Notes under the pieces: model-generated
The model's input: only the letters and a program-made list of their open reading frames with translations
Database searches by the model: none
What the model was told of the DNA's origin: nothing
Made by a program: the position numbers and the translations under genes
DNA from: a virus
DNA length: 24,885 nt
UHGV virus genome: UHGV-1445333
Direction: 5' to 3' (one strand)
Part shown: piece after piece, positions 1 through 24,885 of the stretch
How positions within the stretch are numbered: the first letter of the stretch is position 1
Layout of the letters: each line of letters begins with the position of its first letter

Positions 1-9776: not shown

Positions 9777-10310
9777 GTCTTACCCCCAATAAGGGGATTT
9801 GCTCTATTTAATTAGGAATAAGGTCGATTACTGATAGAACAAATCCAGGCTACTGTGTTTAGTAATCAGATTTGTTCGTGACCGATATGCACGGGCAAAA
9901 CGGCAGGAGGTTGTTAGCGCAACCTCATGCCACCCGCTTTCACGAAGGTCATGTGTAGAAGGCCGCAGCATAACTATCACTGATGAATCCAGGATAGCCA
10001 GTGGCTACGGCCAAGTTTGGGTTGTGGCGGTCGGTGCTGAACTCCGACTTAATGACGATAGGCGTGTACCGACGCCTCGTTTTACTTCCTCCGCTTTCAC
10101 GGCTTCACCCTAGACCAGCTTTACGAAATCCTCGTAAACCTAACCGCGGCAGATATGACCGGCACGGTGTGCCATATCACGGACCGGCGGGTGTCTCGTT
10201 CACCTGATTAACGCATCAGCCTGCGTATTCACCACAACGATAAGAGCACTGCGCGGCACCTTTCACCAATTCCGCGAGGTCTGCGGGTTCAATGCTCTTA
10301 CCTGTTGTGC

Positions 10311-10355
10311 AAACAAAAAAGCCACCGTTGCAACTTAAGAGTCACTAACGGCAGC
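10311..10355 (-). terminator. tR'-like late-leader terminator
   Basis: Minus-strand GCUGCCGUU...AACGGUGGC (9-bp stem with two G-U pairs, 17-nt loop) followed by UUUUUUGUUUG; the following GCACAACAGGTAAGAGCATTGA matches what I recall lying just after lambda tR'. Confidence 0.5.
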
Positions 10356-10365
10356 TTACCCTCTA

Positions 10366-10395
10366 ATTATGGCTAAATGGCTAATTGCATGTCAA
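10366..10395 (-). promoter_or_regulatory. Candidate late promoter pR' (-35 TTGACA, 18-bp spacer, -10 CATAAT)
   Basis: Minus strand: TTGACA at 10395-10390 and CATAAT at 10371-10366; the -35 lies in the last codons of Q and the -10 just past its stop; start would fall about 45 nt upstream of the tR' U-tract. Confidence 0.45.
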
Positions 10396-10891
10396 GGTTT
10401 TTAACAGCAACATGCTTAACTTTCTCAACACGTTTACGCATTTTGAAAGCATTTTGCATTGGCTGGTATAAAACAAATAATGACGCCTTCAGGATGTCGT
10501 CAATTTCGTTTCTACAGGTTGCCAGTGAAGGTTTTCTCCATCCCTCGCCACCACGTCCACACATCTTGCGTGGCTTTGCAGTCGCGTGATAGTAGGATGC
10601 AATTGCTCGCTTAGATGAACCATGAGCGTAGTAGCTGAGGAGGATGCCAAAGGCTTTCTTGTCAATGTACATGACGGAATCGACGACCTGAGAAATCAAC
10701 ATTCCATCATCATCATTACACATTGGCCTTGTCATAACTCTTCCCGGCTCTACGCTCTCCATGAACTTCGCTATTACGCTGCTCATGCGCTTTTCCAGGC
10801 GACCTGAATAAACCCATGCGCCCCACAGTTCAAGCCAGCCATTCAGCCAATCGTGCTGCTCTTTGGTGAGGTTTAGTTCTCTTATGCCCAT
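10373..10891 (-). CDS. Late-gene antiterminator Q, non-lambda type, 172 aa
   Basis: Sits between ninI and the pR'/tR'/S region exactly where Q lies in lambdoid phages; sequence is unlike lambda Q; Cys/His-containing C-terminal region. Family assignment is by position and general resemblance only. Confidence 0.6.
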
Positions 10892-11553
10892 GCGCCTTCT
10901 CCCTGTACCTGAATCAATGTGAGGTTTCCGCAGAACACCGCGCCGGTATCGATATACATCTGGTTGGCAAATTTGAGTGGTTTCACTGCTGGCGTATGAC
11001 CAAAGATGAACGTGTCCGCTCCTTTGATTTCTTTCACGATCCCGTCTTGTGAGTTGCTGATTCGTTCGCGGTTCCAGATTACCTGCTGATGATCAACTGG
11101 CTTTCCAAATTCGTATTCGTCACAAGGATAATCGGCGTGGCAGATGACATATTTTTTATCTTTGCTCACCAGTTCGATGATTAGCGGAAGTTCATCTGCT
11201 TTATGGGCAAGAGCTTTAGCCAGAATTTCTTTGTCGTAATCGAGATTAAAGAACCAGCCACCGCCATTAAGCTGCCAGTGATTAACGTTTCCACGCTCTG
11301 ATAAGCCATCAATCATCATTTGCTCATGGTTTCCACGTACAGATCTGAACCAGGGGAATGTGATTAATTCCAGGCATTCGACGTTCTCTGTACCGCGATC
11401 AACCAAATCGCCCACTGAGATAAGCAGGTCTTTTTTGGTGTCGAATCCTATCGTCTCCAGTTTTTTCATCAGGTTCGTGTAGCATCCGTGCAGATCGCCA
11501 ACTACCCAAATATTTCGGTATTTGCTGCCATCAATTTTTTCGTAATAGCGCAT
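10882..11553 (-). CDS. ninI: Ser/Thr protein phosphatase NinI, 223 aa
   Basis: Track ORF trimmed to ATG at 11553 ([25 protein letters not shown]...); GDLHG and GNHE metallophosphatase motifs; matches lambda NinI from memory. Confidence 0.9.
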
Positions 11554-11737
11554 CTCTTTCACTCCATCCGCGATGAACCATGAGAACGTCGTTGACGATG
11601 GCGTGCATTTTCCCGTCTTTATCATCAACGTATTTTCTGACCGTGCCGCGACTACATTTCAGTCTGCGTGCTACTTCTGTCTGGTTTCCGTATGCTTCAA
11701 CGAGCATGTCTGGAATGGTTTTTACTGAGAACGTCAT
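11531..11737 (-). CDS. ninH: NinH, 68 aa
   Basis: Product [37 protein letters not shown]... matches lambda NinH from memory; ATGA overlap with the ninG stop. Confidence 0.88.
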
Positions 11738-12336
11738 GCGGCCTCACTTCTGCTATTTCGCAGGTCTTTGAGTTTCTGTTGGTACTCTGCCTTGATCGCC
11801 TTGCACTCTTCGATAGTCCAGCGATGGCGGTTATGGTTTGATTCGATTTCGTCTACTGCTTCCTGCCCGATGCGGCTAATCAGTTCGACGCGATACGGAA
11901 CGAGATTTCCGCTTTTGTGCTGGTTGCACACCACGCATTGCTTGTGAATATTGCGTTCATCAAATCGGAGTTGAGGTGCCGCAGCAGTTGTCCGGTAATG
12001 TCCGGCATCCCACTGAGCAGACGTGAGCGTTCCGCACGAGATACATGGTAAGTCGCGGTCTCTTTCTCTGATGAAGGCGTTTACGGCTTGTTGGGCTTGT
12101 TTAATCCAGTAACTGCGGGGCTTTAAGGCGAGTTTTCGAATCTTAAGTTTATCTTTCTGTTTCTGCTCCTCTCGTCGCCGTTTCTTCTCTGCTGCTTTTT
12201 CCGCTTTTTCGCGTTCTTTGCTTCGTCGTTCGAGTGCTATCTTTGTTCCACAAATCTCATTACACCAATATTGATTTTGATATTTTGGTATAAACCATTC
12301 ATTGCAACATTTACATTTCCTTCGATAGATTCGCAT
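11734..12336 (-). CDS. ninG: NinG (Rap) recombination endonuclease, about 200 aa, with a divergent N-terminus
   Basis: From [18 protein letters not shown]... to the C-terminus it matches lambda NinG from memory; start set at ATG 12336 (strong SD AAGGAG, 5-nt spacer); the first 28 residues ([29 protein letters not shown]) differ from lambda but keep the Cys pattern. Confidence 0.8.
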
Positions 12337-12850
12337 AAGTGCTCCTTTCGTTGCCGGAAAAATCACCGTAATACTTATCTCGGGCTTCTTCAGCAACTAG
12401 TACCGCTAACTCCAGATCATCAAAGCATCCGAAGTGTTTACTCTTGCCATGGAAACCTAGCCTAACATTCCATTTTTTCTGTCGTTTGTGCCAAGTAACT
12501 CCTCTGCAACCTGATTTGCTATTCTTTCGGATCCTTATATTTCTTGAATTTTCTATTGGCAGGCATTCTCTTAAATTTTCTGGCCTATTGTCGGTCCTAA
12601 TTCCATTAACGTGGTCAATTTGACCAGCAGGCCAACGATTATGAGTTATGTAAAAAACTAAGACGTGAGTTTTATATCTACGCCCATCTATCATGATCAT
12701 TGAATAACCGTTGGAATCAAAAGTTCCAGCAACACTATTTAATGCTATCCTTCCCTGAGTGGGAACTTTCCATCTAAATACCCCGGTAGATTTATCGAAA
12801 CTTAGTAACTCAAATATCCTTTTAACAGTTAAATCTTCTCTTTTACGGTT
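12255..12850 (-). mobile_element. Putative endonuclease insertion cassette within the 5' end of ninG (approximate boundaries)
   Basis: About 0.6 kb of visibly AT-rich sequence carrying the HNH ORF and a replacement ninG 5' end, flanked by sequence I recognise as lambda-like (ninF/ninG start upstream, ninG from GTKIALERR downstream). Confidence 0.5.
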
Positions 12851-12877
12851 ACATCGTCTTCGCGCTGGTTTAGCCAT
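12311..12877 (-). CDS. HNH homing endonuclease with AP2-like DNA-binding domain, 188 aa, fused to the first 9 codons of ninG
   Basis: HNH motif ([26 protein letters not shown]) plus AP2-like segment ([15 protein letters not shown]...[17 protein letters not shown]); starts MAKPARRRC, the lambda NinG N-terminus, at the ATG overlapping the ninF stop; AT-rich relative to neighbours. Confidence 0.8.
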
Positions 12878-13046
12878 CGTCTTCTTCCTCGTACATTGAG
12901 CTATTCGGATCGCTCATCAGTTCTGCGCAGCAGTGCTCACACACGTGAACTTCCAGCACATGCAGCTTCTGACCGCAGTTAGCGCACGTTAAAGCCCGCT
13001 CGACGCTTTCTTTCTGGTATTGAAGGGATTGGGATGGGCTAAGCAT
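12870..13046 (-). CDS. ninF: NinF, 58 aa
   Basis: Translated by hand codon by codon: [58 protein letters not shown], matching lambda NinF from memory; not in the ORF track because it is under 60 aa. Confidence 0.75.
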   Translation of the reverse strand: MLSPSQSLQYQKESVERALTCANCGQKLHVLEVHVCEHCCAELMSDPNSSMYEEEDDG

Positions 13047-13404
13047 TATTGGCGTCCTGCATCATGAGAAAGACAATCATGGCAGCGCGGAGTGGGTTTT
13101 CATCTTGAGTCATATGATATGGGGTACTATCACTGCCAACTTTTCTATGCGCTGCCTTCCATAATCCATTTTCTGGCGCTGGAATAATGCCAATTCTGTT
13201 CTCTACGATAATCGGCTCTGCGTCTGACGGGCTTTTACAGTAATCAACCGTTTTTATTGCATAACCAGTTTCGTCATCCCACTCAACACCAACGATTGAT
13301 GTTCCCAACTTTGCGATTTCGCAATCTTCGGGAGCAAATCCACAGCAAATTGCCACTCGCTTGTTAATTTCAAAATCACTTAACTGTGAATAATCCATTG
13401 TCAT
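13039..13404 (-). CDS. nin-region protein of unknown function (DUF2591-like), about 121 aa
   Basis: Track ORF 13039-13440 (GTG start) trimmed to ATG at 13404, which overlaps the ninE stop (ATGA); product [18 protein letters not shown]... resembles small nin-region proteins of lambdoid phages. A second in-frame ATG at 13398 has the better SD spacing. Confidence 0.55.
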
Positions 13405-13577
13405 TTCCTCGCACGATGTCTTAGCCACCGGATATCCCACAGGTGAGCCGTGTAATTGAAGGTTTTTACGTCAGATTCTTTTGGGATTGGCTTGCGTTTA
13501 TTTCTGGAGCGTTTCGTTGGAAGGTATTTGCAGTTTTCGCAGATGATGTCGGTGAAACTTCGTCGCTGTCGTCTCAT
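13401..13577 (-). CDS. ninE: NinE, 58 aa
   Basis: Translated by hand: [58 protein letters not shown], matching lambda NinE from memory; ATGA overlap with the ninB stop. Confidence 0.7.
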
Positions 13578-13984
13578 TCGTACCTCCTGTCGGTAAATCT
13601 GACACCCTGACCAATAGCCCAGGATGTTGTGTACTCGATCAGACTTGCCATACGCTTCACGCTCATCTGCGCGCTGCTTTCGCGAATGTTGACGTATTCG
13701 CCTTCAAGGCCGGGCAAAACATCAGCTTCCTGTTTTGTTGCCACTGCATGACCGCTGATCAACAAAACCTTCCATTGTTCCGGTTTTAACCATTTGCCGC
13801 ACCATTGAACCTGACGTGCGATATCCGCCAGCATCGCGTGAAATTTTGCGTTCTGGTCAAGGTTGCGCTTGTAGTCAATAATGCGGATGGTGACTGGCTT
13901 GTCTTTATCGAGTGGTGTTGCGAGGATGGCGTTGATTGCGGCTTGCTGTTGTTGCTTAGTTCGGAGGAATATTGTTTGCTTCAC
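13574..13984 (-). CDS. ninB: NinB (Orf-family recombination mediator), 136 aa
   Basis: Conserved block [25 protein letters not shown] aligns with lambda NinB LDQNRKLWACLGDVSRQVEWHGRWL; first gene of the nin cluster. Confidence 0.8.
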
Positions 13985-13995
13985 TGAACACTCCT

Positions 13996-14187
13996 TTATT
14001 TTTTATGCCTGTAACCCCATTCTTCCAGCAACCTTGCGGCGTACCACCCAAGAAACAAAGGAAAGAACATTACAATGAGATATTCCCCGCCACGGTCAAT
14101 GTTCGAAATTGACCAGATTACGATGTAACCAGTGCAGGACAGGAATATTACAAACCCCAAAAAGCTACTTCGTCGACTCATGCTCAC
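13996..14187 (-). CDS. Hypothetical small membrane protein, 63 aa
   Basis: ORF-track product with two hydrophobic stretches; same strand, abuts the next ORF. Confidence 0.4.
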   Translation of the reverse strand: MSMSRRSSFLGFVIFLSCTGYIVIWSISNIDRGGEYLIVMFFPLFLGWYAARLLEEWGYRHKK

Positions 14188-14447
14188 TCCTTCACTTTGA
14201 TTCCAGCGGCGCGGATAGCCTCTACATCGCTTTCGTATTGCGATTCTGCACCTGAGTCATAGCCAATGTGATAATCACCGGGAAGTGGGCCTTTCTTTGG
14301 CTTTTGCAGCTCAATTTCAATAGCTGCTCGCGATGCCTGCCACGCTTGCCAATACATCTCAACCATATTGGCGTATATTTTATTTTTAGGATCACATCCG
14401 GTGTAATTTTCAAACCATTCTTCAAACTTCTTTCTTGATTCGTCCAT
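14184..14447 (-). CDS. Hypothetical protein, 87 aa
   Basis: ORF-track product; acidic, Trp-rich; 4-nt overlap with the downstream ORF suggests coupling. Confidence 0.45.
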   Translation of the reverse strand: MDESRKKFEEWFENYTGCDPKNKIYANMVEMYWQAWQASRAAIEIELQKPKKGPLPGDYHIGYDSGAESQYESDVEAIRAAGIKVKE

Positions 14448-14464
14448 CGGTACTTACCCTCAGT

Positions 14465-14671
14465 TCAACTCACAAAACGCCACGCCATTTTTGCTACGAC
14501 AACAGGCATAACACCGATAATCACCCACAGGAAAATGCTACCGAGAAGCACACCAACCAGGTCTTTACCTTCGCCTAACAACCGGACAAAACTGCTGGCA
14601 ACCACAATGAACGTCGCCACCATCCACATAGCACCGAGAATCCTCAATGCAGAAAAAATCAACTCAACCAC
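14465..14671 (-). CDS. Hypothetical small membrane protein, 68 aa (GTG start)
   Basis: GTG at 14671 preceded by GGGGGAGGG (6-nt spacer); product is almost entirely hydrophobic (two predicted TM helices). Confidence 0.45.
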   Translation of the reverse strand: MVELIFSALRILGAMWMVATFIVVASSFVRLLGEGKDLVGVLLGSIFLWVIIGVMPVVVAKMAWRFVS

Positions 14672-14684
14672 GATCTACCCTCCC

Positions 14685-14718
14685 CCAAATAAAAAGGCCT
14701 GCGATTACCAGCAGGCCT
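14685..14718 (-). terminator. Strong intrinsic terminator after the helicase gene (tR2-like position)
   Basis: Minus strand AGGCCUGC-UGGUAAUC-GCAGGCCU (perfect 8-bp stem) followed by UUUUUAUUUGG; begins about 30 nt after the helicase stop, where lambda has tR2 ahead of the nin genes. Confidence 0.65.
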
Positions 14719-14747
14719 GTTACAAGCTCAGTGATGTAGATGGTCAT

Positions 14748-16628
14748 TTAATACTCCGTCACGTTTTCCTGTCGCCACGCCTCGTCATATTCCGATTTCG
14801 GCATATTGGCGATGTAGCTATATGGCGATCCTGATTCAAGTTGCAGGAACTGGTGCGATTGCTCGTCAAGGAACAACGGGACACCACCTTCCCAACCTTC
14901 GCCGTTACGTTGTTTTTCAAGCATCAAAACAGATGCCGGAGATGCCAGTAGCTGTTCGTCCTTCTCTGACATCTTTTCACCACTCTGAACTCTCTGTAAC
15001 GCTCTCTCGCGAGCCTTGTTACGCCAGATGATGAAAAGGTTGTCTGTCAGGTCTGTTATCGCTCCAGAGCCTTTTACGTCCATTTTCCCGGTTGGTTTTT
15101 CTTCGCTGTCACCTTTTCGCGAGTGAGTAACGAGAATGACGTGGGAGTTTGTTTTGTTTTTGAAATCGCAAATCGAGTCAACAAACGCCTTCTGCCCGTT
15201 ATAGTCATCGTCGCCTATGCCACATTTCATCAGGCTGTCGATGATGAATAACTGGATGCCGTATCGGCGGCGAGCGTAGTCGAATATTTCGATCAGCCTG
15301 TCGGCTTTCGCCGTTCCGGTCAGGCCAAACACCCAAAGTCTTTCGTCATAAAATTTAAATGCAGAGTCAATTTCCAGCACTGGCGGCATCTTGCAGCACG
15401 TCGCCTGACGGGTAAGGCGCTTAAGGAGAATACCAGGCTTCAGCTCAAGTGACGCGATGCACGTCTTCACACCCTGACGCATTGCCTCAAGTGCCATATG
15501 CCCGACAACCTCCGTTTTTCCGTGACCGTTCACACCATTGACCAGCGTCAACTCTGCCTCACGGAACTGGAATTTATCTGCCAGAGATTCCCACGGTGGA
15601 TTAAACAGATACTGCTGCTTGCCGTAGAAAGCGTTGATAGTGTCCTGGTAAAACTCTCGCGCACTGTAGAGTTCTTCAGGATCGAAGTAGGATGCCGTGC
15701 CGATGTACTGCCAGATTTCATCCTCGGTAACACCGTTCATCAGGCATTCGTTGATGTCTTTGTACGGCAGAGTAACAAGACGGCAACGATGTTCACCGAG
15801 TCGGCTTGCGATTTCCCTTGCGGCTTCACGACCAACATCATCAACGTCCATCGAGATGAATATTTCCTCAAACCTGTCGAGGTTGTGGTACTCAAACTCA
15901 ATCCACTGTTGCTTAGCGCCTTTCCCGCCACCAAACGGCACGGATAACGCCGAGATGCCGTATTGCGCATAGCTCATACAATCAATTTCGCCTTCGCAAA
16001 GTACAACCGCCCTCACGCCAGCGTCCAGAGCCTGCCATCCGAACAGACAAGGTTCGCAATCACCTTCTGCCATAATGACTTTCTTCCCGTCCGGGCGCTC
16101 AGTGCTGATTCGCTTGACCTGCAACAACTCACCATCGCGTTTGTACGGAAGCACCAGTGCATCAAGTTCTCGTTCTCCATTCCACACCTTGCCGCTGACA
16201 ACCTCGTAGCGCTTTACGACTTCTGGCGATATGCCACGCGATTGCAGGTACTCAAGATGGGATTCTGTTCTGGTAACGTAGCGGGCGATTTTCTTGCGGT
16301 CAGGTCTGGAGAATTTCTTCTCACGTCTGGCATCGAAATGGTGATCGTCATCCTTGATTCCGAGAAAGGCTTTCGCTTCCTGCATAGCCTGATGCAGGTT
16401 AATTCCACGACATGCCATCCACAAATCAAGCATGTCACCGCCGTCTCCCTCAGCGAAATCAGCCCATTTTTTCTTGCCGCTAAGGTTGACCTTAAGGCTG
16501 TTTCCCTTGTCACCGTTGACGTTACCGGCAACCCACTCATGCCCCTCTTTCTTGCCATTTGGCAACAGGTGCGGAGCCACCCTGTCAACCTGCGCCCAAA
16601 GCAGGTCGCTAAGTTCACTTGGCCTCAT
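14748..16628 (-). CDS. Bifunctional DNA primase (TOPRIM) / DnaB-family replicative helicase, 626 aa
   Basis: TOPRIM-like acidic motif (VVLCEGEIDCMSYAQYG) in the middle; Walker A (NGVNGHGKTE) and Walker B-like (LFIIDSL) in the C-terminal half; follows the O-like initiator in place of lambda P. Confidence 0.85.
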   Translation of the reverse strand: MRPSELSDLLWAQVDRVAPHLLPNGKKEGHEWVAGNVNGDKGNSLKVNLSGKKKWADFAEGDGGDMLDLWMACRGINLHQAMQEAKAFLGIKDDDHHFDARREKKFSRPDRKKIARYVTRTESHLEYLQSRGISPEVVKRYEVVSGKVWNGERELDALVLPYKRDGELLQVKRISTERPDGKKVIMAEGDCEPCLFGWQALDAGVRAVVLCEGEIDCMSYAQYGISALSVPFGGGKGAKQQWIEFEYHNLDRFEEIFISMDVDDVGREAAREIASRLGEHRCRLVTLPYKDINECLMNGVTEDEIWQYIGTASYFDPEELYSAREFYQDTINAFYGKQQYLFNPPWESLADKFQFREAELTLVNGVNGHGKTEVVGHMALEAMRQGVKTCIASLELKPGILLKRLTRQATCCKMPPVLEIDSAFKFYDERLWVFGLTGTAKADRLIEIFDYARRRYGIQLFIIDSLMKCGIGDDDYNGQKAFVDSICDFKNKTNSHVILVTHSRKGDSEEKPTGKMDVKGSGAITDLTDNLFIIWRNKARERALQRVQSGEKMSEKDEQLLASPASVLMLEKQRNGEGWEGGVPLFLDEQSHQFLQLESGSPYSYIANMPKSEYDEAWRQENVTEY

Positions 16629-16732
16629 GATTCCCTCAGATTGAAATTTTTAAACCAGAAATCGACAAACGAAATACTTAACCAGCCGTGGTTATAACCA
16701 GCGACCAGTAGCGATTTGATTTTTGATTTCAT
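16625..16732 (-). CDS. Possible 35-aa micro-ORF bridging the O and helicase genes
   Basis: Read by hand: ATG 3 nt after the O stop, TGA overlapping the helicase ATG (ATGA); product MKSKIKSLLVAGYNHGWLSISFVDFWFKNFNLRES; weak SD. Confidence 0.25.
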   Translation of the reverse strand: MKSKIKSLLVAGYNHGWLSISFVDFWFKNFNLRES

Positions 16733-16735
16733 GGT

Positions 16736-17596
16736 TCACCTGTCGAAAAACACGTAGCCAGTTTTCGATACGGTGATTGCGGATGATGGTTTGGATTGTG
16801 GTTGAATAGTTTCTGGCTTCTCGTCGTTCCAGCGTTGACCGTTCAGGTAGCTCGATGGTAACAACCTGTCGAATCCGAACTGCTTACCATTCCTGCATGC
16901 GATGTCTTCTGCCAGCATCGTGGCAAACTCGCTTGCCGTACCCCTGGTAGTTTTACGCCATTCCCTGAACTGTGTTCTGAATGCCGAAGCTGCGTTTTTC
17001 TTCCCGGCCTTCCGCATGCCTGCACACCAGAATATTTCCTCGAATGCCTTGTCGGTTTCTTCGTGACGGTCAGGTGATTTTTCACACTCCGTCCGAACAC
17101 TTTCGGACATAGTGTTTTTATTATTTCTTTTTTCTTTTGTAATAGTTTCTTTTGTGTGTCCCTGTTTTGGTGACAGCGCTGTCACCGTTTTGGTGACACT
17201 TTTTGTCACCAATGCAGTGACATTATCACCAGAGTAGTGACACCCTTCGATTTGCCATTCCTCGATGTTCTTGTTAGGCCCGATTTGCTGGCCTTCGCGA
17301 AGGATAACCTTCATCGCGATAAGCTCATTCTTGGCTTTGTTTACCTTCTGTCTTGGCAGCCGGGTAATTTGAGCTAACTGACTATCAGAGATGCGATCCA
17401 TCTTTTTACCGTAGCCGTATGTTTTACGGCATATGGCGTGGGCAACCTTGCTCTGATTTTTCGTTAAATCTGCGCCGATAAGCTCTTCATACAGGGCATT
17501 TGCAAGACGGGTATAACCATCTTCAACTTCTGCCACACGACGCTCCACAGGCCGTTGTGAAGGCCTTAAATGTGTTACGGTTGCAAGATTACTCAT
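16736..17596 (-). CDS. O: Replication initiator, lambda O-like, 286 aa
   Basis: N-terminal domain [55 protein letters not shown] aligns with lambda O (DGYARLSNMLLEAYSGADLTKRQFKVLLAILRKTYGWNKPMDRITDSQLSEITKL); iterons lie inside the gene as in lambda. Confidence 0.82.
17105..17246. repeat. Replication origin: four iterons with a roughly 22-23 bp period plus an adjacent AT-rich tract, inside the O-like gene
   Basis: GGTGACAGCGCTGTCACC (17169-17186), GGTGACACTTTTTGTCACC (17192-17210), GCAGTGACATTATCACC (17214-17230), GTAGTGACACCC (17235-17246); AT-rich 17105-17160 follows in the direction of O transcription, as in lambda ori. Confidence 0.6.
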
Positions 17597-17735
17597 GACC
17601 TTTCTCCTTCTGCATCAGCTTCACTTTTTCCAACTCAGCCCGGAATCGACCAGGCTGCTTGAAGCTGGACAGGAAGCGATCACGTAGTATGTGTTTGTGA
17701 ATTTTGTCCTGGTAAGGACTGAGTTGTTTTGTCAT
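17589..17735 (-). CDS. Hypothetical 48-aa protein between cII and O
   Basis: Read by hand: ATG at 17735 with SD AGGAG (5-nt spacer); product [48 protein letters not shown]; its stop overlaps the O start region. Confidence 0.4.
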
Positions 17736-17769
17736 AATGACTCCTGTGGATTGATCCAGTCTTTCTACA

Positions 17770-18048
17770 TCAGGCCTCGAAGAATTCGCCGTTCTTCGGG
17801 GCTTTTTCTTTTGTCAGCATTCTGGCTACTTTCTTAGCCAGTTCCGCCAACTCCTCGTCTTCAACACCCCATTCAAGAACAGCCAGAAGCATTCCCATTT
17901 TTGGGATAAAGCTGTCTTTCCATCGCGAAATTTGCGATTCATTGATCCCTAATGCATCAGCAACCTTTCGCTGACCACGTACAGCAATTCGATTCAGGAT
18001 GTTGCTTGTAATTGCATTCGCTTTCTTGCGAGTACTTGTAAGTTCCAT
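17770..18048 (-). CDS. cII: CII transcriptional activator, 92 aa
   Basis: Track ORF trimmed to ATG 18048; upstream TAAGGAAATACTTACAT matches the lambda cII leader I recall; SQISRWK...[13 protein letters not shown] core matches lambda CII. Confidence 0.85.
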
Positions 18049-18107
18049 ATGTAAGTATTTCCTTAACAAATAAGAAGTTATGCGCATCAACTTATGCGCG
18101 TTGTATT

Positions 18108-18150
18108 CCCGCATTTCGGCGGGAATGAGGACCATGACTGTTAAAGAGCG
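18108..18150 (-). promoter_or_regulatory. nutR (boxA CGCTCTTTAACA + boxB hairpin)
   Basis: Minus strand: boxA CGCTCTTTAACA (18150-18139) and boxB CCCGC-CGAAAT-GCGGG (18123-18108), between cro and cII; boxB is identical to the one at nutL. Confidence 0.65.
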
Positions 18151-18156
18151 GTGTTA

Positions 18157-18351
18157 CTATTTGTTTTTCTTGTTGCTTGGGAAAGGACGAACTTCCTCTC
18201 CAATCACACTGCCATCAGGCTTTACCGTAACCATAATGTTACGGCCTGCCAGAATGGCCTTGCTGATAGCGCACTGGATTACACCAAAGTCACTGGCTGC
18301 TTTAGCCTGTCCATGGATTTTGGCGTAATCGGCAAGTGTCATTCGAATCAT
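18157..18351 (-). CDS. cro: Cro repressor, 64 aa
   Basis: Product [37 protein letters not shown]...PFPSNKK aligns with lambda Cro ([38 protein letters not shown]...); start at ATG 18351 with SD GGAGAG; the track ORF began at an upstream GTG. Confidence 0.85.
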
Positions 18352-18380
18352 ATGCACTCTCCGTTATTAACCATGAACAA

Positions 18381-18451
18381 AGAATACTACAGGTATTCAA
18401 AGCAATCAATACTTAGGGTATTTTTAGTTTAAGTACCTTAGCTATTAGAAT
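18381..18451. promoter_or_regulatory. Right operator region OR with divergent pR and pRM
   Basis: Three 15-bp sites AATAC-N5-GTATT (18383-18397, 18408-18422; weaker 18432-18446) centred about 24-25 bp apart; pR on minus strand TTGATT-17-TATTCT flanking the first site; pRM on plus strand with -10 TAGAAT 7 nt before the cI ATG (leaderless, as in lambda). Confidence 0.6.
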
Positions 18452-18457
18452 TAAGCT

Positions 18458-19174
18458 ATGGAAAATAAAAAATCACTGACGACAGAACAGCTGGAAGACG
18501 CTAAGCGGCTTAAGGCTTTGTATGAGTCAAAAAAGAAAGAATTGGGAATAACCCAATACTCAATCGCTGATGAACTGGGTATCACCCAAGGAGCGGTAGG
18601 GCATTATCTTAATGGCAGAAATGCGCTAAACGTTGAGGTTGCATCTGGTTTTGCACGATTGTTGCAAGTCTCAATTGCTGATTTTAGCCAGTCAATTGCT
18701 GCCAAGGTTGCAGAACAGGCAGAAAGCCTTAAGAGCGATGCCAACGTAAGGTATGCAGGGGAATACAGAGCAGGAAAGAGGTATCCGGTGTTAAGCAGTA
18801 TCCAGGCTGGCTCGTGGTGTGAAGCATGCGAACCATACACCATTAAAGACATAGATGTTTGGCTTGAGTCTGACGCGCATATTCAAGGTAATGCGTTCTG
18901 GCTTAAAGTGGAAGGTGATTCAATGACGGCACCGGTTGGGTTAAGCATTCCAGAGGGAACATTCGTTCTTTTCGATACCGGAAGGGAGGCGATCAACGGC
19001 AGCTTGGTCATAGCAAAACTTTCTGACTCTAACGAAGCAACATTCAAGAAGCTGATAATCGACGGCGGAAATAAATACCTCAAGGGACTTAATCCTGCAT
19101 GGCCTCTCGTGCCAATCAATGGAAACTGCAAGATTATAGGCGTTGCAATTGAGACAAAACTCAGACTGGTTTGA
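18458..19174 (+). CDS. cI: CI repressor (HTH plus S24 LexA-like autocleavage domain), 238 aa
   Basis: N-terminal block LTTEQLEDAKRLKALYESKKKELG parallels lambda CI; Ala-Gly cleavage site (SIQAGSW), catalytic Ser in GDSM and Lys in FKKL; no SD, consistent with a leaderless pRM transcript. Confidence 0.9.
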   Translation: MENKKSLTTEQLEDAKRLKALYESKKKELGITQYSIADELGITQGAVGHYLNGRNALNVEVASGFARLLQVSIADFSQSIAAKVAEQAESLKSDANVRYAGEYRAGKRYPVLSSIQAGSWCEACEPYTIKDIDVWLESDAHIQGNAFWLKVEGDSMTAPVGLSIPEGTFVLFDTGREAINGSLVIAKLSDSNEATFKKLIIDGGNKYLKGLNPAWPLVPINGNCKIIGVAIETKLRLV

Positions 19175-19192
19175 TCACGCAAGGGGGCGCTT

Positions 19193-19561
19193 ATGGTTGG
19201 AACCGCTATAGCAAGCTTTTTTGGGATGTTGGCAATCTCGACAATTTACGGCTTAGCGCATGCTTTTATTGCGAAATCTCTATCAGAAAAAATAAGCCAG
19301 GCTTGGGCGCATAGATCAGCTCGTTTCATGATTCTGGTGATCATAGCAATACAAGGGATATCTGCATTTATCCTCTATGGATCAAGCTTATACCTATTGT
19401 ATCAAGGCGCGACATTTACGCCTTACACCAGTGATTACGGAACTCTATACGATGGTAGTGAAGACATCACTGTGGCTTGGATCGTCTTTGGTTTATCTAT
19501 GGCCGTGTCTGTTGTAGCAGACATCATTAAGGTAATTCTCGTCTTAACCTTCGCTGACTAA
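19193..19561 (+). CDS. Membrane protein (3 predicted TM helices), 122 aa, directly downstream of cI
   Basis: Strong SD AAGGGGG 5 nt before ATG; 18-nt gap after cI, same strand, no intervening promoter seen; three hydrophobic segments; occupies the lambda rexA/rexB position. Confidence 0.6.
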   Translation: MVGTAIASFFGMLAISTIYGLAHAFIAKSLSEKISQAWAHRSARFMILVIIAIQGISAFILYGSSLYLLYQGATFTPYTSDYGTLYDGSEDITVAWIVFGLSMAVSVVADIIKVILVLTFAD

Positions 19562-19692
19562 CCTATAATCCCGGCAGCAATAGCTATCGGGATCCACTTC
19601 ACATATCCCGCATAAAAAGCACTGAACAAGCAGACACCGAAAAAATAAATATCCTTTGTATTCATTTGCTTATCATTATTTCATCAAAAATA

Positions 19693-19734
19693 AATACCTT
19701 GGGTATTTACACAATAAAATACCTACAGTATTCT
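19693..19734 (+). promoter_or_regulatory. Left operator OL with pL
   Basis: Two operator sites of the OR family: AATACCTTGGGTATT (19693-19707) and AATACCTACAGTATT (19718-19732); pL -35 TTTACA (19706-19711), 17-bp spacer, -10 TATTCT (19729-19734), directed towards N. Confidence 0.6.
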
Positions 19735-19779
19735 TTAGCCATCAGCAGGACGCTGGAAGCCAAACGGAACAGATTGGCA

Positions 19780-19820
19780 GGCTCTTTAACATTGATGGGA
19801 TTGTCCCGCCGAAATGCGGG
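19780..19820 (+). promoter_or_regulatory. nutL (boxA GGCTCTTTAACA + boxB hairpin)
   Basis: BoxA-like GCTCTTTAACA at 19781-19791 and boxB CCCGC-CGAAAT-GCGGG at 19805-19820, about 40 nt downstream of the pL start and upstream of N. Confidence 0.65.
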
Positions 19821-19928
19821 AACCAAAGAGTAGTTGGCTTTGGGGTGACGTGAAGTGCAGCTGCACGACGGCAACCGGAAGATAAGCACCCGGCGCGTCA
19901 CCGCCAAAGTCAATCATCGGAGGTCAAC

Positions 19929-20234
19929 ATGACAGTAGTCATTACATATCTGGCTGAGGATAACGCCAGAAATCGCCGCAGAGCACGCAGACAGGCTCAA
20001 CGTGAACAGGCAATGCAAGAGCAGCGACTGGCGCGAAAAATTGCGCTAAAGCTCTCTGGTTGCGTCAGAGCAGACAAAGCAGCATCACTCGGAAGCCTTC
20101 GCTGCAAGAAGGCAGAAGAAGTCGAGCGTAAACAGAACCGTATTTACTACCGCAAGCCACGCAGTGAAATGGGTGTGACTTGTGTTGGTCGCCAGAAACA
20201 ACGCGGAAAATCAATTCCAGCTTATTACGATTGA
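19929..20234 (+). CDS. N: N-type antitermination protein, 101 aa
   Basis: First pL gene after nutL; N-terminal arginine-rich motif (NARNRRRARRQAQREQAM) like lambdoid N proteins; SD GGAGG 5 nt before ATG. Confidence 0.75.
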   Translation: MTVVITYLAEDNARNRRRARRQAQREQAMQEQRLARKIALKLSGCVRADKAASLGSLRCKKAEEVERKQNRIYYRKPRSEMGVTCVGRQKQRGKSIPAYYD

Positions 20235-20239
20235 GGTTA

Positions 20240-20509
20240 ATGATGAAGTTCAAATTGAACGATGAAGTTAAATGGTCAAGTTCATCAAACGGTGTAACGA
20301 AGGTAAAAATCGGGTTTATCGTCGAGGTGATTCCTCCTGGTGTCAACGTAAAAAAATTCGAACTAGGTCGTCTGCTAGATGCACCTGGCCTTCCGAGGAA
20401 AGAAGAGAGCTATATAGTTTGTGTAGGTCCAAGACCCGGATCTCGTGCCAAGCCAAAATATTACTGGCCGCGAGTTAATAACCTGCGTCGCTTACACGAT
20501 GACAAATAG
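20240..20509 (+). CDS. Hypothetical protein, 89 aa
   Basis: Track ORF 20180-20509 trimmed to ATG at 20240 (tandem ATG ATG, 5 nt after the N stop) with SD GAGG; no motif recognised. Confidence 0.5.
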   Translation: MMKFKLNDEVKWSSSSNGVTKVKIGFIVEVIPPGVNVKKFELGRLLDAPGLPRKEESYIVCVGPRPGSRAKPKYYWPRVNNLRRLHDDK

Positions 20510-20564
20510 AAGTGAGTATCCTTGTTTTACTTTTTCGCGGCAAACCACTTATTTGAGGTGATAT

Positions 20565-20642
20565 ATGGAAGAAGAATTTGAAGAGCATCCTCAGGATGTG
20601 ATGGAACAATACCAGGACTATCCTTATGACTACGACTATTGA
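20565..20642 (+). CDS. Possible 25-aa acidic, Tyr-rich micro-ORF
   Basis: Read by hand: ATG at 20565 with SD GAGG (6-nt spacer); product MEEEFEEHPQDVMEQYQDYPYDYDY; overlaps the ral start by 17 nt. Confidence 0.3.
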   Translation: MEEEFEEHPQDVMEQYQDYPYDYDY

Positions 20643-20826
20643 TAAAAATCAATGGTGTGGACAATTCAAACGATGCAATGGATGCAAGCTGCAATCGGAA
20701 TGTATGGTTAAGCCTGAAGAAATGTTTCCTGTAATGGAAGATGGGAAATATGTCGATAAATGGGCAATACGAACGACGGCAATGATTGCCAGAGAACTTG
20801 GTAAACTGAACAACAAGGCTGCCTGA
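20626..20826 (+). CDS. ral: Ral-like restriction-alleviation protein, 66 aa
   Basis: 66-aa product MTTTIDKNQWCGQFKRCNGCKLQSECMVKPEE... matches my recollection of lambda Ral in sequence, size and position (pL operon distal to N). Confidence 0.55.
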   Translation: MTTTIDKNQWCGQFKRCNGCKLQSECMVKPEEMFPVMEDGKYVDKWAIRTTAMIARELGKLNNKAA

Positions 20827-20849
20827 TGGTGGCCTTTATTTTCTTATTT
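20815..20849 (+). terminator. Intrinsic terminator-like hairpin after ral
   Basis: AAGGCUGCC-UGAU-GGUGGCCUU (9-bp stem with two G-U pairs) followed by UAUUUUCUUAUUU. Confidence 0.5.
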
Positions 20850-20862
20850 GAGAGGAATTAAT

Positions 20863-21027
20863 ATGTCATCAATCCGCTTAACTACGAGAATGAAAGAGGA
20901 AATCGCTCGTAACGCTTTAATTAAGTCTGGGGTTTTCACTGAGCTTGAAGAAGTAACAAAGTTAAAGAACCAGCTTGCACTTGACGCCAGAGTTATTGCG
21001 TTTGGCGGTAAAAAGAAAACTGAGTAA
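20863..21027 (+). CDS. Hypothetical 54-aa protein, in frame with the next ORF
   Basis: Read by hand: ATG at 20863 with SD GAGG (7-nt spacer); ends at TAA 21025-21027, immediately followed in the same frame by the GTG that opens the 152-aa ORF. Confidence 0.45.
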   Translation: MSSIRLTTRMKEEIARNALIKSGVFTELEEVTKLKNQLALDARVIAFGGKKKTE

Positions 21028-21486
21028 GTGGATCAGTTATCATCCAAGTTGGTAGCTATAAGTGAAGAACTTGGAAAGATGGGATGTTCATTTTACTCAT
21101 ACGATTTTCGTTCTACTTCAATTTATCTGACTGTATCTGGCAGAAGGGTTGGATGGCATTCATATGGGAAAGACGGCAACGGCGAAGATATATTTCTCCC
21201 TACTCCGATAAAAGATAAATGCATGTTTGACGCAGAGCACGAAATAACAAAAAGGTTTGATGAAATCTGCTCATTACAACAAAAACTTGAAGCCAAGAAA
21301 AAGGATATCGAATCAAATGTATGGACTGCTTTAAACTCAGTCACAACAGTTAAGCGACTTATTGAGGTTTGGCCTGAAAGCAAAGAGTTGCTACCAAAAG
21401 AAGCAGATAAAGCAAGTACAGCACTTCCTGCTTTACGGGTAGAAGATTTGAATAAGATGATTGGACTTCCTTCCGAGGCCGCATAG
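21028..21486 (+). CDS. Hypothetical protein, 152 aa (GTG start; possibly the distal part of a TAA-interrupted gene)
   Basis: ORF-track product; no convincing SD at the GTG or at the first internal ATG; same frame as the preceding 54-aa ORF. Confidence 0.45.
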   Translation: MDQLSSKLVAISEELGKMGCSFYSYDFRSTSIYLTVSGRRVGWHSYGKDGNGEDIFLPTPIKDKCMFDAEHEITKRFDEICSLQQKLEAKKKDIESNVWTALNSVTTVKRLIEVWPESKELLPKEADKASTALPALRVEDLNKMIGLPSEAA

Positions 21487-21502
21487 TCGGCCTTTATTTT
21501 TG
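21476..21502 (+). terminator. Intrinsic terminator overlapping the stop of the 152-aa ORF
   Basis: AGGCCG-CAUAGU-CGGCCU (6-bp stem) followed by UUAUUUUUGG. Confidence 0.55.
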
Positions 21503-21523
21503 GCATAAACAACAGAGGATAAC

Positions 21524-21820
21524 ATGGAATTTAAAGGTACTGAAGGTAAGTGGGAAATAATGATGGATGGCGATGAGATTAAAATAATCCAGGCAGACTC
21601 ACTTGAAAATGGCGCAGGCTGGCGTTCGTATATTGCAATCTGTGAGGAAGTTCAATGCATTGAAGATGCCAATCTAATAGCGGCATCGCCTGACCTTCTC
21701 GAAGCACTTCAGTTATTACTTAAGCAATCCAAAAATAGAACAACGACAACATATCCAGAATGGTATGGAGCTGTTAATAAAGGTCTCGCAGCAATCAGAA
21801 AAGCCATAGGTGATGAGTAA
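21524..21820 (+). CDS. Hypothetical protein, 98 aa
   Basis: ORF-track product; SD GAGG 5 nt before ATG; acidic. Confidence 0.5.
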   Translation: MEFKGTEGKWEIMMDGDEIKIIQADSLENGAGWRSYIAICEEVQCIEDANLIAASPDLLEALQLLLKQSKNRTTTTYPEWYGAVNKGLAAIRKAIGDE

Positions 21821-21978
21821 TGAATAAGAAATACATTGTTGAAGTTATAGAGCGAGAAACGAAAGAAGTAATTAAACATTTCGAATTTGATAATTATAGA
21901 AAAGCTGACCGCGTAGAAGAAGGATTGTTGCGACAAAGTAATCTCGAAAAATTTGATGTTGTCATGCGATGCGAATAA
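21820..21978 (+). CDS. Hypothetical protein, 52 aa, coupled to the preceding ORF
   Basis: Read by hand: ATG overlaps the upstream TAA (TAATG); product MNKKYIVEVIERETKEVIKHFEFDNYRKADRVEEGLLRQSNLEKFDVVMRCE. Confidence 0.35.
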   Translation: MNKKYIVEVIERETKEVIKHFEFDNYRKADRVEEGLLRQSNLEKFDVVMRCE

Positions 21979-22071
21979 GCGCCTATAGCAGATTTACGAG
22001 TCTGCTATGTGAGCAATGTCGCTCGTAACTAAACAGGAGCCGACTTGTTCTGATTATTGGAAATCTTCTTT

Positions 22072-22098
22072 GCCCTCCAGTGTGAGGGCGATTTTTTA
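22072..22098 (+). terminator. Intrinsic terminator
   Basis: GCCCUC-CAGUGU-GAGGGC (6-bp stem) followed by GAUUUUUUAU. Confidence 0.55.
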
Positions 22099-22117
22099 TC
22101 TATGAGGATATGAATAG

Positions 22118-22486
22118 ATGTCAAACATCAAAAAATACATCATTGATTACGACTGGAAAGCATCAATAGAAATTGAAATCGACCATGACTTAATGACAGA
22201 GGAAAAACTTCACCAAATTAATAATTTCTGGTCAGACTCTGAACACCGACTCAATAAACACGGCTCTGTATTAAATGCTGTATTAATCATGCTAGCGCAA
22301 CATGCTCTGCTTATAGCAATTTCAAGCGACTTAAATGCATATGGTGTTGTGTGTGAGTTCGACTGGAATGATGGAAATGGTCAGGAAGGATGGCCTCCAA
22401 TGGATGGTAGCGAAGGAATAAGAATTACCGATATCGATACATCAGGAATATTTGATTCAGATGATATGACTATCAAAGCCGCCTGA
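22118..22486 (+). CDS. Hypothetical protein, 122 aa
   Basis: ORF-track product; acidic C-terminal half; lies just upstream of cIII, where lambda carries ea10. No sequence identification made. Confidence 0.5.
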   Translation: MSNIKKYIIDYDWKASIEIEIDHDLMTEEKLHQINNFWSDSEHRLNKHGSVLNAVLIMLAQHALLIAISSDLNAYGVVCEFDWNDGNGQEGWPPMDGSEGIRITDIDTSGIFDSDDMTIKAA

Positions 22487-22561
22487 GTGCGGCTTTACCG
22501 CATACCAATAACGCTTCACTTGAGGCGTTTTCGTTATGCAATCAAATATAAGGAGTTACCC

Positions 22562-22696
22562 ATGATGCACTTTCAGCTCGCGGGTAGCGGCGTCATGTCC
22601 GCTTTCTACCCGCACGAATCTGAATTATCACGCCGAGTTAAACAATTAATCAGAGCAGCAAAGAAACAACTGGAGGCGTTATGCGCAATGAAATAG
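22562..22696 (+). CDS. cIII: CIII-like protein (FtsH inhibitor), 44 aa
   Basis: Track ORF 22487-22696 trimmed to ATG 22562 with SD AAGGAG (6-nt spacer); LAGSGVMSAFYPHESELSRRVKQLIRAAKKQL parallels lambda CIII IAGWPVAGCPSESLLERITRKLRDGWKRL. Confidence 0.6.
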   Translation: MMHFQLAGSGVMSAFYPHESELSRRVKQLIRAAKKQLEALCAMK

Positions 22697-22833
22697 CCAT
22701 CAATCACCAGATGCTTCGTGCTGCACAGAACAAAGCAGTAATAGCCCGATTTATTGGTGATTCAAAAATGTGGCTTGAAGCAAATAAAGCGATGAAATCA
22801 GCTATCAACCTTCCGTGGTATCGCAGGAAATGA
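22681..22833 (+). CDS. kil: Kil-like protein, 50 aa
   Basis: Read by hand: ATG 22681 with SD GGAGG; overlaps the cIII 3' end as kil does in lambda; IARFIGDSKMWLEANKAMK loosely resembles what I recall of lambda Kil (weak). Confidence 0.4.
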   Translation: MRNEIAINHQMLRAAQNKAVIARFIGDSKMWLEANKAMKSAINLPWYRRK

Positions 22834-22988
22834 GTTTTACAGATAACTGGTCAGACGAAGAATTCATTCGTCAGATGAAAGAATTAATCGGTAACGAAGG
22901 AGATATTCATGTCACTTGCAACCACAGTGAAGGAGAGCAAGTTACAGAGACGCATGTACACGCAGAAAGCTATCTGGTATCGCCATAA
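22830..22988 (+). CDS. Hypothetical 52-aa protein, coupled to the kil-like ORF
   Basis: Read by hand: ATG overlaps the kil stop (ATGA); product MSFTDNWSDEEFIRQMKELIGNEGDIHVTCNHSEGEQVTETHVHAESYLVSP; weak SD. Confidence 0.3.
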   Translation: MSFTDNWSDEEFIRQMKELIGNEGDIHVTCNHSEGEQVTETHVHAESYLVSP

Positions 22989-23089
22989 TGGTGACCGCGA
23001 AGGAATGCGGGTATGCCTTAATTTGTCCCGAGTCGAAGTATTAAATCAGCGTTATTTCCTTGGGCCGTGTCCATTCTGAGAACAATCAT

Positions 23090-23695
23090 ATGAGCAAAGA
23101 ATTTTACGCAAGACTGGCAGCTATTCAGGAGAATCTGAACGCGCCAAAGAATCAGTACAACTCATTCGGCAAATATAAATACAGAAGCTGCGAAGATATT
23201 CTTGAAGGCGTTAAGCCGTTACTGAATGGTCTGTTTTTATCAATCAGCGATGAAGTTGTGTTGATTGGTGATCGGTATTATGTGAAAGCCACGGCAACTA
23301 TTACCGATGGCGAAAACAGTCATACGGCAACCGCTCTTGCACGAGAGGAAGAAAGCAAGAAAGGAATGGATTCTGCACAAGTTACGGGAGCTACAAGCTC
23401 TTATGCACGCAAGTATTGCCTCAATGGTTTGTTCGGCATTGATGATGCGAAAGATGCAGATACCGACGAGCATAAACATCAGCAGAACGCAGCAGCAAAG
23501 CAGTCAAAACCATCACCTACACCTGAACAGGTTCTAAAAGCATTCACTGACGCAGCAATGCATAAAAACACCGTGGAAGAGCTTAAACAGGCGTTCGCCA
23601 AAGCGTGGAAGATGCTCGAAGGAACACCGGAGCAGCACAAAGCGCAGGACGTTTACAACATCAGACGAGACGAATTAGAAGGAGCTGCTGCTTAA
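23090..23695 (+). CDS. erf: Erf-family single-strand annealing recombinase, about 201 aa
   Basis: ERF-family signature (FYARLAAIQ..., FGKYKYRS.EDIL, ARKYCLNGLFGIDD); track ORF began at an upstream TTG, trimmed to the first ATG. Confidence 0.82.
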   Translation: MSKEFYARLAAIQENLNAPKNQYNSFGKYKYRSCEDILEGVKPLLNGLFLSISDEVVLIGDRYYVKATATITDGENSHTATALAREEESKKGMDSAQVTGATSSYARKYCLNGLFGIDDAKDADTDEHKHQQNAAAKQSKPSPTPEQVLKAFTDAAMHKNTVEELKQAFAKAWKMLEGTPEQHKAQDVYNIRRDELEGAAA

Positions 23696-24078
23696 TGGCA
23701 CATTCGATTACTGTAAGACTAAACAAGCCCGCAAGAGAGTTTCAGGCCGGGGAAAATATCGGATTCAACATCCGTGCTGGCGTTCAGTATTACGATCGCC
23801 AGACAAAAAAGAAAGAATGGACAAACTACAGCGCCGTTGTATTTGCCAAGCCGGGAGCGCAAGCGGATTACTACCGTAGTGTTCTTGTTGAAGGTGGCAT
23901 TGTGGAAATTACCGGAGAAAACATCAGGGTTGATGTTTATCAGGGGCAAAATGGTCAATCAATCACTCTTGAATTACTGAATGCAAAGATTGGATTTGCA
24001 GCTTCAGGAAATGGCCCGCAGCAGCAAAGTAGTAACCAGCAGAACACTCCTGTATACGACGATTCCATCCCATTCTGA
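23695..24078 (+). CDS. ssb: SSB-like OB-fold protein with SSB-type C-terminal tail, 127 aa
   Basis: Start overlaps the erf stop (TAATG); EWTNYSAVVFAK...LVEGGIVEITGE resembles the SSB OB-fold core; Gly/Gln-rich linker and C-terminal DDSIPF resemble the E. coli SSB tip (DDDIPF). Confidence 0.55.
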   Translation: MAHSITVRLNKPAREFQAGENIGFNIRAGVQYYDRQTKKKEWTNYSAVVFAKPGAQADYYRSVLVEGGIVEITGENIRVDVYQGQNGQSITLELLNAKIGFAASGNGPQQQSSNQQNTPVYDDSIPF

Positions 24079-24101
24079 TTTAGAAAAATAAGGATTTAAT
24101 T

Positions 24102-24398
24102 ATGCCAGCGCCTCTGTATGGTGCGGATGACCCACGCCGCTGTTCCGGCAATTCCGTATCGGAGGTGCTGGATAAATTCAGGAAAAACTACGACCGGATA
24201 ATGTCGCTACCGCAGGAAACGAAAGAGGAAAAGGAATTTCGCCACTGCATATGGCTTGCAGAGAAAGAAGAACGAGAGCGAATTTACCAGACATCAATCC
24301 GACCATTCCGCAAAGCAACATATAGCCACTTCCCTGAATATATCGACCCGCGCCTGCGTAATTACCGCTCACGCTATGGCGCTATCAGTAATGACTGA
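24102..24398 (+). CDS. Hypothetical protein, 98 aa
   Basis: ORF-track product; SD AAGGA 7 nt before ATG; basic. Confidence 0.5.
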
Positions 24399-24408
24399 GG
24401 AATTTACC

Positions 24409-24573
24409 ATGAGAGGACTTGCATACAATCCCGGCATTCTTCCGGCAGAAATGATTATTCGCCAACGCGTAAAGCCAATGCCATCGAGAGAGGAATTACT
24501 TAAGCGAAACTCGTTTCCATCAGTGAATCAAAACAAATATCTGAACGCGATGTTGCGGAGTGGGAAGAAATGA
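24409..24573 (+). CDS. Hypothetical protein, 54 aa
   Basis: Track ORF 24256-24573 trimmed to ATG 24409 with SD GAGG (8-nt spacer). Confidence 0.4.
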
Positions 24574-24885
24574 AACAAATGTCACTAATTGAGATGGATG
24601 GATTTCTGAAAGGTAAATGCATCCCACGAGATCTAAAGGTTAACGAAACAAACGCTGAATATCTGGTGCGTAAATTTGCTGAAGCGGAGGCCAAGTGCGC
24701 GGAGCTGGCGGCGGAGAATGCGGGGCTGAAGTCTGGCGCAATGGACGAAATCAAGGTTATCAACCGTGGAGGTCAGGCATATTGCGTAAAAGATGGAGTG
24801 CAAGTTAATCCCATGTATGCAAGAGGGTGGAATGACTATCGCGCAAAGTCTCTGCAATCAGACACCCCAGCCACCGATGCTTTCC
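24570..24885 (+). CDS. Hypothetical protein, 5' part only (at least 105 aa; runs off the window end)
   Basis: ATG 24570 overlaps the upstream stop (ATGA); open frame [52 protein letters not shown]... continues to the last base. Confidence 0.45.

Follow-up and report, generated by a model that had tools for sequence, protein, structure and literature searches.

The DNA around the end of the antiterminator gene Q in the virus genome UHGV-1445333 (24,885 nt, referred to here as the window) is a phage 21-type late switch, a system already known and annotated in close relatives. We consider it very probable that it switches on the late genes by antitermination in an E. coli phage of the P22-like (HK620-like) kind whose Q module is of the phage 21 family; the window overall is that of a P22-like, HK620-like phage. 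The hallmarks of the phage 21-type cassette are found on the minus strand: a homologue of Q21, a sigma-70 promoter that overlaps the 3' end of Q, two direct 8-bp subsites between the −35 and −10 with the second abutting the −10 (at the level of sequence), a −10-like pause element at +2 to +8 and a terminator within about 50 nt of the start (Table 1). The work presented here covers sequence anatomy, homology, the linkage between Q type and repeat type, and the mosaic joints with phage lambda. Directly behind the terminator, and adjoining the switch without being part of it, lies a second and structurally conserved RNA, which is treated separately below.

Table 1. Features of the late switch and its surroundings in the window, with the corresponding lambda segments
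Feature	Position in window	Strand	Lambda position	Description
nin region up to Q start	12252-10889		42525-43888	98% identity to lambda
Q module	10888-10321		none	no similarity to lambda
Segment at right joint	10320-10289		44776-44807	90.6%; identical 23-mer TGCACAACAGGTAAGAGCATTGA
Unalignable interval	10288-10027 (262 nt)		44808-44935 (128 nt)	unalignable save one 25-nt patch
Lysis region	10026-8748		44936-46235	92.6%, through S, R and most of Rz
Q antiterminator gene	10891-10373	minus		172 aa; phage 21 family, Sf6/phage L subtype; ORF
pR' −35 hexamer TTGACA	10395-10390	minus		promoter scan; aligns with annotated phage 21 pR' −35
pR' spacer	10389-10372	minus		18 nt
QBEu, upstream Q-binding subsite AATTAGCC	10386-10379	minus		in register with phage 21 QBEu ATTGAGCA
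QBEd, downstream Q-binding subsite ATTTAGCC	10378-10371	minus		in register with phage 21 QBEd AATGAGCA
pR' −10 hexamer CATAAT	10371-10366	minus		phage 21 counterpart AACACT
Discriminator TAGAGG	10365-10360	minus		
Predicted late transcript start, G	10359	minus		inferred: 7 nt past −10, aligns with annotated phage 21 start
Sigma-dependent pause element TAAGCTG	10358-10352	minus		+2 to +8; sequence and position identical to annotated phage 21 SDPE
Intrinsic terminator tR'	10357-10315	minus		17-bp bulged hairpin 10357-10319 and U6 10320-10315
Post-terminator hairpin P1	10309-10233	minus		5' arm CACAACAGGTAAGAGCATTG (lambda-identical 'boundary'), 3' arm CAGTGCTCTTATCGTTGTG, variable tip
tRNA-shaped four-way-junction RNA	10236-10023	minus		directly past P1
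Closing stem TGTGGTG/CGCCACA	ends of 10236-10023	minus		7 bp
'D' hairpin ACGCA-GGCTGA-TGCGT	10226-10211	minus		
Variable domain				in place of anticodon arm; about 160 nt in window, 28-164 nt across copies
'T' hairpin GTCGG-AGTTCAGCA-CCGAC	10048-10030	minus		abuts closing-stem 3' strand; loop 9 nt
Conserved lambda-like block upstream of S (CUS-3 'bsq3')	10026-9777	minus	from 44936 onward	92.6% to lambda
Holin gene S, lambda type, first late gene	9776-9453	minus		Pfam PF05106, E = 2.4e-30; lambda homology

The late promoter pR' and the end of Q

A reading made from the sequence alone had proposed a near-consensus promoter, TTGACA-18-CATAAT, astride the Q stop codon, and each of these elements lies where that reading had put it, on the minus strand. 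With the 18-nt spacer, the two hexamers match the consensus at 11 of 12 positions, the sole match of at least 11/12 that a promoter scan returned from the 24.9-kb window. Since 33 of 100 dinucleotide shuffles of the window also hold one or more matches of at least 11/12, homology, and not the match score, carries the case for pR'. The pR' and tR' region of phage 21, whose elements are annotated with literature citations, is homologous to the one here, and this settles the identity of both.

The late regulatory region of phage 21 (Q21, pR'21, QBE, SDPE and tR'21) was reportedly described by Guo, Kainz and Roberts in 1991. The phage 21 start and terminator coordinates used here were taken from the GenBank annotation that cites the 1991 paper. 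Both phages share the order and spacing of the −35, the two 8-bp direct repeats, the −10, the start, the pause and the terminator, with a leader of about 45-50 nt. They differ in that the spacer is 17 nt in phage 21 and 18 nt here, with one extra base between the −35 and the repeats, in that CATAAT is a stronger −10 than AACACT, and in the U-run, which is 7 in phage 21 and 6 here. The phage 21 Q gene ends before the −35, whereas the present Q is 10 aa longer; because the phage 21 stop codon is absent and 10 extra codons are read, its last 10 codons traverse the −35 element and the Q-binding repeats, and its TAG stop (10375-10373, minus strand) falls inside the promoter spacer and within QBEd, which itself overlaps the first base of the −10.

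Annotated relatives carry the same region. GenBank marks pR' and Tr' of HK75 at the corresponding spot, describes that of Sf6 as 'nearly identical to phage 21 late promoter' with P R', qut and t R', and gives the boundary sequence bsq4 at the corresponding region of CUS-3. In the regions of Sf6 gene 59, HK75, CUS-3 and phage L gene 23 the promoter, repeats, pause and terminator are the same as here, and the differences are confined to the cargo behind the terminator: tRNA-Asn/Thr follows it in Sf6 and L, the tR'-to-S interval of HK75 is 447 nt as compared to 535 nt in the window, and CUS-3 and phage Huey match the window throughout.

The terminator tR' and the short leader

The sequence-only reading had further placed the U-tract of tR' only about 45 nt past the predicted start, as against 194 nt in lambda, and the hairpin and its six U residues do end there, with the U6 at +40 to +45. 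The hairpin has a folding energy of −20.2 kcal/mol (z = −2.9), and one of 200 shuffles folds equally well. It was missed by a simple terminator scan of the window, presumably because the bulged stem does not fit a simple stem-loop pattern, and had to be found by folding. The TAAGCTG pause element is embedded in the 5' arm of this hairpin, and the 38-nt core that runs from TAAGCTG through the terminator stem is base-for-base identical to phage 21, with the U-run following directly in both. Given that all elements are collinear and the core is identical, the compact leader is the native leader of phage 21 and not a product of the joint with lambda-like DNA; the idea that compactness was a peculiarity of that joint was therefore rejected, the phage 21 terminator being annotated at +3 to +50.

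The 38-nt core was invariant in at least 120 viral contigs in a scan of IMG/VR, and all or part of the 141-nt switch region occurs in 788 of the 5426 complete E. coli genomes, several of which match it at 100%. Rfam gave no match at gathering thresholds over the whole window, and Rfam 15 gave no covariance-model match at E ≤ 1 over positions 9700-10450; thus, neither the leader nor the interval to S is covered by a known RNA family.

Comparison with lambda shows a common logic in pR', 6S RNA and tR', namely a constitutive promoter after Q, a sigma-dependent pause, a Q site between the −35 and −10, and an intrinsic terminator, and lambda additionally requires a −35-like element (PMC6606751). 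A lambda-type Q with a 6S RNA leader was ruled out for the window, as the stretch 10888-10321 has no similarity to lambda and the leader is about 45 nt long.

Q subtypes and their binding repeats

The Q protein, a member of Pfam family PF06530 (E = 1.3e-25), aligns with phage 21 Q over 162 aa at 85% identity (E = 2e-106) and matches the solved Q21 structures, PDB 6JNX and 6P18, at E about 1e-92 to 4e-92. It is 97-98% identical to the Q proteins of Sf6, HK75, HK629, CUS-3, phage L and many P22-like Salmonella phages, and its similarity to lambda Q was below detection in every search made. The earlier proposal of a non-lambda Q with its own leader is supported by the Pfam assignment, by the identity to phage 21 Q and by the compact leader itself.

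The repeats are of the TTAGCC type here and of the TGAGCA type in phage 21, and differ at three of the eight positions in each subsite; the T..AGC core is kept in both repeats and the same three positions are altered in each. Due to these differences, binding of AATTAGCC and ATTTAGCC by the present Q subtype is something we infer by analogy with phage 21. The base-reading residues of Q21 are H95, A124, R127, R128 and R113 (PMC6606751), and two of these five positions differ in the present Q, which has R95 and N128 in place of H95 and R128. We examined 76 viral loci with a complete Q: TGAGCA repeats go with a 162-aa Q that has R128 (27 loci; residue 95 is H in 26 and Y in one) and TTAGCC repeats with a 172-aa Q that has R95 and N128 (49 loci), with zero crossovers between Q subtype and repeat type. 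This association is consistent with co-evolved specificity, although linkage alone could account for it, as these features of Q and the repeats lie only 30 bp apart. For phage L, both the variant repeats and the fact that Q diverges from residue 94 on had already been noted (bioRxiv 10.1101/2020.10.05.325894).

Within Q, on the plus strand and hence antisense to the gene, TTGCGTGGCTTTGC (10566-10579) fits the CII-binding pattern TTGYN6TTGY. Its position is where the phage 21 record annotates a CII site and the −35 of the antisense promoter paQ.

Mosaic joints and endonuclease insertions

Alignment to lambda placed the phage 21-type Q cassette (10888-10321) between lambda-like flanks, with the right joint at the U-tract, as the sequence-only reading had suggested in locating the junction at tR'. 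The companion claim, that the sequence is lambda-like from the terminator all the way to S, was rejected by BLAST against lambda: lambda similarity covers only 32 nt past the terminator, is lost over 10288-10027 apart from the one 25-nt patch, and returns at 10026. The window thus has in common with lambda the 23 nt past the U-tract and the S-R-Rz cassette.

In order to characterize the joint more widely, 125 leader copies were compared, comprising exact matches to the 38-nt core in IMG/VR and the annotated relatives. Each upstream Q/QBE type, phage 21-like or Sf6-like, was found with tRNA-Asn/Thr downstream as well as with the lambda 23-mer, and the sequences diverge 5 nt past the U-run. This free combining of types, with a switch point 5 nt past the U-tract, indicates that tR' is a genuine and repeatedly used recombination joint. 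An apparent third upstream type among the copies corresponds to the arrangement of HK629.

In HK629 (about 2038-2745 of locus L003) and in 10 IMG/VR loci, a gene for an HNH_3-AP2 endonuclease is inserted exactly between the pR' −10 and the pause element. The insert of the HK629 type brings a terminator of its own and, at the same spacing, its own −10-like/pause-like TATGCTG, after which the original TAAGCTG and tR' follow, and the 'putative pR'' of the HK629 GenBank record sits inside it. The window has an HNH_3-AP2 endonuclease ORF elsewhere, of 188 aa (12311-12877, minus strand), that interrupts the 5' end of ninG. This ORF opens with the first nine codons of lambda NinG (MAKPARRRC); lambda homology is broken at 12848-12253, and the remaining NinG ORF restarts inside. 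The 188-aa ORF appears to be a free-standing homing endonuclease, of the type that is inserted in HK629.

At the other end of the interval, the roughly 250 nt upstream of S are near-invariant across six tR'-to-S length classes, lambda included. Such conservation of non-coding sequence suggests a function, for example in mRNA structure or in the control of S translation.

A structured RNA behind tR'

The lambda-identical 23-mer past tR' is complementary to a second conserved patch, with which it forms a hairpin of some 20 bp, P1. This hairpin folds in lambda as well as in the window (z about −3.4 in each), and between phages its arms are conserved while its tips differ. RNase III processing sites in the lambda late leader are the subject, according to its title, of Daniels et al. 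1988 (cited in PMC7547250), and P1 may be the RNase III site of that leader. In one IMG/VR contig with the same Q, pR' and tR' (L090, 10476-10522), the tip of P1 has a type I hammerhead-like core, CUGACGAG...CGAAAC...GUC; as a hammerhead it was not accepted, the Rfam Hammerhead_1 score of 24.7 bits (E = 9e-4 in a small search) being below the gathering score of 34. No hammerhead ribozyme was found by Rfam at E ≤ 1 in positions 9700-10450 of the window.

P1 is followed by a four-way-junction RNA with the outline of a tRNA, in which the 'D' and 'T' hairpins are near-invariant and have complementary loops (GCUGA/UCAGC). The motif of the 'T' hairpin occurs in at least 120 IMG/VR contigs, and about 90 IMG/VR copies of the RNA are among the matches listed. 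For the analysis of covariation the register was set solely by the two conserved hairpins, so that the closing stem was assessed without bias. Among 80 distinct copies, with 39 different stem sequences between them, each of the seven flanking positions forms a pair in 95-98% of cases; in an alignment of 55 sequences all seven closing pairs have changed on both sides, and 98% of cells are paired as compared to 29-47% with slid partners. Covariation is therefore strong in at least 55 viral contigs. Lambda itself has a degenerate copy with a compensatory closing stem, TGTGCTG/CAGCACA.

In lambdoid phages this RNA lies between tR' and S, a place taken in phage 21 and Sf6 by tRNA-Asn/Thr, and the window likewise has P1 and the tRNA-shaped RNA in place of the phage 21 tRNA genes. 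ARAGORN found no tRNA in the window, and thus the tRNA genes of phage 21 and Sf6 are absent from it; in loci that hold a tRNA gene, no ARAGORN call overlapped a copy of the element. The possibility that 10236-10023 is itself a tRNA gene was rejected, since it has no ARAGORN or Rfam tRNA match, its 'T' loop is 9 nt and the anticodon arm is replaced. Among the matches listed, tRNA genes within 1 kb of the element are on the same strand in 16 of 16 cases, and any tRNA is present in only 19 of 89 loci.

The same architecture is found in the non-lambdoid phages ep3 (1487-1700 of locus L128), IME207 (1431-1650 of L129) and SeSz-2 (1487-1660 of L127). These copies lie in gene-free gaps with promoter-like and terminator-like sequences, as judged by eye, and in IME207 tRNA genes come next after the element. 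Rfam 15 gave no match over the element in eight other loci; in the literature searched, the conserved motif strings had no match, and keyword searches returned no description of the RNA.

Discussion

The mechanism that we propose for the switch follows the one described for Q21 (PMC6606751; bioRxiv 10.1101/651190), and the start site, pausing, termination and Q action are carried over from the phage 21 work by analogy. Host sigma-70 RNA polymerase would initiate at pR', at about G 10359, and sigma region 2 would then re-bind the −10-like TAAGCT at +2 to +7, causing the polymerase to pause. In the absence of Q, the polymerase would resume, transcribe the hairpin that begins at +3 and terminate in the U-tract at about +45, leaving a leader RNA of about 45 nt. 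With Q present, two protomers would occupy the two direct 8-bp repeats and one of them would put its ring into the RNA-exit channel of the paused polymerase. Terminator hairpins would be blocked in the polymerase so modified, which is expected to ignore tR' and later terminators and to continue into the RNA elements behind tR', S-R-Rz and the genes for head and tail.

It is barely conceivable that the hexamers and the hairpin are non-functional products of chance, with the real late promoter elsewhere between Q and S. An 11/12 match can indeed be had from a third of shuffled windows, and the HK629 GenBank record puts its promoter about 160 nt downstream of Q; however, the −35, both repeats, −10, start, pause and terminator are collinear with the annotated phage 21 region, the invariance of the core extends over those at least 120 viral contigs, and the HK629 placement falls within the inserted HNH cassette, which is absent from the window. 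The hairpin and U-tract might instead serve mainly to end early-right (pR) transcription after Q and insulate the lysis genes, with leader termination as a by-product. The terminator does stand directly past the last early gene and is unidirectional for the minus strand, and any unmodified polymerase arriving from upstream would stop at tR' too, which is also compatible with the antitermination switch. Insulation as the main role is nevertheless very unlikely, because the pause element lies in the 5' arm of the hairpin, with constant spacing to the −10 and the repeats, in a layout that is kept across both Q subtypes, and this conserved layout points to selection for the function of the pR' leader. 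Moreover, lambdoid early-right transcripts are made by N- or gp24-modified polymerase and are terminator-resistant, which also counts against insulation.

The terminated leader of about 45 nt could also be a trans-acting regulatory RNA, made constitutively in lysogens, and there is a precedent in StxS of Shiga-toxin phages, likewise a short constitutive pR' RNA ended at tR'. A 74-nt RNA processed out of a longer leader, StxS has been shown to function through Hfq, so that terminated pR' leaders can act as Hfq-dependent sRNAs; the late promoters of phages 21, phi80, 82 and P22 are also on record as giving rise to short RNAs (PMC7547250). The core of the present leader is invariant even where all its surroundings recombine, and a hairpin that ends in a U-run is a typical Hfq-binding 3' end. 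Yet the invariance of the core is already covered by its roles in pausing and termination, and nearly the whole RNA is taken up by one hairpin, with about three free 5' nt for seed pairing; on this evidence we regard a regulatory role in trans as unlikely.

The Q switch itself adds nothing new: one more P22-like phage of E. coli is found to carry a textbook antitermination system whose structures are solved. For annotation, it is of use that the true pR' of the present Q subtype overlaps the end of Q, whereas the HK629 record places pR' elsewhere. The two Q subtypes, which differ at two base-reading residues and at matching repeat positions, provide a natural pair for the study of Q-DNA recognition. 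As to the sequence behind tR', we tentatively propose, with rather less than even confidence, that the 23-mer is more than a recombination scar: it would form the 5' arm of P1 ahead of the tRNA-shaped RNA, a member of a widespread and apparently undescribed phage family, which in lambdoid phages would be synthesized only after Q antitermination. It may act as a processing module, in which cleavage at RNase III and RNase P sites would release the late mRNA from the leader, or else as a tRNA mimic or decoy. If confirmed, this structured RNA would be the new result, being absent from Rfam and present in many unrelated phages.

Follow-up and report, generated by a model that had tools for sequence, protein, structure and literature searches.

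A putative HNH-AP2 homing endonuclease cassette in the 5' end of ninG of lambdoid phages, with a captured gene start and a replacement for it

Introduction

How can an endonuclease gene come to lie inside the 5' end of another gene, take over the start codon of that gene, and still leave it with a full-length product? The question is raised by ninG in a lambdoid phage genome, in which an HNH endonuclease open reading frame (ORF) begins at the place where ninG should begin and ninG itself begins again further downstream. The window, that is, the whole stretch of DNA analysed, comprises 24,885 nucleotides of the virus genome UHGV-1445333 and corresponds to the IMG/VR contig IMGVR_UViG_3300045988_000937 (locus L036 of the IMG/VR set used here). 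Much is known about homing endonucleases of lytic phages, T4, T7-like phages and SPO1 among them, but, to our knowledge, those of temperate lambdoid phages have scarcely been studied. A preliminary description of the window, made from its letters, took the arrangement to be a homing-endonuclease insertion that had brought a replacement 5' end for its target gene. That proposal is supported by the analyses given below and none of the findings that it had named as fatal turned up, while endonuclease activity and homing are what we infer from the sequence.

Organization of the Early-Right Operon

The window contains a lambdoid early-right operon on the minus strand, in which the gene for NinH is followed downstream by that for a NinI-type phosphatase and then by Q. 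The features of the region are as follows.

18458-19174, plus strand: cI-like repressor
16736-17596, minus strand: O
14748-16628, minus strand: Toprim/DnaB-like primase-helicase
13574-13984, minus strand: NinB
13401-13577, minus strand: NinE
13039-13440, minus strand: NinX
12870-13046, minus strand: ninF, 58 aa (Pfam NinF, 1.8e-12)
12311-12877, minus strand: chimeric HNH endonuclease ORF, 188 aa (Pfam, phrog_99, PGAP)
12849-12877, minus strand: original ninG start, 29 nt, ATGGCTAAACCAGCGCGAAGACGATGTAA (identity to lambda/Sf101 ninG nt 1-29)
12557-12676, minus strand: HNH_3 catalytic core, residues 68-107 (Pfam HNH_3, 4.2e-11)
12359-12511, minus strand: AP2-like DNA-binding domain, residues about 123-173 (model and Foldseek; Pfam below cut-off)
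12253-12848, minus strand: foreign block, 596 nt (alignments, GC content, diversity)
12342-12347, minus strand: Shine-Dalgarno AAGGAG of the restarted ninG (read from the sequence)
12253-12336, minus strand: surrogate ninG 5' end, 28 codons (alignments, GC content)
12311-12336, minus strand: overlap of the HNH and ninG ORFs, 26 nt (ORF coordinates)
11734-12336, minus strand: ninG (rap), 200 aa (Pfam NinG, 7.5e-86; the same 603-nt CDS by PGAP)
11531-11737, minus strand: NinH

Boundaries of the Insertion and the Chimeric Start

The ATG of the HNH ORF (12877-12875) overlaps the stop of ninF as ATGGCTAA, the TAA of ninF falling on codons 2-3 of the HNH ORF, and this is the native ninG start, as had been proposed. 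The first 29 nt of the ORF (12877-12849) encode MAKPARRRC plus two bases and are identical at 29 of 29 positions to nt 1-29 of ninG in lambda and in Sf101, so that the match is not a matter of chance. The peptide is the N-terminus of Sf101 NinG and forms residues 2-10 of the annotated lambda NinG; the proposed match to the lambda NinG N-terminus therefore holds against both sequences. Other NinG proteins start in much the same way (933W, MAKPARRKC(K); SPN3UB, MAKLPRRKC(K); SI23, MAKVPRRKCK), such a start is absent from all relatives of the HNH protein, which begin about 11-15 residues further in, and MAKPARRRC is native to the NinG family.

Divergence from lambda and Sf101 ninG sets in directly after nt 29, the left junction, and is complete over 596 nt, from 12848 to 12253. 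Likeness to ordinary ninG (97-99%) returns at TGTGGAAC.AAGATAGCAC, from 12252 downward, and lasts up to the end of the gene. The alignment with the ninF-ninG regions of lambda and other lambdoid phages, which had been suggested as a check, thus fixes the foreign block at 12253-12848, where it takes the place of nt 30-93 (64 nt) of ordinary ninG. The junctions were read by eye and confirmed by exact-string searches, a four-way MAFFT alignment having put the large gap wrongly. The GC content is 37.4% in the cassette (12250-12848) and 28.7% in the new ninG 5' end (12250-12336), against 49.8% in the ninG body and 51.4% in ninF; the AT-richness of the intervening DNA is borne out, the profile being low relative to both flanks, and the block is compositionally foreign.

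Further downstream, ninG restarts at an ATG of its own (12336-12334), 541 nt from the first ATG and preceded at a spacing of 5 nt by the AAGGAG, which lies within the 3' end of the HNH ORF; this part of the earlier description stands as well. For the chimeric HNH start, the Shine-Dalgarno region would be the last approximately 16 nt of ninF (GAGGAAGAAGACG). The first internal ATG or other start codon of the HNH ORF does not come before residue 59, and the nuclease must therefore depend on the captured, ninG-derived start. PGAP annotates the same 567-nt HNH CDS in E. coli E21845.

A promoter-like site was not found in the cassette region, nor was a terminator-like hairpin on the coding strand of the cassette, where the two hairpins of the non-coding strand are at chance level; both genes are therefore taken to be read from the operon transcript, and the HNH gene should belong to the N-antiterminated early-right (nin) transcript. 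A search of 11500-13500 gave no Rfam family, including group I and group II introns, at E <= 1. An intron or intein was rejected as an explanation, since no Rfam intron is present and ninG is restored by a new Shine-Dalgarno sequence and ATG, not by splicing.

The Restored NinG

From 12252 downward the ninG body is of the lambda/Sf101 type and about 99% identical to it. The 28 surrogate codons in front of it share about 48% of their amino acids and about 55% of their DNA with the patch of the lambda type, that is, about 45% of the bases differ. In an alignment of seven NinG proteins, comprising the new N-terminus and the proteins of lambda, Sf101, 933W, SPN3UB, a Proteus phage and an Edwardsiella phage, all the invariant residues are kept in the surrogate (R6, C8, C11, W14, F15, P17, W24, C25 and G30), and the restored protein matches the Pfam NinG/Rap family (PF05766) with 287 bits over profile positions 5-192 of 193. 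These alignments agree with the claim that 28 different N-terminal residues preserve the cysteine pattern before the lambda-like sequence resumes, and the surrogate 5' end is predicted to restore a full-length NinG with the conserved cysteine and aromatic residues.

The first approximately 35 codons of ninG are in general hypervariable on a nearly invariant body, at least five N-terminal alleles being distinguishable (lambda, 933W, SI23, S.Kent and the surrogate). With a 40-aa query consisting of the new NinG N-terminus, all matches were fragments of this allele from E. coli, and a degenerate pattern for the surrogate segment had no match in 100,044 species-representative genomes. The best reading is that the surrogate 5' end would come from a distant ninG allele absent from the collections searched.

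The HNH-AP2 Protein

The domain search proposed for the 188-aa protein gave one match above the cut-off and one below it. Pfam HNH_3 (PF13392) covers residues 68-107 with 42.7 bits (cut-off, 24.8), and phrog_99, an HNH endonuclease family, matches at 1.4e-71. In an alignment with 15 relatives, D88, H89, N101 and N110 are intact and lie in invariant columns, so that the residues of the beta-beta-alpha-metal motif (D-H with the general base, the structural N and the metal-binding N) are present. Pfam AP2 (PF00847) reaches 22.2 bits (E 1.8e-4), below the cut-off of 33.3, and several of the HNH relatives have a precomputed match to PF00847.

The AlphaFold2 (AF2) model of the protein has a mean pLDDT of 82.9. 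The best match of its nuclease domain in the PDB is I-HmuI (1u3e), over 99 columns with a probability of 1.00 and an E-value of only 0.01. The C-terminal part of the model (strands at 127-130, 135-142 and 145-152, helix at 155-173; pLDDT about 85-95) is predicted to have the AP2/ERF fold, a three-stranded sheet on one helix, which agrees with the AP2 domain proposed earlier. Foldseek superimposes it on AtERF1 (1gcc) with an rmsd of 1.3 A over 51 columns and a TMt of 0.67, followed by WRINKLED1, ERF96 and TEM1, and the list of matches is coherent although the E-values are weak (0.01-0.2). Group 2 of the His-Me finger enzymes (HNH_3, I-HmuI) comprises homing endonucleases with AP2 as a specificity module (PMC5714182), HNH-AP2 endonucleases being included in it (PMC5714182; Magnani et al. 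2004, cited in PMC5714182).

At its C-terminus the protein runs on over the new ninG start, through the 26-nt overlap, and its relatives end about 10 residues ahead of the stop of the 188-aa ORF. The parts of the model with a pLDDT below 50 are exactly residues 1-11 and 181-188, the latter lying past the end of the relatives. Since the relatives start and end inside the two tails and the tails are of low pLDDT, both are considered non-native by-products of the insertion. A known anti-phage defence system was rejected as an identity for the protein, the sole PADLOC match being the 24-residue HNH motif of ZorE (E 0.007, 14 bits).

Distribution and Linkage

Of 5,426 complete E. coli genomes, 538 contain the 509 nt specific to the HNH gene, always at an identity of at least 99%, and 538 contain the 88-nt surrogate 5' end; the carriers belong predominantly to clonal, heavily sequenced Shiga toxin-producing E. 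coli (STEC) lineages, so that independent events of spread were fewer than the prevalence suggests. A joint query of the HNH gene and the 5' end was covered to at least 80% in 537 E. coli genomes. Among the surrogate 5'-end matches listed, every one carries the annotation of both NinG and HNH endonuclease, and a surrogate 5' end without the HNH gene was found neither among these E. coli matches nor among the IMG/VR contigs, in which the HNH gene lies directly upstream in all 48 contigs encoding the new NinG N-terminus. In a tblastn search of 50,697 phage records, the new N-terminus was present at an identity of at least 99% only in AU6Stx1 and SH2026Stx1, both of which have the HNH gene, and the remaining matches were at most 65% identical. 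Uninterrupted phages with this ninG N-terminus, which would have spoken against an insertion, were therefore encountered neither in these phage records nor in the IMG/VR contigs.

The IMG/VR set yielded 565 ninG-encoding stretches, hundreds of them with an uninterrupted ninG, and 55 loci with the HNH gene, of which all 54 readable ones have the identical left junction. An apparently variant right junction (match H280, with 58% of the 5' patch) is actually due to an IS2 insertion in ninG. Both in IMG/VR and in E. coli, the cassette is thus a presence/absence polymorphism at one exact site in otherwise homologous genomes, and the block behaves in these sequences as one unit. Taken together, it is nearly certain that the architecture is as described and that the cassette had a single origin. 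The clusters with carriers include E. coli, E. albertii and the Salmonella serovars Infantis and Rubislaw, and the cassette is also present in Stx1 prophages of O157:H7, among them that of an EDL933 assembly, with Q and stx following directly downstream.

Diversity, Backgrounds and Decay

Across 48 loci with the HNH gene, the cassette (16 haplotypes) has a nucleotide diversity of 0.0038 and the ninG body directly behind it (31 haplotypes) one of 0.034, an about 9-fold difference. Outside the cassette, normal polymorphism returns over a distance of 6-30 nt on the right and of 2-15 nt on the left. Several ninG bodies downstream of the HNH gene differ by 0-1 nt from HNH-less alleles, some being identical to them. 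The cassette occurs on two very different phage backgrounds, P22-like phages with a full ninF and Stx1 Traversvirus phages with a 16-nt ninF remnant: ninF is complete in 18 loci, at least five ninF variants being recognizable 45-60 nt upstream, and in the 36 loci with the Stx1-prophage context only its last approximately 16 nt, the stretch bearing the Shine-Dalgarno sequence, are left. Cassette haplotypes (sites 378 and 423) match the two upstream contexts almost perfectly, which indicates few transfers between them. The pattern is sweep-like, in that the cassette is more uniform than its flanks and is found on several backgrounds, and general recombination could give the same pattern.

The common polymorphisms of the HNH ORF are synonymous (G32G, I63I, G126G, G141G and G144G). 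Overall there are 9 synonymous and 12 non-synonymous ones, the latter mostly singletons, which amounts to modest constraint. A few HNH copies have changes of invariant residues (N101S, P83T) or a frameshift, and some prophage copies are decaying, through a nonsense mutation in ninG, an IS2 insertion or the HNH frameshift.

Neighbouring Inserts and the Search for a Donor

Other genes are also found after ninF, namely those for a KilAC antirepressor and a NUMOD4 HNH endonuclease and an 89-aa ORF. They start exactly at the ATG overlapping the ninF stop, and ninG is intact wherever it comes next; as these inserts lie at the gene boundary and the cassette inside ninG, they represent a different kind of event. 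The thought that the HNH ORF might be a common free-standing gene with an unrelated start is not borne out, since the boundary inserts differ from it and its start is that of ninG.

Among 5.8 billion proteins, no donor phage with a free-standing copy of the HNH gene was found: relatives stop at 47% identity, with a gap from there to the copies at 99%. The two closest relatives are in unrelated contexts, one after a T7-type endonuclease I gene and the other on a 1.5-kb contig without ninG. The HNH gene itself is already known: its product is routinely annotated as "HNH endonuclease", and public O157:H7 genomes have contained it for years. A literature search found no paper on the ninG insertion, the chimeric start or the surrogate 5' end, and the genome announcement of SH2026Stx1 makes no mention of HNH or NinG. 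What is unusual is that the start of the target gene is captured and a replacement start and N-terminus are supplied, and this in temperate lambdoid phages.

Origin and Spread of the Cassette

The explanation regarded as likely is that a lambda-type ninG was invaded once, in its 5' end, by a free-standing homing endonuclease gene of the HNH_3 plus AP2 type, which has since travelled as a fixed 596-nt cassette. Insertion after nt 29 would have placed the nuclease in frame with the ninG ATG and the first nine codons, and the fused gene would have inherited the ribosome-binding site in the tail of ninF together with the ninF-coupled start. On the left, the junction probably goes back to one illegitimate join that kept the reading frame and happened to give the nuclease the translation start of its target, and the right one may be a crossover at the first well-conserved block of ninG, where the ordinary sequence resumes. 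The donor would have been a distant ninG-bearing phage, the foreign 28 codons being the co-conversion tract on the right. During lytic growth, the enzyme would cut or nick the approximately 64-nt stretch in an HNH-less ninG of co-infecting or co-resident lambdoid genomes, and the HNH-bearing copy would serve as template for repair of the break through Red, RecA or Rap-type recombination, ninF and the 29 nt providing homology on the left side and the ninG body on the other, so that the cassette is copied into the cut allele. The carrier allele would be immune, its target stretch being replaced by the diverged surrogate, and the cassette would then have spread across P22-like and Stx1 prophages.

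In line with this scheme, carrier alleles have no intact insertion-site sequence, the 64 nt being replaced by the patch of about 45% divergence, and the missing 64 nt are the obvious candidate for the recognition or cleavage region. Across 77 HNH-less alleles the same stretch varies little (diversity about 0.015). That the cassette homes at the present day has a somewhat better than even chance, cleavage and biased inheritance being presumed. A bolder version is a tentative and rather doubtful one: as an active, "start-capturing" homing element, the cassette would take over the translation start of any gene it enters and make up for this with a portable surrogate 5' end immune to cleavage, and the hypervariable N-terminus of NinG would be the footprint of repeated conversion and target-site escape caused by this and earlier endonucleases in temperate lambdoid phages, Stx prophages among them.

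It is unlikely, but to be taken seriously, that the cassette is a passive mosaic module, captured once by illegitimate recombination and carried since then by vertical descent in clonal STEC and by homologous exchange, with a nuclease that is inactive or irrelevant to its spread. The one junction seen everywhere, the cassette sub-haplotypes that follow the upstream context, and the predominance of STEC among the carriers in the matches listed would all be expected of such a module, and the nin region, a classic mosaic, has further modules at the ninF boundary. Free lambdoid recombination could also put a neutral module on many backgrounds, and the copies with a ninG nonsense mutation, IS2 or an HNH frameshift are what disuse would leave behind. 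A useless nuclease, however, fits poorly with an intact catalytic motif and common variants that are synonymous, and neutral exchange with a 9-fold drop in diversity exactly at the edges of the cassette, when normal polymorphism prevails a few bases away. Moreover, the in-frame capture of the start, the 16-nt ninF remnant kept with its Shine-Dalgarno sequence in the Stx1 context, and the compensating Shine-Dalgarno sequence and ATG of ninG speak for continued expression of both genes.

If the nuclease is active, its benefit might lie elsewhere than in copying itself: it may be kept for damaging competing lambdoid phages or co-resident prophages, that is, for marker exclusion. The protein shares its family and architecture with homing enzymes, it would be made from the early-right operon at the time of co-infection, and the Seg and Mob enzymes of T4 bring about localized marker exclusion, all of which would suit this function. 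It is nevertheless held to be quite improbable, as no match to a defence system exists beyond the ZorE motif; besides, the cut would be mechanistically the same as in homing, and the two readings differ in the selection assumed rather than in mechanism. The reverse polarity, in which ninF-HNH-ninG is ancestral and the lambda-type ninG arose by deletion of the HNH gene, is a formal possibility with nothing further in its favour and is effectively refuted: a deletion cannot make lambda codons 10-31, in which about 45% of the bases differ from the surrogate, starts like MAKPARRRC are shared by distant NinG proteins and missing from the relatives of the nuclease, and the cassette is foreign in composition and far less diverse than ordinary ninG.

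Comparison with Known Systems

The closest precedents for the homing cassette as proposed here are the free-standing homing endonucleases SegF, SegG and MobE of T-even phages, which undergo "intronless homing". As in these systems, the gene lies outside any intron or intein and is present or absent between collinear phage genomes, the flanking target of the carrier is diverged, and the flanks are co-converted with the gene. SegF, SegG and MobE, however, are intergenic, whereas the cassette is inside the target ORF, uses the start codon and first nine codons of the target, and supplies a surrogate Shine-Dalgarno sequence, ATG and 5' coding end; in addition, its hosts are temperate lambdoid phages and its nuclease activity is a predicted one. 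With the I-HmuI/HNH_3 group, the protein shares the HNH_3 core (D-H…N…N) and the best structural match of its model, and with the HNH-AP2 endonucleases the modular C-terminal DNA-binding domain of the AP2 type. I-HmuI, on the other hand, is intron-encoded and has NUMOD/HTH modules, and the non-native N- and C-terminal tails left by the insertion set the cassette protein apart from that group.

In Aeromonas phage Aeh1, an insertion of mobE reportedly splits nrdA into two genes, whose polypeptides reassemble. There, too, a homing endonuclease gene lies within a phage coding sequence and the function of the host gene is retained (for NinG, as judged by sequence), but unlike NrdA, NinG stays a single full-length protein, a replacement N-terminal segment having been supplied and only 9 codons left behind. 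Elements carrying a surrogate end of their target gene are also known from phage 21 and e14 in icd and from tRNA-gene integrases. The likeness is that the interrupted gene is restored by a diverged duplicate of the displaced end; those elements, however, rely on site-specific integrases and substitute the 3' end, while the presumed engine of the cassette is double-strand-break repair and it is the 5' end with the translation start that is replaced.

Implications

The cassette represents an unusual way to insert inside a coding sequence without killing the target gene, and it would be a natural and genetically tractable case within the lambda toolkit, the empty site being lambda ninG itself and the filled site being defined. 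If the nuclease is active in Stx1 prophages, it could promote recombination among co-resident Stx prophages and other lambdoid prophages. With regard to annotation, the cassette explains why the HNH protein is named "NinG" in some records and accounts for the odd N-terminus of ninG in the carrier phages.

Variation at the N-terminus of ninG

Codons ~1-35 of ninG (12230-12336 of the window) are hypervariable and the remaining ninG body is almost invariant. At least five N-terminal alleles are distinguished, namely those of lambda/Sf101, 933W, SI23 and S.Kent and the HNH-linked one, and all of them are followed by the same joining sequence of 11 residues. These varied N-termini may be traces left by past conversions or by escape of the target site. 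In the window, the surrogate 5' end of ninG that accompanies the HNH gene (12250-12336) has a GC content of only 28.7%, far under the 38.9% of the HNH gene itself; this suggests either that the donor was very rich in AT or that an unstructured initiation region was selected for.

Comparison loci showing ninG N-terminal variation
L197, 1186-1300
L199, 1495-1610
L200, 195-310
L002, 1722-1830

Multiple and decaying copies of the cassette

Up to three copies of the cassette are found per E. coli genome. In one bacterial genome (IMG genome 2690316149) it is present twice, at loci L026 and L065, one copy lying in an Stx1-type context and the other behind a full ninF. The ninG downstream of the cassette is dead in some STEC prophages, by a nonsense codon or an insertion sequence (IS), and one HNH gene is frameshifted. 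Selection does not act on every copy.

Lesions in cassette-bearing loci
L043 and L052, nonsense mutation in ninG, codon 36 GAA>TAA
L007, 1596-2876, IS2 insertion in ninG
L011, IS insertion in ninG
L062 (one copy), frameshift by a 1-nt deletion at nt 221 of the HNH gene

Alternative modules at the ninF/ninG boundary

Where ninF meets ninG there is a hot spot of alternative modules, each with its start at precisely the ATG that overlaps the stop codon of ninF. One encodes a NUMOD4-type HNH endonuclease, different from that of the cassette, and then a small Cys/His protein and RusA; in another, a KilAC antirepressor is accompanied by DUF1364 and RusA; in a third, an 89-aa ORF precedes a lambda-type ninG that is intact.

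Loci with boundary modules
L004, 2574-3710, E. coli EBJ001
L006, 2574-3945, E. coli EFF60
L005, 1574-1843, E. coli A11

The closest HNH relative and the replication genes

The closest HNH relative found, protein P0004, is 44% identical, and its gene, on a T7-like metagenomic contig, overlaps the end of a gene for T7-type endonuclease I, a Holliday-junction resolvase (region L193, 1033-1927), so both the cassette HNH and this relative adjoin phage junction-resolving nucleases. As to replication, the window carries the following genes.

14748-16628, 626-aa Toprim + DnaB-like primase-helicase, occupying the position of a lambda P-type gene
16736-17596, O-type initiator, adjoining the primase-helicase gene

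Follow-up and report, generated by a model that had tools for sequence, protein, structure and literature searches.

A variable slot between tR2 and ninB of an HK620-like phage holds three small accessory genes, two of them predicted to encode inner-membrane hairpins

Gene content between the primase gene and ninB

The window, by which we mean the whole stretch of 24,885 nucleotides of UHGV virus genome UHGV-1445333 that was analyzed, belongs to an HK620-like, P22-like (Lederbergvirus) lambdoid phage or prophage, and up to 56% of it aligned to vB_EcoP-611R6 and HK620 at approximately 97 to 98% identity. The genes of interest are located on the minus strand within the early (pR-type) rightward operon, where the order of transcription is toprim primase/helicase, NinA, orf68, orf87, orf61, NinB, and then NinE, NinX, and NinF (Table 1), followed 3′ of NinF by an HNH/AP2 endonuclease, NinG, the NinI phosphatase, Q, and the late lysis cassette. 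The endonuclease gene, inserted between NinF and NinG (positions 12311 to 12877, minus strand), encodes a homing-endonuclease-like protein of 188 aa with HNH_3 and AP2 domains, and the 3′ end of this gene and the beginning of the listed NinG ORF overlap. The interval between tR2 and ninB, here called the slot, is tightly packed: intergenic gaps are 2 to 17 nt or are replaced by overlaps, and ninB starts 11 nt past the third ORF.

The slot contains the three minus-strand ORFs that an earlier sequence-only reading of this DNA had described (68, 87, and 63 aa, the last at positions 13996 to 14187), and two of the three encode predicted small membrane proteins in the early operon between tR2 and ninB, as that reading had it. 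Conservation in related phages was also checked, with homologues of orf68 found in 107 phage records (tblastn), orf61 in 195 E. coli genomes, and members of the orf87 family in 286 phage records. By sequence criteria, all three are real protein-coding genes; purifying selection or wide conservation was found for each. A search for RNA elements returned no Rfam family at an E value of ≤1 between positions 13400 and 15200. On the opposite strand, a 99-aa ORF (plus strand, 14535 to 14834) runs antisense to orf68, NinA, and the 3′ end of the primase gene. This ORF is probably spurious, because dN/dS in shifted frames, which were those of the coding strand only, was approximately 1.

Table 1. Features in and around the slot between tR2 and ninB
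Feature	Position	Strand	Evidence or remark
Toprim primase/helicase replication gene	14748..16628	-	Pfam Toprim_2 and DnaB_C; phrog_239, E 2.6e-171; left neighbour of slot
NinA, 27 aa, hydrophobic	14664..14747	-	phrog_5907, E 9e-19; HK620 ninA annotated at same place
tR2-type intrinsic terminator	14685..14718	-	Terminator scan, RNA fold, HK620 and mEp235 annotation
orf68, predicted two-helix inner-membrane hairpin, GTG start	14465..14671	-	phrog_1165, AF2, dN/dS
orf87, soluble, mildly acidic, mosaic	14184..14447	-	phiTE_015 / Sf6 gp48 / PF26207 / phrog_343 family
orf61, two hydrophobic segments, ATG start	13996..14181	-	SD AAGGAG, 72%-identical homologue, dN/dS
ninB, Orf-family recombination mediator	13574..13984	-	Pfam NinB, E 1.8e-54; right boundary of slot
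S-type holin	9453..9776	-	Late lysis cassette
Endolysin		-	Between S-type holin and Rz; late lysis cassette
Rz	8559..8996	-	Late lysis cassette

The terminator tR2 lies inside the NinA ORF

A strong terminator had been placed directly upstream of the three genes. A tR2-type hairpin is indeed present there and on the same strand (8-bp stem with 6 G-C pairs, 8-nt loop, stem at 14718..14695 by terminator scan and RNA fold), but it does not stand in an intergenic gap, since tR2 is contained in the NinA ORF. The terminator reads AGGCCTGC-loop-GCAGGCCT, then TTTTTATTT, and the homologous site is annotated as tR2 in HK620 and as a rho-independent terminator in mEp235. The 27-aa hydrophobic ORF that encloses it (MTIYITELVTGLLVIAGLFIWGRVDRG) matched the NinA family (phrog_5907, E 9.3e-19) and agrees with HK620 ninA/tR2 in position, with a near-identical sequence. 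Its ATG directly follows the primase TAA (TAAATG) and its TGA overlaps the orf68 GTG start by 8 nt, so that the junctions of primase, NinA, and orf68 form a chain of translational coupling that spans the terminator. In reporter work on lambda tR2, a ribosome translating near the hairpin suppressed termination, and the NinA initiation site upstream of tR2 was remarked upon in the same study (PMC4824070). One may speculate that the chain from primase through NinA to orf68 could suppress termination at tR2 in a similar way. The NinA ORF was retained in 61 of the 67 related loci compared below, and its C-terminal tail varied with the cassette that followed, which would therefore put the left recombination junction at the T-run of the terminator.

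The suggestion that lambda carries ren at the equivalent place did not hold. In mEpX1, a Ren-like gene is found past the helicase loader and upstream of the terminator region, and a homologue of orf68 is situated downstream of the terminator; because the two coexist on opposite sides of the terminator, Ren is not the positional equivalent of the slot genes. Like the slot genes, lambda ren stands between replication genes and ninB and is non-essential, but it lies upstream of tR2. Ren is a soluble protein and not a membrane protein. None of orf68, orf87, and orf61 resembled Ren, and no match to a Ren family was obtained in Pfam or PHROGs.

orf68 encodes a conserved, predicted two-helix membrane protein

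The GTG start of orf68 is preceded by a strong Shine-Dalgarno (SD) sequence (GGGGGAGGG) immediately 3′ of the terminator T-run. The GRAVY score of the protein (1.57) was the highest among the 105 ORFs of 50 to 100 aa in the window (mean, 0.04; standard deviation, 0.56). An AF2 model built from a 21-sequence alignment predicted a helical hairpin with helices at residues 2 to 33 and 38 to 67 (pLDDT 88.5). Membrane topology was predicted from hydropathy, the positive-inside rule, and AF2. Across the orf68 family, lysine and arginine residues are concentrated at the C terminus (mean, 1.8) and at position 10, the turn (G-x-G-K-D-P) is net neutral, and the C-terminal tail comprises 8 residues. Given this distribution of K+R and the positive-inside rule, we infer an N-in/C-in topology with a short periplasmic turn.

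The whole of orf68 matched phrog_1165 (E 3.1e-35, residues 1 to 68 on profile positions 1 to 68 of 68); most family members are 68 aa long, and W16, W49, G53, K61, and W64 are invariant. In comparisons with HK620, Ec15103, and a Salmonella P22-like phage (41 to 54% amino acid identity), dN/dS was 0.28 to 0.37 at a dS of 1.1 to 1.8. In the shifted frames of the HK620 pair, dN/dS was 0.81 and 1.05, and shifted-frame coding was rejected on these values (0.8 to 1.05). The homologues formed 235 clusters at 90% identity, and a HMMER scan of 1.84 billion representatives gave 15 matches, all of one narrow family. Named sources of the family are only Escherichia, Shigella, and Salmonella (lambdoid phages), no Pfam domain was matched, and all source names read "hypothetical." Within these hosts, homologues occur in podophages (P22-like), siphophages (HK022 and mEp235 type), and Stx phages, preceded variously by lambda-type P, DnaB-type, toprim-type, or Ren-containing modules. 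HK620 itself contains an unannotated 68-aa homologue of 54% identity directly after ninA (NC_002730.1, 12378 to 12584; locus L003, 1577 to 1783), and the homologue in the HK022 record likewise lies under no feature.

orf61 is a small gene that looks systematically missed

The third ORF had been read as a 63-aa protein starting at GTG 14187. It is better read as 61 aa: the start is most likely ATG 14181, since an SD sequence (AAGGAG) is placed 5 nt upstream of this ATG, and GTG 14187 lies within both that SD and the stop codon of orf87. Database gene callers likewise give members of this family as 61 aa. The description of orf68 and orf61 as an almost entirely hydrophobic pair was apt for orf68 but not for orf61, which has a GRAVY score of 0.41 and charged ends. 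Its N terminus (MSRR) is followed by hydrophobic windows at approximately residues 7 to 26 and 34 to 50 that are joined by a D-R-G-G-E turn, and the protein ends in a charged tail (RLLEEWGYRHKK). An N-in/C-in topology with a short periplasmic turn, as for orf68, is predicted from this arrangement.

The only diverged relative of orf61 (P0124) has 72% identity, the same length and frame, and an AGGAGG SD; its gene stands directly after a DnaB-type helicase gene (locus L007), unlike the context in the window. Between the two, dS was approximately 1.0 and dN/dS was 0.19. The DNA of orf61 was present at ≥95% identity in 195 of 5,426 complete E. coli genomes (e.g., locus L005, 3610 to 3795), and there was no annotated feature under it in any of the 30 RefSeq E. 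coli records listed. The exact protein was called on at least 997 contigs, and the family formed four clusters at 90% identity. No match was found in PHROGs, Pfam, NCBIfam, or PADLOC. Taken together, orf61 looks like a systematically missed small gene. Two export signals were considered and rejected. A lipoprotein was rejected by inspection, as the lipobox [LVI][ASTVI][GAS]C is not present: the window reads F-L-S-C and variants read FLVC and FLIC, with the wrong residue at position −3 in all three and also at position −1 in FLVC and FLIC. A Tat signal was rejected because the spacing in RRSSFL differs from that of the Tat motif (S/T-R-R-x-F-L-K) and because RRSSFL is not conserved in P0124, where the sequence reads DRRGSVMG.

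orf87 is a short member of a mosaic family

The 87-aa protein, previously called acidic, is only mildly so (pI 5.0; 16 acidic versus 12 basic residues). It is soluble, its gene is preceded by a GAGGG SD, and its dN/dS was 0.16, a value that comes from only 5 substitutions. The whole protein matched phrog_343 (E 2.2e-29), and the family comprises 621 proteins at an E value of ≤1e-3. Proteins 100% and 99% identical to orf87 carry precomputed PF26207, PGAP names a 98%-identical gene "phiTE_015 family protein," and relatives in phage records are called "Sf6 gene 48 protein" or "similar to P22 EaD"; no phiTE_015 or PF26207 model was returned from our local copies of Pfam and NCBIfam. Compared with the phiTE_015/Sf6 gp48 family, orf87 is an 87-aa short variant, lacking the Cys-rich extension that the 138-aa forms have at the N terminus. 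The family is mosaic: the N-terminal MDESRKQFEEW, the linker WQASRAAIEIE, and the IRAAG(I/V)KVKE end are conserved, and the cassettes in the middle vary.

The structural model of orf87 (pLDDT 81) consists of an alpha-alpha-beta part, a disordered loop, and an alpha-beta part, in which no fold was recognizable, and a search of PDB sequences with the alignment profile returned nothing relevant. Some homologues of orf87 in the databases are named "VOC family protein." Judged by the Pfam gathering cutoff and by the beta-alpha-beta-beta-beta module fold, a VOC/glyoxalase identity was rejected for orf87 (Glyoxalase_4, 22.3 bits versus a cutoff of 27 bits; the predicted fold is wrong), and the name is probably an error derived from a sub-threshold Glyoxalase_4 match. 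In a prophage of E. coli S88 (locus L006, 1892 to 2213), the gene of this family is listed as a pseudogene with a frameshift, which agrees with its being dispensable.

The interval between tR2 and ninB is a hypervariable accessory slot

We compared 80 IMG/VR loci in which NinB is 96 to 99% identical to that of the window; 66 of these contained the tR2 motif, which together with the window gave 67 loci. Among the loci with the motif, the distance from tR2 to ninB ranged from 233 to 1,349 nt, and clustering of the ORFs pointed to a limited repertoire of cassettes in a fairly fixed order. With the window included, orf68 was found in 42 of the 67 loci and came first whenever present, the orf87 family was found in 44, and orf61 was found in 19. 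Optional cassettes were a 108-aa N-terminally anchored protein (phrog_5903) with a 66-aa partner (phrog_7185), or DUF7301. Following orf61 in 10 loci (e.g., L018, 2462 to 2644) was an unrelated 60-aa two-TM ORF (MVNAFICSLFLVAIFHGFLL...), to which neither PHROGs nor Pfam gave a match. At least one small membrane protein was encoded in 54 of the 67 loci, and these came from four unrelated families (orf68, orf61, the 60-aa two-TM protein, and the 108-aa anchored protein), two of which are invisible to standard annotation.

In related phages, orf68, orf87, and orf61 each occur without the other two. They are therefore three independent cassettes and not one three-gene system, and for the same reason orf87 is probably not tied in function to orf68 and orf61. 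As judged from these comparisons, the interval is a hypervariable tR2-to-ninB accessory slot that holds three independent, tightly packed cassettes. Genes of the nin region have been reported to be non-essential and to be drawn from a pool of 30 to 50 genes (PMC5630979, PMC8022706). That this junction in enterobacterial lambdoid phages is a dedicated hotspot for unrelated micro-membrane proteins, which might jointly make up an unrecognized class of lytic-phase inner-membrane effectors acting in exclusion or counter-defence, is an idea to which we attach rather little weight.

The slot genes are probably delayed-early genes

A consensus scan, which is weak evidence, detected no sigma-70-like promoter on the minus strand between positions 13400 and 15200, and the terminator scan detected none 3′ of the slot genes. 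The antitermination model of lambda and P22 is established. Since the slot genes have neither a promoter nor a terminator of their own by these scans and are positioned behind tR2, they would therefore be transcribed only by polymerase reading through tR2. We infer that they are delayed-early genes, expressed alongside the nin genes and Q when the phage grows lytically or is induced. Read-through of tR2 would result from antitermination and would possibly be aided by ribosomes translating NinA over the hairpin. Our search of the literature found no expression or localization data for these proteins.

Possible action of orf68 and orf61 at the inner membrane

Both orf68 and orf61 carry positive charge at their termini, and we propose that the two proteins insert in the inner membrane with both termini cytoplasmic and a short G/D-rich turn in the periplasm, where they would bind or perturb a component of the host inner membrane during phage replication. 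Their likeliest single role would be protection at the level of the membrane, of the infected cell or of the phage programme, either by blocking entry of DNA of a secondary phage, as T4 Imm does, or by neutralizing a membrane-acting defence of the host or of a prophage. It is very probable that the slot holds real delayed-early accessory genes, two of which encode membrane hairpins. That orf68 and orf61 act on a target in the host inner membrane is somewhat probable, a role specifically in exclusion or defence is possible but doubtful, and the explanation as a whole appears to us evenly balanced between right and wrong. No homology, profile, or fold link to a protein of known function was found, exclusion, holin, and defence families included, and PADLOC and NCBIfam scans gave no match; because of this, the functional part of the explanation was drawn from size, topology, and position. 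The presence of orf68 in phages with differing virion and ejection systems argues against a blocker of DNA entry tuned to one injection apparatus.

The same structural and positional evidence would serve if the hairpins were modulators of host physiology that act on an inner-membrane transporter, an FtsH/HflKC-like protease, or a component of division or respiration, the aim being a cell optimized for replication and not action against other phages. The spread of orf68 over differing virion types fits a host target better than a phage target. However, no similarity to a known modulator was found, and the narrow host range and the presence/absence polymorphism in near-identical phages are more typical of arms-race genes, so that we consider such modulators unlikely.

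Counter-defence as a separate reading is quite unlikely. The membrane proteins would then neutralize membrane-acting Abi or exclusion systems (a RexB-like channel, SieB, or Zorya type) and would be analogues, not homologues, of Ren. Delayed-early lytic expression behind tR2, as inferred above, is consistent with this, as are the rapid turnover of cassettes in the slot and the Ren-like gene in the same neighbourhood of a relative (mEpX1). Against it, Ren is soluble and unrelated, and no anti-defence family was matched, where PADLOC contributes defence models only.

Class II holins and pinholins are proteins of approximately 60 to 95 aa with two TM domains, and one of them, S21-68, shares with orf68 a length of approximately 68 aa, two TM helices, and a predicted N-in/C-in topology. 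In size and in having two TM segments, orf68 (by its hairpin) and orf61 (by its hydrophobic windows) resemble them, and the C-terminal tail of orf61 is charged; either or both proteins might thus be holin- or antiholin-like and tune membrane permeabilization. Such a part in lysis timing is nevertheless highly unlikely, as the window has a separate canonical late lysis cassette (8559 to 9776) and the slot genes belong to the early operon, with no endolysin anywhere near, and thus not to the lysis-cassette position beside endolysin that holins occupy. There was no holin profile, with no Pfam holin family at an E value of ≤0.1, and the C-terminal tail of orf68 has just 8 residues.

Small inner-membrane proteins of prophages can exclude other phages: P22 SieA (162 to 164 aa, three predicted TM domains, prophage expressed) blocks DNA injection, and the prophage-encoded HK97 gp15 is listed as blocking injection by an unknown mechanism (PMC10883804). 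SieA is a membrane-acting inner-membrane protein of P22-like phages, to which the window belongs, but it is encoded elsewhere and has no similarity to the slot proteins. Indeed, no match to T4 Imm, P22 SieA, HK97 gp15, or similar exclusion proteins was found in Pfam, annotated PHROGs, NCBIfam, or PADLOC, nor did any PADLOC defence model match. Morons have their own promoter and their own terminator; the coding strand here has no promoter-like site, no terminator was found 3′ of the genes, and the operon is tightly packed. There is accordingly a very slim chance that the slot genes are superinfection-exclusion morons expressed in the lysogen. The operon position argues against a classical lysogen-expressed exclusion factor and is compatible with exclusion in lytic growth.

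That one or more of the ORFs, chiefly orf61, is no functional gene but a chance reading frame or a spacer before ninB has a negligible probability, for despite the missing annotation in the E. coli records listed, the missing PHROG, and the small number of clusters, orf61 has a homologue with conserved length, frame, and SD in another context, a dN/dS of 0.19 at a dS of approximately 1.0, and identical copies on at least 997 contigs.

Relation to known phages

The nin region of HK620 and P22 corresponds to that of the window in operon, position, and chain of overlapping starts and stops, and NinA and tR2 of HK620 are near-identical to those of the window; HK620 differs in that it is without orf87 and orf61 and that its orf68 homologue is unannotated. 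As such, the finding is an ordinary one: the nin region is known to be mosaic, and these are conserved hypothetical accessory genes within it. Should the hairpins turn out to act in exclusion or counter-defence, the slot would offer a compact and easily screened source of new inner-membrane micro-proteins, and these could influence how prophages of E. coli, Shigella, and Salmonella compete, Stx phages included. What is modestly new is that small membrane proteins unrelated to one another occupy the slot repeatedly, and that annotations are missing for orf61 and, in HK620 and HK022, for orf68.

Follow-up and report, generated by a model that had tools for sequence, protein, structure and literature searches.

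Which helicase reaches the origin of a lambdoid phage whose initiator resembles lambda O at its N-terminus, that of the host or one encoded by the phage itself? This is the question raised by the replication locus of the window, i.e. the whole stretch of 24,885 nucleotides of virus genome UHGV-1445333 analysed here. The locus very probably belongs to a lambdoid (P22-like) prophage and serves as its replication module, of the ES18/mEp043 type, in which the initiator brings the phage's own primase-helicase to the origin. The reading of its genes as initiator and primase-helicase is supported as already known: the GenBank record of ES18 (2005) lists a gpO-like protein, the 35-aa gp60, and a "primase/helicase similar to T7 gene 4", the same reading of the cassette is given in PMC2629481, PMC3430580, and PMC10307801, and papers from 2008, 2012, 2022, and 2023 discuss it. 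With annotation and description reaching back to 2005, the cassette is therefore ordinary. Added here are the linkage of an initiator tail, a micro-ORF, and the helicase across surveyed loci, the gene-like behaviour of the micro-ORF, and the loss of zinc ligands in the primase ribbon.

Organization of the replication cassette

The initiator, the micro-ORF, and the primase-helicase lie on the same strand (Table 1) in the pR operon after cII, as O and P do in lambda, with cro and cII separating the initiator gene from cI. A DUF2740 ORF is the upstream member of the same operon, and its final codons overlap the initiator ATG. The micro-ORF ATG is found 3 nt past the initiator TGA with an AGGTGA Shine-Dalgarno sequence overlapping the initiator stop, while the micro-ORF TGA overlaps the primase-helicase ATG (ATGA) and is preceded by GAGGGA. 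These overlaps and the micro-ORF's own Shine-Dalgarno sequence, read directly from the DNA, agree with an earlier sequence-only reading of this locus that had proposed a 35-aa micro-ORF translationally coupled between the two larger genes. Chance ORFs were rejected given the length of the reading frames and their highly significant family matches. A consensus scan predicted a terminator 30 nt past the primase-helicase stop (8-bp stem with 6 GC pairs, followed by TTTTATTT); this putative terminator likely marks the end of the replication gene block in a tR2-like position. No P-, DnaC-, or DnaB-like gene is annotated in a near-identical prophage, and Phage_lambda_P had no match in the region by Pfam, PHROG, or the annotation of that prophage.

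Table 1. Features of the replication cassette, with positions in the window
Feature	Position	Strand	Basis
48-aa DUF2740 ORF, P22 orf48 homologue	17589-17735	minus	ORF list, Pfam, P22 comparison
Initiator, 286 aa	16736-17596	minus	ORF list
Phage_rep_O (iteron-binding) domain, aa 20-114	17255-17539	minus	Pfam, NCBIfam
Origin iterons (predicted), four ~19-bp dyad-symmetric repeats	17157-17243	none	Repeat and inverted-pair search
A/T-rich tract, 25% GC, adjoining the iterons	17100-17156	none	Base composition
Inverted repeat, 14-nt arms, 4-nt gap, flanking the A/T-rich tract	17084-17115	none	Inverted-repeat search
Initiator C-terminal domain core, aa 158-267	16796-17125	minus	phrog_33384; homologues in Phi24B, Fraca
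Initiator C-terminal tail, aa 268-286 (19 residues)	16739-16795	minus	Locus survey
Micro-ORF, 35 codons	16625-16732	minus	ORF list; phrog_21848, E 4e-25
Primase-helicase, 626 aa, T7 gp4/Twinkle type	14748-16628	minus	phrog_239, PDB relatives, ES18 gp61
Zinc-ribbon homologue, aa 26-92	16353-16553	minus	TIGR01391, sub-threshold Pfam
TOPRIM catalytic domain, aa 209-296	15741-16004	minus	Pfam Toprim_2, E 3e-12
SF4 (DnaB/gp4-like) helicase domain, aa 355-594	14847-15566	minus	Pfam, T7 gp4 alignment
Terminator-like GC-rich hairpin and T-run	14685-14718	minus	Consensus scan

The gene trio shares 99% DNA identity with the laboratory phage mEp043 and with phage Sf101 over the whole module, and the same gene order and sizes recur in ES18 (59-60-61), epsilon34 (gp50-52), g341c, SEN22, mEp043, and Sf101. 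As expected of an ES18-type module, the initiator C-terminus with its tail, a 35-codon ORF, and a gp61-like primase-helicase are contiguous and co-oriented after cII, at 94-99% identity.

A T7 gp4-type primase-helicase with a zinc-less ribbon

The 626-aa protein matched the PHROG family 'DNA primase/helicase' (phrog_239, E 3e-171) and is 94% identical to ES18 gp61. Its nearest PDB relatives are T7 gp4 structures (5ikn/6n7i, E 3e-23), covering aa 192-539 in a single alignment, and Twinkle was found too. The TOPRIM residues E212, D261, D263, and D291 are intact, match the T7 gp4 motifs EGEID, DMDEAG, and KDANE, and are invariant in the family, as are the helicase motifs: Walker A GVNGHGKT (K371), Walker B D464, H502, and R574, each of which we take to have its equivalent residue in T7. 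Pfam placed AAA_25 at aa 357-507 (28.0 bits, cut-off 27), while DnaB_C at aa 355-594 stayed below the same cut-off (23.8 bits) and the DnaB N-terminal domain PF00772 had no match in the protein. Membership in the DnaB family proper was rejected on these two grounds, and kinship holds at the level of the SF4 superfamily only. The sequence-only reading had described a TOPRIM primase fused to a DnaB-family helicase; the fusion stands, with both primase and helicase motifs recovered by the domain search (Toprim_2, AAA_25, phrog_239) and by the gp4 alignment, whereas the helicase is gp4/Twinkle-like below the superfamily level.

The ribbon is the part in which the protein departs from this type. 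TIGR01391 (dnaG) was matched at aa 26-143 (E 1.5e-9) and Zn_ribbon_DnaG only below threshold (E 0.066), and none of the four zinc-ligand positions carries Cys or His in five family members of 43-100% identity. About 20 other ribbon positions are invariant in the same five proteins, which therefore points to purifying selection on a zinc-less ribbon. The protein thus appears to be a T7 gp4-type primase-helicase in its TOPRIM and SF4 domains, though not in its zinc ribbon. The T7 gp4 zinc ribbon is needed for template recognition. Since the protein has no Cys4/CHC2 zinc site, on which de novo priming by T7 gp4 depends, priming competence is not guaranteed, and the protein might act as a helicase only, its primase moiety being dead as in metazoan Twinkle, with host DnaG still laying the primers. 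The absent ligands in all five members, the sub-threshold Pfam match, and the requirement in T7 fit such a protein; nevertheless we regard it as improbable, as the four TOPRIM acidic residues are invariant across 43-100% identity, the zinc-less ribbon itself keeps its ~20 invariant positions, and the DnaB N-terminal domain, the usual recruiter of DnaG, is missing. Judged by family membership and PMC3401641, an active primase-helicase would form a hexameric self-loading ring on ssDNA with primase and 5'-3' helicase activities.

A lambda O-type N-terminus and its origin joined to a different C-terminus

The N-terminus of the initiator is of the lambda O type, as had been proposed from the sequence: it matched PF04492 Phage_rep_O (E 1e-37, 128.8 bits, cut-off 28.7) and TIGR01610 phage_O_Nterm (105.3 bits, cut-off 45.5), and is 49% identical to lambda O, with the similarity limited to about aa 1-157. 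Past aa 157 no alignment to lambda O was obtained, again in agreement with the earlier proposal of a non-lambda C-terminus, and with no P-type loader present either, the initiator belongs to the O family by its N-terminal domain only. It therefore comprises a lambda O-type domain at the N-terminus, then a linker whose coding sequence is the origin, and a C-terminal domain of another kind.

Four copies of TGTCAC-N7-GGTGACA (17157-17175, 17180-17198, 17204-17222, and 17224-17243; spacing 20-24 bp) are clustered within the initiator gene, compared to about 0.9 matches expected across the whole window. The adjoining A/T-rich tract, presumed to be the DNA-unwinding element, has its lambda counterpart just past iteron 4, and together with the inverted repeat the elements lie inside the initiator gene in the layout of the annotated ori of lambda, ES18, and P22. 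The iteron cluster is thus supported as a predicted lambda-style origin. Iteron sequence co-varies with the type of N-terminal domain: ES18 and epsilon34 initiators are ~94% identical to lambda O in this domain and have lambda-type iterons, while mEp043 and Sf101 share with the window the 49%-identical domain and its different iterons.

The C-terminal core had no Pfam family in a profile search. The initiator is 68% identical to ES18 gp59 overall and near-identical from aa ~160 onwards (~95% for the C-terminal domain, with the ES18 origin also inside the initiator gene). The core recurs at ~96-97% identity in the 'O' of Phi24B, which begins with an unrelated HTH_36 domain, and at 45% identity in phage Fraca, where the N-terminus is of a third type. 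A mosaic joint with Phi24B/ES18-type modules is located at the inverted repeat directly past the origin, where DNA identity to Phi24B and ES18 rises from ~40-50% to at least 90% at ~17105-17175. The joint separates two units, the N-terminal domain with its iterons on one side, and the C-terminal domain with micro-ORF and primase-helicase on the other.

Linkage of the initiator tail to the helicase

Across 206 distinct complete loci, surveyed to make the comparison that the sequence-only reading had proposed, the C-terminal type of the initiator tracked the partner type, and curated phage genomes agree. Initiators that accompany the primase-helicase start with an O domain of the window or lambda type, with HTH_36, or with other domains, and they include at least three different DNA-binding domains and two different central domains. 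Where the N-terminal domain is 100% identical to that of lambda O, the initiator has the C-terminal domain of lambda and is partnered by lambda P, and HTH_36 initiators also occur with lambda-P-like or P22-gp12-like partners. The C-terminal core appeared in enteric loci only alongside the primase-helicase. The sole initiator segment common to all complete enteric primase-helicase loci is the 19-residue tail, which together with the micro-ORF accompanied the helicase in 120 of 120 distinct complete loci and itself occurred in none of 85 others, although these counts overstate independent events because of kinship among the surveyed loci. Initiators of the L284-L288 and S107 types have the same tail and a different central domain. 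The tail is predicted to be disordered in a low-confidence AlphaFold model of the initiator, whose quality is too poor for structural claims.

From this distribution we infer that the tail is a candidate docking peptide for the primase-helicase. It is quite possible, although we lean against it, that the linkage is mere hitch-hiking, with the contact lying in the helical core, or with no contact at all if the helicase finds the melted origin unaided. The tail is encoded less than ~170 bp from the helicase gene and beside a recombination joint, and identity to the L284-type locus starts abruptly at the tail and runs through micro-ORF and helicase as after a simple crossover. Further, Fraca has only a loosely recognisable version of the tail motif, and the Vibrio/Pseudomonas initiators, whose helicases are 43-61% identical, do not have it. 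On the other hand, two unrelated central domains have kept an identical tail, the joint falls exactly at the domain boundary and not within the tail, and a related helical core without the tail (41-44% identity, Vibrio phages D65/PVA1, which do not have this helicase) adjoins a weakly P-like ORF instead. The occurrence of that core relative in phages without the helicase counts, in turn, against the reading of the module given here.

The 35-codon micro-ORF

The product of the micro-ORF (MKSKIKSLLVAGYNHGWLSISFVDFWFKNFNLRES) is the counterpart of ES18 gp60 and epsilon34 gp51. Its three alleles (100/69/51% aa identity) diverge to 58-62% nucleotide identity, yet each has exactly 35 codons and retains the core LLVAGYNxG..L...FV...F..F.LR. 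In-frame dN/dS was 0.29-0.50 compared to 0.85-2.0 in the other frames, which carry 2-4 stops. Given the three equally long alleles and a dN/dS of 0.3-0.5, the micro-ORF seems to behave as a real gene, and its micro-protein probably has a role of its own.

An alternative that we consider unlikely is that no functional protein is made and the 108-nt spacer relays ribosomes in the manner of a leader peptide or acts as an expression-tuning RNA structure. This would be in line with Vibrio/Pseudomonas versions of the module, which lack the micro-ORF and have initiator and helicase overlapping directly, with a homing endonuclease inserted 3' of it, before the helicase, in eight loci, with one variant carrying a 1-nt deletion close to the start, and with its omission by PGAP from the near-identical prophage. 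RNA folding also beats shuffled sequences (z -2.45) and places the Shine-Dalgarno sequence and AUG within a hairpin; against this, covariation contributes unfavourably (+0.92) to the consensus RNA structure, in which many pairs are broken. The constant length down to 51% aa identity, the conserved core, the in-frame constraint, and the micro-ORF's own Shine-Dalgarno sequence argue for a translated gene.

Proposed mechanism and comparison with known systems

Following transcription from pR, the initiator would bind the iterons and distort the adjoining A/T-rich DNA, whereupon its C-terminal region, most probably including the 19-residue tail, would bring the hexameric primase-helicase to the opened origin. 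Ring opening of gp4 and Twinkle without a loader is reviewed in PMC3401641, and the primase-helicase may self-load likewise, unwind the DNA, and lay primers for the host Pol III holoenzyme, with the tight coupling of the three genes setting protein stoichiometry. By loading its own helicase and priming itself, the module would therefore replace lambda P together with host DnaB, DnaC-independent loading, and DnaG.

The absence of a P/DnaC-like gene from the near-identical prophage and gp4-type self-loading lead us to infer that the phage loads its own helicase and does not recruit host DnaB, as the sequence-only reading had suggested, and independence from host DnaB and DnaG may reasonably be expected. 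That host DnaB still drives origin-dependent (theta) replication, with the primase-helicase serving as an auxiliary, e.g. in late rolling-circle or recombination-dependent replication, would be compatible with the lambda-like N-terminal domain and origin. We hold this to be highly improbable: no loader gene, P-like, DnaC-like, or other, lies in the region, the primase-helicase sits in the exact slot of lambda P and P22 gp12 with its translation linked to that of the initiator, and the initiator lacks the lambda C-terminal (P-binding) domain and switches its C-terminus together with the partner type. A literature search found no experiment on host-factor independence or on initiator-helicase contact for the ES18-type module, and according to PMC8951638 nothing is known about replication by the non-O/P modules of Stx phages.

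The locus shares with lambda O-P a homologous N-terminal iteron-binding domain, the four dyad-symmetric iterons with A/T-rich tract and palindrome within the initiator gene, and the division of labour by which origin recognition falls to the N-terminal domain and partner recognition to the C-terminal domain. It differs in that P is missing, the partner is an enzyme and not a loader capturing host DnaB, and a 35-codon gene is added. In P22 (gene 18 - gene 12), an O-like initiator 45% identical over aa 1-159 likewise contains the origin and a phage-encoded SF4 replicative helicase takes the place of P; however, gp12 is DnaB-type and has no primase domain, unlike the fused, gp4-like protein of the window, and the initiator C-terminal domains are unrelated. 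Host DnaG is the partner of P22 gp12 (Wickner 1984, cited in PMC8022706). T7 gp4 and Twinkle have the same domain order (ribbon, RNA-polymerase/TOPRIM, linker, SF4 helicase), the TOPRIM acidic residues, Walker A/B, H3 histidine, and arginine finger, but identity is ~25% and the ribbon of the window protein has no zinc ligands. Moreover, the module serves a temperate phage whose replication involves an iteron origin and an initiator protein and presumably relies on host Pol III, whereas T7 uses its own polymerase and transcription-primed origins.

The closest comparison among Stx phages is Phi24B O/P and 'Eru5' (reference Stx2a_F403), with a 97-98% identical primase-helicase, the same initiator C-terminal domain and tail, and a micro-ORF of the same family (allele 2). 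Their initiators have an HTH_36 winged-helix N-terminus with GGAGADR-encoding repeats in contrast to Phage_rep_O, and a Hint+LAGLIDADG intein interrupts the Walker A loop of their helicase but not that of the window helicase. Assignment to the 'Eru5' unit, defined by an HTH_36 protein followed by a primase directly upstream of cI (PMC8951638), was rejected on account of the Phage_rep_O N-terminus and the intervening cro and cII.

A self-sufficient module of this kind would have functional precedents. P4 alpha, N15 RepA, and RSF1010 RepA/B/C supply their own helicase and primase, use host Pol III, and do not need DnaB, DnaC, or DnaG; origin binding, primase, and helicase are combined in one polypeptide in P4 and N15 and divided among three unrelated proteins in RSF1010. 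We know of no sequence relationship between these replication proteins and the window initiator.

Significance

The module is common, being present in mEp043, Sf101, ES18, epsilon34, and many Stx2 phages, with matches in 2069 of 5426 complete E. coli genomes, and carries little weight as a discovery. A more far-reaching reading, speculative and in our view rather doubtful, is that the invariant tail is a portable docking peptide and the micro-protein a third component, jointly targeting a self-loading, zinc-less-ribbon gp4-like primase-helicase to iteron origins. If true, any DNA-binding domain that acquires the tail would gain DnaB-, DnaC-, and DnaG-independent replication. The survey narrows the candidate recruitment element to 19 residues and flags a conserved micro-protein left out of many annotations. 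The same module drives the replication of clinically important Stx2a phages (Eru5 type), in which phage replication sets toxin gene dosage, and knowing whether it bypasses DnaB and DnaG and how its helicase is recruited would explain host range and induction behaviour.

Organization of the replication module

On its minus strand the window has the early-right operon typical of lambdoid phages, adjoined by a divergent cI-type repressor gene. The coordinates, order and three-gene trio of initiator, micro-ORF and primase-helicase claimed in the sequence-only reading were confirmed in full by the reading frames and their junctions. The initiator ATG lies within the final codons of the DUF2740 ORF. 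Three nucleotides separate its TGA from the micro-ORF ATG, and the initiator stop is spanned by an AGGTGA Shine-Dalgarno sequence. The micro-ORF and the 626-aa gene share an ATGA, in which the stop of the first overlaps the start of the second, with GAGGGA ahead of it. These stop/start junctions bear out the proposed translational coupling of the 35-aa micro-ORF between its neighbours.

In a near-identical E. coli prophage, the virion genes are P22-like and no further replication gene is annotated between cI and Q. Neither Rfam nor tRNA scanning gave a match in the window. A terminator-like hairpin on the minus strand (14685-14718; 8-bp stem, 6 GC pairs, T-run) lies 30 nt past the primase-helicase stop and, judged by pattern, is a candidate resembling lambda tR2 or the P22 ninA-region terminator in position. 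Minus-strand ORFs after the replication genes encode a conserved hydrophobic 68-aa protein (14465-14671, phrog_1165) and a conserved 87-aa protein (14184-14447, phrog_343) with a sub-threshold match to Glyoxalase_4.

Features of the replication region and alleles of the micro-ORF
Feature	Position	Strand	Remarks
cI-type repressor	18458-19174	plus	divergent, adjoins operon
cro	18157-18357	minus	
cII	17770-18135	minus	
DUF2740 ORF	17589-17735	minus	48 aa
Initiator	16736-17596	minus	286 aa
Iterons	17157-17243		four 19-bp dyad-symmetric repeats, TGTCAC-N7-GGTGACA; spacing 20-24 bp; in gene, just past N-terminal domain
A/T-rich tract	17100-17156		57 bp, 25% GC; in initiator gene
Inverted repeat	17084-17115		14-nt arms; in initiator gene
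Micro-ORF	16625-16732	minus	35 codons
Primase-helicase	14748-16628	minus	626 aa
Two small ORFs and ninB	past 626-aa gene	minus	
Micro-ORF allele, window type			MKSKIKSLLVAGYNHGWLSISFVDFWFKNFNLRES
Micro-ORF allele, second enteric type			MKSRIKSLLIAGYNHGWLSSAFVEFWFNRLDLRSA; 69% identical
Micro-ORF allele, Fraca phage			MKRILKRLLVAGYNRGFLREEFVTMCFIKFDLRSV; 51% identical

The module and its reading are already known. Over its 3.2 kb, identity is 99% with mEp043 and Sf101, 92% with SEN22 and 88% with ES18 and epsilon34, and at least a partial match is present in 2069 of 5426 complete E. coli genomes. In the 2005 GenBank record of ES18, gp59 is "similar to lambda gpO" and comes with a "rep_origin similar to lambda ori", gp60 has 35 aa, and gp61 is a "putative primase/helicase; similar to phage T7 gene 4". 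In the epsilon34 paper the module goes by the name "the ES18 DNA replication gene region" (PMC2629481), TOPRIM and gp4d-helicase domains were described for Phi24B (PMC3430580), and the Stx-phage version was named Eru5 in a study reporting no experimental knowledge of how such modules replicate (PMC8951638).

Initiator and origin

As the sequence-only reading had proposed, the initiator combines a lambda O-type N-terminal domain with a different C-terminal domain: residues 20-114 belong to the lambda O N-terminal family (Pfam E 1e-37; NCBIfam E 2e-30), and BLASTP aligned aa 1-157 to lambda O at 49% identity with no alignment beyond. Residues 158-286 matched no Pfam family and the initiator no solved structure. 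An AlphaFold2 model from a 12-sequence alignment (mean pLDDT 49.5, pTM 0.31) was too poor for a fold search and gives a qualitative picture of a possible helical core at about aa 179-236 with disordered linker and tail. Homology searches with the C-terminal domain returned 60 and 1139 matches, those listed being mostly near-identical enteric sequences too uniform for a deep alignment, in which the domain stands behind either Phage_rep_O (PF04492) or HTH_36 (PF13730) N-termini.

The origin elements within the initiator gene share their layout with the annotated ori of lambda, ES18 and P22; about 0.9 iteron sites would be expected by chance in the whole window. Repeats of the type TCCCTC-N5-GAGGGA occur in lambda and ES18, and the TGTCAC type in the window and a mEp043-like locus. 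The ES18 N-terminal domain is about 94% lambda-like (PMC2629481), and across these comparisons the repeat sequence follows the N-terminal domain type. A fifth iteron-like match (16508-16526, at most 2 mismatches) within the primase-helicase gene was rejected as within chance expectation; it also occurs in Phi24B, whose initiator differs.

A gp4-type primase-helicase

The 626-aa protein was assigned to "DNA primase/helicase" in PHROGs (E 3e-171), with Toprim_2 (aa 209-296) and AAA_25 in Pfam and DnaB_C just under the cut-off. Its closest solved structures are T7 gp4 (5ikn, 6n7i; E ~3e-23, a single alignment over aa 192-539) and Twinkle, and a DnaB N-terminal domain is absent. The proposed fusion of a TOPRIM primase to a DnaB-family helicase thus stands as a fusion, with "DnaB-family" correct only in the sense of the SF4 superfamily, gp4 type. 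Five family members of 43-100% identity, including those of ES18, Fraca, a Vibrio phage and a Pseudomonas phage, share invariant TOPRIM acidic residues (E212, D261, D263, D291), a Walker A motif GxxGHGK(T/S) with K371, and D464, H502 and R574. We take the T7 equivalents of these eight residues to be E157, D207, D209, D237, K318, D424, H465 and R522.

The first ~90 residues show homology to the zinc ribbon of DnaG and gp4 (TIGR01391 E 1.5e-9; Pfam E 0.066). Unlike T7 gp4, the ribbon lacks zinc ligands: none of the five members has Cys or His at the four ligand positions, and about 20 other ribbon positions are invariant. The gp4 zinc ribbon is needed for primer-site recognition, and its zinc-less counterpart is the main uncertainty of the mechanism. 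Because the TOPRIM site is intact and the ribbon strongly conserved, the sequences argue for an active, if unusual, primase.

The C-terminus (14748-14810) has an acidic stretch and a terminal aromatic residue (...SEYDEAWRQENVTEY), and the Fraca protein likewise ends in Y. This recalls the acidic, Phe-terminated polymerase-holding tail of T7 gp4, and may mean nothing. The same primase-helicase is Phi24B "P" (locus L003, 2838-5741) and occurs in Stx2a_F403, Min27 and phiKp_30; in many Stx2 phages it is 968 aa long. These longer versions carry a published ~330-aa Hint and LAGLIDADG intein, inserted precisely at GHGK|T of the Walker A loop (PMC3430580), whereas the window copy has none.

Initiator C-termini track the replication partner

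Four scans yielded 317 IMG/VR loci, seeded with the window N-terminal domain, the primase-helicase, the lambda O N-terminal domain and the HTH_36 domain of Phi24B "O". The first two were almost clonal, and partner diversity came from the lambda O- and HTH_36-seeded scans. Classification by tblastn and removal of duplicates and truncated loci left 206 distinct sequences. The primase-helicase was present in 121, in 120 of which it was preceded by the micro-ORF and an initiator bearing the window's last 19 residues (aa 268-286, the tail); in the one remaining locus the sequence is cut off 49 nt before the primase-helicase gene. Neither tail nor micro-ORF occurred in the remaining 85. N-termini in the primase-helicase set were window-type O, lambda-type O, HTH_36 or unclassified. 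Where the N-terminal domain is 100% identical to lambda O (56 distinct loci), the C-terminal domain is that of lambda and the partner is lambda P; HTH_36 initiators also have lambda-P-like (18) or P22-gp12-like (5) partners.

The suggested comparison of initiator C-termini with partner type, run on the 206 loci, showed that the C-terminus tracks the partner. From these pairings, and because DNA identity to Phi24B and ES18 switches on right past the origin (~17105-17175), the N-terminal domain co-travels with the iterons and the C-terminus with the partner. This is the classical division of labour in lambda, partly restated in PMC2629481: ori is recognised by the N-terminal part of O, and P by its C-terminal part.

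Which part of the C-terminus carries the linkage can be narrowed. Another central domain, weakly DnaT-like with a W..W..N motif, occurs in five IMG/VR loci (L284-L288) and in eight S107-type Salmonella phages, all of which keep the micro-ORF, the primase-helicase and an identical tail; their identity to the window begins exactly at the tail. Conversely, Vibrio phages D65 (L327 3129-4365) and PVA1 (L326 3213-4400) join an HTH_36 N-terminus to a 41-44% relative of the window core (aa 158-267), lack the tail, and have as next ORF a 165-173-aa frame that has the motif WPPSVGQFV and weakly resembles a "P-like helicase loader" (phrog_109, E ~1e-4; below threshold in Pfam). Since the core there adjoins a weakly lambda P-like ORF, it seems older than its association with the primase-helicase, and both groups weaken the candidacy of the whole C-terminal domain or its helical core as helicase specificity determinant. 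By the same contrast, no part of the initiator except the tail is always linked to the enteric primase-helicase. Such linkage would be explained by a docking peptide for the primase-helicase, and also by hitch-hiking beside a recombination joint; in distant modules (helicase identity 61% in Fraca, 60% in Vibrio, 43% in Pseudomonas) the tail is at best loosely recognisable.

At codons ~95-140, HTH_36-type initiators (L284-L288, and L003 of Phi24B) contain a tandem repeat that encodes GGAGADR and is presumably the iterons of that origin in translated form; there are 2 to 6 copies, and the number varies between otherwise near-identical phages. One prophage initiator (L069 5001-6200) breaks off inside the C-terminal domain, where unrelated phage sequence takes over. 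As micro-ORF and helicase are missing, this prophage has probably decayed or been rearranged.

The micro-ORF

The micro-ORF (phrog_21848) is annotated in ES18, epsilon34 and g341c, left out by PGAP in RefSeq E. coli, and unannotated in the Fraca and S107 records (L325 17029-17137; L322 2395-2502; L328 1397-1501). Its three alleles all have 35 codons and are start/stop-coupled on both sides (ATGA, TAATG or TGATG). Pairwise dN/dS is 0.29-0.50 in frame versus 0.85-2.0 in the other frames, which hold 2-4 stops, supportive rather than decisive values given small samples of 25-44 differences. In the Vibrio and Pseudomonas modules the micro-ORF is absent and the initiator directly overlaps the helicase gene. 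The micro-ORF is most probably a genuine small gene that belongs to the enteric lineage; a pure coupling device is the less likely reading. An RNA element was also considered and dropped: the region folds moderately well as a single sequence (z -2.45), but a consensus fold of five sequences gave no supporting covariation. In eight IMG/VR loci (among them L073, ~5966-6460), a free-standing HNH homing endonuclease (NUMOD4 and HNH_3, 164 aa) sits precisely between micro-ORF stop and primase-helicase start, where it breaks the direct coupling.

Proposed mechanism and significance

The analysis establishes the parts of the module with their order and coupling, the origin anatomy, intact catalytic motifs, the lack of a loader gene and modular co-inheritance. 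On the proposed mechanism, the initiator would bind the iterons and open the A/T-rich tract, and its C-terminus, possibly the tail, would recruit the phage primase-helicase. The helicase could then load itself in the manner of gp4 and Twinkle (PMC3401641) and prime for host Pol III. We found no tests of DnaB/DnaG independence of the module in the literature. P22 gp12 is a precedent for self-sufficiency in the helicase only; P4 alpha, N15 RepA and RSF1010 are further precedents. The sequence-only reading is supported, with a helicase of SF4/gp4 type, and we infer that the phage loads its own helicase instead of host DnaB; host DnaB, DnaC and DnaG would then be dispensable. The modest leads are the linkage of the tail, a conserved and often unannotated micro-protein, and the zinc-less ribbon.

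Follow-up and report, generated by a model that had tools for sequence, protein, structure and literature searches.

Gene content and context of the locus

The stretch of DNA that we analysed, 24,885 nt in full and referred to here as the window, was found to be a mosaic P22/HK620-like phage genome displayed in reverse orientation. An initiator gene of 286 amino acids lies on the minus strand at 16736-17596. It encodes a replication protein of the lambda O family (Pfam PF04492, Phage_rep_O, E = 1.2e-37, amino acids 20-114) and contains the very probable origin described below. Its identity to the genes labelled 'replication protein O' was 99.3% for Sf101 and vB_EcoP-720R6 and 98.5-99.1% for mEp043 and SEN22.

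Genes on the minus strand were observed in the order cro, cII, orf48, O and primase/helicase, with a cI-type repressor gene divergent from them on the plus strand. Upstream of the initiator gene we found cII (Pfam Phage_CII, E = 2.4e-42) and a 48-amino-acid ORF (orf48/DUF2740) reading in the same direction as the initiator. On the downstream side, a 35-amino-acid ORF separates the initiator gene from a phage primase/helicase of 626 amino acids (14748-16628, minus strand) containing Toprim and DnaB-like ATPase domains (Pfam Toprim_2, AAA_25 and DnaB_C; PHROG 239, E = 2.6e-171). Judging from the co-occurrence of the two genes, this primase/helicase is presumed to be the partner recruited by the C-terminal domain of O. 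With respect to gene arrangement only, the locus occupies a pR-operon position downstream of cro and cII, as in origins of the ori-lambda type, and an origin in this position would be open to transcriptional activation, as lambdoid origins are.

An array of four inverted repeats within the initiator gene

The hexamer GTGACA was found on the plus strand at 17170, 17193, 17217 and 17237, and TGTCAC at 17180 and 17204. These six of the window's 17 exact GTGACA/TGTCAC matches are packed into 73 bp, while the maximum in any 90-bp span was three half-sites across 1000 dinucleotide-preserving shuffles of the window. All of the half-site elements listed in an initial annotation of this DNA were present, and their clustering was far from chance. 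A degenerate half-site, TGTCCC at 17157-17162, had been overlooked.

The array could be split cleanly only as four 19-bp inverted repeats of the form TGTCAC-N7-GTGACA, each with at most one mismatch. All four iterons are given here in the sense of the minus strand. Iteron 1 (17224-17242, TGTCACTACTCTGGTGATA) has one mismatch in its right arm, and both 6-nt arms of iteron 2 (17204-17222, TGTCACTGCATTGGTGACA) are exact. Iteron 3 (17180-17198, TGTCACCAAAACGGTGACA) is a perfect 7+7 inverted repeat with an A-tract spacer, and iteron 4 (17157-17175, TGTCACCAAAACAGGGACA) has a degenerate, lambda-like right arm. This arm, AGGGACA, is part of a conserved block and is itself lambda-like in almost all members of the family, and homology to lambda picks up again inside iteron 4. 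On the sense strand the iterons start at 17242, 17222, 17198 and 17175, a spacing of 20, 24 and 23 bp. The period of 22-23 bp given initially did not agree with the measured distances of 23, 24 and 20 bp.

When up to two mismatches were allowed, TGTCAC-N7-GTGACA gave five matches in the window against an expectation of 0.86, and four of the five were the adjacent iterons. The remaining iteron-like 19-mer (16508-16526) carries two mismatches and was judged a chance match, given that 0.86 such matches are expected.

Register of the binding units

The wrong register is easily picked by eye in an array of abutting palindromes. The initial annotation had named as iterons two perfect palindromes, GGTGACAGCGCTGTCACC at 17169-17186 and GGTGACACTTTTTGTCACC at 17192-17210. 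Both are present as written, but each is a junction composed of the right arm of one iteron and the left arm of the next. The first (arms GGTGACA and TGTCACC around GCGC) is the joint of iterons 4 and 3, and the second (the same arms around CTTTT) is the joint of iterons 3 and 2. Its count of four palindromic iterons was confirmed but its boundaries were not, as the third site in that register has a spacer of 1 nt and the fourth is a lone half-site.

The origin reading could nevertheless be right with the junction palindromes, GGTGACA-N4/5-TGTCACC, as the binding units and initiator dimers seated on the junctions. Two of the junctions are perfect 7+7 palindromes in which the arm centres are separated by 10-11 bp, roughly a helical turn, and the junction spacing is itself well conserved (a gap of 5 bp between iterons 2 and 3, and of 4-5 bp between iterons 3 and 4). 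Junction palindromes, however, form automatically wherever two palindromic units abut, and this register leaves orphan half-sites at both ends of the array in addition to the site with the 1-nt spacer. Comparison across relatives also argues against it. In the six loci with both arms exact (the window, Aeromonas, Serratia, two Arsenophonus and Photorhabdus), a left arm and its right arm were always 13 bp apart, whereas the step from a right arm to the left arm that follows it was variable at 7, 10, 11 or 16 bp. Similarly, in nine TGTCAC-class loci from E. coli, Proteus, Serratia, Yersinia, Photorhabdus, Arsenophonus, Aeromonas and a metagenome, the arm distance within a unit was always 13 bp, with gaps of 1, 4, 5 or 10 bp between units. 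A profile of 31 distinct iteron sites showed high information at T1-A10 and G14-A19 and about 0.2 bits immediately outside; these sites were chosen by their arm pattern, which inflates the information in the arms, while the 13-bp spacing was obtained from exact matches and is free of this bias. The junction centres carried almost no information and differed in sequence (GCGC, GAGG, GGCA, AGGG, GCCC).

Relative to a conserved Trp codon, the left arms lie at +15, +35, +59 and +82-83 and the right arms at +28, +48, +72 and +95. The same offsets recur in phages with TGTTAC half-sites (Midgardsormr38, phiEt88) and in phages with TGTCTC half-sites (N7, Pocitis76, Bas106). The footprinted iterons of lambda match the 19-mer register, and the CAAAAC A-tract spacer of lambda is common to both (PMC7466680). 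We consider binding units centred on the junctions improbable, and on comparison of the sequences the TGTCAC-N7-GTGACA units are the homologues of the 19-bp inverted repeats bound by lambda O.

There is likewise only a slight chance that both registers are functional, with dimers also bridging adjacent iterons or sliding by half a unit. Each arm of an iteron doubles as one half of a junction palindrome, and the spacing at the joints of iterons 2/3 and 3/4, about one helical turn, is kept across the family, so dimers could bridge iterons in this way. The initiator would then coat 86 bp as one continuous head-to-tail filament in place of four separate dimers.

Variation within the closely related population was also examined. 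Among 80 IMG/VR loci at 99% identity, the arms of the 19-bp units were not measurably more conserved than the spacers, with variable positions at 2 of 48 in the arms, 3 of 28 in the spacers and 2 of 10 in the gaps, and variation on this scale is too small to be informative. It is therefore only the deep comparison that shows purifying selection on the arms.

Coding content of the repeats

The repeats encode amino acids 119-147 of the initiator. Iterons 1 to 4 start in codon phases 1, 3, 3 and 2, respectively, and the peptides they give are CHYSGDN, NVTALVT, SVTKTVT and LSPKQGH. A VT..VT peptide is produced by iterons 2 and 3 only, which are 24 bp apart. The earlier description of the iterons as encoding a repetitive linker peptide thus applies to these two and fails for iterons 1 and 4. 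Since the four units are read in three different codon phases, the repeat exists at the level of the DNA, and the repeat in the linker peptide is a by-product.

The converse explanation is that the repeats are the shadow of a VTK-like peptide linker selected in the protein, having no role in cis, with the origin located elsewhere. The region does encode a repetitive peptide, and related initiators also have repetitive linkers. This explanation is difficult to reconcile with units whose differing phases give unlike peptides and with an inverted-repeat symmetry that is meaningless for a peptide, in a linker that is predicted to be disordered. The linker peptide moreover shifts in step with the recognition helix among relatives (see below), and the homologous segment of lambda is a genetically defined cis-acting origin (PMC6022878). 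We regard a repeat selected for its peptide as very improbable.

A/T-rich tract and flanking palindrome

As had been noted initially, transcription along the minus strand passes from the repeats into an A/T-rich tract. The tract spans 52 bp (17105-17156), is biased towards A on one strand and is presumed to be the DNA-unwinding element. It has 20-25% GC in 40-nt windows, with 77% A+T overall and 62% A on the sense strand, and it holds two copies of ACAAAAGAAA 15 nt apart (17131-17140 and 17146-17155). In the first 49 nt, 37 positions are identical to the A/T-rich region of lambda. The tract aligned column for column with lambda, ES18, Proteus phage V3 and PhiR12_1, and from the spacer of iteron 4 onwards the sequence (CAAAACAGGGACACACAAAAGAAACTATTACAAAAGAAAAAAGAAA) is almost identical in these four phages and the window.

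An imperfect palindrome with no assigned strand lies beside the tract at 17084-17115. Its 14-nt arms (17084-17097 and 17102-17115) are 86% complementary and are separated by 4 nt. The palindrome is common to ES18-type O genes and has the same position as the palindrome beside the A/T-rich tract of lambda. It was kept in 64 of 66 IMG/VR loci, with the remaining two carrying a lambda-type C-terminus, and where these loci vary, the changes are confined to the loop and to positions beyond the core stem.

Palindromes followed by T runs on the plus strand could also be intrinsic terminators antisense to the initiator gene, or operators for another regulator. A consensus scan did return terminator-like hairpin-plus-T sites on the plus strand at 17168-17187, 17180-17198 and 17091-17108. 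With 7-8 pairs the stems are short, and they arise as a by-product of palindromic iterons combined with A-tract spacers; the lambda origin would score the same pattern. Furthermore, the consensus scan found no promoter-like site on the plus strand upstream, within 16400-17168, that could supply such terminators with a transcript, and Rfam gave no match in the window. We give either role, terminator or operator, very little credence. A CRP site was considered separately and rejected, as on our reading of the sequence the spacing of the half-sites is unlike TGTGA-N6-TCACA.

Predicted DNA-binding domain and half-site specificity

The portion of the initiator gene upstream of the iterons (17243-17596, minus strand) encodes a predicted N-terminal winged-helix DNA-binding domain (amino acids 1-118), with a predicted recognition helix at amino acids 82-94. 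An AF2 model built with a 32-sequence alignment had pLDDT values of 72-95 for amino acids 30-115; the model as a whole was moderate, with a pTM of 0.37, and the N-terminal domain itself was confident. The modelled domain contains helices at 46-60, 71-78 and 82-94 and a beta hairpin at 98-107, corresponding to an H1-S1-H2-H3-wing topology. In a Foldseek search of the PDB, the best matches to this model were winged-helix domains (ST1889, CRP/FNR, MarR), with weak E-values of 0.03-0.1. Almost all of the top 50 PDB matches were DNA-binding transcription factors, mostly of the CRP/FNR and MarR families, and none reached E <= 0.001. No solved relative emerged when the PDB was searched by sequence and by profile, the best profile match being the winged-helix protein 2d1h at E = 0.26. 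Based on the model, a winged-helix fold is likely for this domain.

The iterons, the A/T-rich tract and the palindrome together encode amino acids 121-173, for which pLDDT was low in the AF2 model. This origin-encoded segment is predicted to be a disordered interdomain linker between two folded parts, and its low confidence agrees with lambda O, for which a 'flexible linker' has been described (PMC6022878).

Each iteron class had its own sequence at residues 79-87, where the putative recognition helix begins. The sequence RLPRQKVNK was found together with TGTCAC iterons in the window and in every homologue examined (57-89% overall identity), which included Cronobacter, Citrobacter, Serratia, Proteus, Photorhabdus, Xenorhabdus, Yersinia, Arsenophonus and Aeromonas. 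RISRSKANI (ISRSKANIAKNELI) pairs with TGTTAC-like half-sites, GLSRQNVNK (LSRQNVNKAKKEL) with TGTCTC half-sites and KLSRQAVSL (LSRQAVSLAKNTLI) with TGTCAG/T half-sites, while in lambda KLPVKRCNE (LPVKRCNEAKLEL) pairs with TCCCTC half-sites. The helix class tracked the half-site class in more than 20 loci, showing that the iterons and the initiator's predicted recognition helix change together in sequence. The TGTCAC, TGTTAC, TGTCTC and TGTCAG series, together with the matching changes in residues 79-87, could represent a readable recognition code for this initiator family.

Modularity and distribution

The N-terminal half of the gene with its iterons (17124-17596) was found at 99.6% identity in the plaque-forming PhiR12 phages, where it is followed by a lambda-type O C-terminus and then gene P. 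The C-terminal half (16736-17169) was found again in ES18, epsilon34 and g341c, where lambda-type iterons precede it and a primase/helicase follows. Elsewhere the TGTCAC module precedes DnaB-like helicases or DnaC/IstB-like loaders, so that the same N-terminal domain and iterons were observed joined to four different helicase or loader partners. The two halves of the gene are exchanged independently, and the C-terminal domain co-varies with the helicase or loader partner. The mosaic joints fall within the conserved block that extends from iteron 4 through the A/T-rich tract.

This N-terminal domain allele was present in 367 IMG/VR stretches, and in the best 80 of the 367, all at >=99% identity, the iteron block was almost invariant. 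The allele was also found in 13 phage records, with no record of phage 82 among them. The 161-bp origin segment was observed in 175 of 5426 complete E. coli genomes (about 3%). The records of Sf101 and PhiR12_1 contain no origin or iteron annotation at this position, and the E. coli matches are labelled 'replication protein' only. In the literature searched, we found no description of the TGTCAC iteron type or of the Sf101, mEp043 or SEN22 ori; the TGTCAC type may have been described before, for example for phage 82, in the 1979-81 papers on the phi80 and phage 82 origins. The same search returned no binding or replication assay for the TGTCAC iteron class.

Proposed origin function

Taken together, we propose that 17084-17242 is very probably the replication origin of this temperate, P22/HK620-like lambdoid phage, placed in the linker-coding part of its O-family initiator gene. 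By analogy with lambda, initiator dimers would bind the four 19-bp inverted-repeat iterons through the predicted N-terminal winged-helix domain, and the resulting nucleoprotein complex (the 'O-some') would stress and open the adjacent 52-bp A-rich tract. The C-terminal domain of the initiator would then bring in the phage's own primase/helicase, replacing lambda P and host DnaB. For the initiator of the window, we infer dimer binding, unwinding and helicase recruitment alike from this analogy.

The architecture of the origin is textbook lambda. The module is ordinary and widespread, and only its half-site specificity, of which we found no description, appears to be new; we see nothing conceptually new beyond the lambda paradigm. 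The analysis does provide a precise origin annotation (four iterons, unwinding element and flanking palindrome) for a module labelled 'replication protein' in the records. It also defines a natural data set in which one architecture occurs with several half-site variants and matching changes in one helix. This specificity series could be used for learning how O-family initiators read DNA and for designing orthogonal lambda-type replicons.

Comparison with known origins

As is predicted here, iteron plasmid origins (R6K pi, pSC101 RepA, P1 RepA) combine a winged-helix initiator with repeated sites beside an A/T-rich unwinding element. The repeats of these plasmids are direct, are bound by monomers and lie outside the rep gene, whereas those of the window are inverted repeats inside the gene, and the initiator belongs to a different family (Phage_rep_O).

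Among phage origins, the initial proposal of a lambda-type origin inside the initiator gene with iterons other than those of lambda was supported by positional homology to the annotated ori-lambda, ES18 ori and P22 ori. The lambda origin consists of four ITN and a 38-bp A/T-rich tract at 39034-39160 (PMC3349717). The annotated starts of ITN1-4 (39034, 39054, 39078 and 39101; NC_001416) give a spacing of 20, 24 and 23 bp, identical to that of the window. Each ITN is bound by a dimer of lambda O, a protein whose N-terminal domain binds DNA and whose C-terminal domain binds P, with a flexible linker joining the two; ori- mutations acting in cis have been mapped to ITN4 and to the A/T-rich tract (PMC6022878). 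In both phages the initiator gene itself contains the origin, placed between the parts for the DNA-binding domain and the partner-binding domain, and four inverted-repeat iterons of about 19 bp are present, the third and fourth having CAAAAC as an A-tract spacer. The two also share a near-identical block from the spacer of iteron 4 through the A-rich tract, including two copies of ACAAAAGA, and an operon position downstream of cII and oop.

Differences from lambda were observed in the arms and in both protein domains. A MAFFT alignment placed the TGTCAC of the window over the TCCCTC of lambda and GGTGA over GAGGGA. The half-site is TCCCTC in lambda and TGTCAC here, with the arms 11 bp and 13 bp apart (start to start), respectively. 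The N-terminal domain is only 53% identical to that of lambda and has another recognition helix, while the C-terminal domain is unrelated and the partners are P and host DnaB in lambda but a phage primase/helicase here.

The ES18 gp59 ori, as well as those of epsilon34 and g341c, has the same O C-terminal half at 93-95% nucleotide identity. ES18 also agrees with the window in the flanking palindrome, in the last part of the A/T-rich tract and, downstream, in the small ORF and a primase/helicase partner (gp61), but it differs in its lambda-type N-terminal domain and TCCCTC iterons, with the mosaic joint inside iteron 4. The P22 ori in gene 18 has the same architecture and the same offsets from the conserved Trp codon, and differs in its TTTACC/GGTAAA-type half-sites and its DnaB-like helicase, gp12. 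In GenBank, the corresponding homologous parts of ES18 gp59 and of P22 gene 18 each carry a rep_origin feature described as 'similar to lambda'. In Stx phages the iterons are inside O and the initiator forms dimers (PMC7466680); 933W and P27 have six lambda-type iterons versus the four observed here.

The closest relatives were Sf101, mEp043, SEN22, vB_EcoP-720R6, PhiR12_1-5 and 175 E. coli prophages, in which the O N-terminal domain is 100% identical at the amino acid level and the iteron block is the same. Sf101, mEp043, SEN22 and 720R6 share the whole gene at 98.5-99.3%, while the PhiR12 phages have a lambda-type C-terminal domain and gene P instead. The TGTCAC half-site and the 53% identity of the N-terminal domain to that of lambda set the window apart from the lambda specificity group (lambda, 434, 21, ES18 and the Stx phages) and place it in a specificity group other than rep-lambda. 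Its location within the initiator gene, four iterons, A/T-rich tract, type-specific covariation and operon position are those of an origin of the ori-lambda type.

Iteron number and the A/T-rich tract

The motif ACACAAAAGA was observed directly following iteron 4, within 17131-17156 in the window and at the homologous positions of five loci in other genomes (L004, L090, L091, L093 and L095). A second copy, ACAAAAGA, was found 14-15 nt beyond the first in lambda, P22, ST104, 4A7 and the window, while N7 kept the first motif and carried only a degenerate second copy (AGACAAAAGA) approximately 22 nt on. The repeated motif may play a functional role in DNA unwinding; alternatively, ACACAAAAGA and ACAAAAGA may reflect nothing other than conserved HTK(D/E) codons.

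Natural origins of this class that lack one unit, and so have three iterons, were observed in Photorhabdus kayaii (L101) and Ca. Arsenophonus phytopathogenicus (L102), with the arrays located approximately 15-90 nt downstream of the conserved Trp codon. The gap between iterons 1 and 2 was 10 bp rather than 1 bp in both Arsenophonus loci (L100 and L102). Because two iterons adjoining the A/T-rich tract suffice for lambda in vitro (PMC7466680), these three-iteron origins may, by analogy, still be functional. An additional iteron-like 19-mer with 2 mismatches (TGTCACCGTTGACGTTACC) was observed in the window at 16508-16526, where it falls near the 5' end of the primase/helicase coding sequence, and is probably meaningless since 0.86 such matches per window are expected by chance.

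Genes and RNA loci around the initiator gene

The start of the initiator gene is overlapped by a 48-aa ORF (17589-17735, minus strand) corresponding to P22 orf48 (DUF2740). This ORF carries the PHROG 1913 label 'tail protein', and in the RefSeq versions of the Sf101, mEp043 and SEN22 genomes 'tail protein' appears next to 'replication protein' among the features given for the match. The label looks like a propagated mis-annotation, as the ORF sits between cII and O.

Upstream of the initiator gene we also observed an oop-like antisense RNA locus (17728-17812), with the RNA predicted on the plus strand. Positions 17728-17760 (minus strand) exactly match the published conserved pO/5'-oop block (PMC3349717), and a strong terminator hairpin with a T run (17772-17804, plus strand; fold z = -3.9) overlaps the 3' end of cII. 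No Rfam family covering 17728-17812 was found.

Elsewhere in the window, an HNH endonuclease ORF (12311-12877, minus strand; PHROG 99, E = 1.4e-71) was embedded in the nin region between the NinB-side genes and NinG, and is possibly a mobile homing-type insertion. A 122-aa ORF of unknown function (19193-19561, plus strand; PHROG 6534) was located directly downstream of the cI-type repressor on the same strand, a position where lysogen-expressed exclusion genes often sit in lambdoid prophages.

Helicase and loader partners of the module

The initiator's N-terminal DNA-binding domain and TGTCAC iterons were found upstream of four partner types (L097-L104, L002 and the window): the primase/helicase of this window (14748-16628), lambda P in PhiR12_1, a DnaB-like helicase in Aeromonas, Arsenophonus, Photorhabdus and a metagenome, and a DnaC/IstB-like loader in Serratia, Yersinia and Ca. 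Arsenophonus. A 35-aa ORF of unknown function (MKSKIKSLLVAGYNHGWLSISFVDFWFKNFNLRES; 16625-16732, minus strand; PHROG 21848), located between the initiator and primase/helicase genes with its stop overlapping the start of the latter, travels with the primase/helicase-type replication module, and gp60 of ES18 occupies the same position.

What the first reader, a model, noticed from the sequence alone, without database searches (positions are those of the whole stretch)
18381..19734. Immunity specificity: operators of the form AATAC-N5-GTATT at OR and OL
Five sites share palindromic AATAC...GTATT arms (three at OR, two at OL), unlike lambda's 17-bp operators. pR (TTGATT-17-TATTCT), pL (TTTACA-17-TATTCT) and a leaderless pRM (TAGAAT 7 nt before the cI ATG) overlap them with lambda-like geometry. 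This defines the immunity type and predicts the repressor recognition sequence.
Basis: seen in the sequence. Interest (0 to 1): 0.4.

Follow-up and report, generated by a model that had tools for sequence, protein, structure and literature searches.

The report
HK620-type phage repressor operators, already annotated
The repeated AATAC-N5-GTATT palindromes are real and are almost certainly the binding sites of this prophage's CI and Cro repressors, but the same sites were already annotated in coliphage HK620 in 2001, so this is an ordinary, known lambda-style genetic switch.

Summary
AATACNNNNNGTATT occurs exactly four times in 24.9 kb (0.01 expected), at 18383, 18408, 19693 and 19718. A fifth, degenerate copy (OR3) sits at 18432, and the stated promoter hexamers are present.

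The region is 99.1-99.5% identical to the immunity regions of coliphages HK620, mEpX2, HK630 and HK140. The HK620 GenBank record already annotates these five sites as 17-bp OR1-3 and OL1-2, with pR and pL.

New support comes from 26 diverged prophages whose CI carries the same recognition helix (QGAVGHY). All keep the arms at the same distances from the cI start while the central bases vary freely. Of 56 loci that share only CI's C-terminal domain, 49 have fewer than two such sites; the other seven belong to sister helix classes that pair with related TATAC- or ATTAC-armed palindromes.

Two corrections:
- The sites are not "unlike lambda's". They use lambda's 17-bp frame (half-site nAATACYn versus TATCACCG), and CI and Cro are lambda's closest relatives among solved structures.
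- OL probably has a third site at 19647-19663, not where HK620 annotates OL3.

No binding experiment was found. Already known; low interest.

The parts
18157..18351 (-). cro (64 aa), a lambda-Cro-family lytic repressor with recognition helix QCAISKAIL
   Evidence: ORF list. Pfam PF09048 Cro, E 3.6e-26. 59% identical to lambda Cro. Best solved relative is lambda Cro 5CRO/6CRO. Same coordinates as HK620 cro.
18381..18409 (-). pR: -35 TTGATT (18409-18404), 17-nt spacer, -10 TATTCT (18386-18381). Predicted +1 near 18374.
   Evidence: Read from the sequence. Coincides with the HK620-annotated pR. The TATTnT -10 is conserved in relatives.
18382..18398 (.). OR1, GAATACTACAGGTATTC (perfect arms). Centre about -16 from the predicted pR start; overlaps the pR -10 and spacer.
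   Evidence: PWM 18.0 bits, rank 4 of 24,869.
18407..18423 (.). OR2, CAATACTTAGGGTATTT (perfect arms). Overlaps the pR -35, abuts the presumed pRM -35, and is centred at -43 from the cI ATG.
   Evidence: PWM 21.6 bits, rank 1. The only operator difference from HK620/mEpX2 is the central base 18414.
18431..18447 (.). OR3, AAGTACCTTAGCTATTA (2 arm mismatches). Centre at -19 from the cI ATG; overlaps the pRM -10.
   Evidence: PWM 11.4 bits, rank 5. In relatives the left arm is degenerate and the right arm invariant.
18446..18458 (+). pRM -10 TAGAAT (18446-18451), then six bases, then the A of the cI ATG (18458) as the presumed +1. The mRNA would be leaderless, with no Shine-Dalgarno sequence.
   Evidence: Sequence. 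A TAnnAT hexamer at -12..-7 (window numbering; one base further upstream in loci with a 7-nt gap) and the lack of an SD are conserved in 23 of the 26 relatives; the three Microbulbifer loci read TAACCT or TAATCT. Not annotated in the HK620 record. The transcript start is inferred, not shown.
18458..19174 (+). cI (238 aa): HTH domain plus S24 autopeptidase domain, recognition helix QGAVGHYLN
   Evidence: Pfam HTH_3 and Peptidase_S24. 42% identical to lambda CI. Best solved relative is lambda repressor 3BDN, E 2.9e-52.
19193..19561 (+). hkaS-like hydrophobic ORF (122 aa) co-oriented with cI, sitting where lambda has rexAB
   Evidence: ORF list. Annotated hkaS, 'unknown', in HK620. No Pfam family above cut-off.
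19647..19663 (.). Probable third OL operator, AAATATCCTTTGTATTC (1 arm mismatch). 45 bp from OL2; centre about -86 from the predicted pL start.
   Evidence: PWM 10.7 bits, rank 6 of 24,869; the next best 17-mer scores 6.3. Equivalent -45 sites occur in L030 (0 mismatches), L011 (1), and L004, L012, L013, L063 (2). HK620 annotates this palindrome as terminator tIMM, but the hairpin is only -0.6 kcal/mol, z +0.25.
19692..19708 (.). OL2, AAATACCTTGGGTATTT (perfect arms). Overlaps the pL -35.
   Evidence: PWM 21.5 bits, rank 2.
19717..19733 (.). OL1, AAATACCTACAGTATTC (perfect arms). Overlaps the pL spacer and -10.
   Evidence: PWM 19.4 bits, rank 3.
19706..19734 (+). pL: TTTACA, 17 nt, TATTCT. 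Predicted +1 at A19741.
   Evidence: Consensus scan. HK620 annotation. The bases from 19741, ATCAGCAGGACGC, are identical to the lambda sequence just downstream of its pL -10.
19929..20234 (+). N-like antiterminator, the first gene of the pL operon
   Evidence: ORF list. Annotated N in HK620. Weak Pfam N_peptide hit below cut-off.

Best explanation
This is the immunity region of an HK620-type lambdoid (P22-like) prophage, and it works as a lambda-style bistable switch. CI dimers, and Cro dimers during lytic growth, would bind 17-bp pseudo-palindromes with half-site nAATACYn. Three sites lie between the divergent cro and cI genes (OR1-3). Two, probably three, lie upstream of N (OL1-2 plus 19647-19663).

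CI on OR1/OR2 and OL1/OL2 (perfect arms, 25 bp centre to centre) would block pR and pL by covering their -35, spacer and -10 elements. CI at OR2, centred at -43 from the cI start, would be placed to activate the leaderless pRM. The degenerate OR3, which overlaps the pRM -10, would shut pRM off when bound by high CI or by Cro.

Specificity differs from lambda mainly at half-site positions 3 and 4 (AT instead of TC), and the helix residues next to the conserved Gln differ too (CI S45G/G46A; Cro S28C/N31S).

Shown here: the sites, their geometry, their homology, and their co-variation with the CI helix class. Inferred by analogy with lambda: binding itself, occupancy order, cooperativity and transcript starts.
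For: - Enrichment: 4 exact sites against 0.01 expected.
- Gene order is cro<-OR->cI-hkaS-OL->N.
- The same five sites, pR and pL are annotated in HK620 AF335538 at 99.1% identity. The only operator difference from HK620/mEpX2 is a central base.
- CI has HTH plus S24 domains and Cro is in PF09048. Their closest solved relatives are lambda CI and lambda Cro.
- All 26 diverged loci (CI 43-76% identical; Lelliottia, Tatumella, Serratia, Pantoea, Proteus, Providencia, Yersinia, Microbulbifer and others) with helix [ST]QGAVGHY have 2-3 sites at about -74, -50 and -26 from the cI ATG.
- Those 26 loci hold 67 exact sites in 144 kb. The 56 loci with other N-terminal domains hold 1 in 300 kb (Fisher p 4e-15). 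All 119 sites with at most one mismatch lie at OR or downstream of cI, mostly in 24-25-bp OL pairs.
- The arms carry about 2 bits per position and the centre about 0-0.4 bits.
- A PWM trained on relatives only ranks OR2, OL2, OL1, OR1, OR3 and 19647-19663 as the six best 17-mers of the window.
- The published Cro 'evolutionary code' (Gln H1 with A+2, Ala H3 with A+5, Lys H6 with G-6; PMC6649833) predicts A2, A5 and C6, exactly what the half-site shows in lambda's register.
- Cronobacter phage ENT39118 keeps Gln-Ser in its CI helix and has lambda-like TATCACCG-type sites.
- mEpX2, with a 99.5% identical region, belongs experimentally to an immunity group separate from lambda (PMC3442831).
Against: I found no binding, footprinting or transcript-mapping data for this immunity type in the held literature. 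The original HK620 paper could not be read. pR matches consensus at only 8 of 12 positions and was not picked by the scan. The relatives are not phylogenetically independent, so the Fisher p-value overstates the evidence. The 25-bp O1-O2 spacing is one base more than lambda's 24, so cooperativity is assumed, not shown; 933W repressor shows that lambdoid CIs need not be cooperative (PMC3317979). The roles assigned to CI S45G/G46A and Cro S28C/N31S rest on my recollection of the lambda co-crystal contacts, not on a test here.
Confidence: 0.9

Rival explanations
1. The palindromes are incidental by-products of AT-rich promoter sequence. The GTATT arm supplies part of the TATTCT -10 hexamers, so the repeats would not be dedicated protein-binding sites.
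For: The outer arms of OR1 and OL1 overlap the -10 hexamers of pR and pL. The right arm of OR3 overlaps the pRM -10. The region is AT-rich.
Against: OR2 and OL2 have perfect arms that are not -10 hexamers. Both arms are kept at about 2 bits in 21-22 distinct sequences per site while the five central bases drift. The motif tracks the CI recognition-helix class and is absent at the same promoters of loci with other CI N-terminal domains. Shuffles that keep dinucleotide content give 0.01 expected.
Confidence: 0.03
2. The sites are operators, but for only one of the two regulators, or for a different phage or host protein. Cro, for example, might recognise other determinants in the same region.
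For: Neither protein has been tested. In the three Microbulbifer relatives the same operators sit next to a gene whose product is not lambda-Cro-like. The Cro family can therefore change without the operator changing.
Against: The Cro code positions H1, H3 and H6 of this Cro predict A2, A5 and C6, as observed. Enterobacterial relatives with these operators keep Q-x-A-I-S-K in Cro. In every studied lambdoid switch CI and Cro share operators (PMC6649833; PMC2629481).
Confidence: 0.05
3. The palindrome at 19647-19663 is not an operator. It would instead be the tIMM terminator annotated in HK620, or simply part of a conserved A-rich UP-like element upstream of pL, with the real OL3 at 19670-19686.
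For: HK620 annotates tIMM over this palindrome and places OL3 at the position equivalent to 19670-19686. The left part, AAAAAATAAAT, is conserved even in relatives whose third site lies at -21 from OL2, and in lambda itself. Part of the resemblance to a half-site may therefore be inherited from that motif.
Against: The hairpin is -0.6 kcal/mol, no better than shuffles. The site at 19670-19686 scores -30 bits, rank 7293 of 24,869, while 19647-19663 scores 10.7 bits, rank 6, similar to OR3. Relatives without a -21 site carry a two-armed site at -45 instead: L030 exact, L011 one mismatch.
Confidence: 0.4

Closest known systems
Coliphage HK620 immunity region (GenBank AF335538; Clark et al. 2001, J Mol Biol 311:657); also mEpX2, HK630, HK140, HF4s, phi296 and phi367
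   Same: 99.1-99.5% nucleotide identity over cro-OR-cI-hkaS-OL and the start of N. The arm sequences of OR1, OR2, OR3, OL1 and OL2 are identical. The same pR and pL are already annotated as 17-bp operators and promoters.
   Different: One central base of OR2 differs (18414, T versus C). The surrounding genome is a different mosaic: a primase-helicase replication module instead of HK620's O/P, and no phage record covers more than 56% of the window. My analysis puts the third OL site at 19647-19663, not at HK620's annotated OL3.
Bacteriophage lambda OR/OL switch (CI, Cro, pR, pL, leaderless pRM)
   Same: Both have a 17-bp operator frame centred on a base pair, with three sites at OR. Centre spacings are 25/24 bp here and 24/23 bp in lambda. 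OR3 is centred at -19 and OR2 at -43 from the cI ATG here; by my reckoning the lambda values are -19 and -42. Half-site positions A2, A5, C6 and a pyrimidine at 7 are shared. CI is 42% and Cro 59% identical, with Q33, Q44, N52 and N55 of CI and Q, A and K of the Cro helix conserved. The first bases of the pL transcript, ATCAGCAGGACGC, are identical.
   Different: The half-site is nAATACYn rather than TATCACCG: positions 1, 3, 4 and 8 differ. CI carries S45G, G46A and A49H; Cro carries S28C, N31S and H35L. OR and OL are about 1.3 kb apart, compared with about 2.4 kb in lambda, because a single small ORF replaces rexAB. The near-identical mEpX2 is in a different immunity group from lambda.
Cro 'evolutionary code' (Hall, Lefevre and Cordes 2005; Hall et al. 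2011; summarised in PMC6649833)
   Same: Gln at H1, Ala at H3 and Lys at H6 of this Cro go with A+2, A+5 and C+6 (G-6), as the code states.
   Different: The code says nothing about positions 3 and 4, which are what distinguish this operator from lambda's. I could not check whether HK620 Cro was in the original data set.

Membership tests
Lambda-type CI/Cro immunity switch | Divergently transcribed cI and cro genes separated by a short tripartite operator region | tested here: met
   cro is at 18157-18351 (-) and cI at 18458-19174 (+). The 106-bp spacer holds three sites centred at 18390, 18415 and 18439.
Lambda-type CI/Cro immunity switch | CI has an N-terminal HTH DNA-binding domain and a C-terminal LexA-like S24 autopeptidase domain | tested here: met
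   Pfam HTH_3 (E 8e-10) and Peptidase_S24 (E 5e-24), both above cut-off. Full-length match to lambda repressor 3BDN.
Lambda-type CI/Cro immunity switch | Cro belongs to the lambda Cro family | tested here: met
   PF09048, 91.3 bits against a cut-off of 32.7. 59% identical to lambda Cro.
Lambda-type CI/Cro immunity switch | A second operator cluster (OL) overlaps pL upstream of an N-type antiterminator | tested here: met
   OL1 and OL2 at 19717-19733 and 19692-19708 overlap TTTACA-17-TATTCT. An N-like ORF starts at 19929.
Lambda-type CI/Cro immunity switch | 17-bp pseudo-symmetric operators whose symmetry axis lies on a base pair | tested here: met
   The odd-length palindrome AATAC-N5-GTATT plus one flanking base on each side gives the same frame as the lambda sites in NC_001416.
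Lambda-type CI/Cro immunity switch | CI and Cro physically bind the operators with opposite site preferences; CI binds cooperatively and activates pRM from OR2 | not testable with these tools
   This needs EMSA, footprinting or reporter assays. No such data were found in the literature searches.
Lambda-type CI/Cro immunity switch | The maintenance transcript from pRM is leaderless, starting at the cI AUG | tested here: inconclusive
   TAGAAT ends 6 nt before the ATG and there is no SD. The same arrangement is conserved in 23 of the 26 relatives. The transcript start was not measured.
HK620/mEpX2 immunity type | Same cI, cro and operator sequences as the type phages | tested here: met
   99.1-99.5% identity. 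The first 120 residues of CI are 100% identical to mEpX2, phi296 and HK140. The operator arms are identical.
HK620/mEpX2 immunity type | Cross-immunity: lysogens of HK620 or mEpX2 repress this phage, and vice versa | not testable with these tools
   This needs plating on lysogens.
Lambda immunity (imm-lambda) | Operators match the lambda half-site TATCACCGC | tested here: not met
   The half-site here is nAATACYn; positions 1, 3, 4 and 8 differ. mEpX2 is reported in an immunity group separate from lambda.

The most novel reading that the evidence does not exclude
The palindrome at 19647-19663 is a genuine third OL operator that HK620's annotation mislabels as a terminator. It overlaps the counterpart of lambda's OL-proximal A-rich UP element (AAAAAATAAAT, shared with lambda at the same relative position). 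CI or Cro bound there would then gate UP-element function, either in stimulating pL or in long-range, loop-mediated activation of pRM.
Probability: 0.3. Interest if true: 0.3.

Novelty: already known. Interest (0 to 1): 0.12.

Why it matters
It matters little as a discovery, because the operators, pR and pL were annotated in HK620 in 2001. The module is common: 146 of 5,426 complete E. coli genomes, 16 phage records covering at least 80% of the region (including two Stx2c-converting phages), and homologues with 43-76% CI identity in 26 other species genomes.

It does have modest practical value:
- It allows this prophage to be assigned to the HK620/mEpX2 immunity type, which predicts its superinfection immunity.
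- The 26-genome footprint gives a well-defined recognition sequence, nAATACYn, for a CI/Cro pair that is lambda's close relative in the same 17-bp frame. That makes a convenient natural case for studying how two repressors and their shared operator change specificity together.
- It suggests a correction to the position of HK620's OL3.

Tried and rejected
- Rfam scan of the whole window: no family reached its gathering score.
- The HK620 'tIMM' hairpin over 19636-19676 folds at -0.6 kcal/mol on the plus strand and -2.8 on the minus strand, no better than shuffles. I rejected it as an intrinsic terminator.
- HK620's annotated OL3 position (19670-19686) scores -30 bits with the relatives' PWM. 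I rejected it as an operator of this specificity.
- A 35-codon hydrophobic antisense ORF (19665-19558, minus strand) starts inside the -45 palindrome. In relatives the equivalent frame is only 8-14 codons (read from the sequences), so a conserved peptide is unlikely. I did not pursue it.
- Literature searches for binding or footprinting data on HK620/mEpX2 CI, Cro or operators found none. The Clark 2001, Hall 2005, Hall 2011 and Cui 2013 papers are not held.
- The consensus promoter scan did not call pR, which matches at 8 of 12 positions. I kept it on positional, homology and conservation grounds.
- Structure prediction, fold search and the large protein-database searches were not used. Sequence matches to lambda CI and Cro and to HK620 were already decisive.
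Full report
**1. What is in the sequence**

The stretch 18157-20234 has the gene order of a lambdoid immunity region read right to left:
- cro, 18157-18351, minus strand
- a 106-bp spacer
- cI, 18458-19174, plus strand
- a hydrophobic ORF, 19193-19561
- a 367-bp non-coding stretch
- an N-like ORF starting at 19929

The exact pattern AATACNNNNNGTATT occurs four times in the 24,885-bp window, at 18383, 18408, 19693 and 19718. Dinucleotide-preserving shuffles give 0.01 expected, and none of 100 shuffles reach four.

- pR, minus strand: TTGATT (18409-18404), 17 nt, TATTCT (18386-18381)
- pL: TTTACA (19706-19711), 17 nt, TATTCT (19729-19734), also found by the consensus scan
- pRM: TAGAAT (18446-18451), six bases, then the cI ATG

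The one nuance is that the fifth site only approximates the arms.

**2. It is a known module**

Window 18100-19950 is 99.1-99.5% identical to coliphages mEpX2, HK620, HK630, HK140, HF4s, phi296 and phi367. In all, 16 phage records cover at least 80% of it.

The HK620 GenBank record (AF335538) already annotates OR1, OR2, OR3, OL1 and OL2 as 17-bp sites, and also pR and pL. The only operator difference between the window and HK620/mEpX2 is 18414, a central base of OR2.

The cro-OR-cI block is present in 146 of 5,426 complete E. coli genomes. The rest of the window is a different mosaic of a P22-like phage; no phage record covers more than 56% of it.

**3. An independent test with relatives**

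A scan of one genome per species returned 80 loci encoding CI relatives. Together with Serratia phage OS31 (L004), 26 loci carry the same recognition helix, [ST]QGAVGHY. Their hosts include Lelliottia, Siccibacter, Enterobacter, Tatumella, Lonsdalea, Serratia, Pantoea, Providencia, Proteus, Yersinia, Pectobacterium, Scandinavium, Kluyvera and Microbulbifer, and CI identity ranges from 43% to 76%. Every one has two or three AATAC-N5-GTATT sites at about -74, -50 and -26 from the cI ATG.

The remaining 56 loci comprise 55 from the scan, which mostly share only the C-terminal domain and have P22-c2-like, 434-like or other N-terminal domains, plus Cronobacter phage ENT39118 (L005). Most lack such sites:
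- Exact sites: 67 in 144 kb for the 26 loci, against 1 in 300 kb for the other 56.
- Loci with at least two exact sites: 21 of 26 against 0 of 56 (Fisher p 4e-15). The loci are not independent, so this overstates the evidence.
- All 119 sites with at most one mismatch in the 26 loci lie at OR or downstream of cI, mostly in 24-25-bp OL pairs.
- Seven of the other 56 loci do have two or more near-matches. They belong to sister helix classes: six ITKGAVSHWLN loci (L023, L024, L026, L027, L032, L034) with TATAC-armed palindromes, and L065 (ITQGAVAHWLNK) with ATTAC/GTAAT-like arms.

Across 21-22 distinct sequences per operator, the arm positions carry about 2 bits and the central bases 0-0.4 bits. 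Centre spacings are 24-25 bp for OR1-OR2 and 23-24 bp for OR2-OR3. OR3 has a degenerate left arm and an invariant right arm.

A TAnnAT hexamer ending 6-7 nt before the ATG, with no Shine-Dalgarno sequence, is conserved in 23 of the 26 relatives. The three Microbulbifer loci read TAACCT or TAATCT instead. This supports a leaderless pRM.

**4.

CI is 42% and Cro 59% identical to lambda's, and lambda CI (3BDN) and lambda Cro (5CRO/6CRO) are the closest solved structures. Pfam places the proteins in HTH_3 plus Peptidase_S24, and in Cro.

Written as 17-mers, the sites use lambda's frame, with the symmetry axis on a base pair. The half-site is nAATACYn against lambda's TATCACCG. A2, A5, C6 and the pyrimidine at 7 are shared, while positions 1, 3, 4 and 8 differ.

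The published Cro 'evolutionary code' pairs Gln H1 with A+2, Ala H3 with A+5 and Lys H6 with G-6 (PMC6649833). This Cro's helix, QCAISK, therefore predicts A2, A5 and C6. By inspection, only the lambda register satisfies all three.

CI keeps Q33, Q44, N52 and N55 but changes S45 to G and G46 to A. Cro changes S28 to C and N31 to S. From my recollection of the lambda co-crystal structures, which I did not check with a tool, the Ser next to the Gln reads base pair 4. That is one of the positions that changed here. Consistently, Cronobacter phage ENT39118 retains Gln-Ser in its CI helix and has lambda-like TATCACCG-type sites.

The geometry is almost superimposable on lambda's:
- OR3 centre is at -19 and OR2 at -43 from the cI ATG (lambda: -19 and -42, coordinates).
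- OR1 and OL1 centres are about -16, and OR2 and OL2 about -41, from the predicted pR and pL starts.
- The bases following the predicted pL start (19741, ATCAGCAGGACGC) are identical to lambda's.

mEpX2 is reported to belong to an immunity group separate from lambda (PMC3442831). The small operator difference therefore appears sufficient for heteroimmunity.

**5. The third OL site**

HK620's record places OL3 at the equivalent of 19670-19686 and labels the palindrome at about 19642-19672 as terminator tIMM.

I built a PWM from the relatives' OR1, OR2, OL1 and OL2 sites only. It ranks the window's 17-mers as follows:

| Rank | Site | Score (bits) |
|---|---|---|
| 1 | OR2 | 21.6 |
| 2 | OL2 | 21.5 |
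| 3 | OL1 | 19.4 |
| 4 | OR1 | 18.0 |
| 5 | OR3 | 11.4 |
| 6 | 19647-19663 | 10.7 |
| 7 | next best 17-mer | 6.3 |
| 7293 | 19670-19686 (HK620's OL3) | -30 |

The 'tIMM' hairpin is -0.6 kcal/mol, z +0.25.

Relatives fall into several arrangements. Some have a third site 21 bp from OL2 (L010, L014-L017, L022). Some have a two-armed site 45 bp from OL2: L030 exact, L011 with one mismatch, and L004, L012, L013 and L063 with two, like the window. L007 and L008 have one at 30 bp, and L006, L018, L019 and the Microbulbifer loci have none within two mismatches.

One caution applies. The left part of the -45 element, AAAAAATAAAT, is conserved even in the -21 group and in lambda. Lambda is reported to have an OL-proximal UP element (PMC3708714, citing Giladi 1998 and Cui 2013). 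I could not confirm that this motif is that element. I put the chance that 19647-19663 is a real operator at about 0.6.

**6. Mechanism and verdict**

The best explanation, at confidence 0.9, is a lambda-type switch of the HK620 immunity type. CI on O1/O2 represses pR and pL. OR2-bound CI activates a leaderless pRM, and the weak OR3 gives negative autoregulation and serves as a Cro target. The sites, geometry, homology and co-variation are shown here. Binding, cooperativity, order of occupancy and transcript starts are inferred by analogy.

No experimental binding data were found. The finding is correct but already known, so interest is low.

Noticed in passing
window 19640-19665; L003 (lambda) about 267-283; relatives: An A-rich motif, AAAAAATAAAT(A/T)(C/T)C, sits about 45-50 bp upstream of OL2 in nearly all enterobacterial relatives. 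It is at the same relative position upstream of OL3 in lambda, despite lambda's different operator specificity. It may be the counterpart of lambda's OL-proximal UP element (Giladi 1998 and Cui 2013, as cited in PMC3708714), but I could not confirm the element's exact position.
   Followed up: partly
window 19670-19686 versus 19647-19663; L001 3043-3086: HK620's GenBank annotation of OL3 (TTATCATTATTTCATCA) does not resemble the operator consensus: -30 bits, rank 7293 of 24,869. The palindrome it labels as terminator tIMM scores like OR3 (10.7 bits, rank 6) and is a negligible hairpin (-0.6 kcal/mol).
   Followed up: yes
window 19558-19665, minus strand: A 35-codon hydrophobic antisense ORF (MNTKDIYFFGVCLFSAFYAGYVKWIPIAIAAGIIG) starts inside the -45 palindrome. 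The start, M-x-x-x-x-I-Y-F, recurs in relatives, but their frames end after 8-14 codons. The conservation is therefore probably at the DNA level.
   Followed up: partly
window 19568-19593: A strong GC-rich hairpin (-14.1 kcal/mol, z -2.2) lies immediately after the hkaS-like stop codon, with no U-run after it. It is a better candidate than 'tIMM' for ending or stabilising the cI-hkaS transcript.
   Followed up: no
L023, L024, L026, L027, L032, L034 (about 70 bp upstream of cI, and pairs 25 bp apart downstream): A sister specificity class: CI homologues with helix ITKGAVSHWLN (Lys in place of the Gln before G-A-V) go with TATACA-N3-TGTAT(T/A) palindromes in the same OR/OL layout. This looks like a natural specificity switch at the outer half-site position.
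   Followed up: partly
L064, L066, L067 (Microbulbifer): These marine gammaproteobacterial prophages have CI with the same QGAVGHY helix (43-45% identity) and the same AATAC-N5-GTATT operators. The divergent upstream gene is not lambda-Cro-like, so the operator follows the CI helix rather than the Cro family.
   Followed up: partly
L004 2453-3211 (Serratia phage vB_SspS_OS31, cI annotation): The annotated cI start lies inside OR2. The homologous start (MESKKS...) is at 2501, preceded by TAGAAT and 7 nt, so the deposited start is probably 16 codons too early.
   Followed up: no
window 17770-18135 (minus strand) and 14748-17596: The mosaic boundaries lie just outside the immunity module. The cII-like ORF matches Pfam Phage_CII only from residue 30, so its real start is probably MELTST.... 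Replication genes are an O-like protein plus a 626-aa primase-helicase fusion, unlike HK620's O/P pair.
   Followed up: no

Follow-up and report, generated by a model that had tools for sequence, protein, structure and literature searches.

Does the small gene that lies directly behind the repressor gene cI of a P22-like phage help the lysogen to keep other phages out? The question is raised by an open reading frame in the virus genome UHGV-1445333, whose 24,885 nucleotides are referred to here as the window. The frame, hkaS, occupies 19193..19561 on the + strand, has an ATG start and a TAA stop, and encodes 122 amino acids. The initial annotation had described a membrane protein gene with three helices in the position of lambda rexA/rexB, and had proposed it as a candidate for superinfection exclusion or abortive infection. 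The anatomical description was borne out. The functional proposal draws support from the slot, the operon anatomy and the literature on the slot, but no link to a known exclusion or defence family was found.

The immunity region of the window has lambda's layout in the opposite reading direction. cI (18458..19174, + strand) opens the immunity transcript and encodes a 238-aa repressor with Pfam HTH_3 (8e-10) and Peptidase_S24 (5e-24) domains. It shares at least 99% identity with the mEpX2 and HK630 repressors, and the same gene is annotated as cI in HK620. It is oriented divergently from cro (18157..18357, - strand; Pfam Cro, 4e-26), cII, O and the primase/helicase gene. The spacer between cI and hkaS is exactly 18 nt, as had been claimed (19175..19192, + strand), and holds the strong Shine-Dalgarno sequence AAGGGGG at 19181-19187, with 5 nt between the motif and the hkaS ATG. 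The far boundary of the slot is the antiterminator gene N (19929..20234, + strand; PHROG 271, N-like, E 4.5e-36), also annotated in HK620. N is the first gene of the pL operon. hkaS thus sits between cI and OL/N on the cI strand, where rexA/rexB lie in lambda and where the slot's class of accessory genes is found. It is the sole gene between cI and OL in the window and in HK620, and its position behind an HK620-type cI and before OL/pL/N recurs in the window, HK620, mEpX2, phi296 and 79 of 80 IMG/VR loci.

Two other ideas about the locus were set aside. A hydrophobic 35-aa ORF that runs towards hkaS on the opposite strand (19558-19665, minus) is unlikely to be a gene; it is frameshifted in about one quarter of close relatives and missing from the diverged lineages. 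Nor does composition mark hkaS as a foreign moron: its GC content of 0.43-0.44 is the same as that of its neighbours. An Rfam scan of 18300-20300 found no RNA family.

Operators built on the palindrome AATACnnnnnGTATT flank the cI-hkaS pair. On the right, OR1 (18383-18397) and OR2 (18408-18422) match it with 0 mismatches and OR3 (18432-18446) with 2, and all three coincide with the HK620 annotation. On the left, OL2 (19693-19707) and OL1 (19718-19732), both annotated in HK620, match it with 0 mismatches, and a further operator-like site at 19648-19662 has 1 mismatch. The operators are recognisably kept in all hkaS lineages compared. The promoter pL, annotated in HK620, corresponds to a promoter-like TTTACA-17-TATTCT at 19706-19734 (+ strand), the only + strand promoter match of a consensus scan in 18300-20000. 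For pRM, a putative -10 hexamer, TAGAAT, lies at 18446-18451; its hexamers were picked by eye and fall under the threshold of the promoter scan. This -10 would start the cI mRNA at or beside the cI ATG, as in lambda.

The initial annotation had also stated that no promoter intervenes between the two genes. The consensus scan called no + strand promoter-like site between the start of cI and hkaS, though the scan is crude and a weak promoter inside cI is still possible; the 18-nt gap itself is too short to hold one. The HK620 annotation places pRE upstream, within cII, directed through cI and hkaS. A stem-loop at 19568-19593 (+ strand) begins 7 nt past the hkaS stop, with an RNA folding energy of -14.1 kcal/mol (z -2.4), and three diverged lineages each have a stem-loop, unrelated in sequence, at the corresponding place (z -3.3, -1.8 and -3.8). 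None of the four is followed by a U tract and a terminator scan calls none of them, so the stem-loop is not a canonical intrinsic terminator; it is a candidate for the 3' end, or a stabiliser, of the cI-hkaS transcript. In three other lineages the cI-hkaS spacers measure 17-20 nt, each with AAGGA 7-8 nt before the ATG. There is also precedent. RT-PCR showed that the pRM transcript of phage 434 continues through hex (PMC3564112), and RNA-seq showed a cI-bstA operon in BTP1 (bioRxiv 10.1101/787010). By anatomy and by these precedents, the view that cI and hkaS would form one operon is well supported.

The gene has been recorded before. It is hkaS of HK620 (AAK28867), to which the window ORF is 99% identical and whose product field reads 'unknown', and the window protein is 100% identical to that of mEpX2 (mEpX2_043). 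Residues 1-122 align with positions 1-122 of PHROG 6534, a family of unknown function, at E 2.4e-79. A tblastn search placed hkaS in 16 phage records, most of them at 97-100% identity and HF4s at 91%. The carriers include HK630 (where the product is called 'HkaS protein'), HK140, HF4s, phi296/phi367 and the Stx2c phages Stx2_5044 and Stx2_EH1904; the phage records and the source names of the protein clusters label the gene hypothetical or unknown. Between OR and N, 1.55 kb of the window match HK620, mEpX2, HK630 and several more E. coli phages at 99% identity; for HK140, vB_EcoP-611R6 and two Stx2c-converting phages the figure is about 98.7-99%. Over its full length the window is mosaic and P22-like, and its top matches, vB_EcoP-611R6 (56% covered) and HK620 (54%), are about 97-98% identical to it. 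The gene is already catalogued, in HK620 and in further phage records; no published study of its function was found, also by way of HK620 and mEpX2, and its name clashes with a herbarium acronym.

hkaS is carried by P22-like podoviruses, by siphoviruses (mEpX2, Hendrixvirinae) and by short-tailed Stx phages (Sepvirinae). It therefore tracks the immunity cassette and not the virion type. A word-indexed search of 5.8 billion proteins returned 12 clusters, whose full-length members reach as low as 52% identity, and the host genera are Escherichia, Salmonella, Enterobacter, Klebsiella (K. aerogenes) and Hafnia. The exact window protein is present on at least 1000 contigs. hkaS DNA is found in 146 of 5426 complete E. 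coli genomes (2.7%), at 147 places, all chromosomal, in strains from gut, food-animal and clinical sources. A scan of GTDB representative genomes gave no confirmed locus; genomic contexts were taken from IMG/VR and from look-ups of the exact protein.

HkaS is predicted to be an inner-membrane protein of three helices with a periplasmic N terminus and a cytoplasmic C terminus. The Kyte-Doolittle profile in 19-residue windows rises three times: around residues 1-27 the values are 1.5-1.7, and around 43-70 and 94-121 they reach 2.3. The predicted helices are TM1, residues 2-27 (nt 19196-19273), TM2, residues 45-70 (nt 19325-19402), and TM3, residues 94-121 (nt 19472-19555). TM1 and TM2 are joined by a putative cytoplasmic loop, residues 28-44 (nt 19274-19324), with 4 K/R and 1 E, and TM2 and TM3 by a putative periplasmic loop, residues 71-93 (nt 19403-19471), with 0 K/R and 4 D/E. 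The basic first loop and acidic second loop, by the positive-inside rule, give the N-out/C-in orientation. AlphaFold2, run on an alignment of 7 sequences of the family, returned a confident model, with mean pLDDT 92.1 and pTM 0.79. Its helices span 2-29, 31-38 (a short helix in the cytoplasmic loop), 41-73 and 89-121, and a small hairpin is modelled in the periplasmic loop. The three transmembrane helices of the earlier description are thus recovered by hydropathy and by the model alike.

The family is, by the searches made, a sequence orphan. Pfam returned only sub-threshold matches (Cation_ATPase_C, 17.6 bits against a cut-off of 27.3) and NCBIfam returned none. PADLOC (PADLOC-DB 2.0) reported 0 families at E <= 1, and no exclusion-annotated PHROG family was matched. 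No match was found by a sequence search of the PDB. With the predicted model, Foldseek found nothing below E 0.5 in the PDB and nothing at E <= 0.001 in BFVD, and the matches that the fold searches gave were generic helical bundles. Direct comparison of profiles by hhalign gave a probability of 0.7% with lambda RexB, in keeping with the earlier remark that no similarity to RexB could be seen, 0.3% with P22 SieA, 0.1% with 434 Hex (L093:2427-2828) and 0.16% with the window's own holin (phrog_126). The SieA motif FxRYPxEAxxFNK (PMC10883804) is missing from the 122 residues of HkaS.

hkaS is under purifying selection. The ORF is unbroken in 80 of 80 related viral loci in IMG/VR, among which there are 24 protein alleles whose changes are mostly conservative. 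Full-length HkaS has 122 aa; the exceptions are a few records with a different start call and variants that are truncated or frameshifted, and the rare frameshifted or N-terminally altered alleles are P0006, P0007 and P0009. Selection was measured on the window-Hafnia pair, in which synonymous sites are unsaturated. There hkaS has a dS of 0.69 and a dN/dS of 0.135, and cI a dS of 0.725 and a dN/dS of 0.033; the protein evolves about four times faster than cI. Over a dS of 0.7-1.6 the dN/dS of hkaS is 0.13-0.20. In more distant lineages, where synonymous sites are saturated in both genes, hkaS has a dN of 0.27-0.44 against about 0.08 in cI; across the same cassettes, identity is 86-96% for cI and 52-83% for HkaS. 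The exact length of 122 aa and the invariant motifs are kept in four lineages with saturated synonymous sites. The equal dS of hkaS and cI points to a long shared divergence of both genes. hkaS is a real accessory gene, kept by selection within an HK620-type immunity cassette, cro-OR-cI-hkaS-OL.

Conservation is uneven along the protein. An alignment of 7 sequences, 52-97% identical to the window protein, has 43 invariant columns, among them the blocks KISQAW.H..ARF, YLLY..TF, W96, D110, K113 and ILVLTFAD. The cytoplasmic loop, with its basic, conserved motif KISQAWAHRxARF (9 of 17 positions invariant), and the end of TM3 are the most conserved parts; the periplasmic loop is the least (4 of 23). 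Three of the invariant charged or polar residues, D110, K113 and Q54, lie within the predicted bilayer. At an identity of at least 99%, a 551-nt stretch of hkaS with its flanks is found in 36 E. coli genomes, against 142 for cI. Such higher polymorphism of the hkaS stretch, together with the variable periplasmic loop, would fit a surface that follows changing partners.

A tentative explanation, held at somewhat less than even confidence as a whole, is that HkaS is an inner-membrane superinfection-exclusion protein cotranscribed with cI. The anatomical part of it, taken alone, is highly probable. Transcripts spanning both cI and hkaS would most likely start at pRM in the lysogen and at pRE while lysogeny is being established, and hkaS would be translated from its own Shine-Dalgarno sequence. 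At the inner membrane the protein would interfere with the entry of an incoming phage genome, in the manner of SieA, and by the same analogy the host cell would stay alive. An incoming phage would meet the acidic, variable loop in the periplasm, and folding, oligomerisation or partner binding would be the task of the conserved loop on the cytoplasmic side and of the D110/K113 pair in TM3. HkaS is almost wholly membrane, and its loops of 17 and 23 residues could hardly accommodate a sensing or enzymatic domain. Most likely it acts by occupying or disturbing something in the inner membrane. Among proteins of this kind, those that exclude superinfecting phages are documented best. Any target would be untied from the carrier's own injection machinery, since the gene is found in three virion types. 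The exclusion function and its mechanism are argued from position and from analogy with small prophage membrane proteins. Against them stand the absence of homology to known exclusion or defence proteins in PADLOC, PHROG and the hhalign comparisons with SieA, RexB and Hex, and the generic helical bundles of the fold searches. The faster evolution of HkaS, moreover, may reflect merely a weaker constraint on transmembrane residues.

The linkage of hkaS to cI bears on a different role, the control of lysogeny. FtsH/HflKC is a membrane protease that degrades cII. HkaS, made from pRE at establishment and then from pRM, might stabilise the lysogen in the way of Hex or bias the choice between lysis and lysogeny, for example via FtsH/HflKC. 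The tie to one cI lineage is indeed unbroken. Each homologue examined, down to 52% identity, lies 17-20 nt past a repressor with HTH_3 and S24 domains and before N; the diverged loci (L084-L091) include the Salmonella-type P0010, the Klebsiella-type P0012 and the Hafnia-type P0005. cI DNA also shows the same counts as hkaS in complete E. coli genomes (146 of 5426, at 147 places), counts and not lists being compared. The equal synonymous divergence of the two genes, the position of the HK620 pRE, which would read through both, and the location of the most conserved segment in a cytoplasmic loop with a short amphipathic helix would all suit such a role. Hex, in the same slot, reduces spontaneous induction (PMC3564112), and lambda Rex has also been proposed (bioRxiv 10.1101/2021.04.19.439022) to aid the transition from lysogeny to lysis.

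The linkage can, however, be explained by structure. N proteins of the different lineages are only 24-38% identical and belong to different families, and the replication genes vary among DnaB-type, lambda-P-type and primase/helicase modules, which indicates frequent recombination just outside the cassette. In our reading, hkaS is kept with cI by its place between that gene and the OL operators, which have to correspond to the repressor; the unbroken linkage then needs no functional coupling. The slot itself is exchangeable, as its contents in 434 (hex), in lambda (rexA-rexB) and in Enterobacter phage BHUENT3 indicate. The BHUENT3 cI has a very similar C-terminal domain with the same last residues and a different DNA-binding domain, and two unrelated genes lie behind it. 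The region between cI and N is a common, mosaic site for morons, bstA of BTP1 being an example (bioRxiv 10.1101/787010), and rexAB, 434 hex and 933W stk are accessory genes of this slot that are expressed in the lysogen (PMC3564112). HkaS, furthermore, has no homology to Hex, and its cytoplasmic part is only about 17 residues. A role in lysogeny control is therefore unlikely, though it survives best among the alternatives to exclusion.

HkaS could also be a lysogenic-conversion factor that serves host physiology, such as tolerance of envelope stress or transport, and has nothing to do with phages. Its presumed expression in the lysogen is the same under this reading as under the others, and its spread through E. 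coli of gut, food-animal and clinical origin and through five genera of Enterobacterales would fit. The lambda prophage, moreover, expresses lom and bor, accessory genes without a defence function (bioRxiv 10.1101/787010). The initial annotation had named a match to a housekeeping membrane-protein family as the finding that would count against its proposal. A profile HMM search of 1.84 billion representatives recovered only the family's own 50%-identity cluster and a 44-aa fragment, with no similarity to host membrane families, and hkaS is found only beside phage repressors. Conversion of the host is thus quite unlikely.

The predicted topology brings in the second function that had been proposed at the outset, abortive infection. 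Class I holins are usually described as N-out/C-in proteins of three helices, and HkaS is predicted to share that arrangement. It might then be a latent effector of the RexB or holin kind that permeabilises or depolarises the membrane when triggered by infection, so that the cell is killed or arrested before phage release. Its place in the rexB slot would agree with this, and in a polytopic protein the in-bilayer D110, K113 and Q54 would suit an oligomeric conductance pathway. But there is no sensor partner beside hkaS, whereas RexB needs RexA, and 122 aa with loops of 17 and 23 residues offer little space for a sensing domain. The predicted helices are three and not four, and homology to RexB is lacking. 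Unlike the class I holins, HkaS ends in LTFAD, without a charged or basic cytoplasmic tail, and it has no homology to the phage's own holin. Killing of the infected cell by HkaS is doubtful, a little more so than host conversion.

Distinctly improbable is a reading in which HkaS has no part in defence and is instead a membrane-embedded input to the switch of this cI lineage, relaying, for example, the state of the envelope or FtsH/HflKC activity to establishment or induction. Such an input would explain why hkaS has stayed with one repressor type through saturating synonymous divergence and across five genera; the enclosure between cI and OL accounts for the same linkage by structure. The slot is reported to be highly mosaic, and the present comparison found unrelated genes in it behind a related cI, yet hkaS stays. 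Finally, that hkaS is a non-functional passenger kept only by its enclosure between cI and OL would accommodate the rare altered alleles P0006, P0007 and P0009, but is very unlikely given the selection analysis, with an ORF intact at 80 of 80 loci, a dN/dS of 0.13-0.20 at a synonymous divergence of 0.7-1.6, and a length and motifs invariant across four saturated lineages.

Superinfection exclusion, the preferred reading, makes hkaS a reasonable candidate for a prophage gene of phage exclusion, by analogy with the systems discussed below. Were HkaS to act in exclusion or defence, the known barriers raised by prophages would include one more family, a 122-aa membrane protein encoded by a single gene and orphan in sequence, and it could shape which phages, including therapeutic and Stx phages, enter strains that carry it. 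The gene is not rare, given its presence in 2.7% of complete E. coli genomes, in Stx2c-converting phages and in phages of Salmonella, Enterobacter, Klebsiella and Hafnia. It is also tractable, being one small gene with model phages at hand (HK620, mEpX2 and HK630) and with established assays of the SieA type. An accessory gene expressed in the lysogen from behind cI is expected and hardly surprising in itself. Should HkaS have no anti-phage phenotype, the result would merely be a better description of a known hypothetical gene.

Known systems resemble HkaS to different degrees. hkaS of HK620 and its equivalents are the same gene in the same place between cI and OL/pL, and nothing substantive differs. 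Lambda RexB has the same slot and the same strand relative to cI and OL, and is likewise a small polytopic inner-membrane protein; expression of HkaS in the lysogen, as for RexB, is presumed. With RexA, RexB makes up an abortive-infection system that is co-transcribed with cI, and it excludes T4 rII mutants through membrane depolarisation. RexB is usually described with four helices, against the three predicted for HkaS, the two have no sequence relationship, and RexB is one of a RexA-RexB pair, whereas hkaS is a single gene without a RexA-like partner. BstA is a DNA-binding abortive-infection protein and Stk a tyrosine kinase, both larger and soluble, in contrast to the small membrane protein HkaS. 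The BTP1 bstA and 933W stk genes, from lambdoid and P22-like prophages, are defence genes directly 3' of cI and co-transcribed with it (bioRxiv 10.1101/787010; PMC3564112), an operon logic that hkaS would share.

434 hex is the best-documented single extra gene on a pRM transcript, and it too lies directly behind a related S24 repressor (PMC3564112). Hex excludes P22 and also stabilises the lysogen, with lower spontaneous induction (PMC3564112). As re-annotated, Hex has 134 aa and a signal-peptide-like N terminus, and by eye no further hydrophobic segment, unlike the three-helix HkaS.

P22 SieA, known in types A-C, is the closest functional model for HkaS. The two genes differ in setting: sieA lies between genes 16 and 9 and has its own promoter, whereas hkaS is in the immunity region behind cI. 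They differ in range as well, sieA being confined to P22-like prophages and hkaS being found also in siphoviruses and Stx phages. The phage-borne sieA genes of one survey are all in Salmonella phages (PMC10883804), so that the E. coli phage HK620 is not among the carriers. In its build, however, SieA resembles what is predicted for HkaS, a small prophage-encoded inner-membrane protein with three predicted transmembrane helices and no soluble domain (PMC10883804). [quoted passage not shown]

The cI gene of Enterobacter phage BHUENT3 encodes a C-terminal domain very similar to that of the window cI, with the same final residues, whereas the DNA-binding domains of the two repressors are different. 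Two unrelated genes come after this cI (all three lie within L095:1441-2886). The product of one has 127 aa and contains CxxC pairs (phrog_4293), and that of the other has 109 aa and a TM segment at its C terminus (phrog_6136). The comparison thus shows a mosaic junction exactly at the cI stop.

In the 19171-19320 region of the window, the Shine-Dalgarno G run of hkaS varies in length. It is GGGGG in the window and one G shorter in HK620, where the gap between cI and hkaS is 17 nt. Some database proteins have a TTG-extended start call (P0001), and in others (P0006, P0007 and P0009) the N terminus is frameshifted, with the +1-frame peptide in place of TM1. These variants are rare alleles or assembly errors. 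At the 3' side, each of the four diverged lineages compared has a stem-loop after the hkaS stop, at 19568-19593 in the window, ~5381-5421 in L084, ~5383-5412 in L088 and ~1832-1859 in L090. The four sequences are unrelated and none has a U tract. The immunity transcript may end at this stem-loop.

A hydrophobic 35-aa ORF (MNTKDIYFFGVCLFSAFYAGYVKWIPIAIAAGIIG) on the minus strand at 19558-19665 is convergent with hkaS and overlaps its stop. It is probably not a gene: it is frameshifted at the A/T run in about 20 of the 80 close relatives from IMG/VR and is missing from the diverged lineages.

The best candidate for a third left operator, AATATCCTTTGTATT at 19648-19662, matches the operator palindrome with one mismatch and is conserved in all lineages. 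Its spacing to OL2 is 45 nt, compared with ~25 nt between the other operators. In the HK620 record, in contrast, OL3 is annotated at the position corresponding to 19670-19686, and a "tIMM" terminator at that corresponding to 19643-19673, where no hairpin was seen. Two further palindrome matches with two mismatches each, at 19348-19362 and 19389-19403, lie inside hkaS; they are probably meaningless, since chance alone should give ~10 matches of this quality over the whole window.

The mechanical cII ORF (17770-18135, minus strand) is 121 aa long, but its Phage_CII match begins at residue 30 and HK620 cII is annotated at 92 aa. Translation of cII probably starts at an ATG within the ORF. In the replication module, a 626-aa ORF (14748-16628, minus strand) corresponds in size and position to the Toprim/AAA_25 primase-helicase gene of L086, a further locus with an hkaS homologue; the P gene of HK620 is instead DnaB-like. 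A homologue of ral (restriction alleviation) is found in the pL operon (20626-20826, plus strand). Both the 626-aa ORF and the ral homologue are ordinary lambdoid mosaicism.

Hex was re-annotated in the phage 434 genome (L093:2427-2831) as a 134-aa protein with the N terminus MIRIAALLSILLTTSANSEC. This N terminus looks like a Sec signal peptide, which suggests that Hex would be located in the envelope. Such a location is unexpected, given the reported ability of Hex to block RecA-stimulated repressor cleavage (PMC3564112).

Follow-up and report, generated by a model that had tools for sequence, protein, structure and literature searches.

Gene content of the early-left segment

The window, that is, the whole 24,885-nt stretch of DNA analysed here, belongs to a prophage whose source is a metagenome scaffold. 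The 2.2-kb stretch between its N-like gene (19929–20234) and cIII (22562–22696) forms the heavily shuffled accessory portion of the early-left operon in a lambda/P22-like Escherichia coli prophage. The first-pass annotation had already placed this cluster in a pL operon between N and cIII and had listed ORFs of 89, 54, 152, 98, 52, and 122 amino acids (aa) next to a Ral-like gene; both the location and the reading frames agree with the sequence. The order of elements is N, ORF89, orf28, ral, hairpin 1, an Nmad5 gene carrying a GAA to TAA change, hairpin 2, ORF98, ORF52, PreS/tL2a, ea10, and cIII, with the following features:

19640–19734 (+): putative oL operator, three 23-nt repeats (direct-repeat family D1), and a pL-like promoter (promoter scan)
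19781–19821 (+): nutL-like site, read directly from the sequence by analogy with nutL of lambda and P22
19929–20234 (+): N-like antiterminator gene, 101 aa (phrog_271, E 4.5e-36)
20240–20509 (+): ORF89, 89 aa, ATG start, basic, pI 10 (phrog_11941)
20565–20642 (+): orf28 homologue, 25 codons, overlapping the ral start (phrog_16060, E 4.5e-15)
20626–20826 (+): ral (restriction alleviation), 66 aa (PF11058, phrog_1055)
20815–20845 (+): hairpin 1 with T-run, spanning the ral stop codon (terminator scan)
20863–21486 (+): Nmad5-family gene, 207 codons (PF18757), with an in-frame TAA at 21025–21027
20863–21027 (+): ORF54, the N-terminal part of the Nmad5 gene
21028–21486 (+): ORF152, GTG start, the remainder of the Nmad5 gene
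21475–21505 (+): hairpin 2 with T-run, spanning the Nmad5 stop codon (terminator scan)
21524–21820 (+): ORF98, acidic, 98 aa (PF27050, Phage_P22_Y8K6, alias XkdD/Y8K6; P22 orf78 family)
21820–21978 (+): ORF52, 52 aa, start overlapping the ORF98 stop (TAATG; phrog_6949, E 3.2e-40)
21985–22008 (+): hairpin directly 5' of the PreS block
22011–22098 (+): putative homologue of PreS (LPR1), the Hfq-dependent sRNA of lambda; 88 nt identical to lambda
22118–22486 (+): ea10 (DUF2528), 122 aa, acidic (PF10800, phrog_646)
22475–22529 (+): two hairpins upstream of cIII, at 22475–22496 (spanning the ea10 stop codon) and 22510–22529
22562–22696 (+): cIII, the downstream boundary of the cluster, followed by kil, erf, ssb, and abc2

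The pL-like promoter (TTTACA-17-TATTCT, 19706–19734) lies at a position that agrees with pL/oL of lambda and P22. The nutL-like site combines a boxA-like element (GCTCTTTAACA, 19781–19791) with a boxB-like hairpin (TCCCGC-CGAAAT-GCGGGA, 19804–19821) and, by analogy to lambda and P22, would serve as nutL. The N-like protein additionally matches PF25694 (N_peptide) with an E of 8e-4, which is under the Pfam cut-off, and the cIII/kil/erf/ssb/abc2 region gave matches to phrog_550, phrog_2055, phrog_155, phrog_44, and phrog_656. Base skews favour the plus strand from ~18500 on, and purifying selection is seen in every protein ORF when compared with relatives. Two minus-strand ORFs (129 aa at 21123–21512 and 93 aa at 20065–20346) were treated as shadows of plus-strand genes.

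All six ORFs had been considered unassignable, which holds for ORF89 and ORF52, as their database matches are restricted to PHROG families of unknown function. The other four belong to named families, namely Nmad5 (ORF54 and ORF152), Ea10/DUF2528 (ORF122), and Y8K6 (ORF98). Matches to ea/orf proteins of lambda, which the first-pass annotation would have taken as a refutation had all ORFs shown them, were obtained for Ral, the orf28 product, and Ea10, and for none of the other ORFs. The orf28 homologue, absent from the earlier gene list, and ral lie in a block 94% identical to lambda 34381–34071, with ral itself 94% identical at the DNA level. Ral aligns to positions 1–66 of 66 of PF11058 (E 2.2e-48, 162.1 bits) and, judging from its lambda counterpart, would alleviate type I restriction. 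On sequence grounds, ORF122 is lambda Ea10: it matches PF10800 (E 3.3e-46, 156.5 bits, cut-off 22) and phrog_646 (E 6.6e-70), and its gene is located between PreS/tL2a and cIII, as in lambda, within a block of 98% DNA identity. Ea10 of lambda is an abundant, non-essential early protein (PMC3961180, PMC10695390).

ORF89 occupies the position of lambda sieB but is encoded on the pL strand. Its predicted fold is a small SH3/Tudor-like beta-barrel, and its dN/dS against relatives is 0.07. A type II (R67) dihydrofolate reductase was considered and rejected for this protein, as profile comparison revealed neither a sequence relationship nor the active-site VQIY motif. Searches with PADLOC defence models returned no match for any protein, NCBIfam yielded nothing above noise, and no meaningful match to a solved structure came from sequence searches with ORF89, Nmad5, Ea10, or the ORF98 profile. 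No result obtained here assigns an anti-restriction, host-takeover, or exclusion role, as had been envisaged for this part of lambdoid phages, to any ORF besides Ral.

The three terminator-like hairpins with T-runs described previously (20815–20836, 21475–21494, and 22070–22091) were recovered by terminator scan and folding. Hairpin 1 (-14.6 kcal/mol, z -3.8) is homologous to the hairpin after lambda ral. Hairpin 2 folds weakly (-11 kcal/mol, z -1.4), and its tail (21483–21516, 34 nt) repeats post-ral lambda sequence (blastn, lambda 34087–34055). Both contain a copy of the 12-nt repeat D14, GGCCTTTATTTT, at 20831–20842 (left, hairpin 1) and 21489–21500 (right, hairpin 2). The third hairpin, followed by TTTTTT, is tL2a and forms the 3' end of PreS. 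Directly 5' of the PreS block, the hairpin at 21985–22008 (-13 kcal/mol, z -3.3) has a lambda counterpart in the same place with a different stem (-19.7 kcal/mol, z -6.8). The two hairpins upstream of cIII (-22 kcal/mol, z -3.2; the second also found in the terminator scan) are both part of the lambda-homologous block, and the stop codons of ral, Nmad5, and ea10 each carry a hairpin. In 18000–24885, eight terminator-like hairpins were found versus 6.4 +/- 2.1 in shuffled sequences, which is not above chance. The significance of the three hairpins thus derives from position and homology, since each is at a gene end and two have lambda counterparts.

A PreS-like sRNA (~22011–22098) had likewise been overlooked in the earlier gene list. 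In lambda, LPR1/PreS is ~88 nt long, located between ral and ea10, and ends at tL2a (10.1101/2024.10.31.621285). The corresponding stretch of the window lies inside the block 98% identical to lambda 34011–33483 and folds with -28.9 kcal/mol (z -2.9), its 5' end having been placed from the reported length. An Rfam 15 search of 18000–24885 at E <= 1 gave one chance snoRNA match outside the region and nothing within it; since no Rfam model recognises the region, the sRNA call is based on lambda identity and this one preprint. Transcripts ending at tL2a would give an Hfq-binding PreS homologue that, as extrapolated from lambda, where PreS raises DnaN synthesis, may act on dnaN.

The interrupted Nmad5 gene

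ORF54 and ORF152, previously counted as two of six independent genes, share one reading frame with a lone TAA between them and are, by sequence, fragments of a single interrupted Nmad5 gene. An intact homologue, which differs from the window gene at the stop-codon position, aligns to positions 1–206 of 206 of PF18757 (E 7e-70, 235.7 bits, gathering cut-off 27), while ORF152 alone aligns to positions 54–206 (170.9 bits), and the precomputed PF18757 label is attached to both ORF54 and ORF152. The reconstructed 207-aa product would therefore span the whole profile of this family ("nucleotide modification associated domain 5"), but the reading frame is interrupted here. APC_JM3.2 and STEC711, whose DNA is nearly the same apart from this codon, both read GAA at the site of the TAA. 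Nmad5 is predicted to be non-functional in this prophage, provided that the stop codon did not arise during assembly.

The most serious alternative is that the TAA in the metagenome scaffold stems from faulty sequencing or assembly and that the phage itself carries an intact 207-aa Nmad5. The TAA allele is a singleton, as all 87 of the 87 related loci have GAA at this position. Apart from it, the surrounding 100 nt match APC_JM3.2 exactly, and no other change disables the gene. Moreover, in an exact-protein look-up of public assemblies, a genuine 54-aa product followed by the stop was found only in the source scaffold (ERZ28576014 scaffold_1226); five other places among the matches listed for the 54-aa protein are genes cut by contig ends. 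Yet consensus contigs rarely contain single-base substitution errors, accessory genes of prophages commonly carry recent nonsense mutations, and loss in a lysogen would be favoured if the protein were toxic, as appears to be the case for nmad5 of Dhillonvirus, which resisted cloning in the one experimental study of the family that was found (PMC11846954). We consider an error unlikely and retain the reading of a true nonsense mutation. Several public contigs end exactly at the mutated codon, which at first sight resembles an assembly hotspot; this was attributed to selection bias, because an exact-sequence look-up picks genes truncated by contig ends.

ORF98, ORF52, and the question of a functional pair

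ORF98 is a member of a large family of early phage proteins. The precomputed PF27050 label is found on the exact ORF98 protein and, among the 120 listed homologues, on the majority; ORF98 matches phrog_1273 (E 2.4e-30), and its family aligns with P22 orf78 in hhalign (probability 96.4%, E 1.1e-9). At E <= 1e-3, the family comprises 13,788 cluster representatives (~13,800 clusters at 50% identity), almost all of them stand-alone proteins of 90–120 aa from phage early operons. An LIAAAPxLLEAL helix and a C-terminal AAIxKAxGE helix are invariant or nearly so in the alignment. The AlphaFold2 model of ORF98 (pI 4.5, dN/dS 0.11 against relatives) has a confident C-terminal helical hairpin, and the structure has no PDB match at E <= 1e-3. 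Pfam scans of long or unusual family members yielded only spurious, repeat-driven matches. No functional studies of PF27050, XkdD/Y8K6, or DUF2528 were found in the literature.

As noted in the first-pass annotation, the ORF98 and ORF52 genes overlap; the junction reads GAGTAATGAAT, a one-base overlap. ORF52 is under purifying selection (27 synonymous vs. 16 non-synonymous differences over 52 codons), occurs in 79 IMG/VR loci, and is 100% identical in phages mEp043, mEp213, and APC_JM3.2. Its gene is located directly 3' of an ORF98-family gene in these three phages and in 63 of 74 informative IMG/VR loci, including loci whose ORF98-family members have very different N-terminal domains. Together with the overlapping stop and start codons, this linkage could mean that the two genes make up a module of their own whose products act together, for instance as a toxin-antitoxin or anti-defence pair. 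The partners vary in both directions, however. More than 15 unrelated genes succeed the ORF98 family across 76 loci (62-aa, 67-aa, 74-aa, 38-aa, and other types), and in the remaining informative loci (11 of 74) ORF52 lies behind genes from outside the family. In P22, the gene after orf78 is orf87, whose product shows no relationship to ORF52. Four-base or one-base overlaps are found at 41 of 74 junctions irrespective of the partner, so the TAATG overlap reflects generic operon packing, and recombination at the conserved AAISKALGEE-encoding 3' end would explain the linkage equally well. Since PADLOC, Pfam, and NCBIfam also gave no match to toxin, antitoxin, or defence families, the earlier suggestion of a toxic or co-dependent pair is not upheld: the two genes are not a fixed module, and a joint action of their products appears quite improbable.

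A broader proposal, for which we see slim prospects, is that the Y8K6/P22-orf78 family is a modular early-gene adaptor with a constant helical hairpin and swappable N-terminal domains. Y8K6 genes are often followed by a small, variable, translationally coupled gene. If the proposal were true, the hairpin could dock onto a common host or phage component, and the N-terminal domain together with the partner (here ORF52) could determine specificity, such as which host defence is countered. The family would then form an extensive counter-defence or takeover system that has gone unrecognised, with the present locus as a single example, and the adjoining Nmad5 gene might have been lost because the host sensed its product or because the product was toxic. 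Nmad5 and Y8K6 were also checked for a functional link, which was rejected as a consistent association: Nmad5 lies within 2.5 kb at only 4 of the 76 Y8K6 loci, two of these four being close relatives of the window.

The idea to which we give the least credence is that the nonsense mutation is itself adaptive and removes a host-toxic or defence-sensed protein: one clean substitution breaks Nmad5 while all neighbours are intact, and a single nmad5 substitution lets Dhillonvirus, whose gene resisted cloning, escape the Tmn defence, but deletion of that gene did not abolish Tmn sensitivity, the Dhillonvirus protein is longer and encoded in a different genomic context near capsid genes (PMC11846954), and a singleton allele whose 87 relatives all keep the gene intact carries no selection signal.

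Mosaic composition and proposed early expression

The window shares its strand logic and gene order with the pL region of lambda (sieB, orf28, ral, tL2 terminators with PreS/LPR1, ea10). DNA identity to lambda is 94% across orf28, ral, and the post-ral hairpin and 98% across PreS/tL2a, ea10, and the cIII leader; between these two lambda-like blocks, i.e. between ral and PreS, the window carries a 1.17-kb insert (20843–22010) with Nmad5, ORF98, and ORF52, all three of which lambda lacks in this segment. Conversely, lambda sieB is missing and ORF89 is found in its place, the N gene is of a different type than lambda N, and the downstream recombination genes are P22-type erf and abc2 instead of the lambda red genes. 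In P22, the pL order is 24, sieB/esc, ral, orf78, orf87, 17, and c3. Both P22 and the window have ral followed by a Y8K6-family gene and a small, translationally coupled ORF, both have erf and abc2 downstream, and the window also resembles P22 in its head genes. In contrast, the P22 segment lacks Nmad5, ea10, and ORF89, and P22 gene 17 is absent from the window.

The Escherichia phage APC_JM3.2 (Lederbergvirus) encodes Nmad5, ORF98, ORF52, and DUF2528 in the same order, with 98.8% identity over 75% of the stretch, but its Nmad5 gene is intact, ral is not annotated, and ORF89 was not found. In mEp043 and mEp213, no Nmad5 is annotated in the segment. The 87 loci with Nmad5 have more than 40 different combinations of flanking genes, and this wide variation of neighbours among relatives marks the region as a recombination hotspot, in line with the accessory hotspot proposed at first. 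None of 50,697 phage records or 5,426 complete E. coli genomes has the 2.2-kb arrangement in full.

Thus, we interpret the stretch, with a probability of roughly 0.85, as a delayed-early accessory pL segment of a P22-like/lambdoid E. coli prophage that is built of independently exchangeable cassettes and in which Nmad5 is inactivated by a nonsense mutation. Such an arrangement would arise by recombination at short conserved boundary sequences. Candidate boundaries are the 3' end of ORF98-family genes, which is conserved, and the GGCCTTTATTTT terminator tail on both sides of the Nmad5 cassette. If expression follows the pattern of lambda and P22, RNA polymerase would start at pL, become N-modified at nutL, and then pass the intrinsic terminators that close individual cassettes. 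This read-through would result in joint early expression of all small proteins, which would be made together early in lytic growth and remain silent in the lysogen. Ea10, ORF89, ORF98, and ORF52 do not resemble enzymes and would most probably bind host or phage macromolecules.

This mosaic region is an ordinary one that offers no surprises to a specialist in lambdoid phages, and the main value of its analysis is a corrected annotation: two presumed genes merge into a single broken one, an ORF left without assignment is lambda Ea10, and one of the terminators is where a phage sRNA described only recently ends. ORF89 (phrog_11941), the Y8K6 protein (PF27050), and ORF52 (phrog_6949) represent conserved, uncharacterised small-protein families, and as they are encoded beside Ral, where anti-restriction and host-modulating functions occur, they are reasonable candidates for anti-defence screens. 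The locus as a whole illustrates how the early-left operons of lambdoid phages are rebuilt cassette by cassette at terminator-like boundaries.

Prophage setting and gene order

The window is a P22-like/lambdoid prophage, with genes for a portal protein, a PBSX-type terminase and a P22-type capsid protein in its left part, and is identical to part of an ENA metagenome scaffold (ERZ28576014 scaffold_1226; 25,110 bp). GC and AT skews are positive from ~18.5 kb on, which fits plus-strand coding.

Features flanking the early-left segment
18458-19174, +, cI-like repressor, opening the plus-strand series from ~18.4 kb
19193-19561, +, 122-aa membrane ORF (phrog_6534, E 2.4e-79)
19640-19734, +, three operator-like repeats and a promoter-like site
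19781-19821, +, boxA/boxB-like element
19929-20234, +, N-like gene, directly before the segment
cIII at 22562-22696, followed by kil, erf, ssb and abc2, +, after the segment

The membrane ORF, which found no family in the Pfam search, appears to be multi-pass and starts 19 nt past the stop codon of the repressor gene. In lambda this position is held by rexAB, and by analogy the ORF is a candidate for an exclusion or defence gene expressed by the prophage. Between it and the oL operators lies a strongly hydrophobic candidate ORF of 35 codons (19561-19665, minus strand) that had no match in the PHROG search.

A broken Nmad5 gene and its neighbours

The first-pass annotation described the early-left (pL) segment between the N-like gene and cIII (20240-22486) as an accessory-gene hotspot with six unassignable ORFs, here named by their length in amino acids, and three hairpin terminators. 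All of the ORFs are present at the sizes it gave, as are the hairpins and the TAATG junction of ORF98 and ORF52, but six separate unassignable genes they are not. ORF54 and ORF152 (20863-21486) are one Nmad5 gene, sharing a reading frame in which a TAA at 21025-21027 is the sole separation. This codon is GAA in phage APC_JM3.2 and E. coli STEC711, where the surrounding DNA is almost identical and the homologue is annotated as an Nmad5-family protein of 207 aa. The intact homologue spans the PF18757 profile in full (E 7e-70), and ORF152 accounts for positions 54-206. With G or T allowed at the stop position, a pattern scan recovered 84 viral contigs; three annotated loci bring the total to 87, and 87/87 carry G. 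Searched by exact sequence, the 54-aa product ended at a true stop codon in the source scaffold alone among the places listed; in the other five the gene was cut by a contig end. The TAA thus marks either a very recent pseudogene or, which we consider unlikely, a base error. In each of two unrelated viral contigs, L217 (945-1577) and L239 (1544-2167), a distant Nmad5 homologue (50-57% identity) precedes a distant Y8K6-family gene by 0.3-0.9 kb, in the order of the window; two of ~60 distant loci are too few for an association.

ORF98 (21524-21820) carries the Pfam label PF27050 (Phage_P22_Y8K6) and aligns with P22 orf78, which likewise follows ral. Its family has 13,788 representatives (50% identity, E ≤ 1e-3), nearly all stand-alone and 90-120 aa long. 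Common to the members are a LIAAAPxLLEAL helix, which is invariant, and an AAIxKAxGE helix at the C-terminus, whereas the N-terminal and linker segments vary. The AlphaFold2 model (mean pLDDT 72) has a confident C-terminal helical hairpin, and solved structures offered no informative relative. P0162 (723 aa) and P0174 (1035 aa) are built of 12-15 tandem Y8K6-like modules, whereas virtually all other members are single modules of 90-120 aa; Pfam matches on these two were spurious.

ORF52 (21820-21978) matches phrog_6949, is under purifying selection and is 100% identical in mEp043, mEp213 and APC_JM3.2. It had been singled out with ORF98 as a special pair, and it does directly follow an ORF98-family gene in 63/74 informative loci. 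However, it follows unrelated genes in 11/74, many unrelated small genes come after ORF98-family genes, and in P22 the partner of orf78 is orf87, which is unrelated to ORF52. One- or four-base overlaps occur at 41/74 ORF98-family junctions irrespective of partner, so the overlap reflects generic operon packing. A dedicated two-gene module is very improbable, and recombination at the 3' end conserved across the ORF98 family adequately explains the linkage.

ORF122 (22118-22486) is lambda Ea10: it matches PF10800 (E 3e-46) and lies in a block, 22011-22538, that shares 98% identity with lambda 34011-33483. In lambda, Ea10 is a non-essential, abundant and functionally uncharacterised protein (PMC3961180, PMC10695390). 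Ral is full-length, its start overlapped by a 25-codon ORF homologous to lambda orf28. For ORF89, phrog_11941 was the sole match; it has 31 homologues, the named organisms being Enterobacterales, a dN/dS of 0.07, and a predicted small SH3/Tudor-like barrel (pLDDT 85.8), a generic fold from which function is not assignable. A resemblance to R67 dihydrofolate reductase was lost on profile comparison. PADLOC defence models gave no matches among the proteins of the stretch.

A PreS homologue and hairpin boundaries

An RNA gene was overlooked in the first pass. LPR1/PreS is an Hfq-dependent lambda sRNA of ~88 nt, processed to ~68 nt, which lies between ral and ea10, ends at terminator tL2a and increases DnaN translation (preprint 10.1101/2024.10.31.621285, 2024). 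Window positions 22011-22098 match lambda at every base and close with a GC-rich hairpin and a T6 run (22070-22098), the lambda homology starting exactly 88 nt upstream of the T-run end. This identity and span identify the third annotated terminator, on sequence grounds, as tL2a, closing a PreS homologue that no Rfam model detected. Directly 5' of the block is a stable hairpin (21985-22008, +); lambda has one in the same place (33999-34037; 1200-1238 of lambda locus L004, minus strand) with a completely different stem sequence. It may be a conserved element for sRNA 5'-end processing or a mosaic joint. The cIII leader lies inside the 98%-identical block, and Rfam at E ≤ 1 gave no RNA family, thermosensor-type included, for cIII and its leader.

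The three terminator-like hairpins, each followed by a T-run, occupy 20815-20836, 21475-21494 and 22070-22091; a further two flank the stop codon of ea10 and the leader of cIII. Terminator-like motifs are not in excess over shuffled sequence (8 vs. 6.4 ± 2.1); the hairpins owe their credibility to their exact placement at gene ends and to the lambda counterparts of two of them. The ral, Nmad5 and ea10 stop codons each lie within a hairpin, after a C-terminus ending in (K/E)AA. The Nmad5 cassette is flanked by two identical 12-nt direct copies of GGCCTTTATTTT (20831-20842 and 21489-21500), whereas lambda has one copy, after ral; downstream of the right-hand copy, the window continues as lambda post-ral sequence. 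Such a pattern would be expected if a cassette had been inserted or exchanged at a boundary resembling a terminator.

Mosaicism of the early-left segment

Compared to lambda, ORF89 takes the place of sieB, and a 1.17-kb insert (20843-22010; Nmad5, ORF98 and ORF52) separates the ral hairpin from PreS. Among the 87 loci, chosen solely for Nmad5, the neighbouring genes occur in more than 40 combinations, and the full arrangement was found in no phage record (50,697) or complete E. coli genome (5,426), the best match being APC_JM3.2 (75% coverage). This variability among relatives supports the hotspot reading.

By analogy with lambda and P22, transcription would start from pL, N would load at nutL, and read-through of the cassette terminators would give delayed-early co-expression, while termination at tL2a would form PreS. 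Ral would act on type I restriction-modification, and the remaining small proteins may bind host or phage macromolecules. For most families of the stretch, public records of phages and prophages contain near-identical copies, and the stretch is an ordinary lambdoid accessory region made up of catalogued families.

Follow-up and report, generated by a model that had tools for sequence, protein, structure and literature searches.

The stretch of DNA analysed here (24,885 nt, in the following called the window) comprises most of the genome of a P22-like phage (HK620/Sf6/Sf101-like), including head, lysis, nin, replication and immunity genes. The gene order of the early-left (pL) region is cI-like repressor, a 122-aa ORF, N-like antiterminator, an 88-aa ORF, ral and a gene of the Nmad5 family, followed downstream by a Y8K6-family ORF, a 52-aa ORF, DUF2528, kil, erf and an anti-RecBCD gene. 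The Nmad5 gene, a dispensable, non-structural accessory gene on the + strand that closely follows N and ral in the pL operon, carries one in-frame TAA codon in the window and is the subject of the present analysis. The positions of the features are compiled in Table 1.

Table 1. Features of the Nmad5 locus and of its surroundings in the window
Feature	Position	Strand	Basis
N-like antiterminator	19929-20234		phrog_271
ral	20626-20826		gene order
Terminator-like hairpin with T-run in the ral/Nmad5 gap, left edge of the mosaic module	20815..20846	+	sequence
Shine-Dalgarno motif GAGAGGA for ATG 20863	20850..20856	+	sequence; anti-SD duplex; homologues
Whole Nmad5-family gene, 207 codons and stop, with one in-frame TAA	20863..21486	+	Pfam PF18757, CDS alignment
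N-terminal fragment ORF, 54 aa and TAA	20863..21027	+	ORF list; Pfam Nmad5 1-51
Ochre codon TAA (Glu55 to stop), G-to-T at 21025	21025..21027	+	homologue comparison
C-terminal remainder, 152 codons and TAG	21028..21486	+	Pfam Nmad5 54-206
Second private change, GCT to ACT, Ala155 to Thr	21325..21327	+	63 alleles, 35 homologues
Terminator-like hairpin with T-run overlapping the gene end, near the right edge of the module	21475..21504	+	sequence

The module at 20843-21516 was found by megablast in 216 phage records and in 211 of the 5,426 complete E. coli genomes. With approximately 4% of these genomes the lambdoid Nmad5 gene is common, and it always lies early in the pL operon. The megablast matches to most phages start at 20843 and end at 21516. 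The hairpins at 20815-20846 and 21475-21504 have the 3′ half GGCCTTTATTTT in common, and no promoter-like site was found between them. By its position between two hairpins that share GGCCTTTATTTT, the Nmad5 gene looks like a cassette which is exchanged between repeats. Moreover, a distant homologue was seen early in an operon headed by a cI-like repressor in a Providencia prophage (L105, Logan ERR317138_318), and the early-left placement of Nmad5 is therefore conserved across genera.

Open reading frames and translation signals

An earlier note on this DNA, made from the letters alone, had described two ORFs of 54 and 152 aa in the same frame with one TAA between them, and its coordinates were exact when compared with the sequence and the ORF list. 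Starting from the ATG at 20863-20865, 54 sense codons are read before the TAA at 21025-21027. The GTG at 21028-21030 is in the same frame, which stays open for 152 codons until the TAG at 21484-21486, and stop and start abut (TAAGTG, 21025-21030) as they do in translationally coupled pairs.

The Shine-Dalgarno (SD) motif of the 54-aa ORF, which the note had rated as good, forms an anti-SD duplex of -6.0 kcal/mol at a spacing of 5, and this GAGAGGA is unchanged in every aligned homologue. The GTG had been judged to be without a convincing SD of its own, which agrees with a best anti-SD pairing of -3.0 kcal/mol located 17 nt upstream. In the intact protein this GTG simply encodes Val56, and it is no evolved start. 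Both the TAA and the GTG lie inside a predicted RNA stem in which the GTG is base-paired, and the mRNA around codon 55 (20990-21110) has an unusually stable predicted fold (-33.1 kcal/mol, z = -3.5 versus shuffled sequences). The fold is essentially equal for both bases at 21025 (-32.4 kcal/mol for G, -33.1 kcal/mol for T). Due to the fact that the RNA structure is nearly the same in the GAA allele, it has not evolved for the stop. As a side observation, the intact allele reads GAGGAAGTG at 21022-21030, where an SD-like GAGGA abuts the in-frame GTG, and the G-to-T change destroys the GAGG. No tRNA gene, suppressor tRNA genes included, was detected in the window. An antisense ORF at 21123-21512 was rejected as spurious, its family match reaching just E=0.004 over 24 residues.

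Family models, fold and homologues

The 54-aa product matched positions 1-51 of the Pfam Nmad5 model PF18757 (E=1e-12, 49 bits), the 152-aa product positions 54-206 of the 206 positions (E=4.8e-50, 170.9 bits), and the fused translation positions 1-206 (E=5.7e-70, 236 bits). The curated HMM threshold of 27 bits was used as cut-off for membership of the Nmad5 family and is exceeded by both pieces as well as by the fusion. The same partition was obtained with phrog_1965, where the 54-aa piece corresponds to positions 2-52 (E=4e-15) and the 152-aa piece to positions 56-208 of 208 (E=6e-59). Because consecutive parts of one Pfam model and of one PHROG are matched, the two ORFs belong together, far beyond chance. 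A single uninterrupted Nmad5 polypeptide is absent in the window, the TAA parting model positions 1-51 from 54-206, and the window copy is an Nmad5 member by descent, but disrupted.

An AlphaFold2 model was calculated for an intact homologue (P0002, 95% identical) with an alignment of 35 sequences (mean pLDDT 84.9). It forms one compact unit, in which three helices (residues 8-22, 24-47 and 50-72) are followed by a small sheet (about 86-122), a long helix (127-158) and short helices at the C-terminus. Within the helix 50-72, residue 55 is situated five residues from the start, directly past a conserved GG turn. The 54-aa fragment accordingly covers the first two helices and the initial turn of the third, and it holds seven family-invariant residues (R5, L6, A18, K21, A39, R43 and G48). 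The structural relatives found in BFVD in unrelated phages are single chains of about 180-250 aa that align over the full length with TM-scores of up to 0.77.

In related phages, where the note had suggested a comparison with intact homologues, a single 207-aa ORF with GAA in place of TAA was found. In each of three isolated and viable phages, APC_JM3.2, HK542 and mEp235, the gene is an intact CDS of 624 nt (APCJM32_51, HK542_033 and mEp235 gp37, respectively), and in E. coli genomes RefSeq lists a single CDS for it under the name 'Nmad5 family putative nucleotide modification protein' (e.g. WP_096169157.1), a name which applies to a gene 99.5% identical to that of the window. The intact genes of lambdoid and P22-like phages and of E. 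coli prophages, of which these four are examples, are 97-99.5% identical to the window over all 624 nt and have the same SD, start and stop as the window copy. Their place behind N (and ral) in the pL operon is the same too, and so is the surrounding mosaic module with terminator-like hairpins at its borders. They differ from the window copy, which has TAA at codon 55 and ACT at codon 155, by GAA and GCT, respectively. The window and the three isolated phages could be aligned base for base, the critical codon being GAA versus TAA. As is characteristic of a nonsense pseudogene, the orthologues have a sense codon one base away from a stop at this site, and the frame of the window gene is colinear with theirs (0 indels over 624 nt).

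For a wider sample, a pattern scan in which codon 55 was left free returned 90 IMG/VR stretches. Of the 95 matches collected from the other loci fetched, 94 had GAA and one GTA at codon 55, with no instance of TAA, and all 63 distinct intact alleles carry G at the base equivalent to 21025. For a 61-mer with the TAA at its centre, none of the 186 places found in complete E. coli genomes and none of the 75 phage records gave a 100% match, and the exact TAA-containing sequence was not found in IMG/VR or in JGI metagenome contigs. A scan of genome_contigs gave no hits at all and was therefore uninformative for this element. The 152-aa protein is recorded in the gene-position index on one contig only, namely the window's own source, the gut-metagenome scaffold COST17-1_SAMEA4545404_METAG-scaffold_1226 (25,110 bp; ENA ERZ28576014); a 6,459-base stretch fetched from this scaffold agrees in every base with the window sequence that begins at 18028. 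Judged from the sequence collections searched, the TAA allele is private to this scaffold.

Beyond the close relatives, each of 35 diverse homologues (33-95% identity) is encoded as one ORF of 205-251 aa; they derive from E. coli, Cronobacter, Klebsiella, Enterobacter, Raoultella, Lelliottia, Pantoea, Erwinia, Providencia and Serratia. Homologues with two separate ORFs, which according to the earlier note would have refuted its reading, were not seen, a single ORF being present in every case. Column 55 is variable, with E, K, D, A and R among the 35 homologues and V in the one GTA locus. Two independent genes were rejected, as one HMM and one fold span both pieces and the homologues are never split. 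Likewise, a translationally coupled pair is expected to show a conserved two-gene arrangement in which each gene has its own family; here the relatives have one gene and the pieces share one HMM.

Several apparent counterparts of the two pieces on other contigs were discarded. Exact matches of the 54-aa product proved to be truncations at contig ends that continue with G or GA and represent the GAA allele. The contigs of at least six independent assemblies (L098-L103) end 1-2 bases past codon 54 (…ACTGAGG or …ACTGAGGA); these ends are in part explained by the exact 54-aa look-up, which selects for them, and they might mark a recurrent branch point of the assembly graph. Two database proteins of 152 aa from the same GTG (P0008 and P0065), which at first resembled recurrences of the stop, had another origin. 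P0008 (L104) goes back to the loss of one nucleotide from a T-run, its GAA being intact, and P0065 (L105), from Providencia, apparently to a frameshift in an A-run. In both cases the gene caller took the next available start.

Exactly 207 aa are encoded by 82 of the 90 complete copies (IMG/VR and related). Independent disruptive lesions are present in about 5-9% of the prophage copies, with more than 90% being intact. The lesions comprise an independent nonsense allele with TCA changed to TAA at codon 3 (L040, IMGVR_UViG_2537561946_000003), a truncation or rearrangement near nt 450 (L036 and L060), an insertion of 47 nt (L062) and homopolymer frameshifts (L104 and apparently L105). Occasional loss of the Nmad5 gene is therefore normal. 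In two further IMG/VR copies (L054 and L081), GAG is changed to TAG at codon 205 and the protein is three residues shorter; this is probably a harmless length variant, the lost residues being disordered in the structural model. Several of the stops seen (E55*, S3* and E205*) are G:C to T:A transversions.

Origin and consequences of the TAA codon

The earlier note had offered two explanations for the arrangement, either that a gene of about 207 aa had been inactivated recently or that a deliberately attenuated product is made by stop codon readthrough. The first was supported by the intact 207-aa homologues, which at 97-99.5% nucleotide identity have GAA for TAA, and by the open remainder of the frame. 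The comparisons show that the locus is one accessory gene of the Nmad5 family with 207 codons, that its stop is private and that its homologues are intact. We consider it probable that the gene has effectively been knocked out by a private change of GAA to TAA at Glu55. A single G-to-T transversion at 21025 would have converted GAA (Glu55) to the ochre codon. Ribosomes would start at ATG 20863 and terminate at the UAA past 54 residues, and the 152 codons beyond the stop would be open only because the event is recent. At most, a 54-aa peptide of two helices would be formed together with traces of other products. These may be a C-terminal fragment made by reinitiation at the adjacent GTG, which would miss two helices and seven invariant residues, and full-length protein made by basal or suppressor-mediated readthrough.

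We infer a loss of function of this allele, and it is best regarded as a null allele or as an assembly error. By analogy with lambda, the nonsense mutation would not be expected to be polar on the downstream genes kil, erf and abc2, because pL transcription is N-antiterminated; as in lambda, the N-modified RNA polymerase would read through the two hairpins and resist Rho. Since column 55 tolerates Lys and other residues, an ochre-suppressor host would be predicted to restore the product. The allele thereby resembles the classical ochre mutants and nonsense pseudogenes of phage accessory genes, which also have a single-base stop, an undamaged frame and a dispensable gene, the sole contrast being that it originates from a natural gut metagenome (or is mis-called) and not from a laboratory screen.

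A second difference was found downstream of the stop. Relative to the 63 distinct intact alleles, precisely two bases are private to the window copy, the nonsense change G163T and G463A (21325). Nucleotide 463 is G in all 63 of these alleles, A155 is invariant across the 35 diverse homologues, and every family-invariant column is kept in the window except A155, which is Thr. A ratio pN/pS of about 0.36 was determined among the close alleles, from which the Nmad5 gene appears to be normally under purifying selection. The non-conservative change A155T downstream of the stop fits decay after inactivation, with the restriction that two events prove nothing. Over the 2,345 well-sampled positions of the window, four private bases and no private indels were counted, two of the bases lying in the 674 nt of this gene versus two in 1671 nt elsewhere; this excess, considered as a possible sign of relaxed selection or of error, is not significant, 2 versus 2 being too few to decide. 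The other two private bases are located at 24546 and 24633, just downstream of the anti-RecBCD (abc2-like) gene, where the window has C and 40 and 25 homologous loci, respectively, have T.

The allele could instead be an artefact of assembly or sequencing, the phage truly having GAA and an intact gene, and the T at 21025 being a consensus error or a minority variant. The source is a metagenome scaffold (ERZ28576014, SAMEA4545404), the TAA allele is unique among several hundred copies, and the second unique base affects an invariant residue of the same gene. Moreover, G-to-T changes are typical of oxidative damage or library artefacts. However, four private bases without a private indel show that the contig is not generally error-ridden, on an overall view its structural and replication ORFs have plausible full lengths, and real sporadic lesions, including the TAA at codon 3, occur in prophages of isolate genomes. 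An error at this position is considered unlikely for these reasons, and the preferred explanation remains a real nonsense allele.

An attenuated product made by stop codon readthrough, the second explanation of the earlier note, was not borne out, the stop being private, UAA and placed inside helix 3 of a single fold. A stop that is private to one scaffold offers nothing conserved to be called programmed, and programmed readthrough was rejected. A conserved stop, a leaky stop or context or a phage suppressor tRNA, and a complete short unit with a separate add-on module are what such a system should display. In this case a stop was seen at that codon in none of the 95 matches from the other loci fetched, the UAA stands before a G in a window that contains no tRNA gene, and the structural relatives align over the full length. 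In E. coli, UAA is the least leaky of the stops, and both release factors recognise it. To our knowledge, it is neither the stop of the known bacterial or phage readthrough cases nor a known readthrough codon in enterobacteria. The A1 coat extension of Q-beta, an example of programmed stop codon readthrough, likewise has an in-frame stop with an open coding sequence behind it; in the known cases, however, the stop is conserved, a leaky UGA or UAG, and followed by an extra domain, whereas in the window it is a private UAA in the middle of a helix of one domain.

More broadly, the gene could be a working but tuned-down one that is expressed in two pieces or in attenuated form, either by readthrough of the UAA or by reinitiation at the GUG with reassembly of the 54-aa and 152-aa products. 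Abutting stop and start codons of the type UAAGUG permit termination-reinitiation in bacteria at low efficiency, and the geometry of the site is compatible with it. The variability of column 55 (E, K, D, A, R and V) suggests that a residue inserted by readthrough or by a suppressor would probably be tolerated, and a lower dosage could be tolerated or favoured in view of a distant Nmad5 homologue whose cloning was reported to be toxic. This reading is nevertheless very improbable: there is no conservation of the private TAA, UAA is little prone to readthrough and no suppressor tRNA is encoded in the window, the GTG lacks an SD and is base-paired, and the break falls within a helix of a single fold for which no natural split version exists among the homologues.

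Equally improbable is that the ochre codon is real and adaptive, in that a knockout or strong down-tuning of Nmad5, which is expressed early, spares the phage or the lysogen from toxicity or from recognition by a defence system (e.g. Tmn); residual protein might then be made by reinitiation at the abutting GUG. Least credible of all is a selected knockout, i.e. a real nonsense mutation favoured by a cost of the intact protein to the lysogen or by its sensing by host defence: a missense mutation in a Dhillonvirus nmad5 gives escape from Tmn, that gene was apparently toxic to clone (PMC11846954) and about 5-9% of the prophage copies are disrupted independently, but the deletion of nmad5 gave no Tmn escape (PMC11846954), the Dhillonvirus protein is a longer and distant relative, selection mostly keeps the gene (more than 90% of copies intact, pN/pS of about 0.36), and a single occurrence cannot show selection. 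No feature of the window speaks for a selected loss or attenuation.

Known relatives and annotation of the locus

The family name Nmad5 derives from a gene-neighbourhood association. The model of the window protein matched a 'Nucleotide modification associated domain-containing protein' of Escherichia phage C130_2, the sequence identity to such fold-level relatives being about 20%. A sequence search of the PDB with the Nmad5 protein gave no match at E 0.1 or better, and no match was obtained with PADLOC. The only experimental work on Nmad5 found in the literature concerns nmad5 of the Dhillonvirus phages SMS22 and SMA8, which could be deleted without killing the phage (PMC11846954). In these phages, a Lys-to-Glu change in nmad5 led to escape from the Tmn defence, the deletion led to no escape, and the gene was apparently toxic to clone (PMC11846954). 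The Dhillonvirus gene has the family name in common with the window gene; it differs from the latter in being longer (residue 296 is mentioned), in its location near a capsid gene and in the kind of mutation studied, which was a K-to-E missense change and not a nonsense change (PMC11846954).

The locus carries a nonsense allele that is private but otherwise ordinary and belongs to a known family of accessory phage genes, or else a single-base assembly error. For annotation, one disrupted Nmad5 gene (a pseudogene or possible sequence error) should be recorded, and neither two small genes nor a recoding site. The biological weight of the TAA allele is small, and the result chiefly protects the annotation. 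The dispensability of Nmad5 in lambdoid phages is confirmed by natural null alleles of this kind, and one family member has been linked to sensing by Tmn. A further point of annotation concerns phage APC_JM3.2, in which the intact counterpart of the gene (MG197996.1 APCJM32_51; L001, 2554-3177) is annotated as 'Smchd1'. This is apparently a transferred misnomer, the gene being Nmad5 according to Pfam and RefSeq.
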